The notes under the pieces: generated by a model
What the model was told of the DNA's origin: nothing
Database searches by the model: none
The model's input: only the letters and a program-made list of their open reading frames with translations
NCBI GenBank assembly: GCA_013216135.1
Contig: JABSOS010000011.1
Location: 30,168-94,167 of the forward strand
From: Candidatus Caenarcanales bacterium
GTDB lineage: Bacteria; Cyanobacteriota; Vampirovibrionia; LMEP-6097
Reading direction: 5' to 3'
Length of the DNA stretch: 64,000 nt
Part shown: positions 1-64,000 of the stretch, piece by piece
Position numbering within the stretch: the first letter of the stretch is position 1
Layout of the letters: each line of letters begins with the position of its first letter
Program-made: the position numbers and the translations under genes

Positions 1-521
1 TAAGAGTAATCTCCAGTGGTAAATGAATTGATTTTAGTTTTGATTTGCTTATCAAAGAAACTTTCTTTCTGTTGAGATCCTAAAAGAGTAAATGTACTTG
101 GTGTTTCTCCGTCACCGGTGCTATAAAATACAGATTCACGCTCACCTATTAGGGTTTTAGTTTCTGCAGGTGTTGCGGCTTTTTTTGTTTTTGATTCTGG
201 TTTATAAATTAATAGATGCTCTTTAATCTCATCAGATTCTATGAATTTTGCCATTAGGCTTATAATTGGGATCTCTTCATTTATTACCTTATGGACCATG
301 GTTGATGTTAAGTCTTTAAGTTTTTTAAGACTAGTTTCATCGATAGAATTTCTTAGTAAAGTTTGACCTTTATAAGTTTTATTAGCAAGATTGCCATGGA
401 AATCACCTCCAGTTGTAAAATCTTCTTGAGATTTATTTTCAGGAGGAATAAAGCTTGGTGGGTTTTTTACTACCGGCATTTGAATATGTTGAAGATTGGT
501 TTTTAATAAGTTGGTTTTCAT
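1..521 (-). CDS. Hypothetical protein, partial (runs off the window edge)
   Basis: ATG at 521 opens a frame (MKTNLLKTNLQHIQMPVVKNPPSFIPPENK...) with no stop seen down to position 1. Absent from the ORF track because the stop lies outside the window. Confidence 0.6.
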   Translation of the reverse strand, partial: MKTNLLKTNLQHIQMPVVKNPPSFIPPENKSQEDFTTGGDFHGNLANKTYKGQTLLRNSIDETSLKKLKDLTSTMVHKVINEEIPIISLMAKFIESDEIKEHLLIYKPESKTKKAATPAETKTLIGERESVFYSTGDGETPSTFTLLGSQQKESFFDKQIKTKINSFTTGDYS

Positions 522-560
522 TCACAATGCTTAAGATAATAGCATGGGCGGTTTATTTTA

Positions 561-569
561 AATGGGGCA
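561..569 (+). repeat. Distal att core (duplicated tRNA-His 3' end)
   Basis: AATGGGGCA is identical to 10178-10186. Its reverse complement TGCCCCATT is the last 7 nt of tRNA-His plus 2 nt. Confidence 0.7.
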
Positions 570-805
570 CGGCTGGTTAACGATGTTTGCGAGAGTTTGG
601 TTGCTTTGTGAATTAATACATTATCATGGTCGCTTGGTTAGGGGAGTTTACCTTTGTTGCTGATTATAGTTAGTGAGAGTTTTATTAGAACTATTCTTAA
701 GTACTGAAGTTAAAATTTTATAGTATGTAAATGGTTTCTGAATATATACTAAATCGACACAATTAGTTAAAAAAACAGATATATTAAGATTGATAAGATA
801 TTCAT

Positions 806-1753
806 ATGAGGCTAATTAATAAGTTGCTAAACATTATTACTAAAATTTTTAGATATTTATTTAGTTTTATTATTTTTATATTTAAATGGGTTCTTCCACT
901 ATCATTACTATTAGCCATATCGGTGCAACTTTCTATATTCTTAGTAGATAAAATCCCTCAAAAGTTTCAAAATAATGACCTTCTTATTGCAGTAATACCT
1001 GCCATTATATCTTTTAGTTTTTTGAAATGGATAGAAGCATACCTTCATGTATTAAATAAAAAAGGGAAGCATTTGAAAAAAGTTAATATGAACCTTTCCG
1101 AGTTAAATAGTATCTATCAAACCTCGTATCTAAATCTAAATATGATTAATAGTAAGTTAAAGTCATGTAAGCAAGTTTTTAATGATTTTTCAGATGAAAA
1201 TTTTAGAGCAAATTTGTATTCTGATGATTTTATAGAATTCTCTCCAGTTACCTCAGATATGTTTGAAGATCTATTAAATGTTAGTTTAATAAATAGTATT
1301 GAGTCAATTAGATTGCAGTTGGTGACAAATAATTTATCAATTAAAAATATAAATGCAAGGCATCTTCAAGTCCAAAGTAAAATTTTTAGTTTTGTTGAAA
1401 AATACCATCACTATCAAAACTATGATGATTTAGAGTATAGATCTTTATTATATGAATTGAAAAATTTAATCGACATTCTATCAAATCTAAGAAAAGAAAT
1501 AACTAAAACTCAATACTATATATTATTTACACTTGGTAAATTTACTATTGCACATCAGGAAGATCCAATATCATTTGATGTTTTCGTGATAACTAATTAC
1601 TTGAGTGAATTTAACCGCAGAGATGAATATAACAGTTTTGATAAGTTACTTAAAGGCTCATTTGCAAAACAGTTTAAGCTTAATCCTTCGAAAGTTCGTT
1701 TTTTTAGAAAGCTACTAACTATTGAATTAAATAGAATTAAGCAAATAACTTAA
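806..1753 (+). CDS. Hypothetical membrane protein (two N-terminal hydrophobic segments, helical C-terminus), island cargo
   Basis: 315-aa ORF with hydrophobic stretches at about aa 17-46 and 59-75. Extended -10 (tgaTAAGAT, hexamer 794-799) lies 6 nt before the ATG. Confidence 0.65.
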   Translation: MRLINKLLNIITKIFRYLFSFIIFIFKWVLPLSLLLAISVQLSIFLVDKIPQKFQNNDLLIAVIPAIISFSFLKWIEAYLHVLNKKGKHLKKVNMNLSELNSIYQTSYLNLNMINSKLKSCKQVFNDFSDENFRANLYSDDFIEFSPVTSDMFEDLLNVSLINSIESIRLQLVTNNLSIKNINARHLQVQSKIFSFVEKYHHYQNYDDLEYRSLLYELKNLIDILSNLRKEITKTQYYILFTLGKFTIAHQEDPISFDVFVITNYLSEFNRRDEYNSFDKLLKGSFAKQFKLNPSKVRFFRKLLTIELNRIKQIT

Positions 1754-1841
1754 TCTTATGCAATTTTGATTATATTTGGAAACAGTTTATTGAAGAGTGA
1801 TTGACGAGATACTTCAGATAGTAAAATATTGATTAAAATAT

Positions 1842-2534
1842 ATGACTTTAAAGTATAGAGGTAGCAAAAATCAACTTCAAACTATCATATCAAGTGAATT
1901 TACTGATGTTTCAATTGAAGATCAAGTTGGTAAGGTAAAATTTACTTTTCCTGGAGGACAAATTATTAACTGGTGGGAGAGTAAGGGTACATTACAAATC
2001 CAAGGTACACCAGATGATAGTTTTAATAAAAAAATTCAAATGCTAATAGATAAACAAGCTAATATCACTAAAACAAATAAGGTTTTTGTAGTTTATGGGC
2101 ACGATGAAGCAGCCCGAAGAGATTTAGATGGTCTATTAAGAAGATGGAAATTAGATCCAGTTATTTTGGATCAATTACCCTCAGAAGGTCAAACAATAAT
2201 TGAAAAACTAGAGAAATATTGCTTAGATCAAAATGTGGAATACGGAATAGTCTTGGCTACCCCAGATGATGAAGGGTTTAAAGCAGATCATCCAGATGAA
2301 AAAGCATATAGAGTTAGACAAAATGTAGTCCTAGAGCTTGGGATGTTACTAGGTCGCTTAGGCAGAAAAAAAGTTGCAGTATTAATTAAAAATCAGGATA
2401 AGATGGATAGACCATCAGATATTAGTGGGGTTATATACATTCCTTTTAAAGATGACTTACAAAAAGAGGTACAAGTCAATCTAGCTAAGGAAATGAATAC
2501 CCAAGGTTTTAATATTAATCTCATGGATTTGTAA
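1842..2534 (+). CDS. TIR-like-domain nucleotide-binding protein (PF10137/Cap12-type TIR), putative defence NADase
   Basis: Motifs KVFVVYGHD, GQTIIEKLE, ATPDD, RQNVVLELG (conserved Glu) and PSDISGVIY typify this family. Small N-terminal alpha/beta domain. Confidence 0.85.
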   Translation: MTLKYRGSKNQLQTIISSEFTDVSIEDQVGKVKFTFPGGQIINWWESKGTLQIQGTPDDSFNKKIQMLIDKQANITKTNKVFVVYGHDEAARRDLDGLLRRWKLDPVILDQLPSEGQTIIEKLEKYCLDQNVEYGIVLATPDDEGFKADHPDEKAYRVRQNVVLELGMLLGRLGRKKVAVLIKNQDKMDRPSDISGVIYIPFKDDLQKEVQVNLAKEMNTQGFNINLMDL

Positions 2535-2917
2535 TATATCTTCAGGACAAGTATTATTCCAGTCAGAGTCTCAAGATATTAAATCTTGTAATTAAATTGT
2601 ATAAAATGCATCCCAATCACACGCTCATCTTTAAAGTTCTAGGTTTCAAACATAATCTATTAATATAGATATCTAAAGAGAAAAACAGCCTCGTTTTAAT
2701 ATAATATATACTTATCTTGAGTGAGATTTCCCTTAACCATAGGCAGAATCAAGTTTCACCTTCAAAAAATCATCTCATTCTCAATAAGAACTCAAAAATC
2801 TGGACAAATAAAGATTCGAAGAAAGAAGGGGCTGAGGGGGAATTAACTCAACTCAGCTTATATATTCCATCACCTCCACGCATTTTTGATAATTTCTAAA
2901 AAAGGTAAAATATAAAT

Positions 2918-3187
2918 ATGGACTTAAAGCAAGACTATGAAGACCTCTTAATGAAAAACAAGAAGTTAAAAAAAGAGATTAAGTCTAAGGAATGTTTTAT
3001 CAGTAAGCTATTACAGCAAAAAAAAGAGTTGAATGAAAAAGTTACTTTACTATTTAATGACCTAGAAAAGTTTAAGGATTACAGAGCTGAAAGATTTCAT
3101 TTGAGAACCCTCAGGATGCAAAGAGTAGAAATCTTGAAAATGTATAACCTTCAACAGAAAGTCTATAAACAAGCAGAAGGGCGCTAA
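2918..3187 (+). CDS. Small coiled-coil hypothetical protein
   Basis: 89-aa ORF, K/E/L heptad-rich, with AAGGT upstream. Confidence 0.55.
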   Translation: MDLKQDYEDLLMKNKKLKKEIKSKECFISKLLQQKKELNEKVTLLFNDLEKFKDYRAERFHLRTLRMQRVEILKMYNLQQKVYKQAEGR

Positions 3188-3233
3188 AGCTTATAGTACT
3201 TGCGAGTTTATTATTAAATACTGTATTGTTTAA

Positions 3234-3440
3234 TTGGAGCTAATAAATTGGTTCTAGGGGTTTAATCACCTCTCACAACTAGTAGTCAGTAGAGAATGAC
3301 TGACTATATAAATACGACATTCTCTGGGATTTTATTTCCAGAGGATTATAGTGTATGTCCAAGGCTGTAAAGCCCAAAGACTATAATAGTCGACTAGTTG
3401 CGATTGATTAACCTCTGGAATTTTGTTTATAAAACTCCAA
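3234..3440 (+). ncRNA. Candidate structured ncRNA / cis-regulatory leader, family unknown
   Basis: Nested stems 3234-39/3435-40, 3252-68/3405-20, 3276-83/3393-3400, 3283-90/3299-3306, 3315-18/3389-92, 3322-29/3336-43 and 3345-52/3380-87, plus a GNRA hairpin GGCT-GTAA-AGCC (3363-74). G-U pairs work on the + strand. Promoter-like TTGCGA(3200)...TATTGT(3224) upstream. Confidence 0.65.
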
Positions 3441-3457
3441 AACAAAAGGAGTAAGAT

Positions 3458-3940
3458 TTGAATAGATTTTATATCGCATTATTAATTTTAATGGTAAGCA
3501 ACCCAGTATATGCACGAAGAGCAAATATGGTTGGTATTTGGCTTCTAGGGCAAAACACTAGTTTGAGTGATGTATTGACTATTAAAGATATAAAAAGTAG
3601 TGGTATTAAAAAACTTAGGTTAGTTGATTTTGATTATTTAGAAAACTCTACTGATAGGAAAATAGCAGAGAACAAAACGGGCTTCCTAATAGGTAGAAGG
3701 CTCTTCTTTGACGTATCATCTTCAACTATCGATAAATCTTATATGCTTAAATTCAATAAAGATTTTACTGGGGGACAATTTATTAGTCTTGGTAGTGATT
3801 TTGGTGGTTGCCTACCTGAAGATGATCTAAAGATAGAACCTGAATCTTATATTTGTAATTTCCCAGCTTCTAAAACAACTTCTTTGAGTCAAGGTGAAAT
3901 ACTTGAGATAGTAAAACTTTTTAGTAAAGCAAATATATAG
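3458..3940 (+). CDS. Exported hypothetical protein
   Basis: TTG start with AAGGAG SD. Sec-type signal peptide MNRFYIALLILMVSNPVYA. Confidence 0.65.
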   Translation: MNRFYIALLILMVSNPVYARRANMVGIWLLGQNTSLSDVLTIKDIKSSGIKKLRLVDFDYLENSTDRKIAENKTGFLIGRRLFFDVSSSTIDKSYMLKFNKDFTGGQFISLGSDFGGCLPEDDLKIEPESYICNFPASKTTSLSQGEILEIVKLFSKANI

Positions 3941-3973
3941 AAACTATACATAAAAATTAATATAATATAAAGA

Positions 3974-5275
3974 ATGGTGCGTAAAATTACAAGCAAAAAA
4001 AATGCTATTGTTGATAACACTTTTGTTAATCTTGATGCCAAAGAATATTTTACAGAATCAGACTTTGCTGCAATACATGAATTAAATGAAAGTTATGTTA
4101 GGCAAATGTGTTCAAAACAAAGAGGGTTAAACTTACCTGATGAATATTATGCTATTCCTCCTAGACAAGGTTACTTGATTAAAAAAAAGAAGGCATCTGT
4201 TCTAAATACATATGTCAAAGAAGGATCAAATATTCACCCAGCCTATCTTGAAGATCTAAATACTTTCTGTGACTTTGATTCAGAAATTGATTCTTGCATG
4301 GCTTTACTCATGATTTCCTTACCCAACAAATGTAAATTTTTGATATATAACTCTTTAGATCATGCACAGAAAGAAAAGCATGTTTTTTTGAACAATTATT
4401 TAGGCGAGAATATCCTATACAAGTTATTTAGCAAGATTCAAAATGAGTTATCAAGCTCAATTCTATCGAACTATTCAATGCTCATAATTAGGTGGCTAAT
4501 TATCTCAGGAATAACTATCCCACTCAGATTGAAATATTTACATGATTCTTTAATAAGTGGAGATAGTGGATATGATTTTTGTAGTTACTGTGGAAAACAC
4601 TTACCGATAAACAAAAAATATTCCAGTAATCAAATTAGACAAAAAAATTATCTATTTTGCTGTAAAACACATAAGGACGATTTCAACAAAGACTCTTTTT
4701 TAATTAAGGAGTTAGTCTCCTATAGAGAATCCTTTGGCAGAATTTATACGTCTGATAACTATAACAAAATTGAGCCTGATTTTCACCACAAGACGATAGA
4801 GCTTATTGATAACATTTTCGAGAGATTTACACAACTTATTAAAAGACCAAAAAAAATGACTTTAGGTAAGGAGATTAAAACATATTCAAAACTTGACGAT
4901 GTTCGAAAAGAAGTTTTAAAACTATTTAAGTTGAAGAACGAGACTGATATTACTTTTAAAAGATTTGATGATTTTATTGAAAAATACTGTTACAAGCATA
5001 TAAGCTCTGTTGAAAAAAGAAATGAGAAAATAGAAGCAATTATTGATTTGCTCGCTGACGATACACCAAATGAAGAAGCGATTTCAAAAATTGCTGTAGA
5101 TATCTTACCGTCAATCCAAGAACGAATTCTTGCTAATCATCAAAAAAAGAAATCAAAGAAAAAAATAGAAGATGATTTTTATCAAAAATTAATAGAAAGT
5201 CATGATGGTAGGAGTGTAATTCATTACACCCTAATCTCTATAATGCAAAATTATATGAAATCATTTGCAGAGTAA
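3974..5275 (+). CDS. Putative DNA-binding protein (N-terminal HTH, central Cys/His Zn-finger-like motif)
   Basis: FTESDFAAIHELNESYVRQMC resembles a MerR/excisionase-type HTH. CSYCGK...FCCKTH is a treble-clef-like motif. TATAAT at 3961-66 lies 7 nt before the ATG. Confidence 0.55.
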   Translation: MVRKITSKKNAIVDNTFVNLDAKEYFTESDFAAIHELNESYVRQMCSKQRGLNLPDEYYAIPPRQGYLIKKKKASVLNTYVKEGSNIHPAYLEDLNTFCDFDSEIDSCMALLMISLPNKCKFLIYNSLDHAQKEKHVFLNNYLGENILYKLFSKIQNELSSSILSNYSMLIIRWLIISGITIPLRLKYLHDSLISGDSGYDFCSYCGKHLPINKKYSSNQIRQKNYLFCCKTHKDDFNKDSFLIKELVSYRESFGRIYTSDNYNKIEPDFHHKTIELIDNIFERFTQLIKRPKKMTLGKEIKTYSKLDDVRKEVLKLFKLKNETDITFKRFDDFIEKYCYKHISSVEKRNEKIEAIIDLLADDTPNEEAISKIAVDILPSIQERILANHQKKKSKKKIEDDFYQKLIESHDGRSVIHYTLISIMQNYMKSFAE

Positions 5276-5334
5276 TTTGAGTTTTGCTCTGCATTGAGAA
5301 ATACCAAGAATTCCAGAGGTTATGATTTTTTGTA

Positions 5335-5505
5335 ATGAATAATCAAGACACAAAGAAAGTAAACTTCTGCCTTACTACAAAAACAAGAAGTCAAGTTGAA
5401 GAGCTAGCTAAGATTTGGGATCGCTCAATTTCAAGTACTTTACGTTTTCTTATTACTAAGGCATACAAACAAGAATTACAAGGAGGTGAGCATGAAGCTA
5501 CCTGA
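5335..5505 (+). CDS. Ribbon-helix-helix (CopG/Arc-like) regulator, 56 aa (not in ORF track)
   Basis: Manual translation MNNQDTKKVNFCLTTKTRSQVEELAKIWDRSISSTLRFLITKAYKQELQGGEHEAT shows a beta strand plus LAK..RS.S..LR..I pattern. TATGAT at 5321-26 lies 8 nt upstream. Confidence 0.75.
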   Translation: MNNQDTKKVNFCLTTKTRSQVEELAKIWDRSISSTLRFLITKAYKQELQGGEHEAT

Positions 5506-5647
5506 TGACTGCATTAATGAGTATCAAGAAATTCATTTTCAAGAATTTGGCTTTCGTTTACCTAGAAAGATAGCTGAACAGAAAGCAAAGAACTTATTAA
5601 AACTATCAGAAAGACTCATCCATATCAAATTAAAGGGAGATAAATAA
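5492..5647 (+). CDS. Small 51-aa helical protein (not in ORF track)
   Basis: Strong SD AGGAGGT at 5481-87. Sequence MKLPDDCINEYQEIHFQEFGFRLPRKIAEQKAKNLLKLSERLIHIKLKGDK. The stop overlaps the next ATG (TAATG). Confidence 0.75.
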   Translation: MKLPDDCINEYQEIHFQEFGFRLPRKIAEQKAKNLLKLSERLIHIKLKGDK

Positions 5648-6147
5648 TGGATATAAATAAAAAGCCTGATTCCAATCACCACAACAAGAATCAGACCTCT
5701 AACAATAAAAACAATACTAACATACTAAAAAGCTTTGAAAATCTATTCAAAAGCTGGAACCCACTCCAGCAAAGCTTGAAAACCAAAAAAGGAGATCTCA
5801 AAGACATGGCTATTCTGGCAGAATGTAACAATTGTCTAGATGATCTAATTAGAGACATGCAATCTAGGTTCACGAATGACCAAATTAGGTCTTTTAGTAA
5901 TAGTGCTAGAGCTTATTACTTGAAGCAAGTAGAATCTATATGGTTCTTTAGTCCAAAACTATTTAATATAGACCCAGCTAATATATTTAAGAAAGAAAAA
6001 GTTGCTATAGCTAAAAAGTGCATAAAATTATCACAACTTTTTAACACTTTACTGAAATCTACACAAAGAAAAACAGTTCAGAGATCTGAATTATATATCG
6101 ATCACTTTTCTTTAATTTTAGATAAGCTCATCAAGGAGGTTAAATAA
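5647..6147 (+). CDS. Hypothetical protein in replication operon
   Basis: 166-aa ORF translationally coupled to both neighbours. Confidence 0.65.
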   Translation: MDINKKPDSNHHNKNQTSNNKNNTNILKSFENLFKSWNPLQQSLKTKKGDLKDMAILAECNNCLDDLIRDMQSRFTNDQIRSFSNSARAYYLKQVESIWFFSPKLFNIDPANIFKKEKVAIAKKCIKLSQLFNTLLKSTQRKTVQRSELYIDHFSLILDKLIKEVK

Positions 6148-8343
6148 ATGAATTATCTCTCAGACAAACATTTAGCCAAGCTAAAAAGCTCAGCTATTAC
6201 AGAGGACTCTATAAAGCCCTCTGAAGCTGAAACTATTGACCTTGAAACTATTTTAAATAAAGGCTTTAAAGCATTAACCCCTGATAAAAAAGAATCACTG
6301 TTACAAGAGAAGTATATAAAACTATCTCTATATCTACCATTCTTTGATATTGAAGGGAATAAAATTCAGGATATCAAAACTGGAAAAGAACTTGGAATTA
6401 TAAGACCTGATTACACTGAAGAAGCACAAGCTAAATTTCAAAATCTTCCAAAATACCTATGCTTACCTAAATCTATTCAGTCACGCTTCTATCTTCATTT
6501 CCCCAAAGGCTTTAACTGGATTATGTATTTAGAAAATTACAAAGAGCTTGAAGTAGATGAACCTAAAGGACAAATAGCCCTCACGGAAGGCATTCTCAAG
6601 AGCATTGCAGGAACTAGTAACAACTATCCCACAGTTGGTCTGACATCTGTATTTTGCTTTTGCAAAAATGGTTTAAATTCTCCACTAATACCAGAGCTTA
6701 GAGATTTATTGAAAAATAAAAATATAGATTTTTCAGTAATCTTTGATGGAGACAAGCAACAAAAAACAGGTGTGAAGCAAGCAGAAACAGCACTTGTAGA
6801 AAAAGCTTTCCTCGAAACTGGCAAGAAATTAAGTGTAATAGATCTGCCACAGGAAGAAGGCTGTAAAGGACTGGATGACTTTATTTATACAAAAGGCTCA
6901 GAAGCACTAAAAGAACTTAAACCTAGATATATAGAGACCCCTATTATTAAAAACTTAAAGCTTAAATTAATTCCAGATATTCCAAAGAATGCACTTCCTG
7001 ATATATATAAAGAGTGTATAAAAGATACTGAAAGAAATGTAGAGAATTGTATAGAAGCAGTACCAATGGTTTTATTCACCCAAGGAGCAGGCTTTATAGG
7101 GAATAAAGCTAAGCTAAATGGTAAATTCCCTAATCTTTATGCTGAAACCCTTGCTTTGACTACTGGTGGAAAAACTACAGCTGCTAATAGATATAGCTAT
7201 CCTTTAAGGTTCATAAATAAAGCTCTGGAAAAGGAGTATAGAGCTAAACTTGAAGCTGGTGAAGAGAATGTGAAATCTGAAGAACTGACTATCGCTGGAT
7301 TCACACAACAGGGTATTGAATTAACTTTGGCTCAAAGAAAACATCCAGTGCTGATCATGCTTGAAAACAGTGAGTTTGAGAATTTCTATGCTCTTCTAAA
7401 TGCAGATTACAATGCTAGTTTAAGTAGCTTTGTTACTAAAGCCTATGACAATTTGCCATTAATTCCTATGCACAGTAAGGGTAACTTATTAAACAGCTCT
7501 TTAAAGTTAAGTACTATCTATGATCCAGCTATTAGTATCGCTGGAGTTCATACCTTTACTTCAATGCTTAGCTCCAAGCCTAAAGGCTATAAAGACACAG
7601 GCTTTGATAATCGCTTCATGAAATATGTTGGGAAAAACAATAAAGGTATAAGAATTCCTGAAATAAAGTCAATACCCCAAGAGCTTGAGCAAAAGCTTTT
7701 AGATATCTACACCCTAGTTCATAATCACTTTAGAAGCTTAGATGAAACATTAGAGTTCAAGTATTCTGAAGAAGCAAAGCAAATCTATCACCGTTTCTAT
7801 GACCAGTATAAAGACTTTGAAGATGAGAGTCCAGAAAGTAGCTTGCTACCTTATATGAGACGTTCTGTATGTGATTTCTTACCTAAGTTATGTTTACAGT
7901 TTGAGATCATAGAAAGAGCTGAACTAATAGTAAATAACTTTGAAGCTGGAGAGTGGCAAGAAAGATTCCAGCAAGCTCTTGCAGAAAATAAATTATTTAT
8001 CTCAAAAGAAGTAATGCTCAAAGCTATAGAGTGGTCAAAATATTTTATTAAAAGTGCAAAGTATGTAATTAATAATTACTATGATTCTGATGCCGAGTTC
8101 GACTCCAGAGCTGACAAGGTACTCAAACTATTAGCGAAGTTTCCAAAAGGAATACAAGCTACTTCTTTAAGACGTGAAGCAGGTATGCACTATAAAGGAA
8201 CTACAGCTAAAGAGTTTTATGAGTTACTTGATTACTTAGAAGATATGGATCAATTAAACGTAAAACAAGATCCAAACAATAAGAGATCAAAGCTAGTCAC
8301 TCTCAAAAAGCACCTAATCACCAACCATCACAAGGACGAGTGA
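6148..8343 (+). CDS. Primase-replicase: TOPRIM (DUF3854-like) plus DUF3987/YfjI-like P-loop domain
   Basis: TOPRIM motifs IALTEGILKS, IFDGD and KGLDDFI. C-terminal PNLY..LALTTGGKTT, SEF, GFDNRF and a terminal wHTH-like segment. SD AAGGAGGT. Confidence 0.75.
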   Translation: MNYLSDKHLAKLKSSAITEDSIKPSEAETIDLETILNKGFKALTPDKKESLLQEKYIKLSLYLPFFDIEGNKIQDIKTGKELGIIRPDYTEEAQAKFQNLPKYLCLPKSIQSRFYLHFPKGFNWIMYLENYKELEVDEPKGQIALTEGILKSIAGTSNNYPTVGLTSVFCFCKNGLNSPLIPELRDLLKNKNIDFSVIFDGDKQQKTGVKQAETALVEKAFLETGKKLSVIDLPQEEGCKGLDDFIYTKGSEALKELKPRYIETPIIKNLKLKLIPDIPKNALPDIYKECIKDTERNVENCIEAVPMVLFTQGAGFIGNKAKLNGKFPNLYAETLALTTGGKTTAANRYSYPLRFINKALEKEYRAKLEAGEENVKSEELTIAGFTQQGIELTLAQRKHPVLIMLENSEFENFYALLNADYNASLSSFVTKAYDNLPLIPMHSKGNLLNSSLKLSTIYDPAISIAGVHTFTSMLSSKPKGYKDTGFDNRFMKYVGKNNKGIRIPEIKSIPQELEQKLLDIYTLVHNHFRSLDETLEFKYSEEAKQIYHRFYDQYKDFEDESPESSLLPYMRRSVCDFLPKLCLQFEIIERAELIVNNFEAGEWQERFQQALAENKLFISKEVMLKAIEWSKYFIKSAKYVINNYYDSDAEFDSRADKVLKLLAKFPKGIQATSLRREAGMHYKGTTAKEFYELLDYLEDMDQLNVKQDPNNKRSKLVTLKKHLITNHHKDE

Positions 8344-8380
8344 TTCAGATTCAAGCTCTAGGCTTGATTATAAGAGGAAA

Positions 8381-8560
8381 ATCACAGAATCACCTGATTT
8401 CTTAGCTCTTTAAATATCTACTTTAAATTTCAAAATTAAAAACGAAGCAAATATAAGAACCTAAAAGATGCGTGATTTTGTGATAATCCTTCAATATCGG
8501 CCGAGAGAGCGGTTATTCACGTCACACTTAAGCAGTGAAAGCACGTGACAGTGTGATTTT
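8381..8560. repeat. TCAC/GTGA repeat cluster, putative replication origin
   Basis: ATCACAGAATCAC (8381-93) is inverted to GTGATTTTGTGAT (8472-84). Also TCACGTCACAC (8517-27) and CACGTGACAGTGTGA (8542-56). Lies directly downstream of the replicase. Confidence 0.5.
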
Positions 8561-8611
8561 TAATGAAAAGATAAATAAATTTAGTTAATATAATCAAAAG
8601 GAAACCTTTAA

Positions 8612-10201
8612 ATGAAAGTAGCACTTTATGTAAGAAAAAGCTCTGAAGACTCCAGTAAACAAATCCAGAGTATTGAAAATCAATTAGAGATTTTAAAAGC
8701 TAAAGCAAAAAAAGAAGATCTTAAAATTATTGAGATTTATCAAGAATCTAAGTCAGCAAAGAAACCATATAAAAGAGAAGCTTTTAATAAAATGCTTGCA
8801 GATTTACAAGACAGAAAATTTGAAGCTATTTTATGCTGGAAATTAGATAGATTAAGTCGTAACCCTATTGAAGGTGGCATAATACAGCACCTTCTATTAG
8901 AAGGAAGTCTAAGCCAAATCATCACTTATGAAAGACGTTACTATCCAAGTGACAATAGCTTAATGATGAATATGGAGCTAGGAATGGCGGCTGAGTATTC
9001 ATTAGCTTTAGGCAAAAATGTAAAAAGAGGAATGAATTTTAAAGTAGATAAAGGCGTTTACCCCAATACAGCACCTTTAGGATATCTAAATATAACCAAG
9101 CCTAATGGTGAAAAGACTATAGAACTAGATCCTGAAAGAGCACCTATCGTTCAAAAATTATGGCGTATGCTCCTAAGTGGTAATACTGTAATGGGGGAAC
9201 TTGTTGAGCAAGCAGCTTCTATGGGACTTAGAACCAGAGCTTCAGCTAATACACCAGAGAAGAAAGTTTCAAGACATGGCTTGCATTGTATTTTCTCTAA
9301 TCCTTTCTATTATGGAATGTTTAGATGGGCAAACGAATTACATCATGGTACTCACTCCACTATGGTTACTAAAGAAGAGTTTGATAAAGCTCAAAAGATT
9401 ATCTCAGCTAAAAAATGCGCTCCAAGAAAAGCTAAATATAAATTCCCTTTAAAGGGTTTTATTACTTGCGGAGAATGCGGAGCAAGTGTAACAGCAGAGC
9501 ATAAGAATAAAAAAAGAGCTGATGGTTCTATCCATCATAGAATTTATTATCGCTGTACTCACAGAAGAAAAGATTATGACTGCAAGCAACCAATGATTAT
9601 TGAGGCTGAACTTGAAGAGCAAATTATAGAATTACTTGATTCAATTAAAATTAATAAGGCTTTTGTTTCATGGGTGAAAAAATGGCTAGTAGATTTTAGC
9701 CAAGAACAATCTGAAAAGCAAAAAACTATTCGAGAAATCCAAAAGAATCAACTCAACAAAATCGATAATCAAATCGAAAGATTACTTGAGATGAGAATCA
9801 ATGAAGAGATAGACGCTGAACTTTTCAAAATTAAAAAAGATAACTTGGTTCTGGATAAAAAAGCTATCGAAAAAGAAATGAGTGTTAATACAGATATGGA
9901 CGATTCTAGAATTGATACTACTGTAGAGATATTGGATTTCTGTAAACAGGCTAAGTATTTATTTGAAAATGGAGATTATAACGATAAACAATTAGTTTTA
10001 AATACTTTAGGTTCACGACTTTATCTAAAAGACAAAAAACTAAGAGTAGAGCTAGCTAAACCCTTCCAACTAATACAAGACTCAGTATCTCAAGAATGGG
10101 TGCTAAATCCTAGGTTCACCACCCTCAAAACAAAGACCTCGCAAGGCGATGATACACTTACGAGGTCTCTTATCGATAATGGGGCAACCGACGGGATTTG
10201 A
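8612..10201 (+). CDS. Large serine recombinase (resolvase + recombinase + Zn-ribbon + coiled coil)
   Basis: YVRKSS catalytic Ser, WKLDRLSRN, APLGY, NPFYYG, CGECG...YYRC. Confidence 0.95.
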   Translation: MKVALYVRKSSEDSSKQIQSIENQLEILKAKAKKEDLKIIEIYQESKSAKKPYKREAFNKMLADLQDRKFEAILCWKLDRLSRNPIEGGIIQHLLLEGSLSQIITYERRYYPSDNSLMMNMELGMAAEYSLALGKNVKRGMNFKVDKGVYPNTAPLGYLNITKPNGEKTIELDPERAPIVQKLWRMLLSGNTVMGELVEQAASMGLRTRASANTPEKKVSRHGLHCIFSNPFYYGMFRWANELHHGTHSTMVTKEEFDKAQKIISAKKCAPRKAKYKFPLKGFITCGECGASVTAEHKNKKRADGSIHHRIYYRCTHRRKDYDCKQPMIIEAELEEQIIELLDSIKINKAFVSWVKKWLVDFSQEQSEKQKTIREIQKNQLNKIDNQIERLLEMRINEEIDAELFKIKKDNLVLDKKAIEKEMSVNTDMDDSRIDTTVEILDFCKQAKYLFENGDYNDKQLVLNTLGSRLYLKDKKLRVELAKPFQLIQDSVSQEWVLNPRFTTLKTKTSQGDDTLTRSLIDNGATDGI

Positions 10202-10256
10202 ACCCGCGAATACCGGAATCACAACCCGGGGCCTTAACCACTTGGCGACGGCTGCC
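10180..10256 (-). tRNA. tRNA-His (GTG)
   Basis: GGCAGCCGTCGCCAAGTGGTTAAGGCCCCGGGTTGTGATTCCGGTATTCGCGGGTTCAAATCCCGTCGGTTGCCCCA. Has the G-1:C73 pair, GTG anticodon, TTCAA T-loop and encoded CCA. Confidence 0.97.
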
Positions 10257-10303
10257 ATATTCGCAAAAGAAATTTTATCATGCTAAGGAAGGCTTATTCT
10301 GAA

Positions 10304-11569
10304 TTAACAAGAAAGTTTTAACTCTTCTAAAAGAGTGTCGAGCTCATAAGGCTTAGGAATATATGTATTAGCTCCAGCTTCTAGAAAGTTTCTATAACCA
10401 GGAACATTACTAGCGACGATAATATTCAGATCAGCGATACCATCATATTTATTAAGCTTTTTACAGAGTTCCTCAAAGCCAGGTAAACCCATTTTGGCAG
10501 CTTCAATTACTAGAAAACCAGGTCTTACAGTATCTAAGTCTTTTAATAGATCCTTAGGGCTTGAATGAGAGGCTTCAAAGCTATCAAGTTCTAATCTGTC
10601 AACTAACAGCTCAGCAAAGTCTTTATCTTCTTCAATGATTACTACTTTTTTATTAGTAAGGTGTTTTCGTTTATTGAATTTATTTAAAAGTGCTTGCTCA
10701 ATTAAATCTGATCCAGACAGGAATTTTCTATCAAGGCTAGTACAAGATGAAATGTTGAGTGTCACTAATTTTTCTTTTCTTCTGACCTTATGAGGGGCAG
10801 AGTAGACTATATATTGGTTTTCAAAGTCTTTTTTATTGTAGACTTTCTCTAAAATCGCTGAAAATTCATTTTCAAGCTCTTCATAAATATCATTTATGTT
10901 TTGCCTTGAGCCTAGTAGAACAAAGTTATCCTTTCCTAAGTGACCTATGAAAAGATCGCTATCTTTCACTAAATCTGCAAGCATTGAGGCTGACTGTTTA
11001 ATTAAATTATCTACGTTCTTAACGCCGTACATGTAGTTATACTGATTAAGATTATCGATGGTTACGTGAAGTAATTGCCAGTCTTTTATGTCATGAAGGC
11101 AATGCTCAATAATTTCATAAGTTCTATTAATACCTGGAAGTTTAGTGAGTTGGTTTTTCTCAAGTATATTCTTTCTTCTAAGGTATGCAAAGCATTTTAC
11201 GAAGATTTCTTCAGCGCTTAAATCAGAGTCCAAGAAATCATCGAAGCCTTCCTCTATATAGGAAAATGCTTTTGATTTATCTTTCTTTTTATTACCTAAA
11301 AGAATTAATTTATAGATGTTATAGCGGGATTTTTGCTTTTCACTAATAGTTTCATAATCGAAACCCTGAGCGTACATGTCCTCATTCACTATCAATATTT
11401 CAGGTTTGTAATCATATAGAATATACTTGAGATCTTCTAGGTTGTTACATTCTAGAAGATAAATTCCGTTTGCGTGACATTTGTCTATAAAGTTTTCTTG
11501 GTTTTGCAGCCTAAGCTTAGATTTTTCAGATGCTATGTGGACTATATATTTTTTAGGTATTAATCCCAC
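10304..11569 (-). CDS. Response regulator-like protein: REC-like + degenerate GGDEF + REC-like
   Basis: N-terminal KPEILIV..D/GFDDFL. NQLTKLPG...GHLGKDNF replaces the GG[D/E]xF signature. C-terminal KVVIIEED...GANTYIPKPY. Confidence 0.75.
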   Translation of the reverse strand: MGLIPKKYIVHIASEKSKLRLQNQENFIDKCHANGIYLLECNNLEDLKYILYDYKPEILIVNEDMYAQGFDYETISEKQKSRYNIYKLILLGNKKKDKSKAFSYIEEGFDDFLDSDLSAEEIFVKCFAYLRRKNILEKNQLTKLPGINRTYEIIEHCLHDIKDWQLLHVTIDNLNQYNYMYGVKNVDNLIKQSASMLADLVKDSDLFIGHLGKDNFVLLGSRQNINDIYEELENEFSAILEKVYNKKDFENQYIVYSAPHKVRRKEKLVTLNISSCTSLDRKFLSGSDLIEQALLNKFNKRKHLTNKKVVIIEEDKDFAELLVDRLELDSFEASHSSPKDLLKDLDTVRPGFLVIEAAKMGLPGFEELCKKLNKYDGIADLNIIVASNVPGYRNFLEAGANTYIPKPYELDTLLEELKLSC

Positions 11570-12669
11570 GATTTATCTCCAACTTCATAGAACTCTGTAG
11601 GTAAATAGAGTTTAAATGTACTTCCTTCTGGACCACTTTCAACACTTAGGTGTCCATTCATTATTCTAGCTAAGGAATGAGAAATGTAAAGCCCTAAACC
11701 TGTACCTTCTGTTTTTCTACTTAAAGGATTATCTAAGCGACTAAATTTACTGAATATCTTCGCTAAGAACTTCTCTTCGATACCAATACCGAAGTCTCTG
11801 ATAGAGACTTTTACCATTTTCTTATCATCTTGAGTAATAGTGTAGGCTTTAATAATGACTTTTTCACCGCCAGGTGAGTATTTAACGGCGTTATCGATAA
11901 GATTAGTGAAGATTTGTTCTAATCTATCAGCATCAACCCATACATCAGGTAAATCTTTATCTATTTCAACATCAATTCTATGAGAACCACTATACTTATT
12001 TTCAATTAACAGTGCTGTAGTTTCTAAATATTGATTGATCTGAACCGGATGAATAGTGAACTGTAATTTCTTAGCATCAATTCTAGATACTGCTAGCAAG
12101 TCTTCAACCAATCTAGATAGTCTTTCAGCTTGTTCTTTAATAATGGTGATGTATTTATTTCTTTTATCTTCGGGGAATCTTTCTTTATGTTGTAATAAAG
12201 TAGAAGCAAATCCTTTAATACTAGTGATAGGGGTTCTTAATTCGTGAGATACAGTACTAACAAACTCGCTTTGAAGCTGATCAATATCTTTATTGAAGTT
12301 ATCTACTACGAAGAATAATAATTTCCCGTCGATCTTCCCTTCTTTGTTCTGAATTTCTGTTTGTCTTGTGGGGAAGCTTAGCTTTCTTCCATCTTTTGTA
12401 AACAAAACTGCTACCTGAGCTGAAAAAGCAGTTTCATTATTAAATAAACTATCCTCTTCAGGTATGAAATAGAAGCTCCGTATGTCCTTGCCGATCACTT
12501 CTTCTTCTTTCCAGCCAGTTAGACTTTCAATAATAGGGCTAAAACAGGTAACTTTATCATCAAGATCTGAACCAATAAAACCATTCTGGGTACATCTAGA
12601 AACACTTTCTAATAATTGTGCTGGATCATGTACCATATTTATCTTCGGAAGCTTAGTCCTTCCTCCCAT
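11560..12669 (-). CDS. Cytoplasmic PAS sensor histidine kinase
   Basis: PAS (LTGWKEEEVIGK), H-box SHELRTP, N-box NLIDNAVKY, G-boxes DFGIGI and GTGLGL. Confidence 0.93.
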   Translation of the reverse strand: MGGRTKLPKINMVHDPAQLLESVSRCTQNGFIGSDLDDKVTCFSPIIESLTGWKEEEVIGKDIRSFYFIPEEDSLFNNETAFSAQVAVLFTKDGRKLSFPTRQTEIQNKEGKIDGKLLFFVVDNFNKDIDQLQSEFVSTVSHELRTPITSIKGFASTLLQHKERFPEDKRNKYITIIKEQAERLSRLVEDLLAVSRIDAKKLQFTIHPVQINQYLETTALLIENKYSGSHRIDVEIDKDLPDVWVDADRLEQIFTNLIDNAVKYSPGGEKVIIKAYTITQDDKKMVKVSIRDFGIGIEEKFLAKIFSKFSRLDNPLSRKTEGTGLGLYISHSLARIMNGHLSVESGPEGSTFKLYLPTEFYEVGDKSWD

Positions 12670-13348
12670 TTTTTAGCTCCTCAATTGCTTGTGGGATATC
12701 AGTAGCTCCATAAACAGCTGAACCTGCAACTAAAACATTAGCTCCAGTGGCTATCAATTTTTCAGAAATTTCACCTGGGTAAATCCCACCGTCCACTTCT
12801 ATAGCTACCTCACCTTCATTAAGATTGTTCCCAGCTTTAAGGTCATTCTTTTGGAGGATTTCTAAGAGGTTTTGGATCTTATCATAAGCAGACTCGATGA
12901 ATTTTTGTCCACCGAAGCCAGGGTTTACTGACATGATGAGCACCATATTAATATCTTTTATGTAAGGCTCTACTTTTTTAATATCTGTAGAAGGGTTTAT
13001 CGAAATTCCTACTTTTGCTCCGAGACCTTTAATTAAAGAAATAGTATCATTGATTTTCTTCTCATCAAAATCATACGCTTCAAGGTGAAATGTGATGATA
13101 TCAGCACCTGATTTAATAAAATCTGGGATGTGATTATGAGGTTCATTAATCATTAAGTGAACATCAAGGGGAAGTTTTGTAGATTTTTTTAAAGATTTTA
13201 CAACTGGTGCACCTATAGTTATATTAGGAACAAAGGCACCATCCATAACATCAACGTGAACCCAGTCTGCATGGTCTTCAATCCTCTTCAATTCTGACTC
13301 GAGGTTTGCAAAATCTGCCGCTAAAATTGAGGGGGCGACTTTTACCAT
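12653..13348 (-). CDS. rpe: Ribulose-phosphate 3-epimerase
   Basis: APSILAAD, HVDVMDG, MSVNPGFGGQ, VDGGI. Confidence 0.97.
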   Translation of the reverse strand: MVKVAPSILAADFANLESELKRIEDHADWVHVDVMDGAFVPNITIGAPVVKSLKKSTKLPLDVHLMINEPHNHIPDFIKSGADIITFHLEAYDFDEKKINDTISLIKGLGAKVGISINPSTDIKKVEPYIKDINMVLIMSVNPGFGGQKFIESAYDKIQNLLEILQKNDLKAGNNLNEGEVAIEVDGGIYPGEISEKLIATGANVLVAGSAVYGATDIPQAIEELKNGRKD

Positions 13349-13433
13349 TTAGTGCAATATTAGCATGGAGTGTGGTGCAATAACCTTTTCTTAATAATAC
13401 TTTGTTATTTTAGGTGCATGGGAGTTAGCGCCA

Positions 13434-13841
13434 ATGCAAATTAGCGAAAATACAAATTTACAGCTTGATCAACTTAATGGCGTTAATAAAGATGCCGCTA
13501 AGGATTCTAAAGCAGATTCAACAGCAATATCTGATTCTTCTGATAATATTGATAATTTATTTGGATTATTTGAAGATGACGGTGATTATTCTGAAATAGT
13601 CGGTGATATTCTTGATGATAAATCAATTGAGCGGAGTCAGACAGCAGTAGCTAATGAAAATTTAGCCGAGCTTGAAGAAATTTTTGAAGAAACAGCTTTA
13701 GTTGATGATCCTGAGATGCAAGAATTTTTCAATCAACAAATTATAGATGCTTCTTCATCACTTGCAGCAAGACAAGAATATATGAAGCAAAATAATCCAG
13801 AAGCTGACTCGTCTGATGCAGTGGAAGCAAGTTTATTTTAA
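13434..13841 (+). CDS. Acidic hypothetical protein
   Basis: 135-aa D/E-rich ORF with GGGAG SD. Confidence 0.6.
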   Translation: MQISENTNLQLDQLNGVNKDAAKDSKADSTAISDSSDNIDNLFGLFEDDGDYSEIVGDILDDKSIERSQTAVANENLAELEEIFEETALVDDPEMQEFFNQQIIDASSSLAARQEYMKQNNPEADSSDAVEASLF

Positions 13842-13863
13842 ATAACAAAATTTTCCTAACTAC

Positions 13864-13893
13864 AAAAAACCCGAGCTTTAGCTCGGGTTTTTC
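13864..13893. terminator. Bidirectional intrinsic terminator after rpsG
   Basis: AAAAAACCCGAGCTTTAGCTCGGGTTTTT. Confidence 0.9.
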
Positions 13894-13916
13894 TTTTAAA
13901 TATATGGTTTATAAAA

Positions 13917-14393
13917 TTAACCTCTAGCGTAGTGAGCAAATGCTTTGTTAGCTTCAGCCATTTTATGAGTGTGCTCTTTAAGCTCAATAGATTTACCTTT
14001 ATTATCAAAAGCATCTAATAATTCATTAGCTAAATTTGAGATAAAAGTCTTAGCTCCTCTCTTACGAGCAGATTGGATAACCCATCTGTGAGCGATAGCT
14101 GTACCTTTAGCCTTATCTACTGGTTCAGGTACTTGGTAAGTAGCTCCACCAATTCTTCTAGCTTTTACTTTAACAACTGGAGTTACATTCTCAACAGCTT
14201 TTTTGAATACTTCTAAAGGCTTTTTATCTTTGATTTTTTCTCCGATATAATCAAGAGCACCATAGAATAATCTTTCAGCAATTGATTTTTTACCTTGGAT
14301 CATCATTCTGTTGATGAATTGGGCAACGTCCTTATCACCATATAAAGGATCTGGAGTTACTGTTCTTTTTTTAAAACTTGGTTTACGTGGCAT
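13917..14393 (-). CDS. rpsG: 30S ribosomal protein S7
   Basis: PDPLYG, GKKSIAE, RRIGGATYQVP, HKMAEANKAFAHY. Confidence 0.98.
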   Translation of the reverse strand: MPRKPSFKKRTVTPDPLYGDKDVAQFINRMMIQGKKSIAERLFYGALDYIGEKIKDKKPLEVFKKAVENVTPVVKVKARRIGGATYQVPEPVDKAKGTAIAHRWVIQSARKRGAKTFISNLANELLDAFDNKGKSIELKEHTHKMAEANKAFAHYARG

Positions 14394-14414
14394 AAAACTT
14401 TCCTAATTATCTAC

Positions 14415-14795
14415 TTACTTTTTCGCTTTTTCTCTTTTCGTACCGTATAAAGATCTACTTTGTTTTCTATCTTTAACACCTTGAGCATCTAATGCACCCC
14501 TAACGATGTGATAACCAACACCAGGTAAATCTTTTACTTTTCCACCTCTAACAAGTACAACACTGTGTTCCTGTAAGTTGTGACCAATACCAGGGATATA
14601 AGCAGTAACTTCAATTCCGTTACTAAGCTTAACTCTTGCAATTTTACGCATCGCAGAGTTCGGCTTCTTAGGAGTAGCAGTTCTTACGTTAGTACAAACA
14701 CCTCTCTTGAAAGGATTACCTTCACACGCTGGTGAATTCTTCTTTCTTTTTTTTCTCTTACGAGGGTTCCTAATTAATTGTTGTAATGTAGGCAT
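14415..14795 (-). CDS. rpsL: 30S ribosomal protein S12 (start moved to 14795)
   Basis: [33 protein letters not shown]. Confidence 0.98.
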
Positions 14796-14925
14796 TGACA
14801 AACGAAAATTATAACAGCTCGTCACACAAATTACCAGTTTTTAGAAAAAATTAACAATGTCTTTTTTGCATGTTAAGCTAAGGCTTGAGTAAATAGCTAT
14901 ATCTAATCGCAAAGGTGAGATTATT

Positions 14926-15318
14926 TTGCCCCAAGGATCGCTTGAAGTAAGAGAATTTAATATAAATAGTGACCTTGGACGTCTGTGTGAATTATGGGGA
15001 AATTTGTGCATGATCCAGCAGATGCGTGGCGAAAAATTTTGGATGGATAAGTTTAATAAAAGTGGGCTTTCTTGGGCTGACTTTGTAGTTACTTTATCTA
15101 AGTTAGATGTTTCTGAGCTTCTTGTTTTTGTTTATGAAAAAGTAGTTTTCGGTTTTATTTATCTTCTTAAAGAAGGAGATTTTGCAAGTATTAAAGAATT
15201 CTATTTAGAGCCTGGATATCGTGAGAAAATTGACACCAATCAATTAAGCTCGGATATTAAAAATATTCTAGAGAGTAAGAATATTGAATTTGTAGAGTTT
15301 GATGTGACTGAGCTTTAG
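14926..15318 (+). CDS. GNAT-fold-like hypothetical protein
   Basis: LLVFVYEKVVFGFI...IKEFYLEPGYR resembles GNAT beta4/motif A, but is degenerate. Confidence 0.45.
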   Translation: MPQGSLEVREFNINSDLGRLCELWGNLCMIQQMRGEKFWMDKFNKSGLSWADFVVTLSKLDVSELLVFVYEKVVFGFIYLLKEGDFASIKEFYLEPGYREKIDTNQLSSDIKNILESKNIEFVEFDVTEL

Positions 15319-15345
15319 AGTTAAGTGGAAGCGTTGAGTTTGAAG

Positions 15346-16611
15346 CTATGCAATGTTCTTTAAAAGAAATTTATATGCTTTATAAAGAGTCTTAAGGCAA
15401 GCAAGCTCTCTTACCTGTGCTCTATTTAAAGTTCTAGCAAACCAATCTAATTTATGAATTTCTACTTTTTCATTAAATGCAAGTCCTATATAAATAGTAC
15501 CTATAGGCTTTTCTGGAGTGCCACCATCTGGGCCTGCAATACCTGTAATTGAGATATTAAGATTTGCGTTAGAAATTTTTTGTAAACCTAAAACCATTTC
15601 CTTAGCTGTTTCTTCAGAAACTGCTCCATGCTTATCTAGGGTTTCTTTTGAGACGTTTAAAAATTGTTCTTTAGATTCATTTGAGTAAGTTACTAAATTA
15701 AGTTTAGTGTAGGAACTTGCCCCAGGGATGTCTGTCATAGTTTTACTTAAAAGTCCGCCAGTACAGGATTCTGCAAAAGCTATCGATAAGTTTTTTTCTT
15801 TTAAAAAGTTTGAAAGTATTTCAGGTACTGTATCATCACCGTAGCTATAAATATAATCTTTCATTTTAGCTTCAATTTTTTCTTTAACTGGAGCCATTAA
15901 CTTTTTAGCTTCTGATGCTGATTCTGCTTTTGCTGTTATGCGTACATAACACTCCCCTAAAGTCGCGTATGGTGCGACACTAGGATTGCTTTGCATGAAT
16001 ATTTCTTCCCCTATCATCTCTGCCATCTGGGATTCGCCGATATTAATAAACTTGATTTTCTCTGATTCAATCGCTGCAAGGCTTTCCTTCTCAGCTAAAT
16101 AGGCACTAAGATATGGAGCGATAGTTTCTTTAAACATAGCTTTCATTTCACAAGGAACTCCAGGGAAGCTAATTATTTTTATACCTTTATAGTCTAGAAT
16201 CACTCCTACCGCTGTACCTACAGGGTTGGGGATGATAATTGCTCCTTCTGGGATAAGAGCTTGTTTATAGTTATTCTGTGGAATATCTTTTTTAGTTTTT
16301 AAAAATTTGTTTTTGATAACTTCTTTTATCTGCGGATCTTCAAGAAGCGGCTTTCCAGCAAATTCTGCAAGTACTTCGTGGGTAATATCATCTACAGTAG
16401 GTCCTAAACCTCCAGTGCAAATAATGATATCTGCTCTAGATGCTGCAAGTTCAAGAGTCTTTAGAATTCTCTCCTGGTTATCACCTACAGTTACGTGGAA
16501 ATGAGTACTTATACCTATTGCATTAAGTTCTTCAGATAGGTATGTAGCGTTACTATTAACTACGTGTCCTATTAATAATTCTGTACCGATAGCAATTAAT
16601 TCAGCTTTCAC
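15346..16611 (-). CDS. cinA: Competence/damage-inducible protein A (MoCF_biosynth + NMN deamidase)
   Basis: IGTELLIG, TGGLGPT.DD.T, PGVP.EM, AESCTGG, ITGIAGP. Confidence 0.95.
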   Translation of the reverse strand: MKAELIAIGTELLIGHVVNSNATYLSEELNAIGISTHFHVTVGDNQERILKTLELAASRADIIICTGGLGPTVDDITHEVLAEFAGKPLLEDPQIKEVIKNKFLKTKKDIPQNNYKQALIPEGAIIIPNPVGTAVGVILDYKGIKIISFPGVPCEMKAMFKETIAPYLSAYLAEKESLAAIESEKIKFINIGESQMAEMIGEEIFMQSNPSVAPYATLGECYVRITAKAESASEAKKLMAPVKEKIEAKMKDYIYSYGDDTVPEILSNFLKEKNLSIAFAESCTGGLLSKTMTDIPGASSYTKLNLVTYSNESKEQFLNVSKETLDKHGAVSEETAKEMVLGLQKISNANLNISITGIAGPDGGTPEKPIGTIYIGLAFNEKVEIHKLDWFARTLNRAQVRELACLKTLYKAYKFLLKNIA

Positions 16612-16613
16612 TG

Positions 16614-17693
16614 TTAACTACTATACTGTAAAATCTTTTCCTTGCTGTCAAAAATTCTTTTAGCAGTACTTGCAAGCTTCTCTGAAGAATCTAATTCTAG
16701 TTTTGCAAGTTTACTTAAAGCCTCTCTTGAGCCATCATAGATCATATTAGGAAGATCTTTACTCATAAATTTAGACTTAAATAAGTTACCGTTTTCCAAA
16801 CCTTCACATTCTTTCAGGGTGCTATTTGCATTCATGAAGCTTAAGCCAGAGAGGGATATGCTCGCCACTAATTCCATAATATTTTCATGCTTAGGGAATA
16901 AGCTTGTGAGTAATTTCCTTGCACCAAGGAAACTTGCTTCCATGAAGCATAAGAAATCTTCATTTCCAGTAAGTTTTAAAGCCTCAGCGTTTGTGTCTTG
17001 AGGTTTAGCTTCTAACATCAAGTCAGCAAGCTTACGTTTAGTACTGAAAGTTCCTAACATAGGTAGTGCTGGAATAGCCATGATTAAGCTTGATGCTAGT
17101 TTTGATAAGTGTTTGAAAGGATGAGAGATAGGATCTTCTGGCGGTTTTGATCTTTTATTTAGGTAGTCTAAGCCACTTAAACCTACTATAAATAAAGAAA
17201 GTCCTTTAAGATACATTGCTAAAACTTTCTCTTTATTATTTTCAAAAATTTTGCTGATTGGAGATTCTTTTTCTTCTGACTGCTCTGATTCTGGATTGAA
17301 TTTCATACCAAATAATTTGGCGCCATCAAGCATGAATTTTTTAAAGCCATCTGGTAATTTTTTCGTGGAGTTTGAAATGAATTCAAAGGCACTATTTACA
17401 ACGTATATGAAATTATCACCATTGAATTTTCCTTCTAAAGCCATGGATAAGAGTCCTAAACCCATCTCAACAATTGCTGTCTTAGCAGTAAAATCTTCGA
17501 TTTGGTTAGTTTGATTTTCAAGATGCTGATAGTCAGCATTTAAGCTTTTAATCTCTTTATTTAATAACTCTTTTTTTAACTCAGCTTCGGCTTCAACATC
17601 ATCTTTTTTATCACTAATATTAATCTGTGCCAAGTTTTGCACTAAATCTTGGCTAGTTGATGGTTTTGTTAAAGTTTGACTTGGGCTTATCAA
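16614..17693 (-). CDS. Orphan protein with low-complexity N-terminus and hydrophobic helices
   Basis: 359 aa with S/T/Q-rich N-terminus, a coiled coil and several moderately hydrophobic segments. Confidence 0.6.
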   Translation of the reverse strand: MISPSQTLTKPSTSQDLVQNLAQINISDKKDDVEAEAELKKELLNKEIKSLNADYQHLENQTNQIEDFTAKTAIVEMGLGLLSMALEGKFNGDNFIYVVNSAFEFISNSTKKLPDGFKKFMLDGAKLFGMKFNPESEQSEEKESPISKIFENNKEKVLAMYLKGLSLFIVGLSGLDYLNKRSKPPEDPISHPFKHLSKLASSLIMAIPALPMLGTFSTKRKLADLMLEAKPQDTNAEALKLTGNEDFLCFMEASFLGARKLLTSLFPKHENIMELVASISLSGLSFMNANSTLKECEGLENGNLFKSKFMSKDLPNMIYDGSREALSKLAKLELDSSEKLASTAKRIFDSKEKILQYSS

Positions 17694-17713
17694 GTTTATT
17701 TTTACTTTAATTT

Positions 17714-17774
17714 ATTGAGAATTATTCTCAATTTTATATGTCTATTCTATACCTTAATGAGAATTATTTGCAAT
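17714..17774. promoter_or_regulatory. Two Fur-family-like boxes
   Basis: ATTGAGAATTATTCTCAAT (17714-32, perfect 9-1-9) and AATGAGAATTATTTGCAAT (17756-74). Confidence 0.6.
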
Positions 17775-17819
17775 AAAGAAAAGCTTAAGGGTGAAGTTTG
17801 TGAACTTATCTTGAGGATG

Positions 17820-20471
17820 TTAGTCTAGATTTAAATAAGCTTGTCTTAAGTCAAGAAAAGCTTGTTCTTTACTAGAGAGTGTTTTACCATCATTCATTTT
17901 ATTTAATAAATTATTATTTACTTCAATTAAAGCTGTATGCAATGACTCAGTAGCATGAATGAAATCTTCATCATGTCCTTCATTTGAACCACAGTGTGCT
18001 ATTTCATGGATTAATACTGATAATACTGATTCGAAACTATTCTTTAGTAATTCTCTATGCAGTCCAATGCTTTCACATTTATTAAAGTTTAAACCTAAGG
18101 CACCATTTCCTGTATAGACTAGAATAGACTCATCGTTAATATCAATATTAAGGGCATTCGAGATGTATGAAGTAAGAATTTCTAACTTCTCTCTTTCACT
18201 GTTAGTCTTTTCTTTAAAATCCAAATTTTCTACTACATGGATGTGAGGTGTCTGATGATTATTGTGATCATGGCTATGATGGCGTTCATATTTTAAGCCA
18301 TTAATATTTGCTGAATTATATAGCCCCACAAAATCATCTATTTTAGATGAAATTTGATCTTTATCTTTAATACTAGGAATCTTATTTGTTTTTTTAAATT
18401 TTGAAAGGCTTTCATTATTCAGATCAATCTGAATTTGTGTACTTATATCTTCTGGACTTTTAGGAATATCATTTGTATTAGATTCCATTAAGTTTTTCAC
18501 ATCAAAATCAGCAAATATACCGCCAATTATAATTCCTATTGCTAACCCTCCGGGTGCTAAAAATTGCCAAGGGAGATTTTTAATTGAGTTTACTTTATTT
18601 TTTTTCTTAGAACTAGTTATTATGCTTTCATTTTGGGTGTCTTCTAGTTTTATATCTAGAGCTTTACTAAAGTCCATGACTTTAGCAGAAAACTCTAACA
18701 CTAGTTCATTTGAACCGATACTTTGTCTAAATACATTTGAATTTTCATCAAAAGATTTAAGTATTAATTGATGAGAATCTGTAATTGGGTCACGTTTTAA
18801 TCCAAGCTTATAAACAGTATCTTGATTTGCAATCAATAAGTCATTTTCTGAAAGATAGTTATTTTTTATACCTTCTGCTATGAAACCTCTAAGTTGTAAA
18901 ATGAATTGTTGATCTTTACTATCAGGGTTATTTGAGATTAATGGATTATCAAATAACTGTTTAACTTTCTCACTTACATTTAGCTTTATCTTAGTTCTAT
19001 TGTTACTAGAGTCTACAATTTTTGCATCATGTTTGTGGATGAAATTTATGAAGCTCGTAAAAAATTCTTCTTGAGATTCTGTTTTATTAGGGTAAAGAGC
19101 ATTTACTGTTGCTCCATTCTTTGTAGCTTTTCTGAAATCATAACTAGATTTAGCTGATATATTTGATTCTCTGATTTCGTTCGTTCTATCTACGAGAATA
19201 TCTGCTGGCTTTGCTCCTATTCTTTCAAAATCTTTGGGTACAATTGAGATACCTTTTGATCTCAGTTCTTTAATTTCAGCTTCACTTACAGCAGAGGTTT
19301 CATAATAGTGAGCTCCAAAGTGTTTTTCAAAATCTTCCTTCTTATATTCATCACAATAGATGCGGAAAGACAGCTCTTTTACTAATGCATCAACTGCTCC
19401 AGCTCCAGAATCATTCTCCCAGATTTTACTTACTCCCTCTTTCGTCCATATGCCTTTTGATAAATTTAATTGCTTAATTATGTCCTTTGTCTTCATTTCT
19501 GATGCAATATCTAAAACAAATTTTCTGATATCGTAGGAACTTACTTCAGCTCGATCTAAAGTTATTTCATATTCATGAGTCAATGCTAAGCTAAGACCGC
19601 TTAAAGTATCCCAAGTGAAATCTTTTGGTTTACTACTCATTGCAGTTTTCATGACTTGACCATTCAGGAAAAAGCGACCTTTTTGATTAGGTTCAAGCCA
19701 TTTTATAGTTGCTTTTAATTTTGAATTTGACTTAGATTTATAACTTGGATTTTCTAGATAAGGATTCGTATCATGTACTCCCATATCTTGCATTTCCCTT
19801 AGTGCTTGGATTAATTCTTTGTTATTTGTTTTGATTTCATACTTACAAGTATTGGAAGCTCTTGCTCTATTTTCATGAGCAACTAGCCAGGAGCTGCTAA
19901 AATCAAAATTTTTATTAGCTTTTTTAAGATCTTGTTTCTTTACTAGATCATATTCATAAACCCACCCATTTCCATGGATTTTAAACTCTTCTACGCCAAA
20001 GCCTTGAGGTTCCTTATTATTTTTAGGAACATCTCTCATTAGCATTAAAGCTACTTGTTTTAGTCCTATACCATTACCCCCAGCAGAGTTATCAGCTTTT
20101 CCGTCTGAAAAGTCTTCAGTTAGACCAGTACTATTATTTATAGGCCAATTACCTTCAATAATAAATGTTGAAGTGTTATCGTTATTTTTAATTTCTGTAA
20201 ATTGAACATTGTTTAAGGTACCTTTGTTTTTACCAACGTTATGGTCAATGAAATTTTGCACTATTTCTCTTGCAACCCATTCGGCTCCATATCTTTCATG
20301 AGAAGATTTAGCCATAAATTTACCAGACTTAACTATATGATCTTGAATTTTATGAGAACTAGTGGGGAAGAGTTTAGTTAAGGCTTGCTCAACTGCAACT
20401 TTTTCGTTGTTGCTGCCTCGCTTAAACCCAGATGACTCAGATTCATTACTAACATTAAAAATAGAGGACAT
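17820..20471 (-). CDS. GHKL-ATPase-like N-domain + TM segment + C-terminal HEXXH zinc peptidase
   Basis: REIVQNFID and GGNGIGLK (GHKL N and G2 boxes). TM segment APGGLAIGIIIGGIFA. HEIAHCGSNEGHDEDF. Confidence 0.6.
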   Translation of the reverse strand: MSSIFNVSNESESSGFKRGSNNEKVAVEQALTKLFPTSSHKIQDHIVKSGKFMAKSSHERYGAEWVAREIVQNFIDHNVGKNKGTLNNVQFTEIKNNDNTSTFIIEGNWPINNSTGLTEDFSDGKADNSAGGNGIGLKQVALMLMRDVPKNNKEPQGFGVEEFKIHGNGWVYEYDLVKKQDLKKANKNFDFSSSWLVAHENRARASNTCKYEIKTNNKELIQALREMQDMGVHDTNPYLENPSYKSKSNSKLKATIKWLEPNQKGRFFLNGQVMKTAMSSKPKDFTWDTLSGLSLALTHEYEITLDRAEVSSYDIRKFVLDIASEMKTKDIIKQLNLSKGIWTKEGVSKIWENDSGAGAVDALVKELSFRIYCDEYKKEDFEKHFGAHYYETSAVSEAEIKELRSKGISIVPKDFERIGAKPADILVDRTNEIRESNISAKSSYDFRKATKNGATVNALYPNKTESQEEFFTSFINFIHKHDAKIVDSSNNRTKIKLNVSEKVKQLFDNPLISNNPDSKDQQFILQLRGFIAEGIKNNYLSENDLLIANQDTVYKLGLKRDPITDSHQLILKSFDENSNVFRQSIGSNELVLEFSAKVMDFSKALDIKLEDTQNESIITSSKKKNKVNSIKNLPWQFLAPGGLAIGIIIGGIFADFDVKNLMESNTNDIPKSPEDISTQIQIDLNNESLSKFKKTNKIPSIKDKDQISSKIDDFVGLYNSANINGLKYERHHSHDHNNHQTPHIHVVENLDFKEKTNSEREKLEILTSYISNALNIDINDESILVYTGNGALGLNFNKCESIGLHRELLKNSFESVLSVLIHEIAHCGSNEGHDEDFIHATESLHTALIEVNNNLLNKMNDGKTLSSKEQAFLDLRQAYLNLD

Positions 20472-20549
20472 AAAAATATAAAGTCAAAATAAGAGTTTTT
20501 TGTATACCTAGGTATGATAATTTAACTTGGTTATTTTAAGATATAGTTA

Positions 20550-21155
20550 ATGATATTGATTTGCTCAGCTTGGGATGAAGAAACTAAATATTTAGATTTA
20601 GGTAATGATGTTGAAATTCTCAATCTCGGTATTGGATATTTAAACGCAGCATTAAAGCTAGAAAGGTATCTTAAATCTAGTGAAAAGCCTATCGAAAGAA
20701 TAGTTTTTATAGGAACAGCTGGACTGATTGCTTATAATGAGCAAAAATTTGAAATGGATGATTCAAAAATTTATTCAATTAAAAAGGTAAGTTTAGGTGA
20801 TTATTTATCAAAGTTAGACTATTCTTATGTTCCAGTTGAATATAAAGTGCATGAAATTGAATCTTTTAATGATCTTGAAGATCCTTTATCTAAAGCAGTA
20901 GCATTTTCAAATTTAGAAATTACAAAGTCACCTAAGTTATCTGAAAAAATTCTTGAAGAATACCCTAGTCAAACCTTAGTCGAAAATATGGAGCTTTATG
21001 GAATTGCAGCTATAGCTGCTGATCATAAAACACCTCTTAGTTCATTTTTAGTTACGACTAACTACACAAATTTTTTCGCCCATGAAGATTGGAAGGCTAA
21101 TCATAAAGAAGCTTCTAAAAATCTCTGTGACTATGTTTCAAAACTTTGCTTTTAA
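20550..21155 (+). CDS. PNP/UDP-family nucleosidase (MTA/SAH or futalosine hydrolase-like)
   Basis: LGIGYLNAA, FIGTAG, VENME, TTNY. Confidence 0.75.
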   Translation: MILICSAWDEETKYLDLGNDVEILNLGIGYLNAALKLERYLKSSEKPIERIVFIGTAGLIAYNEQKFEMDDSKIYSIKKVSLGDYLSKLDYSYVPVEYKVHEIESFNDLEDPLSKAVAFSNLEITKSPKLSEKILEEYPSQTLVENMELYGIAAIAADHKTPLSSFLVTTNYTNFFAHEDWKANHKEASKNLCDYVSKLCF

Positions 21156-21163
21156 GCAAAACC

Positions 21164-22753
21164 TTAAAGGTATAAATTTTTAACGTAATTAGTTATTTCA
21201 TTAAATAGAGGTCCAGCCACTGTATCTCCCCAGCGCCCATCTGTTTTAGGGTCATCTATAACCACTAAACTTATATATTTAGGGTTCTCGGCTGGATAGA
21301 AACCTACAAATGAAGCGATGGTATTGTAATGTGAGTAGCGTCCATCTTTTCTAATCTTCTGAGCAGTTCCTGTTTTTCCTGCAACCCTAATTCCAGAAAC
21401 ATTTCCAGCTTTAGCCCATTTTTCTTTGATATTCGTCGCTACAGAGTCTGCTAGGCGTATCTGGATTTCTTTAGCTATCTTAGGGTCTATAACTTTAACT
21501 TTACTTTGAATTAGACCGGCTTTATTGCGGTTGCGAATAATCGTCGGCTGCATCCATGTTCCATCATTAGCTATGGTATTAATTGCAGCTAATACTTGAA
21601 TCGGGGTAACTGCTATAGCTCCCTGCCCGATTGCAGTAGAGGCTAAGTCTGAATCTTTCCATGTATTATGGTGTCTTAGAAGACCAGTACTCTCTCCAGG
21701 AAGCTCAACACCAGTTCTTTGTGAGAAACCAAACAGTTTTAGATAGTTATGGAAAACTTCTTTCCCCATTTTAAGACCTAAGTGAGCTGCAAATGGGTTA
21801 CTTGATGTTTCAAATAAGCCTGTTAAGTCGAGTTCTCTTTCCTCGGTTTTACCTTTTATATAGTCGTGGTTTTGGATGCGCCACTTATCTACCATGATGA
21901 ATCCCTCATCTATAAAGCTGTAGTCACTATCTATAATCTTAGAATCAAGTGCTGAAGCTACGGTGATGATCTTGAAGATTGAGCCTGGTTGATAAACATC
22001 TACGATACTCCAATTCTTTAAGCGTCTTAATGAGTAGTCTTTATAGAAGTTAGGGTTATAAGCAGGACTCGAAGCCCAAGCTAGTATCTCTGCAGATTTT
22101 ACATCCATGACAATCGCTGTACCTTGCTCAGCTTTAGTTTTTTCAATATGTTTATCTAATTTTTCTTCGATGAAACCTTGAAGACGAGAATCTATAGTAA
22201 GTTCAAGCTTAGCTTCAGGGTTTTGTTCTAAAAATTCTTTATGATAAAGTTCGACTCCTTGTCTAGCAGAGCCGTATAAATCTACATAGCCTAAAAGATG
22301 TGATGCAAAAGTATCCTCTGGGTAAAAACGAGTGATGACTTTTCTCATGTAAAGAGAAGGTGAGTGGAGTTTTCTAATCTTTTGAACCTGTTCACGAGTG
22401 AGATTAAAGGCTAAAGTTTGACTTGATTTTTTATAAAGTAGTTTCTTTGAGCTTTCTGGGAAATCAAAGATTGCTGCAAGTTCACGTGCTAGAACAGATT
22501 TGTTTTCTTTTTTAGATGCTTCACATGGATTGTATTCTAGCGTGTAACGCTCTATATCCATCGCAAGGGTTTTGCCAAACTTATCTGTTATTTCTCCTCT
22601 ATTTGTTAGTGACTTAACATTAGTTCTAAGCTGTTTAACTCTTTTATAGAACTTAGAACCCTGGATTATTTGAAGATTGAAAAGTCTTGCAACTATTATG
22701 AAAAATGAAACAAGAATAAGTATTTGAATTAAGCGATATCTAAATCTACTCAT
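21164..22753 (-). CDS. Class B penicillin-binding protein (FtsI/PBP2 family)
   Basis: N-terminal TM, RGEITD, PGSIFK (SxxK), SSN, KTGTAQ. Confidence 0.93.
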   Translation of the reverse strand: MSRFRYRLIQILILVSFFIIVARLFNLQIIQGSKFYKRVKQLRTNVKSLTNRGEITDKFGKTLAMDIERYTLEYNPCEASKKENKSVLARELAAIFDFPESSKKLLYKKSSQTLAFNLTREQVQKIRKLHSPSLYMRKVITRFYPEDTFASHLLGYVDLYGSARQGVELYHKEFLEQNPEAKLELTIDSRLQGFIEEKLDKHIEKTKAEQGTAIVMDVKSAEILAWASSPAYNPNFYKDYSLRRLKNWSIVDVYQPGSIFKIITVASALDSKIIDSDYSFIDEGFIMVDKWRIQNHDYIKGKTEERELDLTGLFETSSNPFAAHLGLKMGKEVFHNYLKLFGFSQRTGVELPGESTGLLRHHNTWKDSDLASTAIGQGAIAVTPIQVLAAINTIANDGTWMQPTIIRNRNKAGLIQSKVKVIDPKIAKEIQIRLADSVATNIKEKWAKAGNVSGIRVAGKTGTAQKIRKDGRYSHYNTIASFVGFYPAENPKYISLVVIDDPKTDGRWGDTVAGPLFNEITNYVKNLYL

Positions 22754-22758
22754 GGAGC

Positions 22759-23634
22759 TTAACTAGTTAATGACTCCTCTATTTTAGGGCTTGAAGATAT
22801 ATGGTAAGAGCCTAACCATTTGTAGTAATTAAAGTACATACTAAGGTCACGCATCGCTGTCACAAACTTTTCTTCGTCCCTATGAGCATTACAATCTACG
22901 CTAAATAAATAACTTCCGAGAAGATTCTTCGATGGACGAGATTCAATCCTAGATAGGTTTATATCATGATCAGAAAATGCTTTGAGCACTCTATGGAGGC
23001 TTCCTGGCTCATCTACGATTTGGAAAATAATAGATGTTTTAGCATCTTTGCCTTCAATATAGTCAGAAGGCTTATTCGATAAGAGCCAGAATCTAGTTAT
23101 ATTATTCTGAGAATCATTAATAGCTTTGTGGAGAATTTTCAAATCGTATAGTTTTGCGCAGAATTCAGGTGCAACAGCAGCTGTTAAATCATCCTTAGAA
23201 TTATTAGCATCAATTGCAGCTTTGCTGTTACTTGCAGATGGTTCCATTACTGCATTAGGGCAGTTTGCTCTAATGAATTCTCCACATTGAGCAAAGCTCA
23301 TAGGGTGTGAAATGATCTTTCCTATTTTATGTAAGTCTTGCTCTGATTTAGATAGCAGGCAGTGCTTAATGCTTAGAAGATATTCTTTATTTATATAAGC
23401 GCCGTTATATTTTAGTAGTGCATCTAAAGTTTCTCCCACTGCTCCAGCTAGAGAGTTCTCAACAGGAATCACAGCTTGATCAACCTGTGAACTAGAAATA
23501 GCTTCTACTAAGCTTGTGATAGTAGGCATACTAACAAATTCTATGTCAGTTACGACATTAAATTCACTGGTAGCAAGGTTTATAGCAGCTATATGGGAAA
23601 ATGACCCTGAAGGTCCAAGGAAAGCTATCTTCAT
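22759..23634 (-). CDS. pheA: Prephenate dehydratase
   Basis: FLGPSGSFS, PVENS, NITRF, ACT domain with SRIESRP. Second ATG preferred because TATAAT lies 7 nt upstream of it. Confidence 0.95.
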   Translation of the reverse strand: MKIAFLGPSGSFSHIAAINLATSEFNVVTDIEFVSMPTITSLVEAISSSQVDQAVIPVENSLAGAVGETLDALLKYNGAYINKEYLLSIKHCLLSKSEQDLHKIGKIISHPMSFAQCGEFIRANCPNAVMEPSASNSKAAIDANNSKDDLTAAVAPEFCAKLYDLKILHKAINDSQNNITRFWLLSNKPSDYIEGKDAKTSIIFQIVDEPGSLHRVLKAFSDHDINLSRIESRPSKNLLGSYLFSVDCNAHRDEEKFVTAMRDLSMYFNYYKWLGSYHISSSPKIEESLTS

Positions 23635-23659
23635 CATGTTTATTATAGCGCTGATTTGC

Positions 23660-25099
23660 TTATGCTACAGGCGCTAATTCAGCTTCACTTACTATAGGCA
23701 TTTCTGGTTTAGGTTCTTCTAACGGATTTTCTCTATTGAAGCTCACTACGGCGTTTGCAGCATCTGTTTGAGGTCTACTTATTCTATTCGCTATGCTCTC
23801 AGGCAGACAATGTCCAGCATTTGCTTTGAGCATTGCTTTACCTACACTCAAGAAGAATTCTGGTAAGTTCTTCGCTGACAAGGTGTCGTTACTCTTAAAT
23901 TCTGCGTTTTCTTCTTTTACAGCAGCTGTATTTGCAGCTGCTGCCCAAGTTCCGAATAAGCCCATTAACGATTCTGTTTGTCTTTCAAATGGTTTCATGA
24001 ATGGAAGGTTAAGAAGTACGTCAAGCACTCCTTCTGTAGTGTAATTACCACCTGAGGCAACTGACTGAATTCTGCCTCGTTCCATATTGTCTTGAGAGAA
24101 GCGCTCACAATCAGTGGCAACACATGCAAAATTATCCCTTAATACATTTCCTGCCGTGATTAACGCTTCACCCAAGTTATTACCAGACTCACGCATAATG
24201 AGTCCACTTTGCTTCGTTGCAAAACCAATCATCTGGAGAACACCACCCACAGTACCATTTACACCAGTACTATTACGAGGGTCAAAGGCTCTCATTCCAT
24301 GTTTACTAATGGCATCAAAAGTATCTTTAAACTGTTCTGTAAAAGCTTTAATACTTTCACCTGGGTTCGCGTAACCTTCTGATCCCATCTTACGTTTATT
24401 TGCTGAAGATGAGATGTTCATAGGTCCATTGGCTGCTCCAAAGAAGCTGTAAACATTATTAAAGCTGATATTTAAATTAGGTACTTTCACGCCCACAGCT
24501 TTAAGAGGCATAGTCAATAAGTGAAAAACATTAAATGCAGATAGAACTTTGAATAATCCAGCTCCAGAGGCTATTAAATCATTATATTTAGAGACTTTAG
24601 AGAATTTCCCTAAAGCTGCAATTCCAACCATCCCTCTATAAGCATATTTCCCTGCAAATTCAATGAATTTGTTATGAGGAAGAGCCAAGCCAAGTAAGTT
24701 TGCTCCAATTGATACTTGATTTGCAAGTTTAGAAATAAAGCTTTGGATTTTAGTACCATTCGCCATTTCTTTATTCTCTGCGTATGCTTCAAAGGCTTTT
24801 TTTAGTGGAGGAATAGGACTAAGTAAATTTGCAAATTTATGGTAGATTGTATCTTGAGGCTTTGGAGCTTCAGGTTCTTCTGCTACTAGATTTTCATTCT
24901 GCTTTGCTTCATTTTCTAAATTTTCATCTTTTGCTGCTAAATCTTCTGCAATTTCTTGGTTATTGTTTGCTTGAATAGTAGTTGATGCCAAATCTGGCTC
25001 AACTGAGTTTATTTTTTCCGCACTCTCTCCTATTGCTGTTCCACTAGCTCCATTTTTTTCAAAATGAGAACCTGCAGAGACAGCCGTTGTCTTTTGCAA
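23660..25099 (-). CDS. Orphan protein with acidic disordered N-terminus and Gly/Ala-rich hydrophobic helices
   Basis: 479-aa ORF with no recognisable motif. Confidence 0.6.
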   Translation of the reverse strand: MQKTTAVSAGSHFEKNGASGTAIGESAEKINSVEPDLASTTIQANNNQEIAEDLAAKDENLENEAKQNENLVAEEPEAPKPQDTIYHKFANLLSPIPPLKKAFEAYAENKEMANGTKIQSFISKLANQVSIGANLLGLALPHNKFIEFAGKYAYRGMVGIAALGKFSKVSKYNDLIASGAGLFKVLSAFNVFHLLTMPLKAVGVKVPNLNISFNNVYSFFGAANGPMNISSSANKRKMGSEGYANPGESIKAFTEQFKDTFDAISKHGMRAFDPRNSTGVNGTVGGVLQMIGFATKQSGLIMRESGNNLGEALITAGNVLRDNFACVATDCERFSQDNMERGRIQSVASGGNYTTEGVLDVLLNLPFMKPFERQTESLMGLFGTWAAAANTAAVKEENAEFKSNDTLSAKNLPEFFLSVGKAMLKANAGHCLPESIANRISRPQTDAANAVVSFNRENPLEEPKPEMPIVSEAELAPVA

Positions 25100-25191
25100 T
25101 TCAAATTATCCTTTGTTGCTGATAATTATTAGGTATTAAGGGAATTAGTATTAAGTATAGCTAAATTTCTTAACTTTTTGTTTAATTTTTT

Positions 25192-25692
25192 TTAATGTAT
25201 AAATATGTTTTTCAATTTTGATAGCAAAAATAGAACATGCTCACAGACTGTAAATGTGAAAGGTGAAATGAAATACAGGTATAGTGCGGCAAAACCCCAT
25301 GCAGATAATATATCCCAGATATCGTGAACTTTTAAGTAAAGTCTTGATAAACCTAAGAAAATAGGCATTGTTAAGAAAATAATTTCAACCGGAAAGCTAA
25401 AGTCAAAGAAATAAACTAAAGAATAAAAGAATACCGTCGACATAAAAGCGTGCCCGGAGGGCATGCTAAAGCCAGTGACCTTAACCTTTGCATTATTCTG
25501 GTTTGGTCTTGGCTTACGAATAGTATTTTTTAGAAATAGGTTTGTTGCATAGCCGAAGAACCACACTGATGAAAGATAAGCACCTTTTTCGAAGTTAATA
25601 AAAAAGGTTAAAAAACAAAGCACTAAAAATTGAGGAAATAAATTTCCAATTAACGTGAAGCTTCTGATTAGATAATATCTTTTACTTTTCAC
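25192..25692 (-). CDS. PAP2-family membrane phosphatase
   Basis: K..IRKPRP, PSGH, SRLYLKVH. Confidence 0.9.
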   Translation of the reverse strand: MKSKRYYLIRSFTLIGNLFPQFLVLCFLTFFINFEKGAYLSSVWFFGYATNLFLKNTIRKPRPNQNNAKVKVTGFSMPSGHAFMSTVFFYSLVYFFDFSFPVEIIFLTMPIFLGLSRLYLKVHDIWDILSAWGFAALYLYFISPFTFTVCEHVLFLLSKLKNIFIH

Positions 25693-25694
25693 TA

Positions 25695-26708
25695 TTAATG
25701 AAATTTACCAAGAAATTTCTTTATTAAACTCCCTAAAGCAGAGGAATTACTAAAGTAACTACTTAACCATAAGCCGATGAATCTAATATCAAAAATTCTT
25801 AAAAAGTTTTTACTTAAAGAATAACTAAGTTTAGCTCTAGCTAAACCAGGCTTCCCTGCAAGTATGTACCAATAAGCAAAGCGCAAGAATGCTAAGCTAT
25901 AAGCTTCACGCATTTCAGCAAGTACTATTTTCTTAGCTTCATTACTACCACTAATTTTCATAGGTAATTGACCTTCAATATCAGCTTCACTAGTATCTTC
26001 TAGATTAGTATTAGCATCTAAAACTTTTAAAGTAACTTCTTCGATTCTTTCTGCTTTAACATTTTGAACTGATTGTCCAGGGTGTATACGGTAATTTCCT
26101 AAAGGTTCTTTAATATGATAGAACTCCCCAAACTTAGAGAGTCTTAGCCAGAAGTCCCAGTCTTCGTAAGGTATAAAGTCAGTTACTTGAGACCCAACTT
26201 TATCAAGAGCTTCTTTTCTGATCATAGGTGTAACTGATGGAATAAAATTTCTTTTTAGTAAGTGAAAGTAAACTAAGCCGCTTGCTCCTTGCTGCTGTCT
26301 TGCAGCTGATTTTAGGCTTTTATTTTCTGGTGAAATTCTATTTACAGAAGCGTAAGAAAGAACCACTTCTGGTTTTTCTTCCATGATCTTTACTTGAGTT
26401 TCTAATTTGTTTTCTAGCCAAGTGTCGTCAGAATCGACTAAGCAAACATATTTACCATTTGCCTTGCTAATCCCAAAGCTTCTAGCAACTGCTCTTTCTG
26501 AGTTTTTCTGTTTGAAATATTTTACACGAGAGTCTTTATCAGTGAAAGTTTTTACTATTTCTTCAGTGTTATCAGTGCTGCCATCATCTATGAATATAAC
26601 TTCAAAGTTGCTGTAACTCTGTTTTAGAATACTTTCTAAATTATCAGATATGAATTTTGCTTGGTTATAGCTAGGAATAACAACTGAAACTAATGGTGAA
26701 TTACTCAT
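25695..26708 (-). CDS. Family 2 glycosyltransferase
   Basis: VSVVIPSYN, DDGSTD, DSDD, EDWDFWLR. Confidence 0.92.
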   Translation of the reverse strand: MSNSPLVSVVIPSYNQAKFISDNLESILKQSYSNFEVIFIDDGSTDNTEEIVKTFTDKDSRVKYFKQKNSERAVARSFGISKANGKYVCLVDSDDTWLENKLETQVKIMEEKPEVVLSYASVNRISPENKSLKSAARQQQGASGLVYFHLLKRNFIPSVTPMIRKEALDKVGSQVTDFIPYEDWDFWLRLSKFGEFYHIKEPLGNYRIHPGQSVQNVKAERIEEVTLKVLDANTNLEDTSEADIEGQLPMKISGSNEAKKIVLAEMREAYSLAFLRFAYWYILAGKPGLARAKLSYSLSKNFLRIFDIRFIGLWLSSYFSNSSALGSLIKKFLGKFH

Positions 26709-26723
26709 CTTATCTCTCCCAAT

Positions 26724-27542
26724 CTATGATAACTCGGATTTCATAAGTAAATTATCTAAATTGATAAAATCTCCAATGTCAATATTTTCTCTAGTCTTAA
26801 TTTCTTTTGCAGCAGCGGTATATGACCATATCGTTCCTGGATAAACTAGCATTGGTGCATAGTAACTGTGTACATCATTGAATACTTTAGCTAAATTCTC
26901 TCTTGTCTTTTTAAGTTCAGATCTTTGGAAGAAAGGAGAACCTGACTGAGCGCAGAATACACCATGCTCTTTTAAAGTTCTTTTGATTTTTTTATAAAAA
27001 TCTTCTTCGATGAGTCCAGCAGCAAAGCCTTCTGGATCAGTAGAATCGCATAGTATTAAGTCATAAGTATTTTCAGCACAGTTGTCGATGAATTTAAGTG
27101 CATCCTCACATCTAAGATCTAACTTAGGGTTATTCAGAGCAATTGAGATTTGTGGGAAAAATTCTTTAGAAGCATTAATAACTTCTTCATCGATTTCTAC
27201 CATCGTAACTTTACTGATGCGTGAATCATATTTAGTAAATAAATCCCTCACTATACCACCATCACCACCACCGATTACTAGAATATTCAAATCATGAGCT
27301 GCTTCATCTATATTTTGCATTCCATACTTAGTAAGTGCATGATGATACATGTGTTCATCAATGTCACTAAGCATTAAAGCTCCATCTAGAGCCATTACTG
27401 TGCCATAGTTATCATTTTCAAAGATGAAAATTTCTTGATATTTACTTTGTTTTTTCAAGTGAACTTTAGAAACTTTCATGCCGATGCTTTGCACACCTTG
27501 GTGAATTTCTTGGAACCATAGATCTGTATTATCAGCTGACAT
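26724..27542 (-). CDS. speE: Spermidine synthase
   Basis: SKYQEI, LVIGGGDGG, VEIDEEVI, DSTDP. Confidence 0.93.
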   Translation of the reverse strand: MSADNTDLWFQEIHQGVQSIGMKVSKVHLKKQSKYQEIFIFENDNYGTVMALDGALMLSDIDEHMYHHALTKYGMQNIDEAAHDLNILVIGGGDGGIVRDLFTKYDSRISKVTMVEIDEEVINASKEFFPQISIALNNPKLDLRCEDALKFIDNCAENTYDLILCDSTDPEGFAAGLIEEDFYKKIKRTLKEHGVFCAQSGSPFFQRSELKKTRENLAKVFNDVHSYYAPMLVYPGTIWSYTAAAKEIKTRENIDIGDFINLDNLLMKSELS

Positions 27543-27617
27543 AGGCGTTATATTTTAGCAAATGATGGAGTTAAGGACTTCCTTTATGAATTAATAACTA
27601 ATTTTTGATATCATGGG

Positions 27618-29039
27618 GTGGTGCAATTTCCTGCAATTAATGTAATTTCTCTAAGTTTTGTTGGTTTCTTAGTTTTAATGGTTTTAGTCGGGATGCTTTC
27701 AGCAAGTAAAGCGAAAGCAAATTCTGGTGACTATCTTCTAGCAAGTAGATCTGTTCATCCTGTTGTGATGGCATTATCGATGCTTTCTACTAACTATAGT
27801 GGTTTCATGTTTATTGGTTTTATAGGTTATACCTACAGTGTAGGTATTTCAGCTGTATGGTATATACTGACCTGGGCTTTTGGAGATTTGATCGCTTGGC
27901 TTACAATTCACAAACGACTTCGTGATAAGTCTGAAGAACAAGATTCTAATACCATTACTTCTTTTATAGGGACTGGGGAGAAAAAGAGTTTCCCAAGGTT
28001 AATTAAATTCACTTCTCTGATTAGTTTTATATTTCTTTCTGTGTACGCTGCTGCTCAATTGAAAGTTAGTAGTAAAGCTCTTCACGTAATGCTTGACTGG
28101 GATATGAACATGGGAATAGTTATCGCTGGAATAATCGTAGCTTTGTATTGTTTCTCTGGTGGGATTAGAGCTTCTATTTGGACTGATGTTGCGCAAACAA
28201 TTTTCATGTGTGCTGCAATGTTTTTAATGAGTTATATGACTGTAAGTAAGTGTGGCGGGCTTAGTGAATTGATGACATCCCTCAAAGAAATTGATCCTAA
28301 TTTAGTAAGCTTAGTTCCTGAACAAACTTTTTGGCATTTCTTGATTTTTATTATTAGTTTACTTGTAAATGGTTATGGAGTTATCGGACAACCTCACACT
28401 ATGGTAAGAGCTATGCTCATAGATGATTCAAGTAAAATGGGGAAAGCTAGAGATATCTATTTCACTCTTTACCTTATTTTTGGTATGGCAGCACTAAGTG
28501 TAGGCTTAGCTTCTAGAATTTTATTACCAGATTTAAGTTCTATAGACCCAGAGCTAACTTTACCAATTCTTGCTGAGAAAATGCTACCAGATGTACTTGT
28601 AGGTTTCATTCTCGCTGGAATATTTTCTGCTGCAGTTTCTACAGCTGACTCTCAGATTATTTCTTGCTCTGCAAGCTTAAGCCAAGACTTAGTTCCATCG
28701 ATGAAAAAGTCTTATGTGTTTTCAAAAATAGCTTCACTTTTAGTTGCTGTGATTGCGATTTGCATCGCTCTTTTCTCTGGGCAAAACGTTTTTACTTTAA
28801 CTTTGATTGCTTGGTCTTCTCTTGCAGCAAGCTTAGGTCCACTTATGGTTTTAAGATGTTTTGATTTTGAAATGGATACAAAAACTTCATCTGCAATGGT
28901 ATTTTTCTCGATATTAACTGTGATCGTTTGGCGCTTTACTTTAAATATGCCTTTTGGGATTCATGAAGTTATGCCAGCAACTTTAGTTGCAGTCTTGATT
29001 TTCTGGATTAAACCTTTCGGGATGCTGAAAAAACAGTAA
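27618..29039 (+). CDS. putP: Sodium:solute (proline-type) symporter
   Basis: SSS family: YLLASRS, SGFMFIG, GGIRASIWTD, GQPH, STADSQ, multiple TM segments. Confidence 0.8.
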   Translation: MVQFPAINVISLSFVGFLVLMVLVGMLSASKAKANSGDYLLASRSVHPVVMALSMLSTNYSGFMFIGFIGYTYSVGISAVWYILTWAFGDLIAWLTIHKRLRDKSEEQDSNTITSFIGTGEKKSFPRLIKFTSLISFIFLSVYAAAQLKVSSKALHVMLDWDMNMGIVIAGIIVALYCFSGGIRASIWTDVAQTIFMCAAMFLMSYMTVSKCGGLSELMTSLKEIDPNLVSLVPEQTFWHFLIFIISLLVNGYGVIGQPHTMVRAMLIDDSSKMGKARDIYFTLYLIFGMAALSVGLASRILLPDLSSIDPELTLPILAEKMLPDVLVGFILAGIFSAAVSTADSQIISCSASLSQDLVPSMKKSYVFSKIASLLVAVIAICIALFSGQNVFTLTLIAWSSLAASLGPLMVLRCFDFEMDTKTSSAMVFFSILTVIVWRFTLNMPFGIHEVMPATLVAVLIFWIKPFGMLKKQ

Positions 29040-29059
29040 ACTGAAGTTATAATTTAGCC

Positions 29060-29575
29060 ATGGTTTTACTAAATTCTGAAAATCTAGAGCTTGGGACTCC
29101 TTTGATTAATTTTGATCTGAAGAATATCGATGAGAACAATTTTTCTAGTAATTCTTTGAGTAAAGATATTGTTGTAATTGCTTTTATTTGTAATCACTGT
29201 CCTTACGTAATAGAGATTATTGAAGACTTTTCAAAGCTTGCCCTGAAGCTTAAAGATAGAGTGGAGTTTGTGACTATTTCTGCAAATGATCCTGATTATA
29301 GAAATGAAGATAGTTTTGAGAATATGAAACTATTTCATGAGAAATATAATTTTTCTTTTCCATATCTTTTTGACGAAAGTCAGGAGGTTGCTAAAAAGTA
29401 TCAAGCTGTTTGTACGCCTGATATCTATACTTATAAAAAGATTGATGGTGTCTATAAGCTTGCTTATCATGGGGCTTTTGAATATTTAGAAGAGAATATT
29501 TTGAAACTTGAAGCTGGTGAAACTCAGTTGAAAGAAGAGAAGCCAAGTATTGGTTGTTCTATTAAGTGGAAGTGA
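29060..29575 (+). CDS. Thioredoxin-like (AhpC/TSA) protein
   Basis: FICNHCPYV, FPYLFDESQEVAK, CTPD, SIGCSIKWK. Confidence 0.9.
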   Translation: MVLLNSENLELGTPLINFDLKNIDENNFSSNSLSKDIVVIAFICNHCPYVIEIIEDFSKLALKLKDRVEFVTISANDPDYRNEDSFENMKLFHEKYNFSFPYLFDESQEVAKKYQAVCTPDIYTYKKIDGVYKLAYHGAFEYLEENILKLEAGETQLKEEKPSIGCSIKWK

Positions 29576-29597
29576 TTTTTAAAAGTAGAAGAGAATT

Positions 29598-31505
29598 ATG
29601 GAAGAGGTTTTAACAGTAAAAGCTAATATTAATGAAAATGATCTTAAGGCTTTAAATAGTAGTTTTGATAATGATTATTTAGGGACTTGGGCTAACCTTG
29701 CAAAGGAAAATATTTTCTTTAAAGAGACTTTTAATGAAATTTTAGATGAGAGTGATAAACCACATTATAAGTGGTTTTTAGGTGGCAAGACTAATATATC
29801 TTATAACTGTTTAGATGTTCATTTGAAAGATAAAGCTAATAAAACAGCTTTGATCTTTGAGGATGAGCTGGGTGAAGCTCAAACACTAACTTATAAAGAG
29901 CTTCATGAAAAAGTTGTAAAGTTCAGTGCTTATTTACGTGATTTAGGTATTAGAAAAGGTGACAGGATTTGCATCTATATGTCACTATGTCCTGAGTCTA
30001 TAATTGCTATACAGGCATGTTTAAGAATCGGAGCTATTCATAGTGTGGTTTTTGCAGGATTTTCAGCACATGCTCTTAGAGATAGAATCAATGAACTTGA
30101 AGCAAAGCTTTTGATCACTCAAAATGCTTTTATTCGAAGAAATAAAAAAGTTGAACTTTTTAAGTTTGCCCGCGAAGCTTTAACTGAGAATCAATCAGTG
30201 ACAGACTTGATTTTGTTTGATCGCGTTACTGGAGATACTGAATTAGATGAAGATACGAATGCTCTTAAAAAATCTTTAGATATAAAAATTCATAAACCTA
30301 TTCAAGATTTACTTGCTGATAAGTATGCTGATATTCAAAATTTGACAACTCTTGAGCCAGAGTGGCTTGAAAGTAACGAAACGTCTTTTATCCTTTATAC
30401 AAGCGGTAGTACAGGTAAACCTAAAGGTATAGAGCATGGTACATCTGGTTATATTCTCTGGGCAAAGCTAAGTACTAACTGGGTTTTTGATCTGAAAGAT
30501 GAAGATGTTTATTGGTGTACAGCTGATATAGGTTGGATTACAGGACACACTTATGTAACTTATGGTCCACTAGCAAATGGTGCAACTCAAGTTATTTATG
30601 AAGGTGCTCCTAATTTTCCTGATAAAAATCAATTCTGGAATTTAATTGAAAAGTATAAAGTAAGTATTTTTTACACTGCACCTACTGCGATTAGAGCTTT
30701 TGAACAGTGGGGCTTAGAGCATATTGAGAAGCATGATTTAAGTTCACTTAGGCTTTTAGGTTCTGTAGGTGAGCCTATAGGCTCTGAGACTTGGAAGTGG
30801 TTTTATGAAAATATTGGTAAAAGTAAGTGCCCTATTGTAGATACTTGGTGGCAGACAGAAACAGGGGGGATTATGATTTCTACTTTACCTGGAGTGCAAA
30901 CTGCAAAGCCTGGGATCGCTGGACCAGCTTTACCTGGAATTCATGCTGAGATTTCTGAGGATTCTCTTCTTCATATTTCTAAGCCATGGCCTTCAATGCT
31001 TAAAGGAATTTATAAAAATCCAGAGAGATACAAAAAAGCTTATTGGTCTTTGATTGAAGATTCATACTTGCCAGGTGACTTAGCAACTATTGATGAGGAT
31101 TCCTATATCTGTATCGGTGGTAGAAATGATGATGTTATTAATATTTCTGGTCACAGACTAGGAACTGCTGAAATTGAAACAGCTCTTGCAAAGCATGTAT
31201 CTGTCTTAGAGTCTGCCGTGGTAGCTATTCCTCATAAGATTAAAGGTCAAGGACTAGTTTGTTTTGTGGTATCAAACAATAATTCAGGTGATTTGTCTAA
31301 TTTACTTACAGCTCATATTGCTAGTGAAATAGGGGCACATGCAAAACCTGAAAGAGTAATAGCTTGTGCTGCTTTGCCTAAAACTAGATCTGGTAAAGTT
31401 ATGAGACGACTTTTACAAGATTTAGCTCAAGGTAAAGATATAAGTGGAGATATCTCTACGCTTGAAGATAAAAGTGTTTTAGAGGCTATAAAGTCCAGAA
31501 TATAA
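29598..31505 (+). CDS. acs: Acetyl-CoA synthetase
   Basis: YTSGSTGKPKG, DTWWQTETGG, PKTRSGKVMRR. Confidence 0.95.
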   Translation: MEEVLTVKANINENDLKALNSSFDNDYLGTWANLAKENIFFKETFNEILDESDKPHYKWFLGGKTNISYNCLDVHLKDKANKTALIFEDELGEAQTLTYKELHEKVVKFSAYLRDLGIRKGDRICIYMSLCPESIIAIQACLRIGAIHSVVFAGFSAHALRDRINELEAKLLITQNAFIRRNKKVELFKFAREALTENQSVTDLILFDRVTGDTELDEDTNALKKSLDIKIHKPIQDLLADKYADIQNLTTLEPEWLESNETSFILYTSGSTGKPKGIEHGTSGYILWAKLSTNWVFDLKDEDVYWCTADIGWITGHTYVTYGPLANGATQVIYEGAPNFPDKNQFWNLIEKYKVSIFYTAPTAIRAFEQWGLEHIEKHDLSSLRLLGSVGEPIGSETWKWFYENIGKSKCPIVDTWWQTETGGIMISTLPGVQTAKPGIAGPALPGIHAEISEDSLLHISKPWPSMLKGIYKNPERYKKAYWSLIEDSYLPGDLATIDEDSYICIGGRNDDVINISGHRLGTAEIETALAKHVSVLESAVVAIPHKIKGQGLVCFVVSNNNSGDLSNLLTAHIASEIGAHAKPERVIACAALPKTRSGKVMRRLLQDLAQGKDISGDISTLEDKSVLEAIKSRI

Positions 31506-31568
31506 ATTAATTTAACACTTGCACGTATTATCTTGCACCGATGCACCAAGTTAAGATAATATTGAATC

Positions 31569-34500
31569 ATGGTTAAATTAGCACCATTTAAATATTCACA
31601 TTTCAAATCATCGAATGTTTTGTTTCCTAATCAAATAAGATTAGATAAGAATACAGTGCCGGGAGATAGGAAACAGCTCGCTGATTTTAGTAGTTTCTTT
31701 GGTCCAAATAGTAAAGATTTTATAAGTGTACATGGTGCAGGGCAACTAAGTGGGACTGATAGAAAGGAATGGAGAGAAGATAAACTGGATATATTATCCG
31801 ATTTTCTAAGTCAGGATTTAGAAGTTTCAGATAAGTTTAACCCAAATGATTTTTCATTTAATGTTCTTTCTTCAGATACTGTCCTAGGGAAAATAAAGGC
31901 TAAAAATGGATCAAAAGAAATGTTAGCTGTAATTCCAGAAGATCGATTTACAAGAAACCTTACTCTTTTTGATGAACAAACACATACTACCTATGAATTA
32001 AGTTTTCGTCATCCGGCTATTCCATTAATTACAAATAATTTGAATCGAGCAATTGAGGTATTTAATGAAGGAGATAAAAGTCCTGTCATTTCCACTCTTT
32101 TAGAGAACATAAATAAATCAAAAAATAAAGAGATTATTGAGGTTCCATATGATCAAGCGACTCAAGATTCTGCTTTGATTTTTAATCAAATAGTTTCTAA
32201 AAAACATCAAGCTAAGGTTCTAGAGAGAATGTTTAATAGGATTTTAAATGTATTAGATAAAGTACCAAAAGGTGAGCATGAAGATTTAAGTAAAGTCCTA
32301 CTCAGTGGTATTGAGAAATTCCCTTTTAATATTAATGAATTAGCTAAAACTGGTTCAAAGCAAAATAAAATTTTTAATAAACTAGCTGAAATAACTAAAA
32401 ATACAGGTGCGAATATTATTTTGGTAAATCTCTTAGCTAAAAATAAAGGTGAGCTAAAGGATTCTCTCCTGGATAATTTTTCTAAACTATTAAAGGTCGA
32501 CCAATCTGCTAGTTTAGAAGTAAGAGAAGATAAATTTATTGAATTGATGAAAGCTCTTGACTTTAATAAACTAAATTTGTCTATTATAGAATCACTAACA
32601 GAACTAGAAAAATATTTTTTTGACTCATCTGAAAATAAATCTCATACTGATAAGTATAAGATTATTAAAGGTGAATTATTTCAAAATTCAAGATCCCAGA
32701 TATTAAATCAGCTTCAAACCATAGATGCACAAACATCATTGAAATATTTAAATAAAATCAAATTACTTTCTCCAAACTCTGCATCTGAAATTTATCATGA
32801 CTTGCTTACATCAAATATATTTCGAGTAGAAAATGAAAATGTTAATAATGGTGTAAACAATAATTCCACAGTTGAATTTTTCAAACTTTTACAGTCTTAC
32901 TGTACTTTTGAAAATCATGAAGCCTCTCCTTTTAAGGATCAGGAAGTCAGGAGTAAATTCCTTATAAATTTAAATACTCAGCTCAAACAAAATCCAGATT
33001 CTTTGACTGTGCACGACATAGATGTGGCATTTCAATGCTTAGATAAAATTTTTTCTGATTTTGATTTTAGTGAAGATGAAAAGCGGTCTTATGAAAATTC
33101 TTTACAGGATTTTATTTTTAAGAAAAATATCACTCAGCAAGATATTTTTTTTATAGACCGTGAATCTAACTTTAATAGTAACTTCTTTAGAAATAAATCT
33201 GGCTTACCTCTGCTTATAAAAGCTATAGACAATGGTGATCTTTGGCGTGGGACAAATTCAATTTATAAAAAAGGATTCGTCACAGATATGTTGTACCGTC
33301 TTGATAGTTTTAAAGACGAAGATTCCTTAAAAGTGTTTATTGAGAAAGCAAAAAAAGCTATAAAACACGATACTTCTAAGGCTTATCTCGATAGCTTATT
33401 ACTAGCAAAACAGCTTTTGAAGAATAGTGTAACCAATCATGACGTTAAATCTTTGGCTACTAATGCTAAAGATAAATTGCAATTAAATTCAATTCTTGAA
33501 ATGCTTTCATTGCTGAGTCAAAAATTTAGCCCTGAAGATATACAAGAATTAGACAATATAATGTTTGAAAAACTTTTAGAAGATGAGACTAAGCCTCTAG
33601 CTAAAATCGAAGATTTAGAAATTAAATCTAATTATACAAACCCTAATCGGTATATTAATCAGGAAATCCACACTCTTGCAGTTGCAAAGGAAATTGGGCT
33701 TAACAAGACTTCAATGATCAGTAATTTAAGGTTATGGAATGAGTTGAATTTGAAAAATGAAATTACCTCATTTAACGGTAATCACAGAAGACTTATTGAA
33801 TTTTTAGTAGATAACTTTGAAGAAGATAAGGGGAGTTCTGATTTTAAAGAGATCTTAGCTCAAATTAATAATTCAGGCGTTATTAATGATTCACTAGTGA
33901 GTGCTTTATTAAGATCTCAACTTGCTGAAAGTTCAAGTGATGCTCATCAAATATTAAATGCTACAGCTTTAGATAAATTTACAAATATGTCTTTATTGAC
34001 CGTTGAAGTCAATAAGCAAGAGGAGAGTAGGTTTGCTTTAGATTTAGATCTAGATAGACTTACAGAGATTTTGAAAAATAGTGATCCTTCAGAAAATGAT
34101 ATATTATTTTTTTCTTCGATACTTTTTAATGAAAATTTCAACAGCAGCTTTCAAGATTGTTACCAGAGTGAGAGTAGAGAATTTAGTTTCGGAAAAAAAC
34201 TCGATGAAAAGATCGAGAGCTTACCAAAAGAATTAAAAGCTATAGTTAATTTACAAAAAGAATTTACAAAAATTAAACATGCAGGTGATGCTGACTCTTT
34301 TATTAATGAGAGTATTAAGGATTTTAAACAATATGCAAATGAAATTTATAAAAATAATGAAATACCAAAATCCGTTAAAAATATATTAAAAGAGCTTATA
34401 AAAAGAGATGTTCATCAAATTCTAGACACTTTTTCAAGTAATATTCAAGAAACTATAGACTCTAAGCTTAATGATGAGAATAAATTAATGAAGTTAAATC

Positions 34501-34790
34501 AAAAGTTTAGCTTTTTAATTAAAAACCTTGAAATTCTAAAAGGTGCATCTGAAGTACCAAGGATGGAAATTGCTTTAGACCTAGATGATTTAAAAGGACT
34601 AAAATTAGGTTTAGAAGACTTGATTAAAGTAATCGATTTTCAAATTGATTATGATCATAGACTTAATGATTTAACGCCTGAACGTTACAGTCAATCTGAG
34701 GCTGATCTTGGTAAATTTGTAAATAGACATAGTCAGAATGAAATTTTCTCTAAAATGATTAATGATTTCTCAAATTCGAATTTTATCTAA
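31569..34790 (+). CDS. Large orphan helical protein (1073 aa)
   Basis: Long ORF rich in K/N/L/S/E with no recognisable motif. TAATAT lies 6 nt before the ATG. Confidence 0.65.
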   Translation: MVKLAPFKYSHFKSSNVLFPNQIRLDKNTVPGDRKQLADFSSFFGPNSKDFISVHGAGQLSGTDRKEWREDKLDILSDFLSQDLEVSDKFNPNDFSFNVLSSDTVLGKIKAKNGSKEMLAVIPEDRFTRNLTLFDEQTHTTYELSFRHPAIPLITNNLNRAIEVFNEGDKSPVISTLLENINKSKNKEIIEVPYDQATQDSALIFNQIVSKKHQAKVLERMFNRILNVLDKVPKGEHEDLSKVLLSGIEKFPFNINELAKTGSKQNKIFNKLAEITKNTGANIILVNLLAKNKGELKDSLLDNFSKLLKVDQSASLEVREDKFIELMKALDFNKLNLSIIESLTELEKYFFDSSENKSHTDKYKIIKGELFQNSRSQILNQLQTIDAQTSLKYLNKIKLLSPNSASEIYHDLLTSNIFRVENENVNNGVNNNSTVEFFKLLQSYCTFENHEASPFKDQEVRSKFLINLNTQLKQNPDSLTVHDIDVAFQCLDKIFSDFDFSEDEKRSYENSLQDFIFKKNITQQDIFFIDRESNFNSNFFRNKSGLPLLIKAIDNGDLWRGTNSIYKKGFVTDMLYRLDSFKDEDSLKVFIEKAKKAIKHDTSKAYLDSLLLAKQLLKNSVTNHDVKSLATNAKDKLQLNSILEMLSLLSQKFSPEDIQELDNIMFEKLLEDETKPLAKIEDLEIKSNYTNPNRYINQEIHTLAVAKEIGLNKTSMISNLRLWNELNLKNEITSFNGNHRRLIEFLVDNFEEDKGSSDFKEILAQINNSGVINDSLVSALLRSQLAESSSDAHQILNATALDKFTNMSLLTVEVNKQEESRFALDLDLDRLTEILKNSDPSENDILFFSSILFNENFNSSFQDCYQSESREFSFGKKLDEKIESLPKELKAIVNLQKEFTKIKHAGDADSFINESIKDFKQYANEIYKNNEIPKSVKNILKELIKRDVHQILDTFSSNIQETIDSKLNDENKLMKLNQKFSFLIKNLEILKGASEVPRMEIALDLDDLKGLKLGLEDLIKVIDFQIDYDHRLNDLTPERYSQSEADLGKFVNRHSQNEIFSKMINDFSNSNFI

Positions 34791-34845
34791 GAAATTAGGT
34801 TATTTTAGCTATCTTCACCTTAAATATTTTATACTTAAATCCATA

Positions 34846-35802
34846 ATGTCTATTCACGGTTACGCTTTCTTAGAAAAAGACTTTGTTAAATTTGAGGACG
34901 CAAAGGTTAGCGTCATGACTCATGCTTTTTTATATGGAACTGCTGTCTTTGAAGGGATTAGAGCTTACTGGAATGCTGAAAAGAAGACTCTGAACCTTTT
35001 ACAAGCTCGTCCTCATTTAGAGAGACTAGTGAATAGCTGTAAGGTACTTAGAATGAACCCCTACTATAACGTTGATGAGATGCTTGAAAGAGTTATTGAG
35101 TTAATGAAAAGAAATAAGCCTGAAACAGATGCTTATATTAGACCGAGCTGGTTTAAATCTTCACTTAGAATCGGTCCTTCTCTTATAGGGAAAACCGCTG
35201 AAAGTGAAGAGGATGAATCTTTTGTTATAACTTCTCTTGATTTAGGTAACTATTTAGATGTTACTAAAGGACTTAGAGTTCAGGTTAGTAGCTGGAGGCG
35301 AGTTTCAGACAATGCTTTACCACCAAGAGCAAAAATAAATGGGAGCTATGTTAATACTGCTCTTGCTAAAGCAAATTCTACTTTAGCTGGTTATGATGAT
35401 TCAATCTTTTTAACAGAAGAAGGGTATGTTTCTGAAGGCTCTGCGATGAATTTATTTTTAGTGAAAGGTGAAAAACTTATTACGCCTTTAGCTTCCGATA
35501 ATATTCTAGAAGGAATTACTAGAGCATTTATTATTCGTCTAGCGAAAGAAGAACTAGGTTTAGAAGTAGAAACTAGGCAGATTAGTAGATCTGAACTTTA
35601 TACTGCTGATGAGGCTTTCTTTGCTGGTACTGGCGCTCAGATAGCCCCAATAGGATCAATCGATGATTATGTCCTTGGTGATGGTAAATGTGGTGAGATT
35701 ACAAAAAAACTCCAAGGCATCCATAAATCGGTTTGCCTTGGAGAAAATGAAAAGTATGCAGACCAGCTTATTACGGTTGAATACTCAATTCAAGTTGTTT
35801 AG
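34846..35802 (+). CDS. ilvE: Branched-chain amino acid aminotransferase (start moved to 34846)
   Basis: YGTAVFEGIRAY, YIRP, AKINGSY, EGSAMN, LEGITR, ADEAFFAGT. Confidence 0.95.
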   Translation: MSIHGYAFLEKDFVKFEDAKVSVMTHAFLYGTAVFEGIRAYWNAEKKTLNLLQARPHLERLVNSCKVLRMNPYYNVDEMLERVIELMKRNKPETDAYIRPSWFKSSLRIGPSLIGKTAESEEDESFVITSLDLGNYLDVTKGLRVQVSSWRRVSDNALPPRAKINGSYVNTALAKANSTLAGYDDSIFLTEEGYVSEGSAMNLFLVKGEKLITPLASDNILEGITRAFIIRLAKEELGLEVETRQISRSELYTADEAFFAGTGAQIAPIGSIDDYVLGDGKCGEITKKLQGIHKSVCLGENEKYADQLITVEYSIQVV

Positions 35803-35922
35803 AGTTATTTAATACCCTCAACTTCTGCGTTTTACTCATCCTCAAAATGCTCATGTACGGTATCGTACACTGCGCTTTTTCGTCTTCGTAAGCCTTGAAT
35901 TTGAGGCTCTTAAACACCTCTA
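35800..35922. repeat. RPE (Rickettsia palindromic element)-like miniature palindromic repeat
   Basis: Termini TAGAGTTATTTAA / TTAAACACCTCTA (11/13 inverted match), inner IR CCTCAACTTC/GAATTTGAGG, core AAATGCTCATGTAC...GTACACTGCGCTTTT. Confidence 0.65.
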
Positions 35923-35938
35923 TTTACTAGAGGTTGGC

Positions 35939-36078
35939 AGGTTGGTTGGAGACCACTCTCAAGAACTTAAACTACTCGGAAAAGAATTTTATCCTAATTT
36001 CCCATGTGTGCGTAGAGCCATATTTAGTTTTAAGTCCAAGCTAGCAATCATCTTGAGAGATTTGTTTCCAACTTACCT
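35939..36078 (+). ncRNA. Candidate rod-like structured RNA
   Basis: Stems 35939-53/36064-78, 35956-64/36051-59 and 35965-73/36026-35. G-U pairs favour the + strand. Followed by a hairpin at 36092-36115. Confidence 0.4.
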
Positions 36079-36113
36079 ATCGTGCAGCGTCAAGGCACTC
36101 TTGTGAGAGTTCC

Positions 36114-36383
36114 TTAGCAAGGTCTATTCAAAGATAGCCCAACTGCCATGTTCTTAAGGAAGTGGATGTTTGCTTTTACTTCCTCATTTTTATGTTGAAT
36201 TTGCATTTCTGATTGTTTTCCGTCCTCTAATTTCAAAATAAGCAAATTCATGCTTTTCAGAAGCAAGCAATAAGAATTCAAAAGTGCAGAATACTCTTCA
36301 CTCAGCTCCTCCTTCCCTAAGTTCATTTTAGTCAGAGCATCAGATAGACTTGCACTTAGCTGTGCCATCTTACTTGAGCTCAT
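36114..36383 (-). CDS. Small hypothetical protein
   Basis: 89-aa helical ORF downstream of the PRC-barrel gene. Confidence 0.45.
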   Translation of the reverse strand: MSSSKMAQLSASLSDALTKMNLGKEELSEEYSALLNSYCLLLKSMNLLILKLEDGKQSEMQIQHKNEEVKANIHFLKNMAVGLSLNRPC

Positions 36384-36421
36384 CTTGTTAATACAAGTAC
36401 TTCGAATATAAAATTTTATAG

Positions 36422-37198
36422 CTATTTTATACTTGCGTCTAACTTTTCGAAGTTATCTGAACTAGTTTCAGACCTTATGAACTTGCCTTCGTAGTCATAA
36501 AGTTTAAGAACATACTCTCTATTTACAGGTTCATTGGGGTCATATTTTGGGCAAGAATCAAGATCTTGAGAGCTAAAATTGATTTCTATAGCTGTATCAT
36601 CTTCTGCCCAAGCACTTACATGATGTGTAGCCATTAATACGTTACCATAAGGTAATATACCGTTAGTATCTATAATTAAAAATTTAATAGTCCAGGTATC
36701 AGTATCTACTATAAAGTCTTTAACTATACCTGCTTCTTTGTCGCTTGCCTTTACAGTTCTGCCTTTAATTGCTTTAGTACATCTAAGGTTAGGATCACCT
36801 ATTTCAGTGAGTACTTTATCGTCATTTTTATGAAGCTGGGGAATCCACAGTGGGAGTATGCTTCCACTCCAAGGCTCAGCTAAATATAGTGAGTTTAAGT
36901 TTTTATCTCTTAATAATTCATGTTGGTCAGAGACTGGTAAGTCGTTGTTGTAAGGTTTTGCTGATTTGATTTGTTCTTTACTCAAATCAATTTTTAAAGA
37001 TTCATCTAACCAAGATAAATCATGAGCATCAGTAGGGAGAAGTAAAACTCTTTCTGAACTGAAAAAATCAACGATATCTGTAACTAGATATTTTACTTTC
37101 CAGTTACTTGAATCAAAATGTAATGATTCTAAAAAACCTATCTCGCCATCTTGAGCTGCGATATTAAAACCAGTAAAACTATTTACACTTCTTAACAT
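36422..37198 (-). CDS. PRC-barrel domain protein (two barrels)
   Basis: AQDGEIG...WKVKYLV and ASDKEAG.VKDFIVDTDTWTIKFLIIDT. Confidence 0.85.
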   Translation of the reverse strand: MLRSVNSFTGFNIAAQDGEIGFLESLHFDSSNWKVKYLVTDIVDFFSSERVLLLPTDAHDLSWLDESLKIDLSKEQIKSAKPYNNDLPVSDQHELLRDKNLNSLYLAEPWSGSILPLWIPQLHKNDDKVLTEIGDPNLRCTKAIKGRTVKASDKEAGIVKDFIVDTDTWTIKFLIIDTNGILPYGNVLMATHHVSAWAEDDTAIEINFSSQDLDSCPKYDPNEPVNREYVLKLYDYEGKFIRSETSSDNFEKLDASIK

Positions 37199-37277
37199 AT
37201 ATTAATTATAGTCAATATTTGTCGTCTTTAACGTTAAATAGTCTTTAAATCACAGTTTTTGAAAATTACACAGATTC

Positions 37278-37335
37278 GTTTTGAGAATCATTCTCAAAAC
37301 CTGTCCCTGAGGCAATTAAGAATGATTCTCAATTG
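37278..37335. promoter_or_regulatory. Two Fur-family-like boxes between the PRC gene and ferredoxin
   Basis: GTTTTGAGAATCATTCTCAAAAC (37278-37300) and CAATTAAGAATGATTCTCAATTG (37313-35). Confidence 0.7.
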
Positions 37336-37425
37336 TATGTGGCTTAACCCTTTCTTGATATTATCAGTGTAAGTTGATTGAAAGAAGGTTAACTTCTTGT
37401 TAGCCCTAATTAAAGGAGAAAAATT

Positions 37426-37650
37426 ATGCCATATACTATCGTTTCTGAAGTTTGTGAAGGTGCAGCAGATTGTATTCCTGTATGTCCTGTAGATTGTATC
37501 CACTGGGCTGAAGGTAAGACTAACGCTAACGGTCACAAATACCCATATATAGACTTTTCAACTTGCATCGATTGTGGTGCTTGTTTGTCTGCATGCCCTG
37601 TTGAAGGTGCAATTCTTGATGAAGAAAAGCCAGAATTACAGTTAGTTTAA
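37426..37650 (+). CDS. 4Fe-4S (7Fe/8Fe-type) ferredoxin
   Basis: CEGAADCIPVCPVDC and CIDCGACLSACP. SD AAAGGAG. Confidence 0.93.
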   Translation: MPYTIVSEVCEGAADCIPVCPVDCIHWAEGKTNANGHKYPYIDFSTCIDCGACLSACPVEGAILDEEKPELQLV

Positions 37651-37674
37651 TAATTTAATTGTAAATGTATTTTT

Positions 37675-37707
37675 AAAAGGACTCACTTTATAGTGGGTCC
37701 TTTTTTT
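37675..37707 (+). terminator. Intrinsic terminator
   Basis: AAAAGGACTCACTTTATAGTGGGTCCTTTTTTT. Confidence 0.88.
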
Positions 37708-37772
37708 GTGTCTTTTACAATTTTGTATTAGTGATCTTGGTGCATAAAGTATAATTTTGGGATGAGTTTATT

Positions 37773-38474
37773 ATGGCTAAAAATGTTTTAATTACAGGCG
37801 GCTCTCGAGGTATTGGGAAGGCAATTGCAGAAAGGCTTAATGCTGAAGCTGATTTCTTGAAAATTTATGCTCCTAGCTCAAAAGAGCTAGATCAATCATT
37901 TGAAGCATCGATTGAAAGTTTTAAAGAAAAAGCTGAATTAAATAATGACCCACTATATGGATTGATTGTGAATGCAGGGATTCATCATTCTGAACATTTT
38001 GAAGATTATAGTGTTAAAAACTGGAATCGAGTCATCGACGTTAATTTAAATGGTGCTTTTTATATAATTAAACATTTTATAGAGAATTTAAAGCTTCACG
38101 GGGAGCGTAATCAAGGAGATTACCCTAGAATCATTTTAAGTTCATCTGTTAGTGCATACACTGGAGAGCAATATGCTCCTGCCTATGCAGCTAGTAAAGC
38201 TGGATTGATAGCACTTGCTAAAAGCTTAGCTTTAGAATTCGCTAAGTACAAAATAACGGTTAATTGTGTCTGCCCAGGCTGGGTGAAAACTTATATGGCT
38301 TTGAAGCAGATGGGCAATGACAGTGAAGCTGTGAAAAATAATCTGGGAGCAACTTTGCAGGATAGATGGATTGAAGCAGAAGAGCTTGCTGAGACTTATT
38401 TGTATTTGCTTTCAGGTGGTGCAAAAGCTATTACTGGGCAACAGATTAATGTTACTGCAGGGTTAGATCTCTAG
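37773..38474 (+). CDS. Short-chain dehydrogenase/reductase (FabG-like)
   Basis: TGGSRGIG, VNAG, YAASK, CPGWVKT. Confidence 0.9.
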   Translation: MAKNVLITGGSRGIGKAIAERLNAEADFLKIYAPSSKELDQSFEASIESFKEKAELNNDPLYGLIVNAGIHHSEHFEDYSVKNWNRVIDVNLNGAFYIIKHFIENLKLHGERNQGDYPRIILSSSVSAYTGEQYAPAYAASKAGLIALAKSLALEFAKYKITVNCVCPGWVKTYMALKQMGNDSEAVKNNLGATLQDRWIEAEELAETYLYLLSGGAKAITGQQINVTAGLDL

Positions 38475-38482
38475 ACCTGCTT

Positions 38483-39298
38483 TTAAACTGAAATAGGTCT
38501 AAGGCTTTTAATAAAATCTCTAAACTCATTTAAGTTCTCACTGCTATCTGCCTCTAGGACCCTAATTGCTTTAGTTCCGATTATTGCCATGTCTACATCT
38601 AATTCAAAAGTAGCTTTTACTTTTTCTGGGCTATCTATCCCGAAGCCTAAACCTATAGCTTTATCTGGTGCATAGTTTTTTAATTTAGCTATTTTTTCTT
38701 TTAATAACGCTAGTTGCTTAGCTTCATCATTATTCTCTTGTAAATTATTTATATCTTTATTTGAACCAGTAATTCCTATCCTACTTACCAGGTAAATAAA
38801 AGGTTCTGAGAGTTCAGCGATTTTTTGTAGCCTTTCATCAGTGCTCGTGATTGCAGCTAGTAAAGTTAGTGTTAAACCGTGTTCATTTAGTTTAGCTCTT
38901 AGTTCTTCTGCCTCATCAACAGGTAAGTCTGGAATTAGTAAACCTTTAACACCAGTGTTTAAGCACTTTTCTATGAGTTTATCTAAACCATAATTATAGA
39001 CAGGGTTATAGTAGGTGAAAAGAATAAGATTGTTTACTCCTTTTACTTCAGAACCTAAAGATCCATTCGTATTCAACTCTTCTTTCGTACGAGAAATAAT
39101 CTCAAAAATTTTATCTATATTGATGCCACTCTCTAAAGCTTTAAAACTTGAGTTTTGAATAACTGGGCCGTCTGCAAGTGGATCTGAAAAAGGTACTCCT
39201 AGCTCTACAAGATCTACATTTTCCTCATGAAGTATCTTTAAAGCTTTGATGGTTCTTTCAGTATTGGGGTAACCAGCTGTAAGGAAAATAGTGAGCAT
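38483..39298 (-). CDS. trpA: Tryptophan synthase alpha chain
   Basis: ELGVPFSDPLADGPVIQ, YYNP, PDLP, GFGI. Confidence 0.96.
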   Translation of the reverse strand: MLTIFLTAGYPNTERTIKALKILHEENVDLVELGVPFSDPLADGPVIQNSSFKALESGINIDKIFEIISRTKEELNTNGSLGSEVKGVNNLILFTYYNPVYNYGLDKLIEKCLNTGVKGLLIPDLPVDEAEELRAKLNEHGLTLTLLAAITSTDERLQKIAELSEPFIYLVSRIGITGSNKDINNLQENNDEAKQLALLKEKIAKLKNYAPDKAIGLGFGIDSPEKVKATFELDVDMAIIGTKAIRVLEADSSENLNEFRDFIKSLRPISV

Positions 39299-39393
39299 TA
39301 ATCTTCGTGCTCTTCAGGGCTATTTGCTTTTAATGCAAGATAAAGAACTGTACCAACTATAACTGTAAGTGTGCCTAAAATTGCTATTGCCAT
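39298..39393 (-). CDS. 31-aa single-pass membrane microprotein (not in ORF track)
   Basis: MAIAILGTLTVIVGTVLYLALKANSPEEHED. TATAAT lies 6 nt before the ATG, and the stop overlaps the trpA start (TAATG). Confidence 0.65.
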   Translation of the reverse strand: MAIAILGTLTVIVGTVLYLALKANSPEEHED

Positions 39394-39440
39394 ATCAGTA
39401 TTATATCTAAAATTTAGCAGCTGATTAATAAACTTTCACC

Positions 39441-40658
39441 TTACTTTCTAATTGATAAATTTATTTCTATAGAGTCTGGATCATTACTTGAATGAAAATT
39501 ATGAAATTTTCTAGTAGTTAATGAAGCAATATGATTGGGATCATCTGGTTTGAGTTTTTTCGATATTTGAAATTTATTATTTATGTGGTCAAAGATAATT
39601 GATTGATTATGTATTTCATGATTTGGTTGATAAATTTCATTTTGTATATCTTTTAAAATTAATTTCTTAATATGTTCTGGATTTGTTTTACATAAGTGAT
39701 GAAGTTGCTCTAGGTTTTTTTCCCTAAATTCCTCACTGCTATCTTTTAGGCTATGTTTTAAGATTTCTAGATTTTGAAAATATTTTTTTACGTAATTTGA
39801 GTCATGCGGTAATTTCATAAGACAGGAATTTCCCACTTTTTCAAAGTCTAATGTTGTAAATTTAAAAATACTTGAAGATACAATAATTTGAGGATCATAT
39901 TCTCCATAACCTTTACCTTTTTGTAAATTTAGGATGATATTTTTATCACCGATTATATCTATGAACTTACCAGAAAGTTTGCTTCTGAGTTCATCACAAA
40001 TGTTAATATATTCTTTTAGGGCATTTTGAATTTTTTTTAAGCTTTCATTATTTAAATAAATTTTTTTATCTATCGTTTTTAATATATCCGGAGAACCTGC
40101 TAAAGATAGATTAAAACTTGAATTGGAGTCAAAGATTTCAGGATGATATTTTTCTGAATAGACGATATCAAAACTTTTGCTATCTTCAGCAATATTTCCA
40201 AAGTCTCTCTCTAGCCATACATTAAATGGAAGTATATGTATATAAGGAGATTTCTCCATAGTTGTTTTTATATTTTTTACTTCCTTTCGGTAATTATAAA
40301 AAGCTTCCTTTAGTTTTTGAGTCTGATTATTTTTAATAGTGACATTCCAGGTATTTTTTTTAATTACTATTGGTTGTATATTTTCTGGGATTCTTTTTCG
40401 AACTTCTATTTTCTTATTTGAACTTTTTGATAGATCAAAATATTGTGGAGTGACAACAGCATATTTTCTAAACAAACCTGCATCCATAAAACCATTTTCA
40501 CTCAAAGTAAACTTTTGAGAAAGGTCTTTTGCAGGTTTATTGTTTTGTCTTGTAAAAGTATTTAAAGTTTTTTCGATAAAGGTTAGAGGAGGTTTACTAA
40601 ATTCTTTCCCCCTGTGTGAATCTATTAAATTTAATATGCTAGTAACACCATTTGACAT
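39441..40658 (-). CDS. Orphan hypothetical protein
   Basis: 405-aa ORF, very AT-rich, K/N/I-rich. Confidence 0.55.
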   Translation of the reverse strand: MSNGVTSILNLIDSHRGKEFSKPPLTFIEKTLNTFTRQNNKPAKDLSQKFTLSENGFMDAGLFRKYAVVTPQYFDLSKSSNKKIEVRKRIPENIQPIVIKKNTWNVTIKNNQTQKLKEAFYNYRKEVKNIKTTMEKSPYIHILPFNVWLERDFGNIAEDSKSFDIVYSEKYHPEIFDSNSSFNLSLAGSPDILKTIDKKIYLNNESLKKIQNALKEYINICDELRSKLSGKFIDIIGDKNIILNLQKGKGYGEYDPQIIVSSSIFKFTTLDFEKVGNSCLMKLPHDSNYVKKYFQNLEILKHSLKDSSEEFREKNLEQLHHLCKTNPEHIKKLILKDIQNEIYQPNHEIHNQSIIFDHINNKFQISKKLKPDDPNHIASLTTRKFHNFHSSNDPDSIEINLSIRK

Positions 40659-40691
40659 GACGGTGTATTATCTTAACACGAGTGTTGACTG

Positions 40692-41138
40692 TTAAATTAC
40701 TTTAAGAACTTCATCTTTCCAAGAAGCAACATGATCATCAAAGTCAGTATCAAGATCTTTTCGATCTAAAAATCTAGTAGCACCTAATCTTTCTAGGTGA
40801 CCATCAAGTCTTCTACCACAACCACAGTAGTCTACGTAACTCTTATCACCAAGAGCAAGAACGTGAAATCTCATTTTGTCGAGCTTTAGCTCATCAGCTT
40901 CTGAAGTAAAAAGATTATTACAAATCGTCTCAGCATCTCCAGGGGGATCTCCATCACCCCAAGTCGAAATTACGAAAACAGAAGTTTCCATAGACTTTAA
41001 ATCATCTAAACTTTTATCAGAAATGGAAGCTAATTCAACTTCAAAGCCTTTAGACTTTGCAGCTTTAGCAAATTCATCAGCTACTCCTTCTGAATTTCCA
41101 GTTTCTGTACCAAATAAAACAGCGACTTTTTTACTCAT
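40692..41138 (-). CDS. Flavodoxin (CysJ/MioC-like)
   Basis: FGTETGNSE, STWGDGDPP, ALGDKSY..YCG. Confidence 0.9.
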   Translation of the reverse strand: MSKKVAVLFGTETGNSEGVADEFAKAAKSKGFEVELASISDKSLDDLKSMETSVFVISTWGDGDPPGDAETICNNLFTSEADELKLDKMRFHVLALGDKSYVDYCGCGRRLDGHLERLGATRFLDRKDLDTDFDDHVASWKDEVLKVI

Positions 41139-41158
41139 TATTTAAAATTATACCACTG

Positions 41159-41959
41159 CTAAATCCCAGGATCAAAAGCAGCGACACCTTTAGAGGAATT
41201 TACCGACTCTGCTTCAGTTTTAGTGAAACTGAGAGCGTCTTTAATGATAGAACGTCTTTTTTTACATTCTTTGCCTGATAAATTTCGAGGGTAAGGAATA
41301 TCAAATTTTTCATCTAAAACTTTTTGACTGTTTGAATTTAGTACTACTATTCTATTTGCGAGCAGCAAAGCTTCATCAACACTATGGGTAATGAAAAGAA
41401 TTGTTTGTCTGAGTTCTTTCCAGATTCTAATTAATTCATCCTGAAGGTTTTTACGAGAAATCTCATCTAAGGCTCCTAAAGGCTCGTCTAGAAGAAGAAT
41501 TTCTGGTTGAACTGCAAGTGCTCTTGCTATAGCTACACGTTGTTGCATTCCCCCAGAAAGCTCACTAATTTTTGATTTTGCAAAATTTACTAAGTCTACA
41601 AGTTCAAGATACCTGACTGCATGCAGTAATCTATCACCTTTATATTTAATTTTATTCTTTAAACCAAAGCTAACATTTTCGATTACATTTAGCCATGGAA
41701 ATAATGCATAGTCTTGAAAAACGACAGCCCTTTTAATATCGGGTTTGGTGATTTGCTCATTGTTAAAGAGAGCTTCTCCTGTATAACCTGTCTCAAAGCC
41801 AGCAATAATATTTAATAAAGAGCTTTTACCACAGCCAGAAGGTCCGAGAATACAAACAAAATCACCCTTGTTAATTTCTAGTGATAAATCATTAAACAGA
41901 CTGTGGCTTTTACCTTTGCCTGTGAATTTCAGATTCAGATTTTTAAGTGAAATTGTCAT
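41159..41959 (-). CDS. ABC transporter ATP-binding protein (nitrate/sulfonate type)
   Basis: GPSGCGKS, VFQDYALFPW, LSGGMQQR, LLLDEP. Confidence 0.93.
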   Translation of the reverse strand: MTISLKNLNLKFTGKGKSHSLFNDLSLEINKGDFVCILGPSGCGKSSLLNIIAGFETGYTGEALFNNEQITKPDIKRAVVFQDYALFPWLNVIENVSFGLKNKIKYKGDRLLHAVRYLELVDLVNFAKSKISELSGGMQQRVAIARALAVQPEILLLDEPLGALDEISRKNLQDELIRIWKELRQTILFITHSVDEALLLANRIVVLNSNSQKVLDEKFDIPYPRNLSGKECKKRRSIIKDALSFTKTEAESVNSSKGVAAFDPGI

Positions 41960-42721
41960 TTATTTCTGATAATAATTTAACTGTTTTTCGAGCTTTTTAA
42001 ATATTACATTATCTGTAAGATAACCAACTACAGCAATTATAACTATCATGGCAAGAACTTGTGACATATCTGATAGGCTTCGACCTAATTCTAAAGTTTG
42101 ACCTAAGCCATAACCATTTACAAACAATTCACCAGCAATCAATGCACGCCAAGCAAAGGCCCAGCTTAATCTCATGCTACTTAAGAGTTGAGGAAGTATG
42201 GCAGGGATAATAACTCTTTTATAGATACTAGTACCACTGCAACCAAGTGAGAGACCAGCTTGGATTAATTTAGGTGGAATGTTATTGATACTAGTCTGTA
42301 CTCCTAAAGCTGCTGGAATAAAGGCTTCTAAAATGACGATGAATAGCACAGCTGCTTCTGATATCCCAAACCATAATAAAGCTAAAGGAACCCAAGCTAC
42401 GCTTGGGATTGATTGAAGAGCTGTTAAGCAAGCACCAATGCTATCACTTAAGTATTTAAAGCGAGATATTCCTAATCCTACGACTAAGCCTAAAATTACG
42501 GCTAGAAAGTAACCGATTAAAACTCTTCGAAAAGAATTACTTAAAGCGAGTAAATAATCACCATCACTAAAACCAAAACTAATAGTTTCTATTACCTTTA
42601 ATGGACTTGGTAGTAAGTAATCTGGGTAAATTTGGAGATAGCAAACTATAGCCCATATTAAAATGAGCGCGCTAAAAAATAGAATCCTAATGACAAGGCT
42701 TTGCCTTGTAAATTTAGGCAT
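41960..42721 (-). CDS. ABC transporter permease (nitrate/sulfonate type)
   Basis: LLPSP, QSIPSVAWVPL, AWRALIAGE. Confidence 0.92.
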   Translation of the reverse strand: MPKFTRQSLVIRILFFSALILIWAIVCYLQIYPDYLLPSPLKVIETISFGFSDGDYLLALSNSFRRVLIGYFLAVILGLVVGLGISRFKYLSDSIGACLTALQSIPSVAWVPLALLWFGISEAAVLFIVILEAFIPAALGVQTSINNIPPKLIQAGLSLGCSGTSIYKRVIIPAILPQLLSSMRLSWAFAWRALIAGELFVNGYGLGQTLELGRSLSDMSQVLAMIVIIAVVGYLTDNVIFKKLEKQLNYYQK

Positions 42722-42733
42722 GGTGCAATTTTA

Positions 42734-43024
42734 TCACTTCTGTTTGAAAGATTCTGGGTCTACCTTGTCGCTGATATTTACTATCGAAATTTTTCCGTGG
42801 TGAATGGTTGATTTAAGATCGTTATAGGTAGTGTGCTTATCTCTTGCGATGGACATATGTCCTTCAAGGTCTGAAGCGTTTTCTAAAATCTGATTAGGCA
42901 TAGTTTTGTAGTAGTTGATTTTTTCAGCCATTTTATCCTTAGTATTATCGCTAAGGGCTGGAAGATCACTTAATCTTCTTCTTTTTTTTGCTGGTTTATT
43001 TTCTGGTGGGTTATTATCAGCCAT
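42734..43024 (-). CDS. Small hypothetical protein
   Basis: 96 aa, SD AAGGTAAGGT, basic patch PAKKRRR. Confidence 0.55.
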   Translation of the reverse strand: MADNNPPENKPAKKRRRLSDLPALSDNTKDKMAEKINYYKTMPNQILENASDLEGHMSIARDKHTTYNDLKSTIHHGKISIVNISDKVDPESFKQK

Positions 43025-43170
43025 TTACCTTACCTTAACTATATAAAGTATTTTACTAGTATAAATATACCCTTAACTTCTGTTTGGTCTTATCTAAATG
43101 ATGGATTTTCAGATAAATATGGCATTTTAGGTGTGAAATTTTTTATAATAAGTATTTGGTATTTATCTCT

Positions 43171-43992
43171 ATGAATAAAATTCAAGAACTATCTGAAAGT
43201 CAAGTAAATGGATTTGTAAGTCTTTTAAAAGATTCCGACACTTCGGTTTTATCTTTAATGGCTCAGCAAGTTAGTTCTTTAAGTCCTGAGTCACTTAAAA
43301 TGATTAATGAAAGAGCTTCTGAGTCTAATGATGAAGCGCTTATGGATAATTGGTACCATGCATCTAGGCTGAGTTTGAAATATATGATTGAAGACTGGAA
43401 GAGGCTGCATCACCAAGATCTAGAAAAAGGTCTTTTCTTGGTTTCTAGAATCTATACTCCTTACTTAGACCAAGGAAAATATTCTGCTATTTTAGACTCT
43501 TACGCAAAGCGTGTTGCAGAGAGCCTAGATGCTAAAGCTACTACTGATGATACTGTTAAAGCTATTAATAGAGTGCTTTTTGAAGAAGAGAAATTCTCAG
43601 GTAATCAATCTAACTATTACGATATCCGTAATAACTTTTTGCACACTGTGTTAGAAACTAAGCTTGGAAACCCGATTATGCTTTCAGCAATTTATATTTT
43701 AGTTGCTAAGCGTTTAGATGTTGAAGTTTACGGTATCGGTGCTCCTGGTCATTTTATTATTAAGTTTGCAGATCAATACTTAGATCCATTTTTCTCAGGT
43801 AGGAAAATTACTAAAGAAGAGTGTGTGATTCGTGCTCAAGAGCTTAGTGTTTTTTGGAGAGATGAGTATTTAGAACCTATTGAAGATGCTTTTGTTGTCG
43901 CTAGATGTGTTCGTAATTTAGTTGCAATTTATAAGAGAAATAACGAGCTTGATAAAGCTGCAGATGTATCTGAGATTTTAAAGCTTATTTAA
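43171..43992 (+). CDS. SirB1/transglutaminase-like protein
   Basis: FSGNQSNYY..RNNFLHTVL...GNPI.LS.IY, GIGAPGHF, DPF, RNL. Confidence 0.85.
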   Translation: MNKIQELSESQVNGFVSLLKDSDTSVLSLMAQQVSSLSPESLKMINERASESNDEALMDNWYHASRLSLKYMIEDWKRLHHQDLEKGLFLVSRIYTPYLDQGKYSAILDSYAKRVAESLDAKATTDDTVKAINRVLFEEEKFSGNQSNYYDIRNNFLHTVLETKLGNPIMLSAIYILVAKRLDVEVYGIGAPGHFIIKFADQYLDPFFSGRKITKEECVIRAQELSVFWRDEYLEPIEDAFVVARCVRNLVAIYKRNNELDKAADVSEILKLI

Positions 43993-44009
43993 AGTTAAAC
44001 CTTCAAGGT

Positions 44010-45020
44010 TTAATATTTAATTCGTTTTAAGGTAATTATCCACTGAGGAAGAACATAACCAAATTCTGTTACTTTCTCGTATTGTTTCATTATTGGTTTA
44101 TAGTATTTAATATCTTCTTCAAGCCACAGTGAGCGCATTTTACTAAAATTAATTTGTGCCATGTTTAAGTAAATTCTGCTTTCTTGAAGTTTCTTTTGAG
44201 ATTCAGCTATAGCTGAACTATTAGTTTCCCCAAATTTATTTGTTTGCTGACTTTCAAATAAACTTAAAAGCGCTAAAACTCGGTAAGCTTCAGCGAGTTC
44301 ATAAAAATCCAAGGTTTTAGGGAATAAGATTTTTTGATTTTTAGCTATGATTTTTTTACTTTCATCTTTTATTTCTTCTTTAGCTAAGCGAATTATATTA
44401 TCGTAATCTCGTATTTTTTCTTCAATATCTTTAGGAAGCTTAGCTTTAAGATTAGTTTTAGTACTGTCTAGAATCTTAACCAGAAGAAAGAGGTATTCCA
44501 AGCGGCTTGGAAAGTATGGGCAGCGATTATCAATATTGAAAAGCTTTTTGAAGATTGGGTAACTAAGAATTAAATTTTTCTTATTTGATTCTTTGACATT
44601 TAATTTTAATAACTCTGTCTCAGTAATATTTTTATCGAAAAAAATTTGTTTTATTTCTAGTTGGGCTTGTTCTGTTTCGTTTAAACCTAATTCAGTAGCA
44701 GCTTTAAAGTCTTGTTCAAATATATAGATATTTTTTAAATCTTCTTTGAATTTTGTTTCTTTTGGAAAAGATTTAGTTAACTCACTTAGTAATACTTTTG
44801 CTTCAGGTATTTTACCTGAAGAAATTAAAGCAATACTAAAATACTTTGCGTTTTCTTCGTCGGTAATTTTCTTTTTACTATAAAAGTCACTAAGTACTGC
44901 ATCAACTTGGGCTGCTAGAAGTAACTCTTTATTTAATTTAGTGGAGTTTTCAGCATGAACTGTATTAAAACTAAAAGTGAAGGCAAATAATATTAAGATT
45001 TTAACAATTCTGAGTTTCAT
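44010..45020 (-). CDS. Exported helical (TPR-like) hypothetical protein
   Basis: Signal peptide ending ...NTVHA and TPR-like helices. Confidence 0.55.
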   Translation of the reverse strand: MKLRIVKILILFAFTFSFNTVHAENSTKLNKELLLAAQVDAVLSDFYSKKKITDEENAKYFSIALISSGKIPEAKVLLSELTKSFPKETKFKEDLKNIYIFEQDFKAATELGLNETEQAQLEIKQIFFDKNITETELLKLNVKESNKKNLILSYPIFKKLFNIDNRCPYFPSRLEYLFLLVKILDSTKTNLKAKLPKDIEEKIRDYDNIIRLAKEEIKDESKKIIAKNQKILFPKTLDFYELAEAYRVLALLSLFESQQTNKFGETNSSAIAESQKKLQESRIYLNMAQINFSKMRSLWLEEDIKYYKPIMKQYEKVTEFGYVLPQWIITLKRIKY

Positions 45021-45029
45021 GGATTAAAT

Positions 45030-45845
45030 TCACATATTAAATAAGTACTCGGCATTTTTTGTCGTAACTTGCATAATTTCTTCAAGATCTTTACCGTAAA
45101 CTTCACTCAAACATTCCGCTACATACTTTACATAGCTTGGTTCGTTTCTTTTTCCACGTTTTGCTTGAGGAGCTAAATAAGGGCAATCTGTTTCAACTAA
45201 GGTTTTTTCTAAAGGAAGTTTGCTTGCAACTTCTCTAAGATTCTCAGTTTTTTTAAAAGTTACAATTCCTGACCAAGAAATGTAAAAGCCTAGCCCGATG
45301 CAAGCTTCAGCAAACTCTAAGTCTCCTGTATAACAGTGAATAGTTCCATTTCTATCATTACTACTACTTTTGAAATTTTCAGTTAAGATTGCAAGAGTAT
45401 CTTCCCAAGCGTCTCTAGTATGGATAATTAGTGGAAGTTTATAAGTTTTAGCAAGATTAATTTGTTCTTGGAAAATTTCTCTTTGTTTTATTTGTTCTTC
45501 CTTTTCAGTACAGTGAAAGTAATCTAAACCAGTCTCGCCAATTGCTCTAACTTTATGTTCACTTTTATTTGTTTCTTCAGCTAAGATTTGATTTAACTCT
45601 TCTCCAGATCTCTCTTCCCATGAGGAAACCTCTATCGGATGAACTCCTAAAGCTATAAATAAATTCGCAAGAGAATTAGCACCATTAAATTCTTTACTAA
45701 GCTCTAGTAGCTCAGGGATTTCCTTTATACGACAGCAAGAATGAAGTATCTTTTTAACACCTTCATTATAGGCTCTAGCCATCATTTCTTCGCGATCTTC
45801 TTTGAAGTCAGGAAAGTTTATATGTGCATGAGTATCAACAAGCAT
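45030..45845 (-). CDS. tatD: TatD-family DNase
   Basis: DTHAH, GVHP, IGETGLDY, HTRDA, HCYTG, ETDCPYLAP. Confidence 0.95.
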   Translation of the reverse strand: MLVDTHAHINFPDFKEDREEMMARAYNEGVKKILHSCCRIKEIPELLELSKEFNGANSLANLFIALGVHPIEVSSWEERSGEELNQILAEETNKSEHKVRAIGETGLDYFHCTEKEEQIKQREIFQEQINLAKTYKLPLIIHTRDAWEDTLAILTENFKSSSNDRNGTIHCYTGDLEFAEACIGLGFYISWSGIVTFKKTENLREVASKLPLEKTLVETDCPYLAPQAKRGKRNEPSYVKYVAECLSEVYGKDLEEIMQVTTKNAEYLFNM

Positions 45846-45870
45846 GATTTAGATTATATAGTAAACATAC

Positions 45871-46194
45871 TTAAGGCTGTTCATATTTACACTTACCGAC
45901 TTTTCGAACAAATTTCTTTCTTTGATCAAGTCTACTTTTTATAGACTTTTGTTTTTTTGCGATTCCATCAACTATAAACTGATTAGCTTCCCAGCTTTTT
46001 TTAAGTTTGTCTTGAGCTTTTTTACTTAACTTATGGGTTCTGCGGAGTTGATTTATTTGGCTGATTACTAAAGATCTTAAAGAAGCTTTTTCTAAGCAAA
46101 GATTATAATCTCCTTCATCAAAAGCTAGGCTTAGTTCGTCATCAATGATTTTTAATTCTTGTGTACAATCTTCAAAATTATTGAATTTTTTCAT
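45871..46194 (-). CDS. Putative FliT-like flagellar chaperone
   Basis: 107-aa helical protein directly downstream of fliD, with SD AAGGAG. Call rests on position and size only. Confidence 0.45.
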   Translation of the reverse strand: MKKFNNFEDCTQELKIIDDELSLAFDEGDYNLCLEKASLRSLVISQINQLRRTHKLSKKAQDKLKKSWEANQFIVDGIAKKQKSIKSRLDQRKKFVRKVGKCKYEQP

Positions 46195-46218
46195 TCCCTA
46201 TTACTCCTTTTAAAATTT

Positions 46219-48507
46219 TTACCCAATAGCAGCTTGTTGTTGCTGTAATTCAGCATTTAAAGTATCTAGTTGTGAATACTGCCTGATTAATCTTTCTTCA
46301 AATGATGAAATATTTTCTTCTGCTCTAAAGATTTGGTCATCTAAATCTCGAATTCTTCTACTTAAAGTGTCATCTAATGTGTTGAAAATTGCATCAGTAC
46401 CTGAGACATAAGTCGCTAAGAATTCATCTAATTGTACAAAAAGTCCTTGAGAGCCATCTGAAAATGTAGGTATTTCACTATCTGTCTTTCCGAAGAAAAG
46501 TGTATTGAGTGCACTAGGATCAGCTGCTAAGGCTTCAGAGAATAAGTTTGTGGTAATGGTATAACCTGAAAACTCATCGTTAACAAGATTACTCTTTAAA
46601 CCTATTTCAATTGCTGATTTGTACGCCTCAGGGTTAGAATTATCGAATACTGAAGTTAAGATTCTTTTGATTCCTTGCTCTAAACCTCTTGCTACGATTA
46701 AATCAGATCTTCTAGTATCTGAAATAATACTATTAACCTCATTTAAAACAGCGTCAATCCTACTCTTATACTGACTACTATCTTCAATGATTGAGACTCT
46801 AATAGGGTCAGTCGTAGTTTCTTTTAATGAAAGGGTTACCCCATCTATAATTCCCCCGACACTATTATTGTTACTAACCATGGTCTGTCCACCATTTAGT
46901 GTTGAGATCTGAAATTCGGCATTATCACCTAATGTTTCATTGGTGATACCTAGTATCGTTTCAATATTACTGTCGGTTGAGGTTATTGGAATTGTTAAAG
47001 CACCTGTTCTTGTGTTTGTTAATTTGAAAATTCCACTTAACTCATCGTAGTTTGCTTTCACGTTAGTTGCACTAGTATTGTTTATTCGCCTTACGATGTC
47101 ATCTATTGTATCCACTGCTGGATCAAAGGTGATTTCATGTCCATTTATAGAGACATTTGTTCCTGTTATCCCAAGTGCATCCAAAGTATCTGTTTCTCTA
47201 GGGGTCGATATATTCTGAATTCCTACTACGGTTCCAGTATTAATAAAAGCATTGTTTAGACCAAGTACTGATAGAAGTGTGCTGGTATCTCCAGCTGAGC
47301 CCATATTGTTTACACCATCAAGCTGAACTTGTCCATTAACAAGGCTTGCCGTTACTCCAGTAAAGTTATTTGTGAAAAAATCTAAAATAGTTTGAACTGT
47401 AGTGGTAGAACCTAATGTCTCATCTGTTAAATCAAAATTTGTAACTATGTTACTGTCAGCAGAGCTGACGGAAATAGATGTTGCTCCAATATTACTATTT
47501 GTTAATGAAAATTTACCGGTAGCACTATCATAGGCAGCTGTCACATTAAGTCCACTTGTATTATTGATGGTATCAATTAATGAATCAATAGTATCTGTTG
47601 CTGGATCAAAAGTAATATCAGTACCATTTATTGTAAGTAATGTACCTGTGATTCCCATGCTATCAAGTGTGTCTGTTGATCTAGGAATAGAAAGGTCACG
47701 ACTTCCAATTGCGACATTGGTTCCAGTATCAATGGTCTCTGTGGTTAAACCTACTGCAGCTAGTAGGTCACTGGTATCAGCTGCATCTCCTAAAGATGTA
47801 ATCCCTGTAAGTTCAATGTTGCCATTTACTAAAGAAGCACCTACTCCTGCAAAATTACTTGTAAAAAAATCTAAAACTGATTGAACATCTGTTAAGCCAG
47901 AGACTGATGCACTGGTTCCGTTTACTGTTACAGTTCCATCTGTTATTGATGTCACTCCATCTAAATTGACATCTGCAAGTAAGCTACTTGTTGTAATGCC
48001 ATTACTTAATTGACTTGCTGTTTGTAATACTGTTCTTGTTTCAGTAAGATCTGGAAGGGTTATAGTCTCATTGTTTATTGTTACTGTCCCATATTCTAAC
48101 CTTCCTCTCAAGTTTGCTTCTGAAATGCTACTAGCTGTGGTAAGTCCACTATCTATATAATTAGCTGATTGTTTTATTGTCTCTGTTGCAAGCCTGAGAA
48201 TATTTAAGTCAAAGTTTTGAGGTGTTGCAGTTCCAAAAATCCTGATATCAGCTTTATCTGTATCAGATACTACACCAGAGTTTGATATTAATGAGTTTAC
48301 TCCTTCTGTTACATCAGCAATATCAAGAGCACCTTTTAAAACATTAACTTTACTTTCAAGAGAACCAAGATCACCTTGTTCGAGTCTCAGGTCTCTTTGT
48401 TTTTGTTCCAAAGGAACGATTCTACTTTGTGTTTCAAGCTGAACTAACTGCGAGACCAAGGCATTGGAATCAAAAGAAGAGTTCAAACCTAGAAAACTTA
48501 CACTCAT
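46219..48507 (-). CDS. fliD: Flagellar filament cap protein with internal duplication
   Basis: N-terminal SFLGLNSSFDSNALVSQLV. C-terminal SNNSV.GIIDGVTLSL and ERLIRQYSQLD. Confidence 0.9.
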   Translation of the reverse strand: MSVSFLGLNSSFDSNALVSQLVQLETQSRIVPLEQKQRDLRLEQGDLGSLESKVNVLKGALDIADVTEGVNSLISNSGVVSDTDKADIRIFGTATPQNFDLNILRLATETIKQSANYIDSGLTTASSISEANLRGRLEYGTVTINNETITLPDLTETRTVLQTASQLSNGITTSSLLADVNLDGVTSITDGTVTVNGTSASVSGLTDVQSVLDFFTSNFAGVGASLVNGNIELTGITSLGDAADTSDLLAAVGLTTETIDTGTNVAIGSRDLSIPRSTDTLDSMGITGTLLTINGTDITFDPATDTIDSLIDTINNTSGLNVTAAYDSATGKFSLTNSNIGATSISVSSADSNIVTNFDLTDETLGSTTTVQTILDFFTNNFTGVTASLVNGQVQLDGVNNMGSAGDTSTLLSVLGLNNAFINTGTVVGIQNISTPRETDTLDALGITGTNVSINGHEITFDPAVDTIDDIVRRINNTSATNVKANYDELSGIFKLTNTRTGALTIPITSTDSNIETILGITNETLGDNAEFQISTLNGGQTMVSNNNSVGGIIDGVTLSLKETTTDPIRVSIIEDSSQYKSRIDAVLNEVNSIISDTRRSDLIVARGLEQGIKRILTSVFDNSNPEAYKSAIEIGLKSNLVNDEFSGYTITTNLFSEALAADPSALNTLFFGKTDSEIPTFSDGSQGLFVQLDEFLATYVSGTDAIFNTLDDTLSRRIRDLDDQIFRAEENISSFEERLIRQYSQLDTLNAELQQQQAAIG

Positions 48508-48612
48508 ATACTATTCTTATTTATCCAAGATCTTAAGTGTTCTAAATAGATAAAACTATTGTTTTTATTAGTAAAAGCTAAGTTGTATGTATGATTTGTT
48601 ATAATGCAATGC

Positions 48613-49290
48613 ATGCATGTCGGGGTCATTATGGACGGTAATAGGAGATGGGCGAAAGCCCAAGGTAAAGCCAGTCCTGATGGTCATAAAGCAGGTGTTT
48701 TAGCCTTAAGGAAATTAATTAAAGCTTCTATCGAAAGAGGTATAGATTTCTTGACGGTTTATGCTTTTTCTTCAGAAAATTGGAAACGCTCAAAGACTGA
48801 GCTTGACTTTTTATTTACTTTACTGAAGGAATCTGCTCAAAAAGAGCTGAATAATTTAAAAGATCAGGGTGTCCGTGTTAAATTTATCGGGGATTTATCG
48901 GTTTTTAAGAATACAAAAATGGGTGAAGCCCTTGAACAGTTAGAACTAGAGACTGAAATGAATACTAAGCTAAACTTGAATGTTGCATTGAACTATGGCT
49001 CTTTTGCCGAATTGAAGCATAGTGCAGAAGCTATCTTAAATGATTTAGATTTAGATCAAATAATTAACTTGAATGAAGATGTCTTCTCTCAGTATTTATA
49101 TACAAGTGAAAGTCCGCAGATAGATTTAGTAATACGTACCGGTGGCAAGCAGAGGCTTAGTAACTTTATGTTATGGCAGGCTTCTCAAGCTCAGCTTTAT
49201 TTTACTGATATGTATTGGCCTGATTTTAATGAAGAAATATTTGATCAAGCCTTATCTACTTCAGGACTCAAGGAAGTTTGTATAAGATAA
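48613..49290 (+). CDS. uppS: Undecaprenyl diphosphate synthase (cis-prenyltransferase)
   Basis: HVGVIMDGNRRWA, YAFSSENWKR, IRTGG.QRLSNFMLWQ. Start placed 7 nt after tgtTATAAT. Confidence 0.92.
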   Translation: MHVGVIMDGNRRWAKAQGKASPDGHKAGVLALRKLIKASIERGIDFLTVYAFSSENWKRSKTELDFLFTLLKESAQKELNNLKDQGVRVKFIGDLSVFKNTKMGEALEQLELETEMNTKLNLNVALNYGSFAELKHSAEAILNDLDLDQIINLNEDVFSQYLYTSESPQIDLVIRTGGKQRLSNFMLWQASQAQLYFTDMYWPDFNEEIFDQALSTSGLKEVCIR

Positions 49291-49353
49291 TTACTTTCAT
49301 TTGCTATTTTAGGTTAGTTTAGTAAAAACTTTGGTTATATTATAGGTAGAGCT

Positions 49354-50475
49354 ATGCAAGTTAGACCTGATATTAATATCAATACCCGTTTTTACCGCGA
49401 TGCTTGGTTAGAGATTAATCTCGATAATTTAGAAGATAATTTAAAGACTATTCATCAGCAGTGTCGAAAGCCTTTGATTTTAGTATTGAAAGCTGATGCT
49501 TATGGTCATGGAGCAGGTGTTATAGCAAATATGTTAGATTCTTATGATTTTGTAGATTCTTATGCTGTAGCAAATATTGATGAAGCTTTAAATTTAAGAC
49601 AGTCTACTAACAAACGAATCATGGTTTTAGGTATTACTCCAGAGTGGTCCTATGGAGTAGCTTTAGAAAAAGATATTGAACTTACGGTTTGTGATTTAGC
49701 ATCAGCTGAAAAACTTCAAAAGATGGCAGCTGATATGGAAAAAGTAGCCAAGGTTCACCTGAAGCTCGATACTGGAATGAATCGAATTGGCTTTAAAAAG
49801 GATAAGCCAGAAGAGTTTAAAGACATAGTTAGAAAGATAGATATACTTTTTAATTTGAAAATTCAAAGTATTTACTCACATTACTCTAACGCTGAAGATC
49901 ACCCTACTTGTGCTGCTCAGACTAGTAAATTTGTTAATTTCACAGAAGATTTGAATTTTCCAAGACATATTGCAAGCAGCAGAGCTGCTCGTATGATTAA
50001 TCAGGAGCCCTTTGACTTTGTTAGAGTTGGTATTGAGTTGTTTGGTCTAGATAACCCTATTTTAAAGCCAGTTATGTCAATGTTTGCAAGGGTTGTTTTC
50101 TTAAAGACTATAGTTCCAGGAGAAGCTGTTAGTTATCAATCACTATGGCGTACTAAAAGAACTACTAAGATTATCACCCTTCCTTTAGGCTATGCTGACG
50201 GTATTCCTAGATCTCTCTCTGGGAAAATAAAGGGTTATTGTAAGGAAAACTTTCATAAGCAAGTTGGATTGATTACGATGGATCAGTTGATGATGGACAT
50301 CGGTGATACCGAAGATGTTAAAGTTGGTGATCAAGTAGAGCTTATAGGTCCGCATCTTCCTTTAAGGGAATGGTCAAAAGCAGCAAATATGATTAGTTAT
50401 GAACTTGTCACTTCTATGAATCTTAGATTACCTAAAGTGTATGCACGTAATGCTGAAAATGCTAATCAATTTTAA
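49354..50475 (+). CDS. alr: Alanine racemase
   Basis: KADAYGHG, HLKLDTGMNRIG, GYADG, MDQ. Confidence 0.95.
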   Translation: MQVRPDININTRFYRDAWLEINLDNLEDNLKTIHQQCRKPLILVLKADAYGHGAGVIANMLDSYDFVDSYAVANIDEALNLRQSTNKRIMVLGITPEWSYGVALEKDIELTVCDLASAEKLQKMAADMEKVAKVHLKLDTGMNRIGFKKDKPEEFKDIVRKIDILFNLKIQSIYSHYSNAEDHPTCAAQTSKFVNFTEDLNFPRHIASSRAARMINQEPFDFVRVGIELFGLDNPILKPVMSMFARVVFLKTIVPGEAVSYQSLWRTKRTTKIITLPLGYADGIPRSLSGKIKGYCKENFHKQVGLITMDQLMMDIGDTEDVKVGDQVELIGPHLPLREWSKAANMISYELVTSMNLRLPKVYARNAENANQF

Positions 50476-50600
50476 AAATTACTAGTAACTTAATTGCTAA
50501 AGTCGTAAAAAATATTTTTTGACAATAAATTTCAATTTTTTTTCAATTATTATAGTTCTCTTAACCTAAGCATAATCTTGATATGGACTAATCTACTTGT

Positions 50601-51071
50601 ATGACAGGAATCAATCCTAATTTTAATAATTATGGTAACAATGGTGTAAGTCCTGTTAGAGCTAACCCTACAGGTGCTCCATCTACTGAAGTAGAAACTA
50701 GTGATGTGAAGACTGCTCAAAGTAGAGTAGCTCAATTGAAAGAAGGCATAGAAGGTTCTAATACTTTAGGAACTGTAGGTGTCGAAGGCGCTGGTGTTGC
50801 TGGTAATGTTGTTAAAACAGAAAATACTAGTCAGCCGGTACAAGTTGCAACTACTCCAGCTGCAAGTTTAAAGGCTGCATTAGATGCAAATGATGTTTTC
50901 AACGAAATAGCTTCTACTGAGGATAATTTTGAAACTAACTTTGCTAACCAATCATTAATTCTTGCAGCAAATAGAGCAAATCCAGAAACTTTAGGTGTAG
51001 AAGATGTCTTAGAATCTGGTGCTGAAGTTGCTGATGCAAATTCACTGTTATTTGAAGCAGCTTTAGTTTAA
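50601..51071 (+). CDS. Low-complexity orphan protein
   Basis: 156 aa, N/T/A-rich. Confidence 0.6.
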   Translation: MTGINPNFNNYGNNGVSPVRANPTGAPSTEVETSDVKTAQSRVAQLKEGIEGSNTLGTVGVEGAGVAGNVVKTENTSQPVQVATTPAASLKAALDANDVFNEIASTEDNFETNFANQSLILAANRANPETLGVEDVLESGAEVADANSLLFEAALV

Positions 51072-51142
51072 TAAAAATTTTTGAATGAAGAGAGTGAAAA
51101 TTAAATATAAAAGTGTGAGTCTATCATAGACAAATACTAGGA

Positions 51143-51604
51143 GTGCAAATGGTAGTAAATAGGTTTGATAATCCGTTTAAGGATATCAAGAATACGTTTA
51201 AATTTAATTTTAATTCACAGGCACAGCCTGTTAGTGGCTCAGAGCCAGAGTCAAAGACTCAATCTCAAGTTTCTCGAGAAGAAGATTCAAAGCCAGATTC
51301 GTTTGGTGGGAGAATCGGCTCAGCCTCTCAGCAGATTTTCTCAAGTCTAAAACCAGGTATTAATTCTAATGAAAACTCAGTTAAGGTAAGACCTCCACAA
51401 CCACACAACCTTAACTTAGTTTCGAATTCAGAGAACATAGGTAGCAATATTTCTGAGGATATTGCTATCTATAACTCTGGTATTGAAAATGAATCTTTAG
51501 CTTTAGTAGATGCAGCTAATTTGAACTATGATAGTAGTTCAGCTCTTGGAGCTGATAACGGTTCAATTTATGCTAATAACGGAAAAATACTTGCAGCGGC
51601 TTAA
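51143..51604 (+). CDS. Low-complexity orphan protein
   Basis: 153 aa, S/N-rich. SD AGGAG suggests a start at the ATG at 51149. Confidence 0.6.
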   Translation: MQMVVNRFDNPFKDIKNTFKFNFNSQAQPVSGSEPESKTQSQVSREEDSKPDSFGGRIGSASQQIFSSLKPGINSNENSVKVRPPQPHNLNLVSNSENIGSNISEDIAIYNSGIENESLALVDAANLNYDSSSALGADNGSIYANNGKILAAA

Positions 51605-51927
51605 TTTTTTTCAAAGAATAATTTTCTGACAAGTGAGTTTAGGATAAGGCATTTTTCAATGGCTTCTTTACCGGTGTAGATTCTTTTATCAGAAACTGAA
51701 TTAATATAGCTTTCATCTAAGGCTTCAAAATCATCGTCTACTTCAAAGTCTATGACAAGAACTAGCGAGTTTTTTAGTTGCTTGCTTTCAAGGGCGGCAT
51801 AGCCTTCTTTAACATCTTTGCTTTTTATAATGGAGACATAGTCTCCAACTAAAATTGATATTAAAAAAGCCCAAAGCCTTAATTTAAGGCTTTGGGCGTC
51901 ATAGATTAGATTGTAGCTGTAATCCAT
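51601..51927 (-). CDS. DCC1/DUF393-like protein lacking the CxxC motif
   Basis: LIYD..., SLVLV and RIYTGKEAI resemble the DCC family, but the CxxC position reads AQSLKL. Confidence 0.45.
   Translation of the reverse strand: MDYSYNLIYDAQSLKLRLWAFLISILVGDYVSIIKSKDVKEGYAALESKQLKNSLVLVIDFEVDDDFEALDESYINSVSDKRIYTGKEAIEKCLILNSLVRKLFFEKN
51863..51897 (-). terminator. Intrinsic terminator after pyk, inside the 51601-51927 ORF
   Basis: Perfect 13-bp stem GCCCAAAGCCTTA/TAAGGCTTTGGGC followed by U6 on the - strand. Confidence 0.8.
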
Positions 51928-51942
51928 ATCTGATTAATTTGC

Positions 51943-53517
51943 TTAGTGTAAAGCAGGATCAGGCTTTTTTATAGTTGGTCCTAATTTTTTGTCGCTAAGT
52001 TCTTTACTAATCTGTTTTAGCTCTTTAATTGAACCGTCACATTTATGTAGCTTAACGAAGTTAGATGGTCCTCTAGCAGCGATAGGTAAACCACCTGTTA
52101 CTACTACAGTTTCACCTTCTTCTACTAAGCCTTGTGCTACTAAGTATCTTTCAAGGTTATAGATAGTTTCAGTGGTTTGTTGAACTTCATCGAAGTGTAC
52201 TGGAATTACACCCCAAACGATAGATAAGTAGTTATAAGTATGCTCATAAGTTGTAGCTGCGATAACTTTAGCTTCTGGTCTAAGTTTAGAGATCATAGTT
52301 GCACTCTTACCTGAACAAGTGAATACTAAAATTTTATCTACATGCTTAAGCTTAGATAAGCTTTCTACTGATTGAGCTATAGCTAAATGATTGATTTCAT
52401 CAACACTTGCAGACTCAAAAGATTTAAGGTTACGTTTTTCAATTTTAATTTCACCGTTAGTTTCTACTTCAAGTGCAATTTTAGCCATCTGTGAAACAGT
52501 TTCAGTAGGGTAAGATCCCATAGCTGTTTCATTTGAAAGCATAACTGCGTCAGTCCCGTCTAAGATTGCGTTTGCTACATCGGAAACTTCTGCTCTAGTT
52601 GGGAATGGTTTACTAACCATAGAATCCATCATCTGCGTAGCAGTGATAACAAACTTTTTCTTGAAGTTAGCTTTGCTGATGATTTCTTTTTGGATCATAG
52701 GTACTTTTTGAGGTTCAAGCTCTACACCTAGGTCTCCTCTAGCAACCATTACCCCGTCAACTACATCAAGAATTTCATCTAATTTTTCCACAGCTTGCGG
52801 CTTCTCAATTTTAGCGATAACTTTGATTGGAAGTTCATCTACGTTACACTCATTGATAAGTTGTTTTAATTCGATGATATCAGCAGCAGTTTTAACGAAA
52901 GACAAAGCGATAAATTCAGCTGAGTTTCTTACAGCTTCTACGATATCTTCTTTGTCTTTATCAGTGATAGATGCTAAGTTTTTCTGATCAGATTCAGGAA
53001 GGTTAACACCTTTATTAGACTTAACTACGCCACCGAAGATAACTTTAGCTTCCACTTCAGTTTCTCTAACTTTAGTAGCTTCAAGTCTGATAACTCCATC
53101 GTCGATTAATATAGCTTGATTAGCTTCGACATCTTTCGTTAATTCTGGGTAGTTTCTTACAAAGATTTTTTTAATTGGTGCATCATTTCTGTAATCAGAA
53201 TCTGTTTTAATAGTCGTAAGGATGATGTTTTCACCATTTTCAATTTTTACACCTTCTTCAGGAAGCGTTCCAGTACGGATTTTAGGACCTTGAAGATCTA
53301 CTAGGATACCTACTGGTCTATCTAATTCTAGAGCAGCTGCTCTTACTTTTTTTAATCTTTCAACTCTTGTGTCCCAGTCACCATGTGAACAGTTTAATCT
53401 AGCAACACTTAAACCTGCTTCGATTAAGTCTTTAATTCCCTCTTCACTTTCTGTAGCGGGTCCTAGAGTAGCAACAATTTTAGTTTTTGGTAGTTTTTGT
53501 ATTTCTTTATTTGACAT
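51943..53517 (-). CDS. pyk: Pyruvate kinase
   Basis: TKIVATLGP, DLQGPKIR, AKIEK, MVARGDLG, TQMMDSM, MLSNET. Confidence 0.97.
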   Translation of the reverse strand: MSNKEIQKLPKTKIVATLGPATESEEGIKDLIEAGLSVARLNCSHGDWDTRVERLKKVRAAALELDRPVGILVDLQGPKIRTGTLPEEGVKIENGENIILTTIKTDSDYRNDAPIKKIFVRNYPELTKDVEANQAILIDDGVIRLEATKVRETEVEAKVIFGGVVKSNKGVNLPESDQKNLASITDKDKEDIVEAVRNSAEFIALSFVKTAADIIELKQLINECNVDELPIKVIAKIEKPQAVEKLDEILDVVDGVMVARGDLGVELEPQKVPMIQKEIISKANFKKKFVITATQMMDSMVSKPFPTRAEVSDVANAILDGTDAVMLSNETAMGSYPTETVSQMAKIALEVETNGEIKIEKRNLKSFESASVDEINHLAIAQSVESLSKLKHVDKILVFTCSGKSATMISKLRPEAKVIAATTYEHTYNYLSIVWGVIPVHFDEVQQTTETIYNLERYLVAQGLVEEGETVVVTGGLPIAARGPSNFVKLHKCDGSIKELKQISKELSDKKLGPTIKKPDPALH

Positions 53518-54586
53518 ATGATATTTTCCCTAGAATTACTTCCTTTTTAGCTCCGGTGGAACTTGGAACGTTATTCGGGATCTTATTATAGCTTGTAAAG
53601 GCTAGTAGAGAAAATAAAATTGCTTCTTTATACTGACTTTTAATTCCAGTTTCATCATGATTTATAAATTTAAACTGCGGGTTATCTTGAGAAAGTTTCT
53701 CCATGATGAATTTATTTTTAATACCACCTCCAGAGATAAAGACTTTGTCTATATTGAACTTTCGCAACTCCTGGCTGATAGTTCTAACTGTTAAATAACT
53801 TACTGAAGCAAGTATGTTTTGGGTATTACCTAAGTCTAAAAATTTGTCTGCGTATTTATGATTAAATAATTCTCTACCTGTAGATTTAGGTGGAGCTTCT
53901 TTGAAATATTCAGTGGAATCGATTATCGAATCAATAAATTTTTCATTAATTCGCCCTTTAAAAGCTATTTCACCATCTTGATCAAAATTTTTATTGAAAA
54001 GCTTTTGGCAGAGGTTATCGATAAGAGTATTTCCAGGACCAGTGTCATAAGCTACAGTAGCTTTACCTTCTTCTAGGATTGTTATATTTGCTATGCCGCC
54101 AATATTAAGTGTGGCAAGATTTTCACCTGGTTTGCGTAATAATTTTTCATCTAAAAAACTAATTAATGGTGCGCCACAGCCGCCCTGTGCCATATCTGCA
54201 GGTCTAAAGTCAGATACTGTATCGATACCTGTGATATTTGCGATTATCGAGCCATCGCAAAGTTGCCAAGTGCTTTTTTGACCATGGAATATAGTTTGTC
54301 CATGAACTCCTATTAAATCGATTTGTACAGAATGTTTATCTTTAAATTCATTTACTATTTCAGCTAAAAATCTACTAAAAGCAAAATTCAAATCAGAAAC
54401 TTCATCAAAACAAGCATTCTGTTTATTAATAATTTTTTCAAACTCTTTTCTTAATTCAGGTTCAAAGCTAAAGCTATCTTCGATTTTAACTTCGTAATCT
54501 TGAAGACCACTCGGATCACGCCATTCTACTAAGGCTAAATCTACAGCATCGACTGAGGTTCCTGTATTAATTCCAAGTACAAACAT
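53507..54586 (-). CDS. anmK: Anhydro-N-acetylmuramic acid kinase
   Basis: GTSVDAVD, HGQT, DFRPADMA.GG.GAPL, NIGGIAN, PPKSTGRELF, KEA. Confidence 0.95.
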   Translation of the reverse strand: MFVLGINTGTSVDAVDLALVEWRDPSGLQDYEVKIEDSFSFEPELRKEFEKIINKQNACFDEVSDLNFAFSRFLAEIVNEFKDKHSVQIDLIGVHGQTIFHGQKSTWQLCDGSIIANITGIDTVSDFRPADMAQGGCGAPLISFLDEKLLRKPGENLATLNIGGIANITILEEGKATVAYDTGPGNTLIDNLCQKLFNKNFDQDGEIAFKGRINEKFIDSIIDSTEYFKEAPPKSTGRELFNHKYADKFLDLGNTQNILASVSYLTVRTISQELRKFNIDKVFISGGGIKNKFIMEKLSQDNPQFKFINHDETGIKSQYKEAILFSLLAFTSYNKIPNNVPSSTGAKKEVILGKISYVK

Positions 54587-55182
54587 TAGCTAACCATTAT
54601 AAAGTTTTCAAGAAGCTTATGTCCATATTCAGAGAGAATTGATTCAGGGTGATATTGAACACCGAAAAGATTTTTGATGTCTTTATGTGCAACAGCCATT
54701 ATTACACCATCTGAAGTTTCTGCTGTGATTTCTAAATCAGTACCTTCTGTTGAGTTTCTGTCTATGACAAGAGAATGGTAACGAGTTGCGCTAAATTTAT
54801 TAGGAATTTCATCGAATAATTCAATCTTTTTACGAACAATTACTTCGCTTACTTTACCATGCATTAGGTAAGGAGCTTTAGTAATTTTTGCGCCATAAAT
54901 TTCACCAATTGCTTGGTGTCCTAAGCAAACTCCAAGTATAGGAATCTTACCAGCGAAGAGTTTAATCGCAGAAATACTTAATTTAGCGTCGATAGGTTTT
55001 CCTGGACCAGGAGAGACTAGGATGTGGCTTATGCCATTTTCATTTATGAAGTCAGCTAATGAGTCTTCTGGGATTTCATCATTGCGTATTACTAAAGTCT
55101 CTGCACCAATTTCATTTAAATACTGCACCAGATTATAGGTAAAACTATCGTAATTATCAATAACTAGTACTTTTTTAGACAT
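54586..55182 (-). CDS. trpG: Anthranilate/para-aminobenzoate synthase glutamine amidotransferase subunit
   Basis: IDNYDSFTYNL, SPGPG, GVCLGHQ, RYHSL, QYHPES. TrpG and PabA cannot be distinguished from sequence alone. Confidence 0.9.
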   Translation of the reverse strand: MSKKVLVIDNYDSFTYNLVQYLNEIGAETLVIRNDEIPEDSLADFINENGISHILVSPGPGKPIDAKLSISAIKLFAGKIPILGVCLGHQAIGEIYGAKITKAPYLMHGKVSEVIVRKKIELFDEIPNKFSATRYHSLVIDRNSTEGTDLEITAETSDGVIMAVAHKDIKNLFGVQYHPESILSEYGHKLLENFIMVS

Positions 55183-55315
55183 TCAGGGGTTCCTTAACTT
55201 AAGTATAACTATTATATGATACATAGCTTATGTAGCTTTATAAAAGAAATTTATAAAGGGTGTGAAAGTGGAAGATAAAAAAGACTTAAATGAAGAGAGA
55301 AAAAGGGACAAATAA

Positions 55316-56326
55316 ATGAGTTTAGATGGACTAGGTAGTATAGATTTTGATTTTAATTTTGGTTCAGCTTTTGAGGGGATGGGTGTTGAAGATTCAGTAT
55401 TAGATACGAATTTTGATGAAACATTTGAGGCTGGTGTATTTGATGATATCGGTAAAGGTATTGAGGCTGAGACAGATGGTTTCTTTGATAATAAAGACTT
55501 AGATGAAACCTTACAAGGAAGTTTAGAGAAAAATGATGTTTTTAGTAGCTTATCAAAAGATGATCAAGCTAAAGTTAGAGAAAATTTAGCCACTCAATTC
55601 TGGGAACAAGCTGGTGCTGAAGAGGGTATTGTTACTGATGGTACTGATATTCAACTTAAAGCTTACGATAATGCATTATCAGACCTTCAGGAGAAGTTTA
55701 CAGAAGGAACAGACTCTATAAAAATCGAAGATCTTGATGCTGATCTACAATCTCAAGCTAAACAATTAGGTATTGATGAAGATGGTGTAATTTCAAAAGC
55801 ATCATTTGAGGAACTTAAAGAAAAATATGATGGATTGAAAGATAATGATGAGCTTACTTTTGTGACTGAAGGTAAGCAAAGTGAGCTAGAGGAAAATGAG
55901 CTTCTAGCCTTAGATACTAACGGTGACGGTGAAATTAACGATAGAGACGGTAACTTTAACACTAGTGGTGAGGAAGCTAAGGTAATCGATGAAGACGATA
56001 AAACTTTAGACCTTAGATCAGAAGAAGCTAAGAAAAATGGTGATACTAGTGCTAAGGCTGAAACGGATAAGAGTAGCCCTACTTTTCAGAAAATTATGAA
56101 AGCACTTCAGGAAGTGATGAAGGTCATGCAAAAGCAGGCTCAACAGAAAAAACAGAGTCAGGCGCAACAACCACCTCCACAACCAAATTATAATGCAAAT
56201 GAAACTTATTGGAAAAATCAAGTCGTGATGGCGGGTAATAGTGAAAGAAAAGCTTGGATGACAGCGCATGCAGCGAATACAGCAAATGTTAGAGCTAACT
56301 TTGCACAGAGATTTAATAATGCTTAA
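55316..56326 (+). CDS. Acidic orphan protein with EF-hand-like loop and Gln-rich tail
   Basis: DTNGDGEINDRD and FQKIMKALQEVMKVMQKQAQQ. Confidence 0.65.
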   Translation: MSLDGLGSIDFDFNFGSAFEGMGVEDSVLDTNFDETFEAGVFDDIGKGIEAETDGFFDNKDLDETLQGSLEKNDVFSSLSKDDQAKVRENLATQFWEQAGAEEGIVTDGTDIQLKAYDNALSDLQEKFTEGTDSIKIEDLDADLQSQAKQLGIDEDGVISKASFEELKEKYDGLKDNDELTFVTEGKQSELEENELLALDTNGDGEINDRDGNFNTSGEEAKVIDEDDKTLDLRSEEAKKNGDTSAKAETDKSSPTFQKIMKALQEVMKVMQKQAQQKKQSQAQQPPPQPNYNANETYWKNQVVMAGNSERKAWMTAHAANTANVRANFAQRFNNA

Positions 56327-56391
56327 ATCCCTTTTATCTATAACTTATTCTTAACTAAAAATCTATATCATGCAATTAGGAGCGTGTAGCA

Positions 56392-56892
56392 GTGGTCGCA
56401 AGTAATTATGGCGGAGCTTATAATAGTTCATTTAGTTCAGCGTATTCTCCAGTAGGAGGAGCGCCAACTCAGCCCCGTCCTCATAATGAACCTCGTAGGT
56501 ATTATACTAGTAAAGTTTATGAAAAACGAGATACGTTTGTTTCAGATGTATCTGCATATGTAAATCAATCATGGAATTATAATAATGGCGGCAGAGCCGC
56601 TTCTTTGGGAGCTGGCGGCGGTGTTCCTAGCAATGGTTATCAGTATAAAGTGATGACTGGTGATCAAATCTCTAGTCATAATAGTAGGCTTGCTGCAGCT
56701 TACCAAGAACAAGCAATTAAAGACCAGCAAAGAGACTTAGAGCTTCAGCAGATTGCCTATAACGAACAAATAAAAGCTCAGCAGCAATATCAAACTCAAA
56801 ATCAAGCCTATGCTCAGCCGCAGCAGCAGTATCAGGATAATACTATGCAGTATGTTAAATTAGCAATGGGTGTTGCTCAAATAATTTTCTAA
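56392..56892 (+). CDS. Q/Y/G-rich orphan protein
   Basis: GTG start with AGGAG SD. C-terminal amphipathic helix. Confidence 0.6.
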   Translation: MVASNYGGAYNSSFSSAYSPVGGAPTQPRPHNEPRRYYTSKVYEKRDTFVSDVSAYVNQSWNYNNGGRAASLGAGGGVPSNGYQYKVMTGDQISSHNSRLAAAYQEQAIKDQQRDLELQQIAYNEQIKAQQQYQTQNQAYAQPQQQYQDNTMQYVKLAMGVAQIIF

Positions 56893-56953
56893 AATTTACT
56901 CTTAACATTGACTTAACCCTTTTTTGTAAGACTTAGAAAAAGGGATATAGGAT

Positions 56954-57328
56954 ATGAATGGAAGTATAGGTAATTTTTTACCAGGACCGATTCCTGGCTT
57001 TGGGCAAAATGATAAAGGACAGGTGACTTATACACCAGGTGGTTTTGCTGGACAGGATGGCATGCCTACCATTGTCTTACCTGATTCTGAGCCTAGTTTT
57101 TTTCCTGTTGACCCTGGGGATCTTTTTGCAGAGCATACTGAAAATAAAGATGGGAAAGAGTCTCCTAAAAAAGATTGGGAGGTTTTGCCTGGAGTTAAAT
57201 TACCAGAGTTTGAAGTGGCTGATTTGGAGGTACCAGATTTAAATGTCCCAGACCCGACTAGCAAAGAAGGGCAAGAGATGATGAAAATTGCTGTTCAGAT
57301 AATGCAAATGTTTGGTGGATTTGGTTAA
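56954..57328 (+). CDS. Pro/Gly-rich orphan protein
   Basis: 124 aa, ending EMMKIAVQIMQMFGGFG. Confidence 0.6.
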   Translation: MNGSIGNFLPGPIPGFGQNDKGQVTYTPGGFAGQDGMPTIVLPDSEPSFFPVDPGDLFAEHTENKDGKESPKKDWEVLPGVKLPEFEVADLEVPDLNVPDPTSKEGQEMMKIAVQIMQMFGGFG

Positions 57329-57364
57329 CTTCGGTCAAAACAAAATAAGTTTTAATTAAAAAAG

Positions 57365-57398
57365 AAAAACCCTCGCTGCGTGACGGCGAGGGTTTTTT
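57365..57398. terminator. Bidirectional intrinsic terminator after fusA
   Basis: AAAAACCCTCGCTGCGTGACGGCGAGGGTTTTTT. Confidence 0.9.
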
Positions 57399-57427
57399 AG
57401 CGTGTTTGGGGTTTGGGAAAACCTTAA

Positions 57428-59542
57428 TTAAGCTGCAGCAGTTGCTTTTCCAGCTGCGATTTCTTGAGCTACATTCGGTGGAACTTCTTCGTAAGCGTAG
57501 AATTCCATAGTAAATGTACCTTGACCTTTAGTTTTGTTTCTAATATCAGTCGCATATCCGAACATGTTCGCTAGTGGAACTACAGTCGCTACTTTAGATT
57601 GACCATTTTCTGTTTCCATCTTCTCAACACGTCCGCGTCTAGAAGAAATATCACCGATAACATCACCCATAAATTCTTCAGGAACTTCGATATCAACTTT
57701 CATCATCGGTTCAAGAAGAACAGCTTGAGCTTTTTTCGAACCATCTTTAAATGCCATAGACCCAGCGATTCCGAAAGCCATCTCAGAAGAGTCAACATCG
57801 TGGAATGAACCGTGAACTAGTGTCGCTTTAAGACCGATTAATTCGTAACCAGCGATACTACCAGAAAGCATAGCTTCTTGGATACCTTTATCTACTGAAG
57901 GGATGTATTCCTTAGGAATCACACCACCAGTGATTTTGTTAACGAATTCATATGTAGGAAGATCTTCACCTTCTTCATCTTTACCGATTGGAAGAGGTTC
58001 AAATTCTACTACAACGTGTCCGTATTGACCACGACCACCGGACTGTTTAGCGTATTTCATATCTGAAGTAGCTTTTCCTCTGATAGTTTCTCTGTATGCT
58101 ACCTGAGGCTTACCTACATCAGCTTCTACTTTAAATTCACGCTTAAGTCTATCAACTAGAATCTCTAAGTGCAGTTCACCCATACCAGAGATGATAGTTT
58201 GACCAGTTTCGTGATCTACTTTAACTTTAAATGTCGGATCTTCTTCAGCAAGTTTATGTAATGAAACAGCTAATTTCTCTTGATCCTGTTTAGTCTTAGG
58301 CTCTACCGCTACTGAGATTACAGGCTCAGGAATGAATAGTGATTCAAGAATAACTGATTGTTTCTCATCACAGAAAGTGTTTCCAGTAGTTGTTTCTTTG
58401 AAACCTACTACTGCACCGATATCTCCAGCAGCAAGTTCGTCAACTTCAGTTCTATCGTCTGCTTGAAGTTTGATGATACGAGAGATTCTTTCTTTCTTAC
58501 CTGTAGATGAGTTAAATACATAACTTCCAGAAGTGATTTTACCTGAGTACATTCTTACGAAAGTTAATCTACCTACAAATGGGTCAGTCATAACTTTAAA
58601 CGCTAGACCAGCCATAGGCTCAGTGTCATCACACTTACGAACAACTTCGTTTTCTTCTTTATCTAAACCTTTGATTTGTTCAACTTCAAGTGGGTTAGGA
58701 AGTAAATCAACGATAGCGTCAAGTACTTTCTGGATACCTTTGTTCTTGAATGCAGAACCACAAAGCATAGGAATGATTTCAAGTTTAATAGTCGCTTTTC
58801 TTAAAGCAGCAATTAATTCTTCTGTAGTGAATGCTTCTTCACCTTCTTCAAGGTATCTGTTCATTAAATCTTCGTCAGTTTCAGCGATAGCTTCTACTAA
58901 TTCAGTTCTCATTTCAGTACACTTGTCAGCTAAGTCAGCTGGGTAACCGTCAGTTACGTCGATTTCCATACCTAAGTCATCTTTATGAACGATAGTTTTC
59001 TTCTCGATAAGATCAACTACGCCTTGGAATTGATCTTCAGCACCGATAGGACATTGGATAGGAACAGCGTTCACACGAACGTCATTTCTTAACTGATCTT
59101 TTACTTTAAAGAAGTCAGCACCTGATCTGTCCATTTTGTTAACGAAAACGATTCTTGGTACTTTATATCTGTCAGCCTGTCTCCAAACAGTTTTAGTTTG
59201 AGGCTGTACACCACCAACTGAACATAGAGTGATGATTACAGAGTCTAGTACACGCATAGAACGCTCAACTTCGATAGTGAAATCAACGTGTCCTGGGGTG
59301 TCGATTAAGTTAATATACTTATCTCTCCAGTTAGTAGAGATCGCAGCGGCTGTAATCGTGATACCACGTTCTTTCTCTTGAGCCATCCAGTCAGTTACTG
59401 AATTACCTTCGTGAACTTCACCAATTTTGTGAACAACACCACTGTAAAATAAAATTCTTTCGGTAGTTGTAGTTTTACCTGCGTCGATATGGGCAGCGAT
59501 TCCCATATTCCTAATATCTTCTTTTTTGATTTGTTTTCCCAT
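57428..59542 (-). CDS. fusA: Elongation factor G
   Basis: [49 protein letters not shown]. Confidence 0.98.
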
Positions 59543-59635
59543 TTCGTTTTTCCTTAAATTGAGTGTGCTGAATATTTAACGACACGCAAAATCAGCACTT
59601 AAGCAATTGGAATTATAACATGTGGTGTCCTGTAC

Positions 59636-60892
59636 TTAGAAATATTTATAAAAGCGTTCAAGATCCCTAGTGTTTTCCACACCTACTCTGACCCTACCAT
59701 TAGTAATTAAGCCACCACCATCTAAACTTCCGAGGGAAACTCTATTACCGATAGCTATATCCATTTGTTGTCCACCTGGTAGTAGCCCTCCTCCTGAGTC
59801 ACCTACTGTTGCTGGCAATCCTTCTTTACTCATTAATTTAGCTAAGCTTGGGTTAAAACCAGAACCTATAAGTGTTTTTTCTGGGAGCCAGACTTTAATT
59901 TTCACAGGCGTTCTTGCTCTAGACTTAGGGTTACCTGGATTATCATCAGTAACTTTTCTATCCATAGCTACTGTGAATCTTAATTTTTGCCCTAAATAGT
60001 TATTAATTTCTTCTGGACTTTTACCTTGAGCATGGAGTTGATTTGCTTTTCTTGCTACTGTATCTAAGTACGTTGGTGCAACACCAAATCTTGTTTGATT
60101 AGGGTTACCATCACTGTTAATTCCTCCCTTTTGTGGTTGATAAAAGGTTATTTTTTGAGGAGCAAATTCTCCTGCTGTTCCATTTGAATTAGGATTGGTA
60201 TTTCCAGCAGTGTCACCTTTTGCTATTTCCTCTGAAGAATTTGTTTCCTCCTGAAGTAGCTTTCTAAGTTCAGCTTTATCTTCTTCATTGTATTCTTCAC
60301 TTTTCAATAGATTCTCAGCAGTATTTTTGAATTGATTTTCAAGTTTTTGAATTTGATGTTTTGCTTTTTTGATAACTGCCATGTCATTGAGATTGAATCT
60401 TTGTTCATAGGCTGCTTGCTCTACTTCTTTAACAGTTTCTTTTAATTCATCTAGCTCTTTTTTAGAAGCTGTAAGATTAGTTATATTAGTCGTTTCATTA
60501 AATTCAAAACTTTTTATTCTGTTATTAACATCCGCAATTTTTTCACCAATTTTCTTTCCGATATTTTCTTCACTAGCGATTTGAGATGTTTCATTAAATT
60601 CTGGGAGCTGAGCATTACTATTAAGCCATACTCTATCTACTTCACCTAGTGTTTCTAAGTCGCCTCTGTAACTCCCTGTTCTTCCTTGAATTTGTCCTAT
60701 GTTTTTAGGGTTAACCGTGAAAATATCGCTTGGTGCACTGAAGCTGTACTCAGTTTTATTCGTTTCAGTCTCTTCTGGTGGAGCTATTGGTGGTGCTACA
60801 AGAGCTAATCTTTCATTTTCAATCTCTTTTTCAGTATATATATTATCGAAATTAACTGACGATGAGTAGTCAGTAAAATTACTGGTAACCAT
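59636..60892 (-). CDS. Coiled-coil protein with C-terminal 3D/MltA-like domain
   Basis: ITFY...TVAMD...VGDSGGGL...MDIA matches the three-Asp pattern of the 3D domain. Confidence 0.55.
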   Translation of the reverse strand: MVTSNFTDYSSSVNFDNIYTEKEIENERLALVAPPIAPPEETETNKTEYSFSAPSDIFTVNPKNIGQIQGRTGSYRGDLETLGEVDRVWLNSNAQLPEFNETSQIASEENIGKKIGEKIADVNNRIKSFEFNETTNITNLTASKKELDELKETVKEVEQAAYEQRFNLNDMAVIKKAKHQIQKLENQFKNTAENLLKSEEYNEEDKAELRKLLQEETNSSEEIAKGDTAGNTNPNSNGTAGEFAPQKITFYQPQKGGINSDGNPNQTRFGVAPTYLDTVARKANQLHAQGKSPEEINNYLGQKLRFTVAMDRKVTDDNPGNPKSRARTPVKIKVWLPEKTLIGSGFNPSLAKLMSKEGLPATVGDSGGGLLPGGQQMDIAIGNRVSLGSLDGGGLITNGRVRVGVENTRDLERFYKYF

Positions 60893-61145
60893 TGTTCTTT
60901 CCCTTCTTTATTTGCACACTTAACCAGTCAAAGACCTTGAATCTCGATTTTGTCTATTTTGGTTAAAAATTTTCTCTAGCTCATCATTTTATATATTTTT
61001 GGCTAGAATTTTTGCTTACAACTATATAAAGTTGATAGTGAATTTTTTTTGACAATAAATTTTAAATTTTTTTGATTTTTTTTCAATATTTTTCAATATT
61101 TTAAGTAAACAAGTAAAAATCAGCTAAAGTAAAGAACTCGTAAAT

Positions 61146-61290
61146 AAGGAGGCGTTCCCCTACAACGCCTCCCTGACCTTGAGCTATCCAGGTCGATACG
61201 AGCCTGATTCAAAGATTCTCCCACTTTGAACCTATCCCCTCTTCCATAGACTAAGCAAGAAACTTGGTAGTTTCTACTTAATCTAGAACT
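61146..61290 (-). ncRNA. Candidate sRNA with GGA-rich loops (CsrB/RsmY-like)
   Basis: Four consecutive hairpins on the - strand with consistent G-U pairs and six GGA motifs. Terminal GC-rich hairpin GGGAGGCGTT/AACGCCTCCT followed by a U-rich tail. Confidence 0.55.
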
Positions 61291-61400
61291 TGTTTTGTAA
61301 AATTTTGAAGACTAATTTCAAATAGTATGAATTAATTATTCGTCGTTTTGAAATTAGTTGTCACATAGAGATATTTAGTTGTCTTATTCGTATTTATTAG

Positions 61401-61592
61401 TTATTTAATTGTAAACATTGAATTCATTTCTGCTTCACAAGATTCTCTTTCACAGAATAATTGCTTAATTTTATTCCCTTGATTTTTAATCTCATGATCG
61501 AAATAGGCTGAATCTAGATCGCAATCTAGTATTTCTTCCATTTCAAATTCATTAAGTGTATTAATGTTTCCCAGTATTGTGAATATTGCCAT
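61401..61592 (-). CDS. Small hypothetical protein
   Basis: 63 aa, SD-like AAGGGGG, own promoter block at 61629-75. Confidence 0.55.
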   Translation of the reverse strand: MAIFTILGNINTLNEFEMEEILDCDLDSAYFDHEIKNQGNKIKQLFCERESCEAEMNSMFTIK

Positions 61593-61959
61593 TTTCTACC
61601 CCCTTTTGTAGATACACGCTTGGCTTGTAACTATATATAGTTGATAGTGATATTTTTTTGATAATAAATTTCAAAAATTTTTAAATTTTTGAAAGGAAAT
61701 TTGATTTGTAGAGTTAATGTACTTATTGGTTATTTATTCTTTTGATTCTTTTGGAATTTTCTTGAATTTGTAAATGCGCTTTACTGCTTACTTTTGTGCG
61801 CCTATCTAGATACTTTCCTGTTATCTAATTCTAAAAAATAGATTGAGTGCTTGCTTTTGCCCCCCCCTTGATTATATATTTATGTATTGTCGTGATTGTG
61901 CTGGGAAAGTGGCTTTGTGTGTGCTTTTTTAGTTTTTTAGATACGTAAAAGGAAGTGAA

Positions 61960-62541
61960 ATGAATCAATTAATGAAGAATTTAAGATTACCAGTAACATT
62001 AGCTACTACTGTAGGTTTAAATGCTGGTGGAGTAGATGCAGCTAAAATTGAACAGACTTTTGGGGATAAGTCTCAGCCTGGTGCTCAAGCTAGTTTAGTC
62101 ACTGGTGAAGAGGCGCGTCAGTTAGGTGGTGATTTAGCTGGGAATGTTAAGGGGATGCAGATGGCACAGTTAAGAGGGAATACGGCGTTGCTTAATGATA
62201 TAAGTAATGCTGCTTCTAGGCTTCATGGCACTAATATTATTGATCTTAATAGACCTGGCTATGCAAATGTAGGGCAATGCGTTGAAACTAGTGCAAATGC
62301 ACCTGTGAGGATTAATGGAGATTCGGGGTATGATATTTCTGCTCGAATTGTCAGAGTTAATAATGCTGCGCCATTTTTTGCCTTAGAATTTATTGCTCAC
62401 GATGGGTGTGATTTTAAAGGAAGTGTTTGGGCTAGCTTAGACGACAATGGTTTAGTTTCATTTGCAAATAGTGATGGTGCTTTTGCTTTATTTAAAGATC
62501 AGCAAATTATAAATGCTATCAACCAAGGTCTAAGACAATAA
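61960..62541 (+). CDS. Hypothetical, probably exported protein
   Basis: SD AAGGA and a signal-peptide-like N-terminus. Confidence 0.6.
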   Translation: MNQLMKNLRLPVTLATTVGLNAGGVDAAKIEQTFGDKSQPGAQASLVTGEEARQLGGDLAGNVKGMQMAQLRGNTALLNDISNAASRLHGTNIIDLNRPGYANVGQCVETSANAPVRINGDSGYDISARIVRVNNAAPFFALEFIAHDGCDFKGSVWASLDDNGLVSFANSDGAFALFKDQQIINAINQGLRQ

Positions 62542-62555
62542 TTCAATCTCAAAAT

Positions 62556-62590
62556 AAAAAAACAAGGTAGTTAATCTCCCTTGTTTTAAA
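62556..62590. terminator. Probable bidirectional terminator
   Basis: AAAACAAGGTAG-TTAAT-CTCCCTTGTTTT between convergent genes. Confidence 0.6.
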
Positions 62591-62608
62591 ATAATATTAA
62601 CTAGATCT

Positions 62609-63994
62609 CTATGCCTTAACTTTAGCTGGTGGAGCTTTTTTACCAGCTGTTTTTGAACTAGCTGTTTCAATAAAGTCATCCATCATTTCTTTACCTTTTT
62701 TACCAAAGATCCCTGTTTCTTTTGCTAAAACTCCTAGTGATGTTACCATAAGTACACTTTTTAGTAGTTTATTTCTACCTGAGGTCATATTATTTGCGTT
62801 TAAATATTTGTTATTACCTTTAAATAGCCCACCAAAAATAGTCATTAAAGCGAAGCCTCCAAGAAGATGTCCAACCATATTTCCGAGTTGAAGATTTTCT
62901 TTGCTGGCTTTTTTAGTTTCTTTAGCTTTTAATGCTTTACTAGCACTTAACTTGAGATTATTTTGAAGTGCTTTTGTTTTTTCTTCATTTAGAACTTCTG
63001 TTCCATTTATATTGTCATAGATTTCAATACTATCTATATAATTTTGTACTTTCTCTTGAGTTTCTTCTTGATTTTCACCTTTAATATTTGTGATATTTTT
63101 ACTAAGTTGTTTTGATTTTGCTTGAATATCTTCCATCGTTTGATTAAATTCATGTTCAGAATTAGAACTGGCTTTTAATTCATCAACACTTTTTTGATAA
63201 CGTGCTTCAAGTCTACCAATTCTACTGATAGCAACATCTTTATCATCGGTGTTTGCAATTGCTAATAGTTTTGAGTCATCATGGTTTACCATGAGGCTTG
63301 AGGTTGCGATTGTTGATTTTGATGCTTGGATTTCACTCATGAAAATTTTTAAGCTTTCTTGACTGATTTTGTCTTTGTTTTCCATTAAGCCTTGACTTAA
63401 AGTTTCAGAGAATGTTTCAAAGTTACTATCCTCAGAATTAACGCTTGCCCTAGCTGTTGCAAGGATTTTGTCAAAAATTTGTTTTTGTTCAGGAATTGTA
63501 TATTCAGTTTGATTGTTAGCTACAACTAGTTGAGACTTTTGGTTGTTAAGCTCACTTAGCGTGTGATCTGTTAAATTTTGGTCAAAGCCGTGACTTATCA
63601 GAATATCAGCTCCTGAAGTTTTTTCATATTTTTCACTTTGTTTATTTATTTGTTCATTTAAAAAATTAGTTAACCCCTGTTCATAGTTATTTAAATTTTG
63701 TTTGAAAGCGGCTTGATCTCCACGTTGTTGATGGACAATTAAAAATTTATTTGCTATTTCACCATTTACTGCTTCGACAAAGCTTTTTCTTTCGCTAGAG
63801 CTAGTACCTTTTTCTTCGGCTTTAGTCATCCAAGATTTAAGGTGGTCAAAAAGATTGTTGAAGTCTTTTTCACTTAAAGTCTCTTTATCACCGACAGCTT
63901 CAGTAATAAACTTTTGAGCCTTCTGTTCAACTGTCAGCTCAGGTTTAGGTGGCTGTGGTGTAGGGCTTCTTCTGTTTAGTAAGTTGTTTAACAT
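62609..63994 (-). CDS. Coiled-coil orphan protein with C-terminal hydrophobic hairpin
   Basis: Pro-rich N-terminus, long coiled coil, then MVGHLLGGFALMTIFGGLF and VLMVTSLGVLA. Confidence 0.65.
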   Translation of the reverse strand: MLNNLLNRRSPTPQPPKPELTVEQKAQKFITEAVGDKETLSEKDFNNLFDHLKSWMTKAEEKGTSSSERKSFVEAVNGEIANKFLIVHQQRGDQAAFKQNLNNYEQGLTNFLNEQINKQSEKYEKTSGADILISHGFDQNLTDHTLSELNNQKSQLVVANNQTEYTIPEQKQIFDKILATARASVNSEDSNFETFSETLSQGLMENKDKISQESLKIFMSEIQASKSTIATSSLMVNHDDSKLLAIANTDDKDVAISRIGRLEARYQKSVDELKASSNSEHEFNQTMEDIQAKSKQLSKNITNIKGENQEETQEKVQNYIDSIEIYDNINGTEVLNEEKTKALQNNLKLSASKALKAKETKKASKENLQLGNMVGHLLGGFALMTIFGGLFKGNNKYLNANNMTSGRNKLLKSVLMVTSLGVLAKETGIFGKKGKEMMDDFIETASSKTAGKKAPPAKVKA

Positions 63995-64000
63995 TACGTT

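Follow-up and report, generated by a model that had tools for sequence, protein, structure and literature searches.

A serine integrase gene that overlaps its own attachment site in a tRNA-His island of a Vampirovibrionia genome

Introduction

For the insertion of large DNA into genomes, serine integrases are the main tools, and the textbook view is that they avoid tRNA genes. A 2014 paper also states that tRNA genes are not used by them. The window, i.e., the whole 64-kb stretch of DNA analysed here, appears to hold a member of a very large serine-integrase clade that does target tRNA genes, and the integrase gene of this island runs across its own attachment site. The locus raises the question of why gene and site overlap, and whether the different protein ends of the integrated island and the free circle matter. 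We think it probable that positions 561-10186 are an island placed by a serine recombinase whose gene overlaps attP at its 3' end, that gene and site form a compact module with P' arms that across the family mimic the tRNA T-loop, and that the swap of C-termini plays little or no role.

The island and its boundaries

The window contains exactly two copies of the sequence AATGGGGCA, at 561-569 and at 10178-10186. By chance 0.23 copies would be expected in it, and at least two copies are found in 3 of 100 shuffles; the 3.08-Mb assembly contains 12 copies on both strands. The attL and attR cores of the island are identical, and the core consists of the final 7 nt of tRNA-His, with its CCA, and 2 further nt. 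The ORFs of the island (806-10201) are all on the plus strand, and the flanking genes on the minus strand. The AT skew also flips sign at either end of the island, and on the left both strand and skew switch at 521-806. The features of the locus are:

540..560, no strand: B arm flanking attL on the chromosome, rich in T, once the trailer of tRNA-His; unlike the left flanks of other elements
561..569, plus: attL copy of the core AATGGGGCA; related elements carry this core at either end
570..626, plus: P' arm of a His-type attP, with 570-611 encoding the free-form tail RLVNDVCESLVAL and its stop; homologous arm in G015, L026, G022 and L121
627..690, plus: second P'-like arm, made up of a core end (TGGTC) with the P' arm of an element of the tRNA-Met type; the cargo in common with L025 begins here
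806..1753, plus: cargo ORF, 315 aa, no family match
1842..2534, plus: TIR-domain protein, candidate defence system PDC-S35 (PF10137, 6.3e-34; PADLOC PDC-S35, 6.9e-84)
5335..5505, plus: small Arc-like repressor candidate (phrog_3431, 3e-05)
6148..8343, plus: primase/helicase-like replication protein (DUF3854, DUF3987; PHROG helicase and primase matches)
8612..10201, plus: large serine recombinase (integrase), integrated-state isoform, 529 aa, ending in NGATDGI and a stop
10126..10169, minus: terminator-like hairpin and U-run directly downstream of tRNA-His, inside the last integrase codons on the opposite strand
10150..10177, plus: P arm of attP within the integrase coding sequence
10178..10186, plus: attR copy of the core, which restores the tRNA-His 3' end
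10180..10256, minus: tRNA-His(gtg), 10180-10255 plus G-1 at 10256

Related elements were used to examine these ends. An identical core is present at both ends of the G015 element (9013 bp apart) and of a mini-element in G022 (2552 bp apart), and L026 has an 11-nt core at both ends, 11502 bp apart. In all three the core is followed by a homologous island-side arm and the outer flanks are unrelated; in a five-way alignment the similarity at the left junction begins at the core and extends about 25 nt inward. The mini-element, which has no integrase, retains about 30 nt of the P arm, corresponding to the last 13 integrase codons. L121 is a circular 11-kb metagenome contig with a 123-nt terminal repeat and without a tRNA. 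Here a related integrase gene, the core and the P' arm are contiguous, the frame is open, and the ORF ends in NGGRLVSAVLDSIT and a stop. The motif TTAnCGAT is found on both arms at offset 8-15 from the junction of 10186 and 570, and the core identity is 9 bp.

Alternatively, the 9-bp repeat could be coincidental and the true left end could lie elsewhere, e.g., in a 16-kb island that reaches the KAP NTPase gene, which borders tRNA-His in G002. This genome has tRNA-His with its native terminator and without the island, and its left flank maps to G000:C3 at about 24000, 6.7 kb to the left of window position 561, with toxin-antitoxin, SPFH and unknown genes in between. The three shuffles with two copies of the 9-mer also allow for coincidence. 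However, the arm after the left core has homologues in L121, where it follows the integrase gene, and in the three integrated relatives, the switch of gene strand and AT skew falls at 521-806, and no further copy of the 9-mer core or of its 7-nt tRNA part is present in the initial 45 kb of the contig (30 kb leftward included). We consider a coincidental repeat highly improbable and judge from the sequence that the 561/10178 repeat exceeds chance and that the island boundaries are real. The core-bounded ends given in the original prediction are borne out by the core and island-side arm shared with three relatives and contiguous in L121. By manual count, the B arm (540..560) matches 9 of 18 positions of the T-rich terminator tail at the unoccupied site of G002.

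According to the preferred reading, a large serine recombinase inserted the 9.6-kb island at the acceptor/CCA end of tRNA-His. Besides the integrase gene, the island carries genes for TIR defence and a primase/helicase, and a candidate Arc-like repressor. The integrase gene is the final gene of the island, its 3' end built over its own attP, and the P arm supplies the codons that immediately precede the core. The crossover would fall within the NGA codons, leaving the P' arm at the opposite end of the integrated island. The free circle would then encode a protein of 538 aa ending in NGA-RLVNDVCESLVAL and the integrated island one of 529 aa ending in NGA-TDGI, i.e., two protein forms would arise by construction, as the 3' end of the gene spans attP. 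The overlap may exist because the integrase gene and attP are one compact module.

Two C-termini of one integrase

The integrase has serine recombinase domains only, i.e., Resolvase, Recombinase and Zn_ribbon_recom (PF00239, PF07508, PF13408), with PF00239 on residues 3-149 (1.3e-20). Its ORF is intact with the catalytic residues kept, and Y6, R8 and S10 are invariant among 30 relatives. The ORF crosses the right core in frame and ends in SLIDNGATDGI and a stop, in the antisense of tRNA-His; the antisense of the acceptor and T-arm is the B' arm, and supplies the TDGI and stop codons. Read in the same frame, the left core gives NGARLVNDVCESLVAL with a stop at 609-611, and a tail of NGA-RLVNDVCESLVAL. 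The original prediction had placed the core inside the recombinase ORF, and translation of both junctions confirms this. Its two readings, TDGI in the integrated state and NGA-RLVNDVCESLVAL with the stop at 609-611 after excision, are both correct. From the translations of the window and from L121, the attP core lies within the integrase coding sequence and integration provides the gene with a new 3' end. The only residues that differ are those after NGA (526 of 529), 4 in the integrated and 13 in the free form, and the domains are all upstream.

Could this swap be a functional switch, in which the free-form tail alters how stable or active the integrase is, or its directionality? In that case the integrated form could, for instance, be a poorer or RDF-dependent excisase, as for IntP/IntX of Mx8, where a comparable swap changes the behaviour of the integrase according to a review (PMC6070905). 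The last motif conserved in the family, PRFxTL, is found about 20 residues before the core with a variable linker in between, and the ORF nearly always passes through the core instead of ending after this motif. The integrase frame is open for at least 10 codons (10-32) past the core at all 17 left junctions, compared with 4 and 7 of the 17 in the other frames, and for sites picked by the repeat alone the corresponding numbers are 9/9 versus 3/9 and 2/9. Judged by sequence, such an open frame could mean that the tail is wanted as a protein. We discount this result, as 8 of the 17 sites were selected through an in-frame motif and the motifs of the arm carry stops in the other frames.

Against a switch, the tail peptide is poorly conserved within the clade of the window, where the tails read RLVNDVCESLVAL, GLINDVLALYV, RLVRGVYLCC, RLVSAVLDSIT and CLINNVRHPEV.... 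In the tails of a Saccharibacteria subgroup, 10 of the codon pairs that differ are synonymous and 54 non-synonymous, with differences at the three codon positions of 44/33/50. The same subgroup also offers a point against the preferred reading, as the similarity there runs beyond the motif to the stop (identity 0.54, versus 0.26 after the stop). The integrated-state tails of the family are whatever the tRNA antisense encodes, and their length varies between 1 and over 40 residues. In L033 there is a stop inside the core, yet the motif is kept downstream in the same frame, and in L082, L091 and L092 the integrase stops 10 nt before the tRNA.

Profile and structure also speak against a switch. 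The PHROG integrase profile matches the window integrase up to residue 496 of 529. In the AlphaFold model of P0010, a relative in the free form, the mean pLDDT is 81 with long helices (333-455) after the ribbon strands, but it is below 50 at 501-511 and 525-538, and the swapped tail starts about 30 residues past the last confidently modelled element. The swapped residues are probably a flexible C-terminal extension, and their swap probably has little or no regulatory role. With a tail that is low-confidence in the model and poorly conserved, and with conserved letters that fit a DNA signal, the built-in state switch proposed in the original prediction finds no support, and we regard it as unlikely. 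If the swap does matter, this would be a second, independent integrase sensing its own integration state.

A hydrophobic or degradation-tag-like end of the tail was also considered and rejected: by eye, about half of the free-form tails end nonpolar, no more than their composition gives, so the hydrophobic end noted in the original prediction does not appear to be a feature of the family.

A T-loop-like motif in the P' arms of the family

The conserved letters of the tail look like a DNA signal, judging from the alignment of the family P' arms with a 10-mer of the tRNA T-loop. The sum of matches peaks at a shift of +5, with 86 of 160, and the other 23 shifts give 24-63 of 160. In the window's own P' arm the match is weak, with 2/10 at +5, 5/10 at +4 and 4/10 at +6. 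The signal would be a tRNA T-loop-like motif placed 5 bp further out. In one study, the motif for the zinc-ribbon domain lies closer to the centre of attB than to that of attP, by 5 bp (PMC3783163), and the +5 offset of the T-loop across the family equals this reported attB/attP offset. Across the family, the P' arm may then repeat the T-loop motif with its distance to the crossover increased by 5 bp, at the point where attP should be contacted by the zinc-ribbon domain. Recognition of the conserved T-arm seems to be a property of the clade and would explain how it retargets among tmRNA and 17 tRNA species. If true, these enzymes would come with landing sites that are natural and almost universal, and arms could be designed by a readable rule.

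The overlap across the family

There are 4477 homologues of the integrase at E<=1e-20. The integrase stop lies within a minus-strand tRNA in 83 of 137 evaluable loci, covering 17 tRNA species, and in 5 more of the 137 loci a tRNA is found 10-99 nt past the stop. In L028 and L030 the gene overlapped by the integrase is tmRNA. By pattern, 73 of the 120 C-termini listed are tRNA-antisense-like. In the window the same layout is seen, as the integrase gene converges on tRNA-His, its stop is in the antisense and the core is at the acceptor/CCA end. On this sequence evidence, we conclude that a very large clade of tRNA/tmRNA-targeting serine integrases, found in Melainabacteria, Patescibacteria and others, has the overlap of integrase gene and attP as its standard layout.

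This clade is apparently new to the literature. In a search whose coverage mostly excluded subscription journals, nothing was found on serine integrases with attP inside the integrase gene, or on a tRNA-targeting clade of them. The member in the window comes from a Melainabacteria/Vampirovibrionia genome and has tRNA-His as its target.

The convergent layout also places tRNA transcription antisense to the integrase 3' end, as the original prediction had stated, but its reach is probably short, as tRNA-His is followed by the terminator-like hairpin and U-run. The minus-strand fold of 10100-10260 (-61.8 kcal/mol, z -3.67) contains a long stem followed by UUUGUUUU, and the hairpin at 10126..10169 replaces the native terminator present in G001 and G002.

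Comparison with known systems

The original prediction had drawn analogies to BPs and SSV1; a better precedent is Mx8, in which attP is inside a tyrosine integrase gene. The Mx8 attB is reportedly a tRNA gene, and the C-terminal part that is replaced is said to be much longer than here. In Mx8 (and Mx9) the change from intP to intX likewise reflects an attP within the integrase gene and a new 3' end on integration. A review of Mx8 describes an attP inside the integrase coding sequence and an altered protein that is still active after integration has made the new 3' end (PMC6070905). The Mx8 Int is however a tyrosine recombinase, while the window enzyme is a serine recombinase in which the difference is confined to 4 versus 13 residues of a probably flexible tail.

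In BPs, attP is reportedly in the repressor gene and integration removes a C-terminal degradation tag. The C-terminus of a gene likewise depends on the integration state, but in the window the core is in the integrase gene and not in the Arc-like ORF (5335-5505), and no tag-like feature is conserved. In SSV1 the integrase gene is split into inactive parts, whereas the window integrase keeps all its domains and the tail alone changes. Such "suicidal" tyrosine integrases of the SSV1 type are called exclusive to archaea in a review. The integrases of Listeria A118/LI, phiC31, Bxb1 and SPbeta (SprA) have, like that of the window, resolvase, recombinase and zinc-ribbon domains with a long coiled coil; they use short att sites, and the 5-bp attB/attP offset of their zinc-ribbon motif would agree with the T-loop shift seen across the family of the window. 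The literature found on these integrases describes neither tRNA targeting nor an attP inside the integrase ORF.

Mobility and module exchange

The island might also be a fixed, immobile remnant, in which case the two isoforms would be only historical. Parts of it are present in 17 runs from 6 studies, and four of these runs yielded neither a circular nor an empty-site contig: assembled contigs from X1, X3, X5 and X9, which drop rare forms, contain neither a junction of 10186 to 570 nor a skip of 570-10186. The second, foreign P'-like arm at the left end and the integrase-less derivative in G022 also fit a remnant. However, the intact integrase ORF with invariant Y6, R8 and S10 and the two identical cores speak against it, as does the cargo, which is near-identical in metagenomes of other studies with a different left end, suggesting recent mobility. 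A fixed remnant appears quite unlikely to us.

No syntenic empty site was found among five relatives, as the left flanks of their tRNA-His loci lack similarity to the left flank of the window; the 878-aa left-flank protein has a homologue in G002 only, on other short contigs. A scan of IMG/VR for free forms gave only distant relatives (at most 33% identity), and no long inverted copy of the integrase 3' end occurs within window positions 1-11000.

Window positions 627-3882 are 97.4% identical to positions 1860-5115 of L025, a tRNA-Met element, starting inside the attL core of L025, and window positions 6069-10131 are only 75% identical to the tRNA-Met element. This His/Met mosaic suggests that modules may have been exchanged between elements.

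In a more far-reaching and rather doubtful proposal for a clade with thousands of serine integrases, the zinc-ribbon domain would read the universal T-arm of tRNA/tmRNA genes, the C-terminus would be rewritten at each integration and excision, and the tail would tune stability or direction, i.e., a self-contained state memory similar to that of Mx8 and evolved independently, with the compact integrase-attP module enabling hopping between tRNAs. If true, such a module would let islands hop between tRNA species, and the His/Met mosaic may hint at such hopping.

At the left end of the island, one X5 contig matches the window from 627 onward only, and the foreign P' arm stands in tandem with the His-type P' arm.

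Two ends of the integrase gene

The 9-mer AATGGGGCA, referred to here as the core, occupies 561-569 and again 10178-10186, and these are its only copies in the window. By chance 0.23 copies would be expected, and 3 of 100 shuffled windows reached two copies. Both strands of the 3.08-Mb assembly together hold 12 occurrences. ARAGORN finds a single tRNA, a minus-strand tRNA-His(gtg) at 10180-10255; the core therefore consists of the final 7 nt of this tRNA, including CCA, and 2 nt of trailer. Within 806-10201 every ORF is read from the plus strand, and the genes to either side of the island from the minus strand. The AT skew flips sign at both island ends. The right copy lies inside the integrase gene (int):

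8612-10201, plus strand: integrase ORF of 529 aa with Resolvase, Recombinase and Zn_ribbon_recom domains and a PHROG match

The product is a large serine recombinase. In the integrated state it ends ...TRSLIDNGATDGI, and the final four codons and the stop come from the antisense of the tRNA. When the left copy is translated in the phase of int, it gives NGARLVNDVCESLVAL with the stop at 609-611. This tail of the free form was read straight from the left junction, which already holds the core, so no joined sequence had to be built. The two junction translations agree with the original prediction that int reads through the core in frame and has two alternative ends. The two isoforms are a consequence of the anatomy.

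Boundaries and free form in relatives

The window corresponds to G000:C3:30168-94167 of the source assembly, and its tRNA-His locus was compared across relatives. In two genomes of the same genus, G001 and G002, a terminator hairpin lies immediately beside tRNA-His and there is no integrase; G002 retains the same 9-mer. The place of this native terminator is occupied in the window by:

~10126-10169, minus strand: terminator-like hairpin and U-run of tRNA-His, a long hairpin followed by UUUGUUUU, just past the tRNA

On the opposite strand this hairpin overlaps variable linker codons of int, and from its predicted structure it should limit read-through from tRNA-His into int to roughly 50-75 nt.

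Homologous integrases are present in two further relatives, G015 and G003, and likewise run in frame into the tRNA, ending ...KNGATDGI. The G015 element is 9013 bp long with a core at both ends. The cores of L026, which is also a tRNA-His element, are 11 nt long and lie at its two ends, 11502 bp apart. In G022 the two cores are 2552 bp apart. The 2.5-kb element between them at tRNA-His (L020 9838-12398) lacks an integrase, and of int just the final 13 codons are present. As a natural deletion it delimits ~30 nt of the P arm, the arm inside int; the element could have arisen by deletion or be a rider that is not autonomous. Its ORF pair is read, by eye alone from the printed sequences, as resembling AbiEi/AbiEii.

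A five-way alignment combined the left junctions of G015, L026, G022 and the window with the attP region of L121, a metagenome contig. From the core inward, ~25 nt are common to all five, while the outer flanks of attL are unrelated. L121 is 11,048 nt long, has an exact terminal repeat of 123 nt and no tRNA, which is the signature of a circular assembly. Its integrase is 56% identical to that of the window, and the ORF continues unbroken through the core and the arm to end ...IVNGGRLVSAVLDSIT. A free configuration with int open across the core, as had been proposed, is thus found in a relative. The observation and the boundaries are confirmed, as the same core stands at both ends of related elements and the homology begins at the core.

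A syntenic empty site for the source genome was not found among the relatives' tRNA-His loci compared. The KAP NTPase gene that forms the left flank in G002 is located, in the source genome, 6.7 kb to the left of window position 561; the interval holds a YafQ-like toxin pair, an SPFH protein and ORFs without known family. The stretch left of the island (G000:C3:21928-30727, including window 1-560) is variable and not syntenic with G002; it contains the KAP NTPase, AAA_14/DUF4143, the YafQ-like toxin pair, the SPFH protein and an 878-aa ORF without family, and older insertions at the same tRNA may have left it behind. We also noted that in G002 a segment of ~100 nt (L005 887-992), which separates tRNA-His from the KAP gene, recurs with 75% identity on a different contig of the source assembly (G000:C49:57936-58041); this could be a short repeat or encode an RNA.

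Integrases overlapping tRNA genes

Out of 7999 candidates scored, 4477 are homologues of the window integrase at E<=1e-20. The 120 homologue C-termini listed are mostly tRNA-antisense translations, for example ...WLRGRDSNPRPID and ...NGGDEGTRTLDP; by pattern 73 of the 120 are tRNA-antisense-like, and by our own reading many of the other 47 end 1-3 residues past the CCA antisense.

In total 161 loci were surveyed (the window, 80 genomic and 80 metagenomic), of which 24 were left out (21 run off the contig and 3 are partial). The stop of int lies within a minus-strand tRNA in 83 of the 137 evaluable loci, covering 17 tRNA species, and in five of the 137 a tRNA lies 10-99 nt past the stop. In 49 of the 137, ARAGORN finds no tRNA at the int stop; by eye, several of these have a tRNA-like tail where the contig ends, and several look like free forms (L042, L054, L055, L083, L121). 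In two of the 49, L028 (11569-11978) and L030 (11566-11956), int overlaps a tmRNA. These integrases are 44-52% identical to that of the window and end in the antisense of the tmRNA 3' end, with the tails ...NGGGAGVLPP... and ...NGGGGEELPP..., respectively; thus, the clade also targets ssrA.

The layout with int over a tRNA is the rule of this family, and it is apparently undescribed for serine integrases, as no description of a serine-integrase clade with this tRNA-overlapping layout was found in the literature searched. A passage of a 2021 review describes integrases with att inside int as exclusive to archaea (PMC8371274). The closest precedent for the layout is phage Mx8, where, according to a review, attP lies within int, and the new 3' end that the gene gains on integration alters its behaviour (PMC6070905); attP inside int and a new 3' end upon integration are shared with the window.

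Peptide or DNA signal

The original prediction went further and proposed that the two isoforms form a built-in state switch. Left and right junction pairs were mapped in 16 elements. In the island-side arm (P'), the right arm's tRNA T-loop 10-mer is matched best 5 bp further from the core; summed over the 16 elements, 86 of 160 positions match at shift +5 versus 24-63 at the other 23 shifts. The match is weak in the window's own arm (2/10 at +5, 5/10 at +4 and 4/10 at +6). For the Listeria integrase, Rutherford et al. found that the zinc-ribbon-domain motif is offset by the same 5 bp when attB and attP are compared (PMC3783163). The recurrent tail residues D/E-V-x-T therefore correspond to a DNA motif, GA.GTT..AC., and in one locus, L033, the stop is within the core and the motif still follows downstream in the same frame.

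Among five Saccharibacteria junctions, identity reaches 0.75 over the arm, then falls to 0.54 in the tail past the motif and to 0.26 beyond the stop. Of the codon pairs that differ, 10 are synonymous and 54 non-synonymous, and the differences fall 44/33/50 on the three codon positions, a codon pattern that does not clearly indicate selection on the peptide. At least 10 codons are open in the int frame at 17/17 junctions versus 4/17 and 7/17 in the other frames, and at the 9 sites picked by repeat alone the counts are 9/9 versus 3/9 and 2/9. The other 8 sites were picked by an in-frame motif, and the comparison of frames depends in part on the arm motifs.

The free-form relative protein P0010 was modelled with AlphaFold (40-row alignment, mean pLDDT 81, pTM 0.41). 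The model is confident to about residue 495; past it, pLDDT falls under 50 in the stretches 501-511 and 525-538, with the tail helix undocked. The PHROG integrase profile stops at residue 496 of 529 of the window protein.

Neither the conservation of the tail nor the P0010 model supports a switch of integrase state by the C-terminal swap, which we consider possible but unlikely. A compact int-attP module, in which the arm sequence would be set by DNA recognition, is the simpler reading.

Upstream of the tail, at residues ~497-505 of int (10100-10127), W-x-L-x-PRFxTL is nearly invariant in 30 relatives, and the matching stretch of the P0010 model has low confidence. The stretch may represent a conserved linear motif that has some partner.

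A probable module exchange

Besides int, the island carries the following genes:

1842-2534, plus strand: TIR protein, candidate defence system PDC-S35 (PDC-S35 6.9e-84; PF10137)
5335-5505, plus strand: small Arc-like repressor candidate, with a PHROG match
6148-8343, plus strand: DUF3854/DUF3987 primase-helicase, with domain and PHROG matches

Window 627-3882, which holds the TIR gene, matches 1860-5115 of L025 at 97.4% identity; L025 is a tRNA-Met element of a marine Caenarcaniphilales-type MAG. For window 6069-10131, with the replication gene and int, the identity is only 75%. The match begins inside the Met-type attL core of L025. This break left two tandem P'-like arms in the window, a His-type arm at 570-626 followed by a leftover Met-type arm at 627-690. 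A contig of another study is also similar to the window only from 627 onward. It fits that int and attP, which are contiguous in the circle, move as one block.

Another locus, L067, has two tandem left-junction-like sites at 1830 and 2252, 422 nt apart, and both tails are open and similar, RTIEEVITVIKEDLLLT and VIEEVITIIKSEASLV. In a seawater contig of metagenome run X9, window position 663 is followed by 7 other letters and then by position 568 (window 568-663, side 34 nt), which hints weakly at a different order of two arm-like segments in a relative.

Follow-up and report, generated by a model that had tools for sequence, protein, structure and literature searches.

The window, a 64,000-nt stretch of DNA from a Candidatus Caenarcanales bacterium, carries a mobile island in which positions 3188–3457 hold no ORF of at least 40 aa, as a sequence-only reading of this DNA had described. 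This gene-free gap contains, on the + strand, an element with a core at 3251–3420 and outer extensions that reach 3234–3440, and a cargo gene starts at 3458. The features of the RNA and of the island, with helices from the minimum free energy (MFE) structure and its homologues, are as follows.

1842–2534, + strand: TIR-domain protein (PF10137; PADLOC PDC-S35)
3234–3251, + strand: 5' extension, whose TTGGAG and ATAAAT pair with 3424–3440 in the MFE structure; it stands where many other copies have a P0 hairpin abutting P1
3234–3239/3435–3440, + strand: outer stem TTGGAG/CTCCAA, in the MFE structure
3252–3268, + strand: P1 5' strand, TTCTAGGGGTTTAATCA, partner of 3405–3420
3276–3283/3393–3400, + strand: P2, CAACTAGT/ACTAGTTG, a hypervariable helix
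3283–3290/3299–3306, + strand: H4 hairpin with the loop AGAGAATG (3291–3298), complementary to 3318–3326
3315–3318/3389–3392, + strand: H5, CGAC/GTCG, in the MFE structure and homologues
3315–3329, + strand: H5 5' strand, junction, and P3 5' strand, together the alternative partner of the H4 loop
3322–3329/3336–3343, + strand: P3, 5' strand CTCTGGGA and 3' strand TTCCAGAGG, in the MFE structure and homologues
3345–3352/3380–3387, + strand: P4, enclosing the internal loop and P5
3353–3362/3375–3379, + strand: GTATGTCCAA/CAAAG, the most conserved internal loop
3363–3374, + strand: P5, GGCT-GTAA-AGCC, in the MFE structure and homologues
3401–3404, + strand: conserved CGAT between the P2 and P1 3' strands
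3405–3420, + strand: P1 3' strand, TGATTAACCTCTGGAA, partner of 3252–3268
3421–3457, + strand: linker to the gene, with TTTTGTTTATAAAA, CTCCAA (3435–3440), an A-rich spacer, and the SD GGAG (3448–3451)
3458–3940, + strand: downstream cargo gene, 160 aa, TTG start, N-terminal signal-peptide-like segment, no family
6148–8343, + strand: DUF3854/DUF3987 primase-helicase-like protein
8612–10201, + strand: large serine recombinase
10183–10255, − strand: tRNA adjoining the recombinase

The folded RNA in the gap proves to be real and strongly conserved. The MFE of 3234–3440 on the + strand is −75.1 kcal/mol, compared with −42.4 ± 4.1 in 200 dinucleotide shuffles (z = −7.97), none of which is as stable; the same segment on the − strand has an MFE of −61.3 (z = −6.4). 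All helices named in the sequence-only reading are present in the MFE structure and recur in homologues, and its expectation that the RNA folds better than dinucleotide-shuffled controls is confirmed. A MAFFT/RNAalifold alignment of 9 copies has 53 pairs, 21 of them with compensatory changes. Among 42 distinct copies, aligned by fitting to our own model and thus biased towards the structure, 94.8% of cells are paired and both sides have changed in 42 of the 53 pairs, a level of covariation reached by 0 of 500 shuffles, with slid controls pairing at 31–50%. In these 42 copies, covariation is seen in the two helices of P1 (92.9% and 93.6% of cells paired; compensatory changes in 10/15 pairs), P2 (96.8%; 6/6), H4 (5/7), and P4 together with P5 (13/13). 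Within the internal loop, AUGUCCA and AAAG are conserved at 90–97% or more, and the motifs UAUGUYCA and YAAAR are found in 71 of 94 copies. The wobble pairs had been read as G-U on the + strand, and the counts across the 42 copies agree (alignment columns 10–213, GU in 34; 33–67, GU in 29; 151–164, GU in 31). The element is genuine and structurally constrained, and it is read on the + strand, as had been proposed.

Instead of being specific to the serine-recombinase island, as had been supposed, the element forms a module present in multiple copies and across phyla. The window's genome has 5 copies, 16 of the 31 genomes of its order have the element, and it also occurs in Alphaproteobacteria, in metagenomes, and in a plasmid Tn3 element. 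Strains of Rhizobium, Celeribacter, Phyllobacterium, and Microvirga are among the carriers. A first loose pattern scan gave a model match at E ≤ 1 in 8 of the 80 genome loci listed and, in viral contigs, 11 loci with a model match, 6 of which were below E 0.001. Searches by blastn with the Vampirovibrionia-type copy had no match among plasmids or phages, and those with an alphaproteobacterial copy matched 3 Shinella plasmids and no phage. Direct repeats marking the island ends were searched for, with nothing convincing. Carriage on mobile islands, part of the original reading, stands, and in two bacterial phyla mobile DNA carries the element ahead of cargo genes.

This setting, with primases and recombinases on the islands and a long imperfect stem that folds well on either strand, could also suit a single-stranded DNA element that serves as a single-strand origin or promoter during island transfer or replication. 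Folding of a single-strand promoter is expected on the template strand, whereas the element has its G-U (G-T) pairs on the strand that is sense for the downstream gene, and the stems covary freely, so that there is no conserved duplex −35/−10. Furthermore, copies in Alphaproteobacteria lie in ordinary chromosomal neighbourhoods, the sister family (see below) occurs in a dsDNA prophage, and published accounts describe the relatives as abundant RNAs; as such, we regard a DNA-level role as extremely improbable.

Alternatively, the RNA could be a ribozyme that cleaves itself, or could serve as scaffold or guide to an island protein such as a reverse transcriptase (RT), a recombinase, or an IS110-type enzyme. 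Using tblastn with four query proteins, we find 3 RT loci and 4 large serine-recombinase loci in the window's genome, each no more than 8 kb from a copy of the element; an IS110-family fragment precedes one copy, and the reported 5' end of sRNA-Xcc1, the relative introduced below, maps inside the larger structure. We consider both options very unlikely. Recombinase homologues occur in 2 of 101 loci and RT homologues in 2 of 101, all from the window's genome, with most loci being ~3 kb long. Recombinases and RTs, at varying distance and orientation, are the only neighbours shared among the 5 genome copies, and the genes immediately alongside are not homologous to one another. No RT is encoded in the window, 3 of the 5 genome copies have one 0.7–4 kb away in an order and on a strand that vary, and the IS110-family fragment (193 aa, Transposase_20) precedes only the C49 copy, with none at the window and the 3 other copies. 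Such genes are missing from the alphaproteobacterial contexts, and no ribozyme, retron, or other family of Rfam matched. Nor are the 433-aa protein, the primase, and the recombinase conserved partners; around the other 4 genome copies we found nothing homologous to the 160-aa or the 433-aa protein.

What closely follows the element is a co-oriented gene. An SD-preceded, co-oriented ORF starts within 220 nt of 77 of the 94 distinct copies (median gap 52 nt), and among the 17 copies without one, 9 have <120 nt of downstream sequence. The downstream genes are diverse and mostly cargo without an assigned role: the 77 proteins form 39 sequence clusters, and no Pfam family could be assigned to 27 of 35 representatives. 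ESM Atlas look-ups with the 160-aa protein and an alphaproteobacterial 97-aa protein returned hypothetical proteins only. Pairing of the variable P2 strand with the downstream ribosome-binding site (RBS) is not enriched (self, 3/42; non-self, 102/1722), with a further test giving 9/42 vs 17.6%, and no cis target of this strand was found within 1.4 kb.

The flanks of the element vary among copies. A P0 hairpin is present in 52 of the 92 copies with enough upstream sequence, with a GNRA-like loop in 18 of the 52, and the window copy has no clean P0. Directly 3' of P1, a P6 hairpin is found in 89/91 copies. A hairpin followed by a U-run was called by script in 21 of 42 copies, with the calls for L274, L273, L297, and L301 being doubtful, and the U-run is absent after the hairpin in about half of the copies. 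Where both are present, the U-run lies ~12 nt before the SD, too close for a separate promoter to fit between them. Of the 5 copies in the window's genome, 2 have a divergent upstream gene, so the element needs a promoter of its own. A sigma70-like promoter had been placed just 5' of the window RNA, and this was not upheld: a consensus scan of 3100–3520 has 0 promoter-like and 0 terminator-like sites. By eye, TTGCGA-18-TATTGT bears a weak resemblance to a promoter (8/12 match). An embedded promoter, with a −35-like TTGATA in the P1 3' strand and a −10-like box in the P6 loop, was considered by eye and rejected, being confined to few genera and not conserved. Among metatranscriptome contigs from 3 runs of one study, one falls on 4033–4200 and none cover 3234–3440, which is uninformative rather than negative.

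The H4 loop AGAGAATG (3291–3298) had been noted as complementary to CATTCTCT (3318–3325), and we find that this complementarity is real and covaries. The helix between the H4 loop and the junction with the P3 5' strand is 95.1% paired, with compensatory changes in 5/8 pairs, and duplexes of at least 7 bp form between H4 loop and junction of the same copy in 30/42 cases, compared with 398/1722 non-self combinations. A second alternative helix joins CCAGAGG (3338–3344, P3 3' side) to CCTCTGG (3412–3418, P1 3' strand); it is 96.2% paired, with compensatory changes in 5/7 pairs, and is matched by 0/500 shuffles (slid controls, 34–78%). Model alignments show this helix to be the same as the stem that closes the Rfam model of sRNA-Xcc1. 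The helices of this second state (state B) exclude H5/P3 and the outer P1 of the main fold (state A). Both states are conserved by covariation, and since the two covarying pairings exclude the main fold, the RNA is therefore bistable, which substantiates the switch between competing pairings that had been proposed from the window alone. The second hairpin of state B has a pairing potential of 88.4%, with covariation no better than shuffles (218/500), and no covariation tying either state to the terminator could be demonstrated. State A is far more stable than state B in the full-length RNA, so state B may occur only in a processed 3' fragment. When the 3' half folds alone, an Xcc1-like three-way junction forms in 8 of 8 copies tested, including the window copy, and the variable P2 strand is exposed in a hairpin loop.

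sRNA-Xcc1 is a Xanthomonas campestris small RNA of integron cassettes, transposons, plasmids, and prophages; a 2011 paper by Chen et al. reportedly calls it trans-acting in its title. Published accounts describe it as an abundant, discrete RNA of 88 nt in Xanthomonas, with northern blot and mapped ends (PMC2996969), and as abundant with low ribosome cover in EHEC (PMC5331693). Others place it upstream of symE (bioRxiv 10.1101/2025.06.18.660453) and of ORF6N (bioRxiv 10.1101/2020.03.17.996009), and report five tandem copies in Xylella (PMC12189769).

Judged from sequence and predicted fold, the element is a distant, longer relative of this known small RNA. Against Rfam, at gathering thresholds and at E ≤ 10, the window had no match but a tRNA elsewhere. 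The earlier view that the RNA belongs to no named family thus stands at threshold, and requires amendment in that the 3' half is a distant look-alike of sRNA-Xcc1. The RF02221 model (sRNA-Xcc1, 87 nt) gives co-linear, sub-threshold matches to the 3' half of many copies, in 9 of 20 loci and with E ~4e-4 in whole-genome searches; related copies score 21–36 bits (best 36.3) where the gathering score is 53 bits, with the window copy unmatched at E ≤ 10. The segment from the P3 3' strand to the P1 3' strand has the same three-way-junction layout as sRNA-Xcc1, and in the 8 copies folded alone it takes up the consensus fold of closing stem, hairpin domain, and second hairpin. Both RNAs occur in multiple copies, sometimes in tandem, and on mobile DNA each immediately precedes a cargo gene. 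They differ in other respects: our model finds 3 of 30 bona fide Xcc1 loci, weakly (the E. coli copy scores 11 bits), the internal-loop sequences are unlike, P3 is a short hairpin in the element whereas it carries a ~60-nt insert in Xcc1, and the element occurs in Vampirovibrionia and Alphaproteobacteria.

In Pseudomonadota, sRNA-Xcc1 exceeds the Rfam cut-off in 24 of 151 sampled genomes. The 3' strand of bona fide loci has a perfect complement of at least 7 nt upstream, a 5' partner strand like that of the element, in 24/24 loci (non-self, 145/552), and one within the last 60 nt ahead of the following gene in 17/24 (non-self, 68/552), this complementarity to the start region being a property found here and not a published criterion. 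An E. coli prophage has this layout too, with rha and an ORF6N gene on either side. Because the Xcc1 3' strand matches both upstream and pre-gene sites, the sister family couples the same helix to the downstream RBS; such RBS complementarity is absent from the window's subfamily. The Rfam model appears to span one half of a larger conserved structure, and the remaining half imitates the RBS region of the following gene. In the literature on sRNA-Xcc1, as far as the available texts go, we did not find an extended two-state structure described.

This kinship raises the question of whether the element is a stand-alone sRNA gene, in which a long precursor releases its 3' half (~85–100 nt, in state B) to pair with other transcripts, like sRNA-Xcc1 or C4. 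The Xcc1-like fold of the 3' half with the variable P2 strand in its loop, the co-linear RF02221 matches, the terminator in many copies, and the reported abundance of sRNA-Xcc1 in Xanthomonas, as a discrete RNA (PMC2996969), and in EHEC (PMC5331693) are consistent with it, as is the operon logic of P1 c4-icd-ant (PMC8198154). We nonetheless hold it to be unlikely. The variable loop has no target complementarity near the copies, its 6 nt are too short for defining distant targets, and the hairpin that would display it lacks covariation beyond shuffles. In addition, the terminator-to-SD spacing makes the downstream gene depend on read-through, and the co-orientation of a gene in 77 of 94 copies is unexpected for free-standing sRNA genes. 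In the C4 system, upstream copies of the target sites pair within the precursor, and RNase P processes this precursor. C4, the antisense RNA of the phage P1 immI operon (c4-icd-ant), is described as blocking genes further down its own operon (PMC8198154). C4 (P1/P7, RF01695) resembles the sister family Xcc1 in being an upstream RNA of the same transcription unit that pairs with the start region of the gene behind it; the element differs in having no Rfam match to RF01695, an unlike fold, and, in the window's subfamily, no target complementarity.

An orphan riboswitch is a further candidate, and one that we judge quite unlikely. Here, the invariant internal loop GUAUGUCCA/AAAG around P5 would be a ligand pocket that chooses between the states. 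The complex junction with nearly invariant unpaired nucleotides, conserved across phyla, and the two conserved, mutually exclusive folds argue for this, as does the use of one core with varied putative output platforms (terminators in the window type, RBS pairing in the Xcc1 type). With riboswitches and attenuators, the element shares a conserved structured core, two exclusive conformations, and, as putative alternative output platforms, a terminator or RBS masking before a gene. Set against this, the downstream genes are functionally unrelated, as the 39 clusters attest, and the conserved loop is common to both states, with no obvious discrimination between them. The closing helix is also very long, P1–P2 exceeding 20 bp, far more than usual switching helices. 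Moreover, by our reading the loop resembles the 11-nt GNRA-tetraloop receptor with extra bases (motif as described in PMC2691827), and GNRA-like loops cap P0 in 18 copies, so that the conservation of the loop can be explained without a ligand.

Given these results, we give about an even chance to the element being a cis-acting two-state leader RNA that gates the downstream cargo gene. Among the options of the sequence-only reading, a riboswitch-like leader or an immunity/antisense RNA fit best, because a co-oriented gene follows in 77/94 copies and the nearest relative is an antisense-type sRNA family. The element would be the 5' leader of a transcript carrying the cargo gene (here the 160-aa gene at 3458), probably transcribed from just upstream of the element. 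In state A, the predicted compact fold, the long P1–P2 stem closes two junctions bearing H4, P3, and the P4–P5 arm. In state B, the H4 loop would capture the junction and the P3 5' strand, the freed P3 3' strand would pair with the P1 3' strand, and the 3' half would take the three-way-junction shape of Rfam sRNA-Xcc1. The state formed may then decide the options of the segment just 3' of P1, and with them termination or translation. In most relatives this segment is a hairpin or putative intrinsic terminator ~12 nt before the RBS, which would give attenuation, while in the window copy CTCC would pair within the outer stem or else hide the SD GGAG, which would give translation control. Candidate triggers of the switch include a factor, a ligand, processing, and co-transcriptional kinetics.

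The CTCC of the window (3435–3438) may pair with 3236–3239 or with the SD. The sequence allows this alternative, as the earlier reading had it; the pairing comprises only 4 bp and is confined to the window copy and its 99%-identical twin (L009). Several observations speak against the leader: the consensus scan yields no promoter; the window copy has neither P0 nor terminator, so that its proposed output is this 4-bp CTCC/GGAG pairing; the variable P2 strand of this subfamily shows no complementarity to the downstream RBS; about half of the copies lack a U-run; state A is far more stable in the full-length RNA; and the published relative is described as a discrete sRNA of 88 nt, reportedly trans-acting.

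More broadly, it is possible, if on balance doubtful, that sRNA-Xcc1 represents the 3' half of a much bigger two-state "cargo switch" that spreads horizontally, that lies before defence, toxin, and other cargo genes on mobile elements of at least two phyla (Vampirovibrionia and Pseudomonadota), and that senses the state of the element or the cell (infection, transfer, stress, or a small molecule) to turn the cargo on only then. If the leader reading is true, the element would be a portable RNA module controlling the accessory genes of mobile DNA, with a two-state architecture defined enough for simple lock-and-rescue mutants. It would also change the reading of the widely annotated family sRNA-Xcc1, extend that family to non-photosynthetic relatives of cyanobacteria, and offer a handle on the silencing or induction of defence-island cargo.

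A minor observation concerns the ribosome-binding sites of the downstream genes, where GGAG is followed by U in ~13 of 23 cases (counted informally by eye among related copies) vs 19% genome-wide.

The 89-aa ORF at 2918-3187 and the 160-aa ORF at 3458-3940 are separated by a stretch with no ORF of at least 40 aa, within which the + strand of 3234-3440 folds at -75.1 kcal/mol, compared with -42.4 +/- 4.1 for 200 dinucleotide shuffles (z = -7.97, no shuffle as good). The - strand folds more weakly (-61.3, z = -6.4). The sequence-only reading had proposed a multi-branched RNA of about 200 nt here, with shuffled controls as a check, and all the helices it listed recur in the same place in the minimum-energy fold. 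These include P1 (3252-68/3405-20), P2 (3276-83/3393-3400), H4 (3283-3306), H5 (3315-18/3389-92), P3 (3322-29/3336-43), P4 (3345-52/3380-87), and P5 (3363-74).

Using blastn, a second copy was found in the same genome (79% identity), along with one copy in a sister species (99%) and further copies in other genera of the family (about 70%). The RNAalifold consensus on a MAFFT alignment of 9 copies has 53 pairs, 21 of them with compensatory changes, and a covariance model (R1) was made from this alignment. Covariation in related copies had also been put forward as a test, and across 44 R1 matches (42 distinct) 94.8% of pairing cells are paired, with both-side changes in 42 of the 53 pairs and support for all 8 helices of the main fold; this alignment was fitted to R1 and is thus biased toward structure, while the MAFFT result on 9 copies is independent of that bias. 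None of 500 shuffles reaches these values, and sliding the partners by 1–3 columns reduces pairing to 31–50%. The G-U pairs earlier pointed out on the + strand are frequent across the alignment, which indicates that the functional strand is the sense strand of the downstream gene. Fold, conservation, and covariation thus identify a real RNA element, and one more general than could be seen from a single sequence.

R1 finds 5 copies in the window's genome (contigs C3, which holds the window, C49, C34, C14, and C20); within the order it matches 16 of 31 genomes, and it has no match in 150 other sampled genomes of the phylum. Full-length matches of 82–100 bits were obtained in Alphaproteobacteria (Rhizobium, Phyllobacterium, Celeribacter, Microvirga, Amylibacter, and a Rhodospirillales MAG), and weaker ones in a Rickettsiales MAG and some IMG/VR contigs. 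Among sampled Pseudomonadota, 6/151 genomes carry the element, with up to 6 copies per genome. A specific pattern search retrieved 50 metagenome contigs and 1 viral contig, after which R1 gave 59 matches across the 60 sources searched. A Rhizobium genome with 4 copies has two in tandem, spaced by 573 nt (L298:928-1657), and the gene behind each of the two encodes a small membrane protein from the "MD.YNFW.DLL" family. On the Shinella plasmid pShin-06 (L400:2478-3700), a copy sits immediately after a Tn3-family transposon's resolvase. This patchy, cross-phylum distribution is as expected for an element that travels on mobile DNA. On pShin-06, an ISL3 insertion occupies the expected position of the cargo gene.

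The surroundings of the window copy include the following features:
1842-2534: gene of a TIR-domain protein (PF10137, CAP12/Pycsar-type TIR; best PADLOC model PDC-S35, 279 bits)
3251-3420, + strand: the RNA element, with outer extensions spanning 3234-3440
8612-10201, + strand: ORF of a large serine recombinase, its 3' end overlapping the tRNA gene by 19 nt
10183-10255, - strand: tRNA gene

Two genes separate positions upstream of the RNA is the TIR-domain gene, which itself follows the gene of a 315-aa protein that belongs to no family. On the other side are genes of unknown function and, beyond them, a DUF3854/DUF3987 protein, the recombinase, and the tRNA; a search for a direct repeat at the opposite end of the island found none. 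An RNA-library contig matches the gene of a 433-aa protein at 4033-4200 (100% identity over 168 nt), and may represent RNA or carried-over DNA. Elsewhere in the genome, copies adjoin PD-Lambda-1 and Hachiman (HamA/HamB) defence genes (the C14 and C20 copies), a SIR2-like gene, toxin–antitoxin genes, and transposases, and the C49 copy is preceded by a 193-aa IS110-family (Transposase_20) fragment and a reverse transcriptase. Searching the 3.08-Mb assembly by tblastn with four query proteins gave 3 reverse-transcriptase and 4 large serine-recombinase loci, all of them within 8 kb of a copy of the RNA on C3, C14, C20, C34, or C49, so the RNA marks the mobile and defence islands of this genome. 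The order, distance, and strand of neighbours vary among these copies and the immediate neighbours are unrelated; among 101 loci, mostly of about 3 kb, homologues of the reverse transcriptase occur in 2 and of the recombinase in 2, all from the window's genome. On this basis we treat none of these proteins, nor the 433-aa protein, as a dedicated partner. Roles as a ribozyme or protein scaffold find little support and are improbable, and roles as single-stranded DNA, equally short of support, are more improbable still.

The sequence-only reading had also noticed that the H4 loop (3291-98) is complementary to 3318-25, in competition with the 3322-43 hairpin, and this pairing proves to be conserved. 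In this first alternative helix, which in the window copy joins the H4 loop UAGAGAAUG (3290-98) to the junction and the start of P3-5' CAUUCUCUG (3318-26), 95.1% of cells are paired and 5/8 pairs are compensatory (slid controls 28–64%); in the second, which joins P3-3' to P1-3' (CCAGAGG at 3338-44 with CCTCTGG at 3412-18), 96.2% are paired and 5/7 pairs are compensatory (0/500 shuffles as good; slid controls 34–78%), this covariation being largely clade-separating, with few independent events and a handful for the second helix. The first helix is found as 28 duplex types, with self duplexes of at least 7 bp in 30 of 42 copies vs 23% of non-self combinations, and in alphaproteobacterial copies it requires H4 to open. 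Because the two helices exclude parts of H5, P3, and outer P1, they jointly define a second state (B). The hairpin that would expose the P2-3' strand in state B has a pairing potential of 88.4%, no more than shuffles.

The second alternative helix is also the closing stem of Rfam's sRNA-Xcc1 model (RF02221; 87 positions, cut-off 53 bits). No Rfam family reaches threshold on the element, and the window copy has no match even at E ≤ 10. RF02221 aligns repeatedly to the 3' half of its relatives, namely two alphaproteobacterial copies (22.6 and 24.6 bits), two copies of the window's genome (34.2 and 21.4 bits, whole-genome search), and 9 of a batch of 20 loci (best 36.3 bits, below the cut-off); in two sampled Pseudomonadota (G039 and G123), sub-threshold matches coincide with R1 matches. 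The isolated 3' half adopts the Rfam layout (closing stem, one hairpin domain, and second hairpin) in 8/8 copies tested, and R1 recovers 3 of 30 bona fide sRNA-Xcc1 loci, weakly. In our reading, the element is a diverged, longer relative of sRNA-Xcc1 and RF02221 spans half of a larger structure; by Rfam's own cut-off the element is not a member. The earlier remark that it was not recognised as a named family therefore holds at Rfam's threshold, but its kinship with a named sRNA family means that it is not categorically new.

Bona fide sRNA-Xcc1 exceeds the cut-off in 24/151 sampled genomes. At these loci an upstream strand is complementary to the sRNA 3' strand over at least 7 nt in 24/24 cases (non-self 145/552), and in 17/24 this 3' strand has a further complement within the 60 nt preceding the downstream gene (non-self 68/552). 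The upstream half thus mimics the ribosome-binding region, of which we found no description in the literature searched. Both complements of the 3' strand, upstream and before the start codon, are seen across L305-L328, the bona fide loci, and also at L335:3922-4140. The window's subfamily differs from this type, as no complement of the variable P2 strand was found near its downstream gene. An E. coli O104:H4 prophage shows the layout of the bona fide loci, between a Rha-family and an ORF6N gene. Published reports describe sRNA-Xcc1 as an 88-nt RNA with northern blots and mapped ends in Xanthomonas (PMC2996969) and as highly abundant in EHEC, where its ribosome cover is low (PMC5331693). The Xanthomonas integron cassette of widest distribution carries it upstream of symE (bioRxiv 10.1101/2025.06.18.660453), some APSE phages carry it upstream of an ORF6N gene (bioRxiv 10.1101/2020.03.17.996009), and Xylella has 7 copies, five of which stand in tandem within a genomic island (PMC12189769). 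The main rival reading is that the RNA is a precursor from which an Xcc1-like, base-pairing sRNA is released; the P1 c4-icd-ant operon (PMC8198154) offers a working analogy for this reading, which we consider rather unlikely.

A co-oriented, SD-preceded ORF begins within 220 nt (median 52 nt) in 77 of 94 distinct copies, and 9 of the remaining 17 have too little downstream sequence. The element, a structured + strand RNA with two conserved states placed ahead of such genes, is in our preferred reading a cis-acting two-state leader gating the cargo gene behind it, to which we give roughly even chances. Transcription would start just upstream, and each state, set by a putative trigger, would act on termination or translation. 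Most copies would work by attenuation, and the window copy by masking its SD. In the literature searched, we found no description of the two-state architecture as a whole, of the upstream half, of the cargo-gene link, or of the occurrence in Vampirovibrionia and Alphaproteobacteria.

A hairpin (P6) begins in or right behind the last P1 bases in 89/91 copies, and a script called a hairpin with U-run within about 60 nt in 21/42 (the calls at L274, L273, L297, and L301 are doubtful). Several genera have a second terminator, conserved in sequence, with a U-run that stops about 12 nt short of the SD, so that the downstream gene is reachable only by read-through. A terminator AAAAUCUCUCC...GGAGGGAUUUUUU, some 20–60 nt after the RNA, is sequence-conserved across genera (L255, L256, L257, L271, L272, L280, and L288); since its arms are similar to those of P3 and to the H4 loop it may join the switch, a role for which covariation could not be demonstrated. 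Rfam's "Phe_leader" matches this hairpin/terminator region below threshold at L256:1450-1519 and L359:1731-1796 (33 and 30 bits; cut-off 55), probably through generic terminator likeness. The window copy has neither a terminator nor the P0 hairpin that abuts P1 upstream in many copies; its CTCC (3435-38) can, as first proposed, pair either with 3236-39 in the outer stem or with the SD of the 160-aa gene (3448-51).

The downstream proteins form 39 clusters, and most are small and bear a signal peptide or membrane segments; the largest cluster is that of the "MD.YNFW.DLL" membrane proteins (14/77). No Pfam family was assigned to 27 of 35 representatives, and the rest include an XRE regulator, a DNA methylase, PD-(D/E)XK and GIY-YIG nucleases, and a TM2/zinc-ribbon protein. 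A ligand-sensing riboswitch would be a special case of the leader, one made less likely by the unrelatedness of these genes, and we rate it as unlikely.

The nearly invariant unpaired bases of the element, GUAUGUCCA and AAAG, flank P5, and both motifs are kept in 71/94 copies. This loop is like the 11-nt GNRA-tetraloop receptor (CCUAAG...UAUGG; PMC2691827), with extra bases, a likeness that we treat as resemblance only. GNRA-like loops are found on the upstream P0 hairpin in 18 copies.
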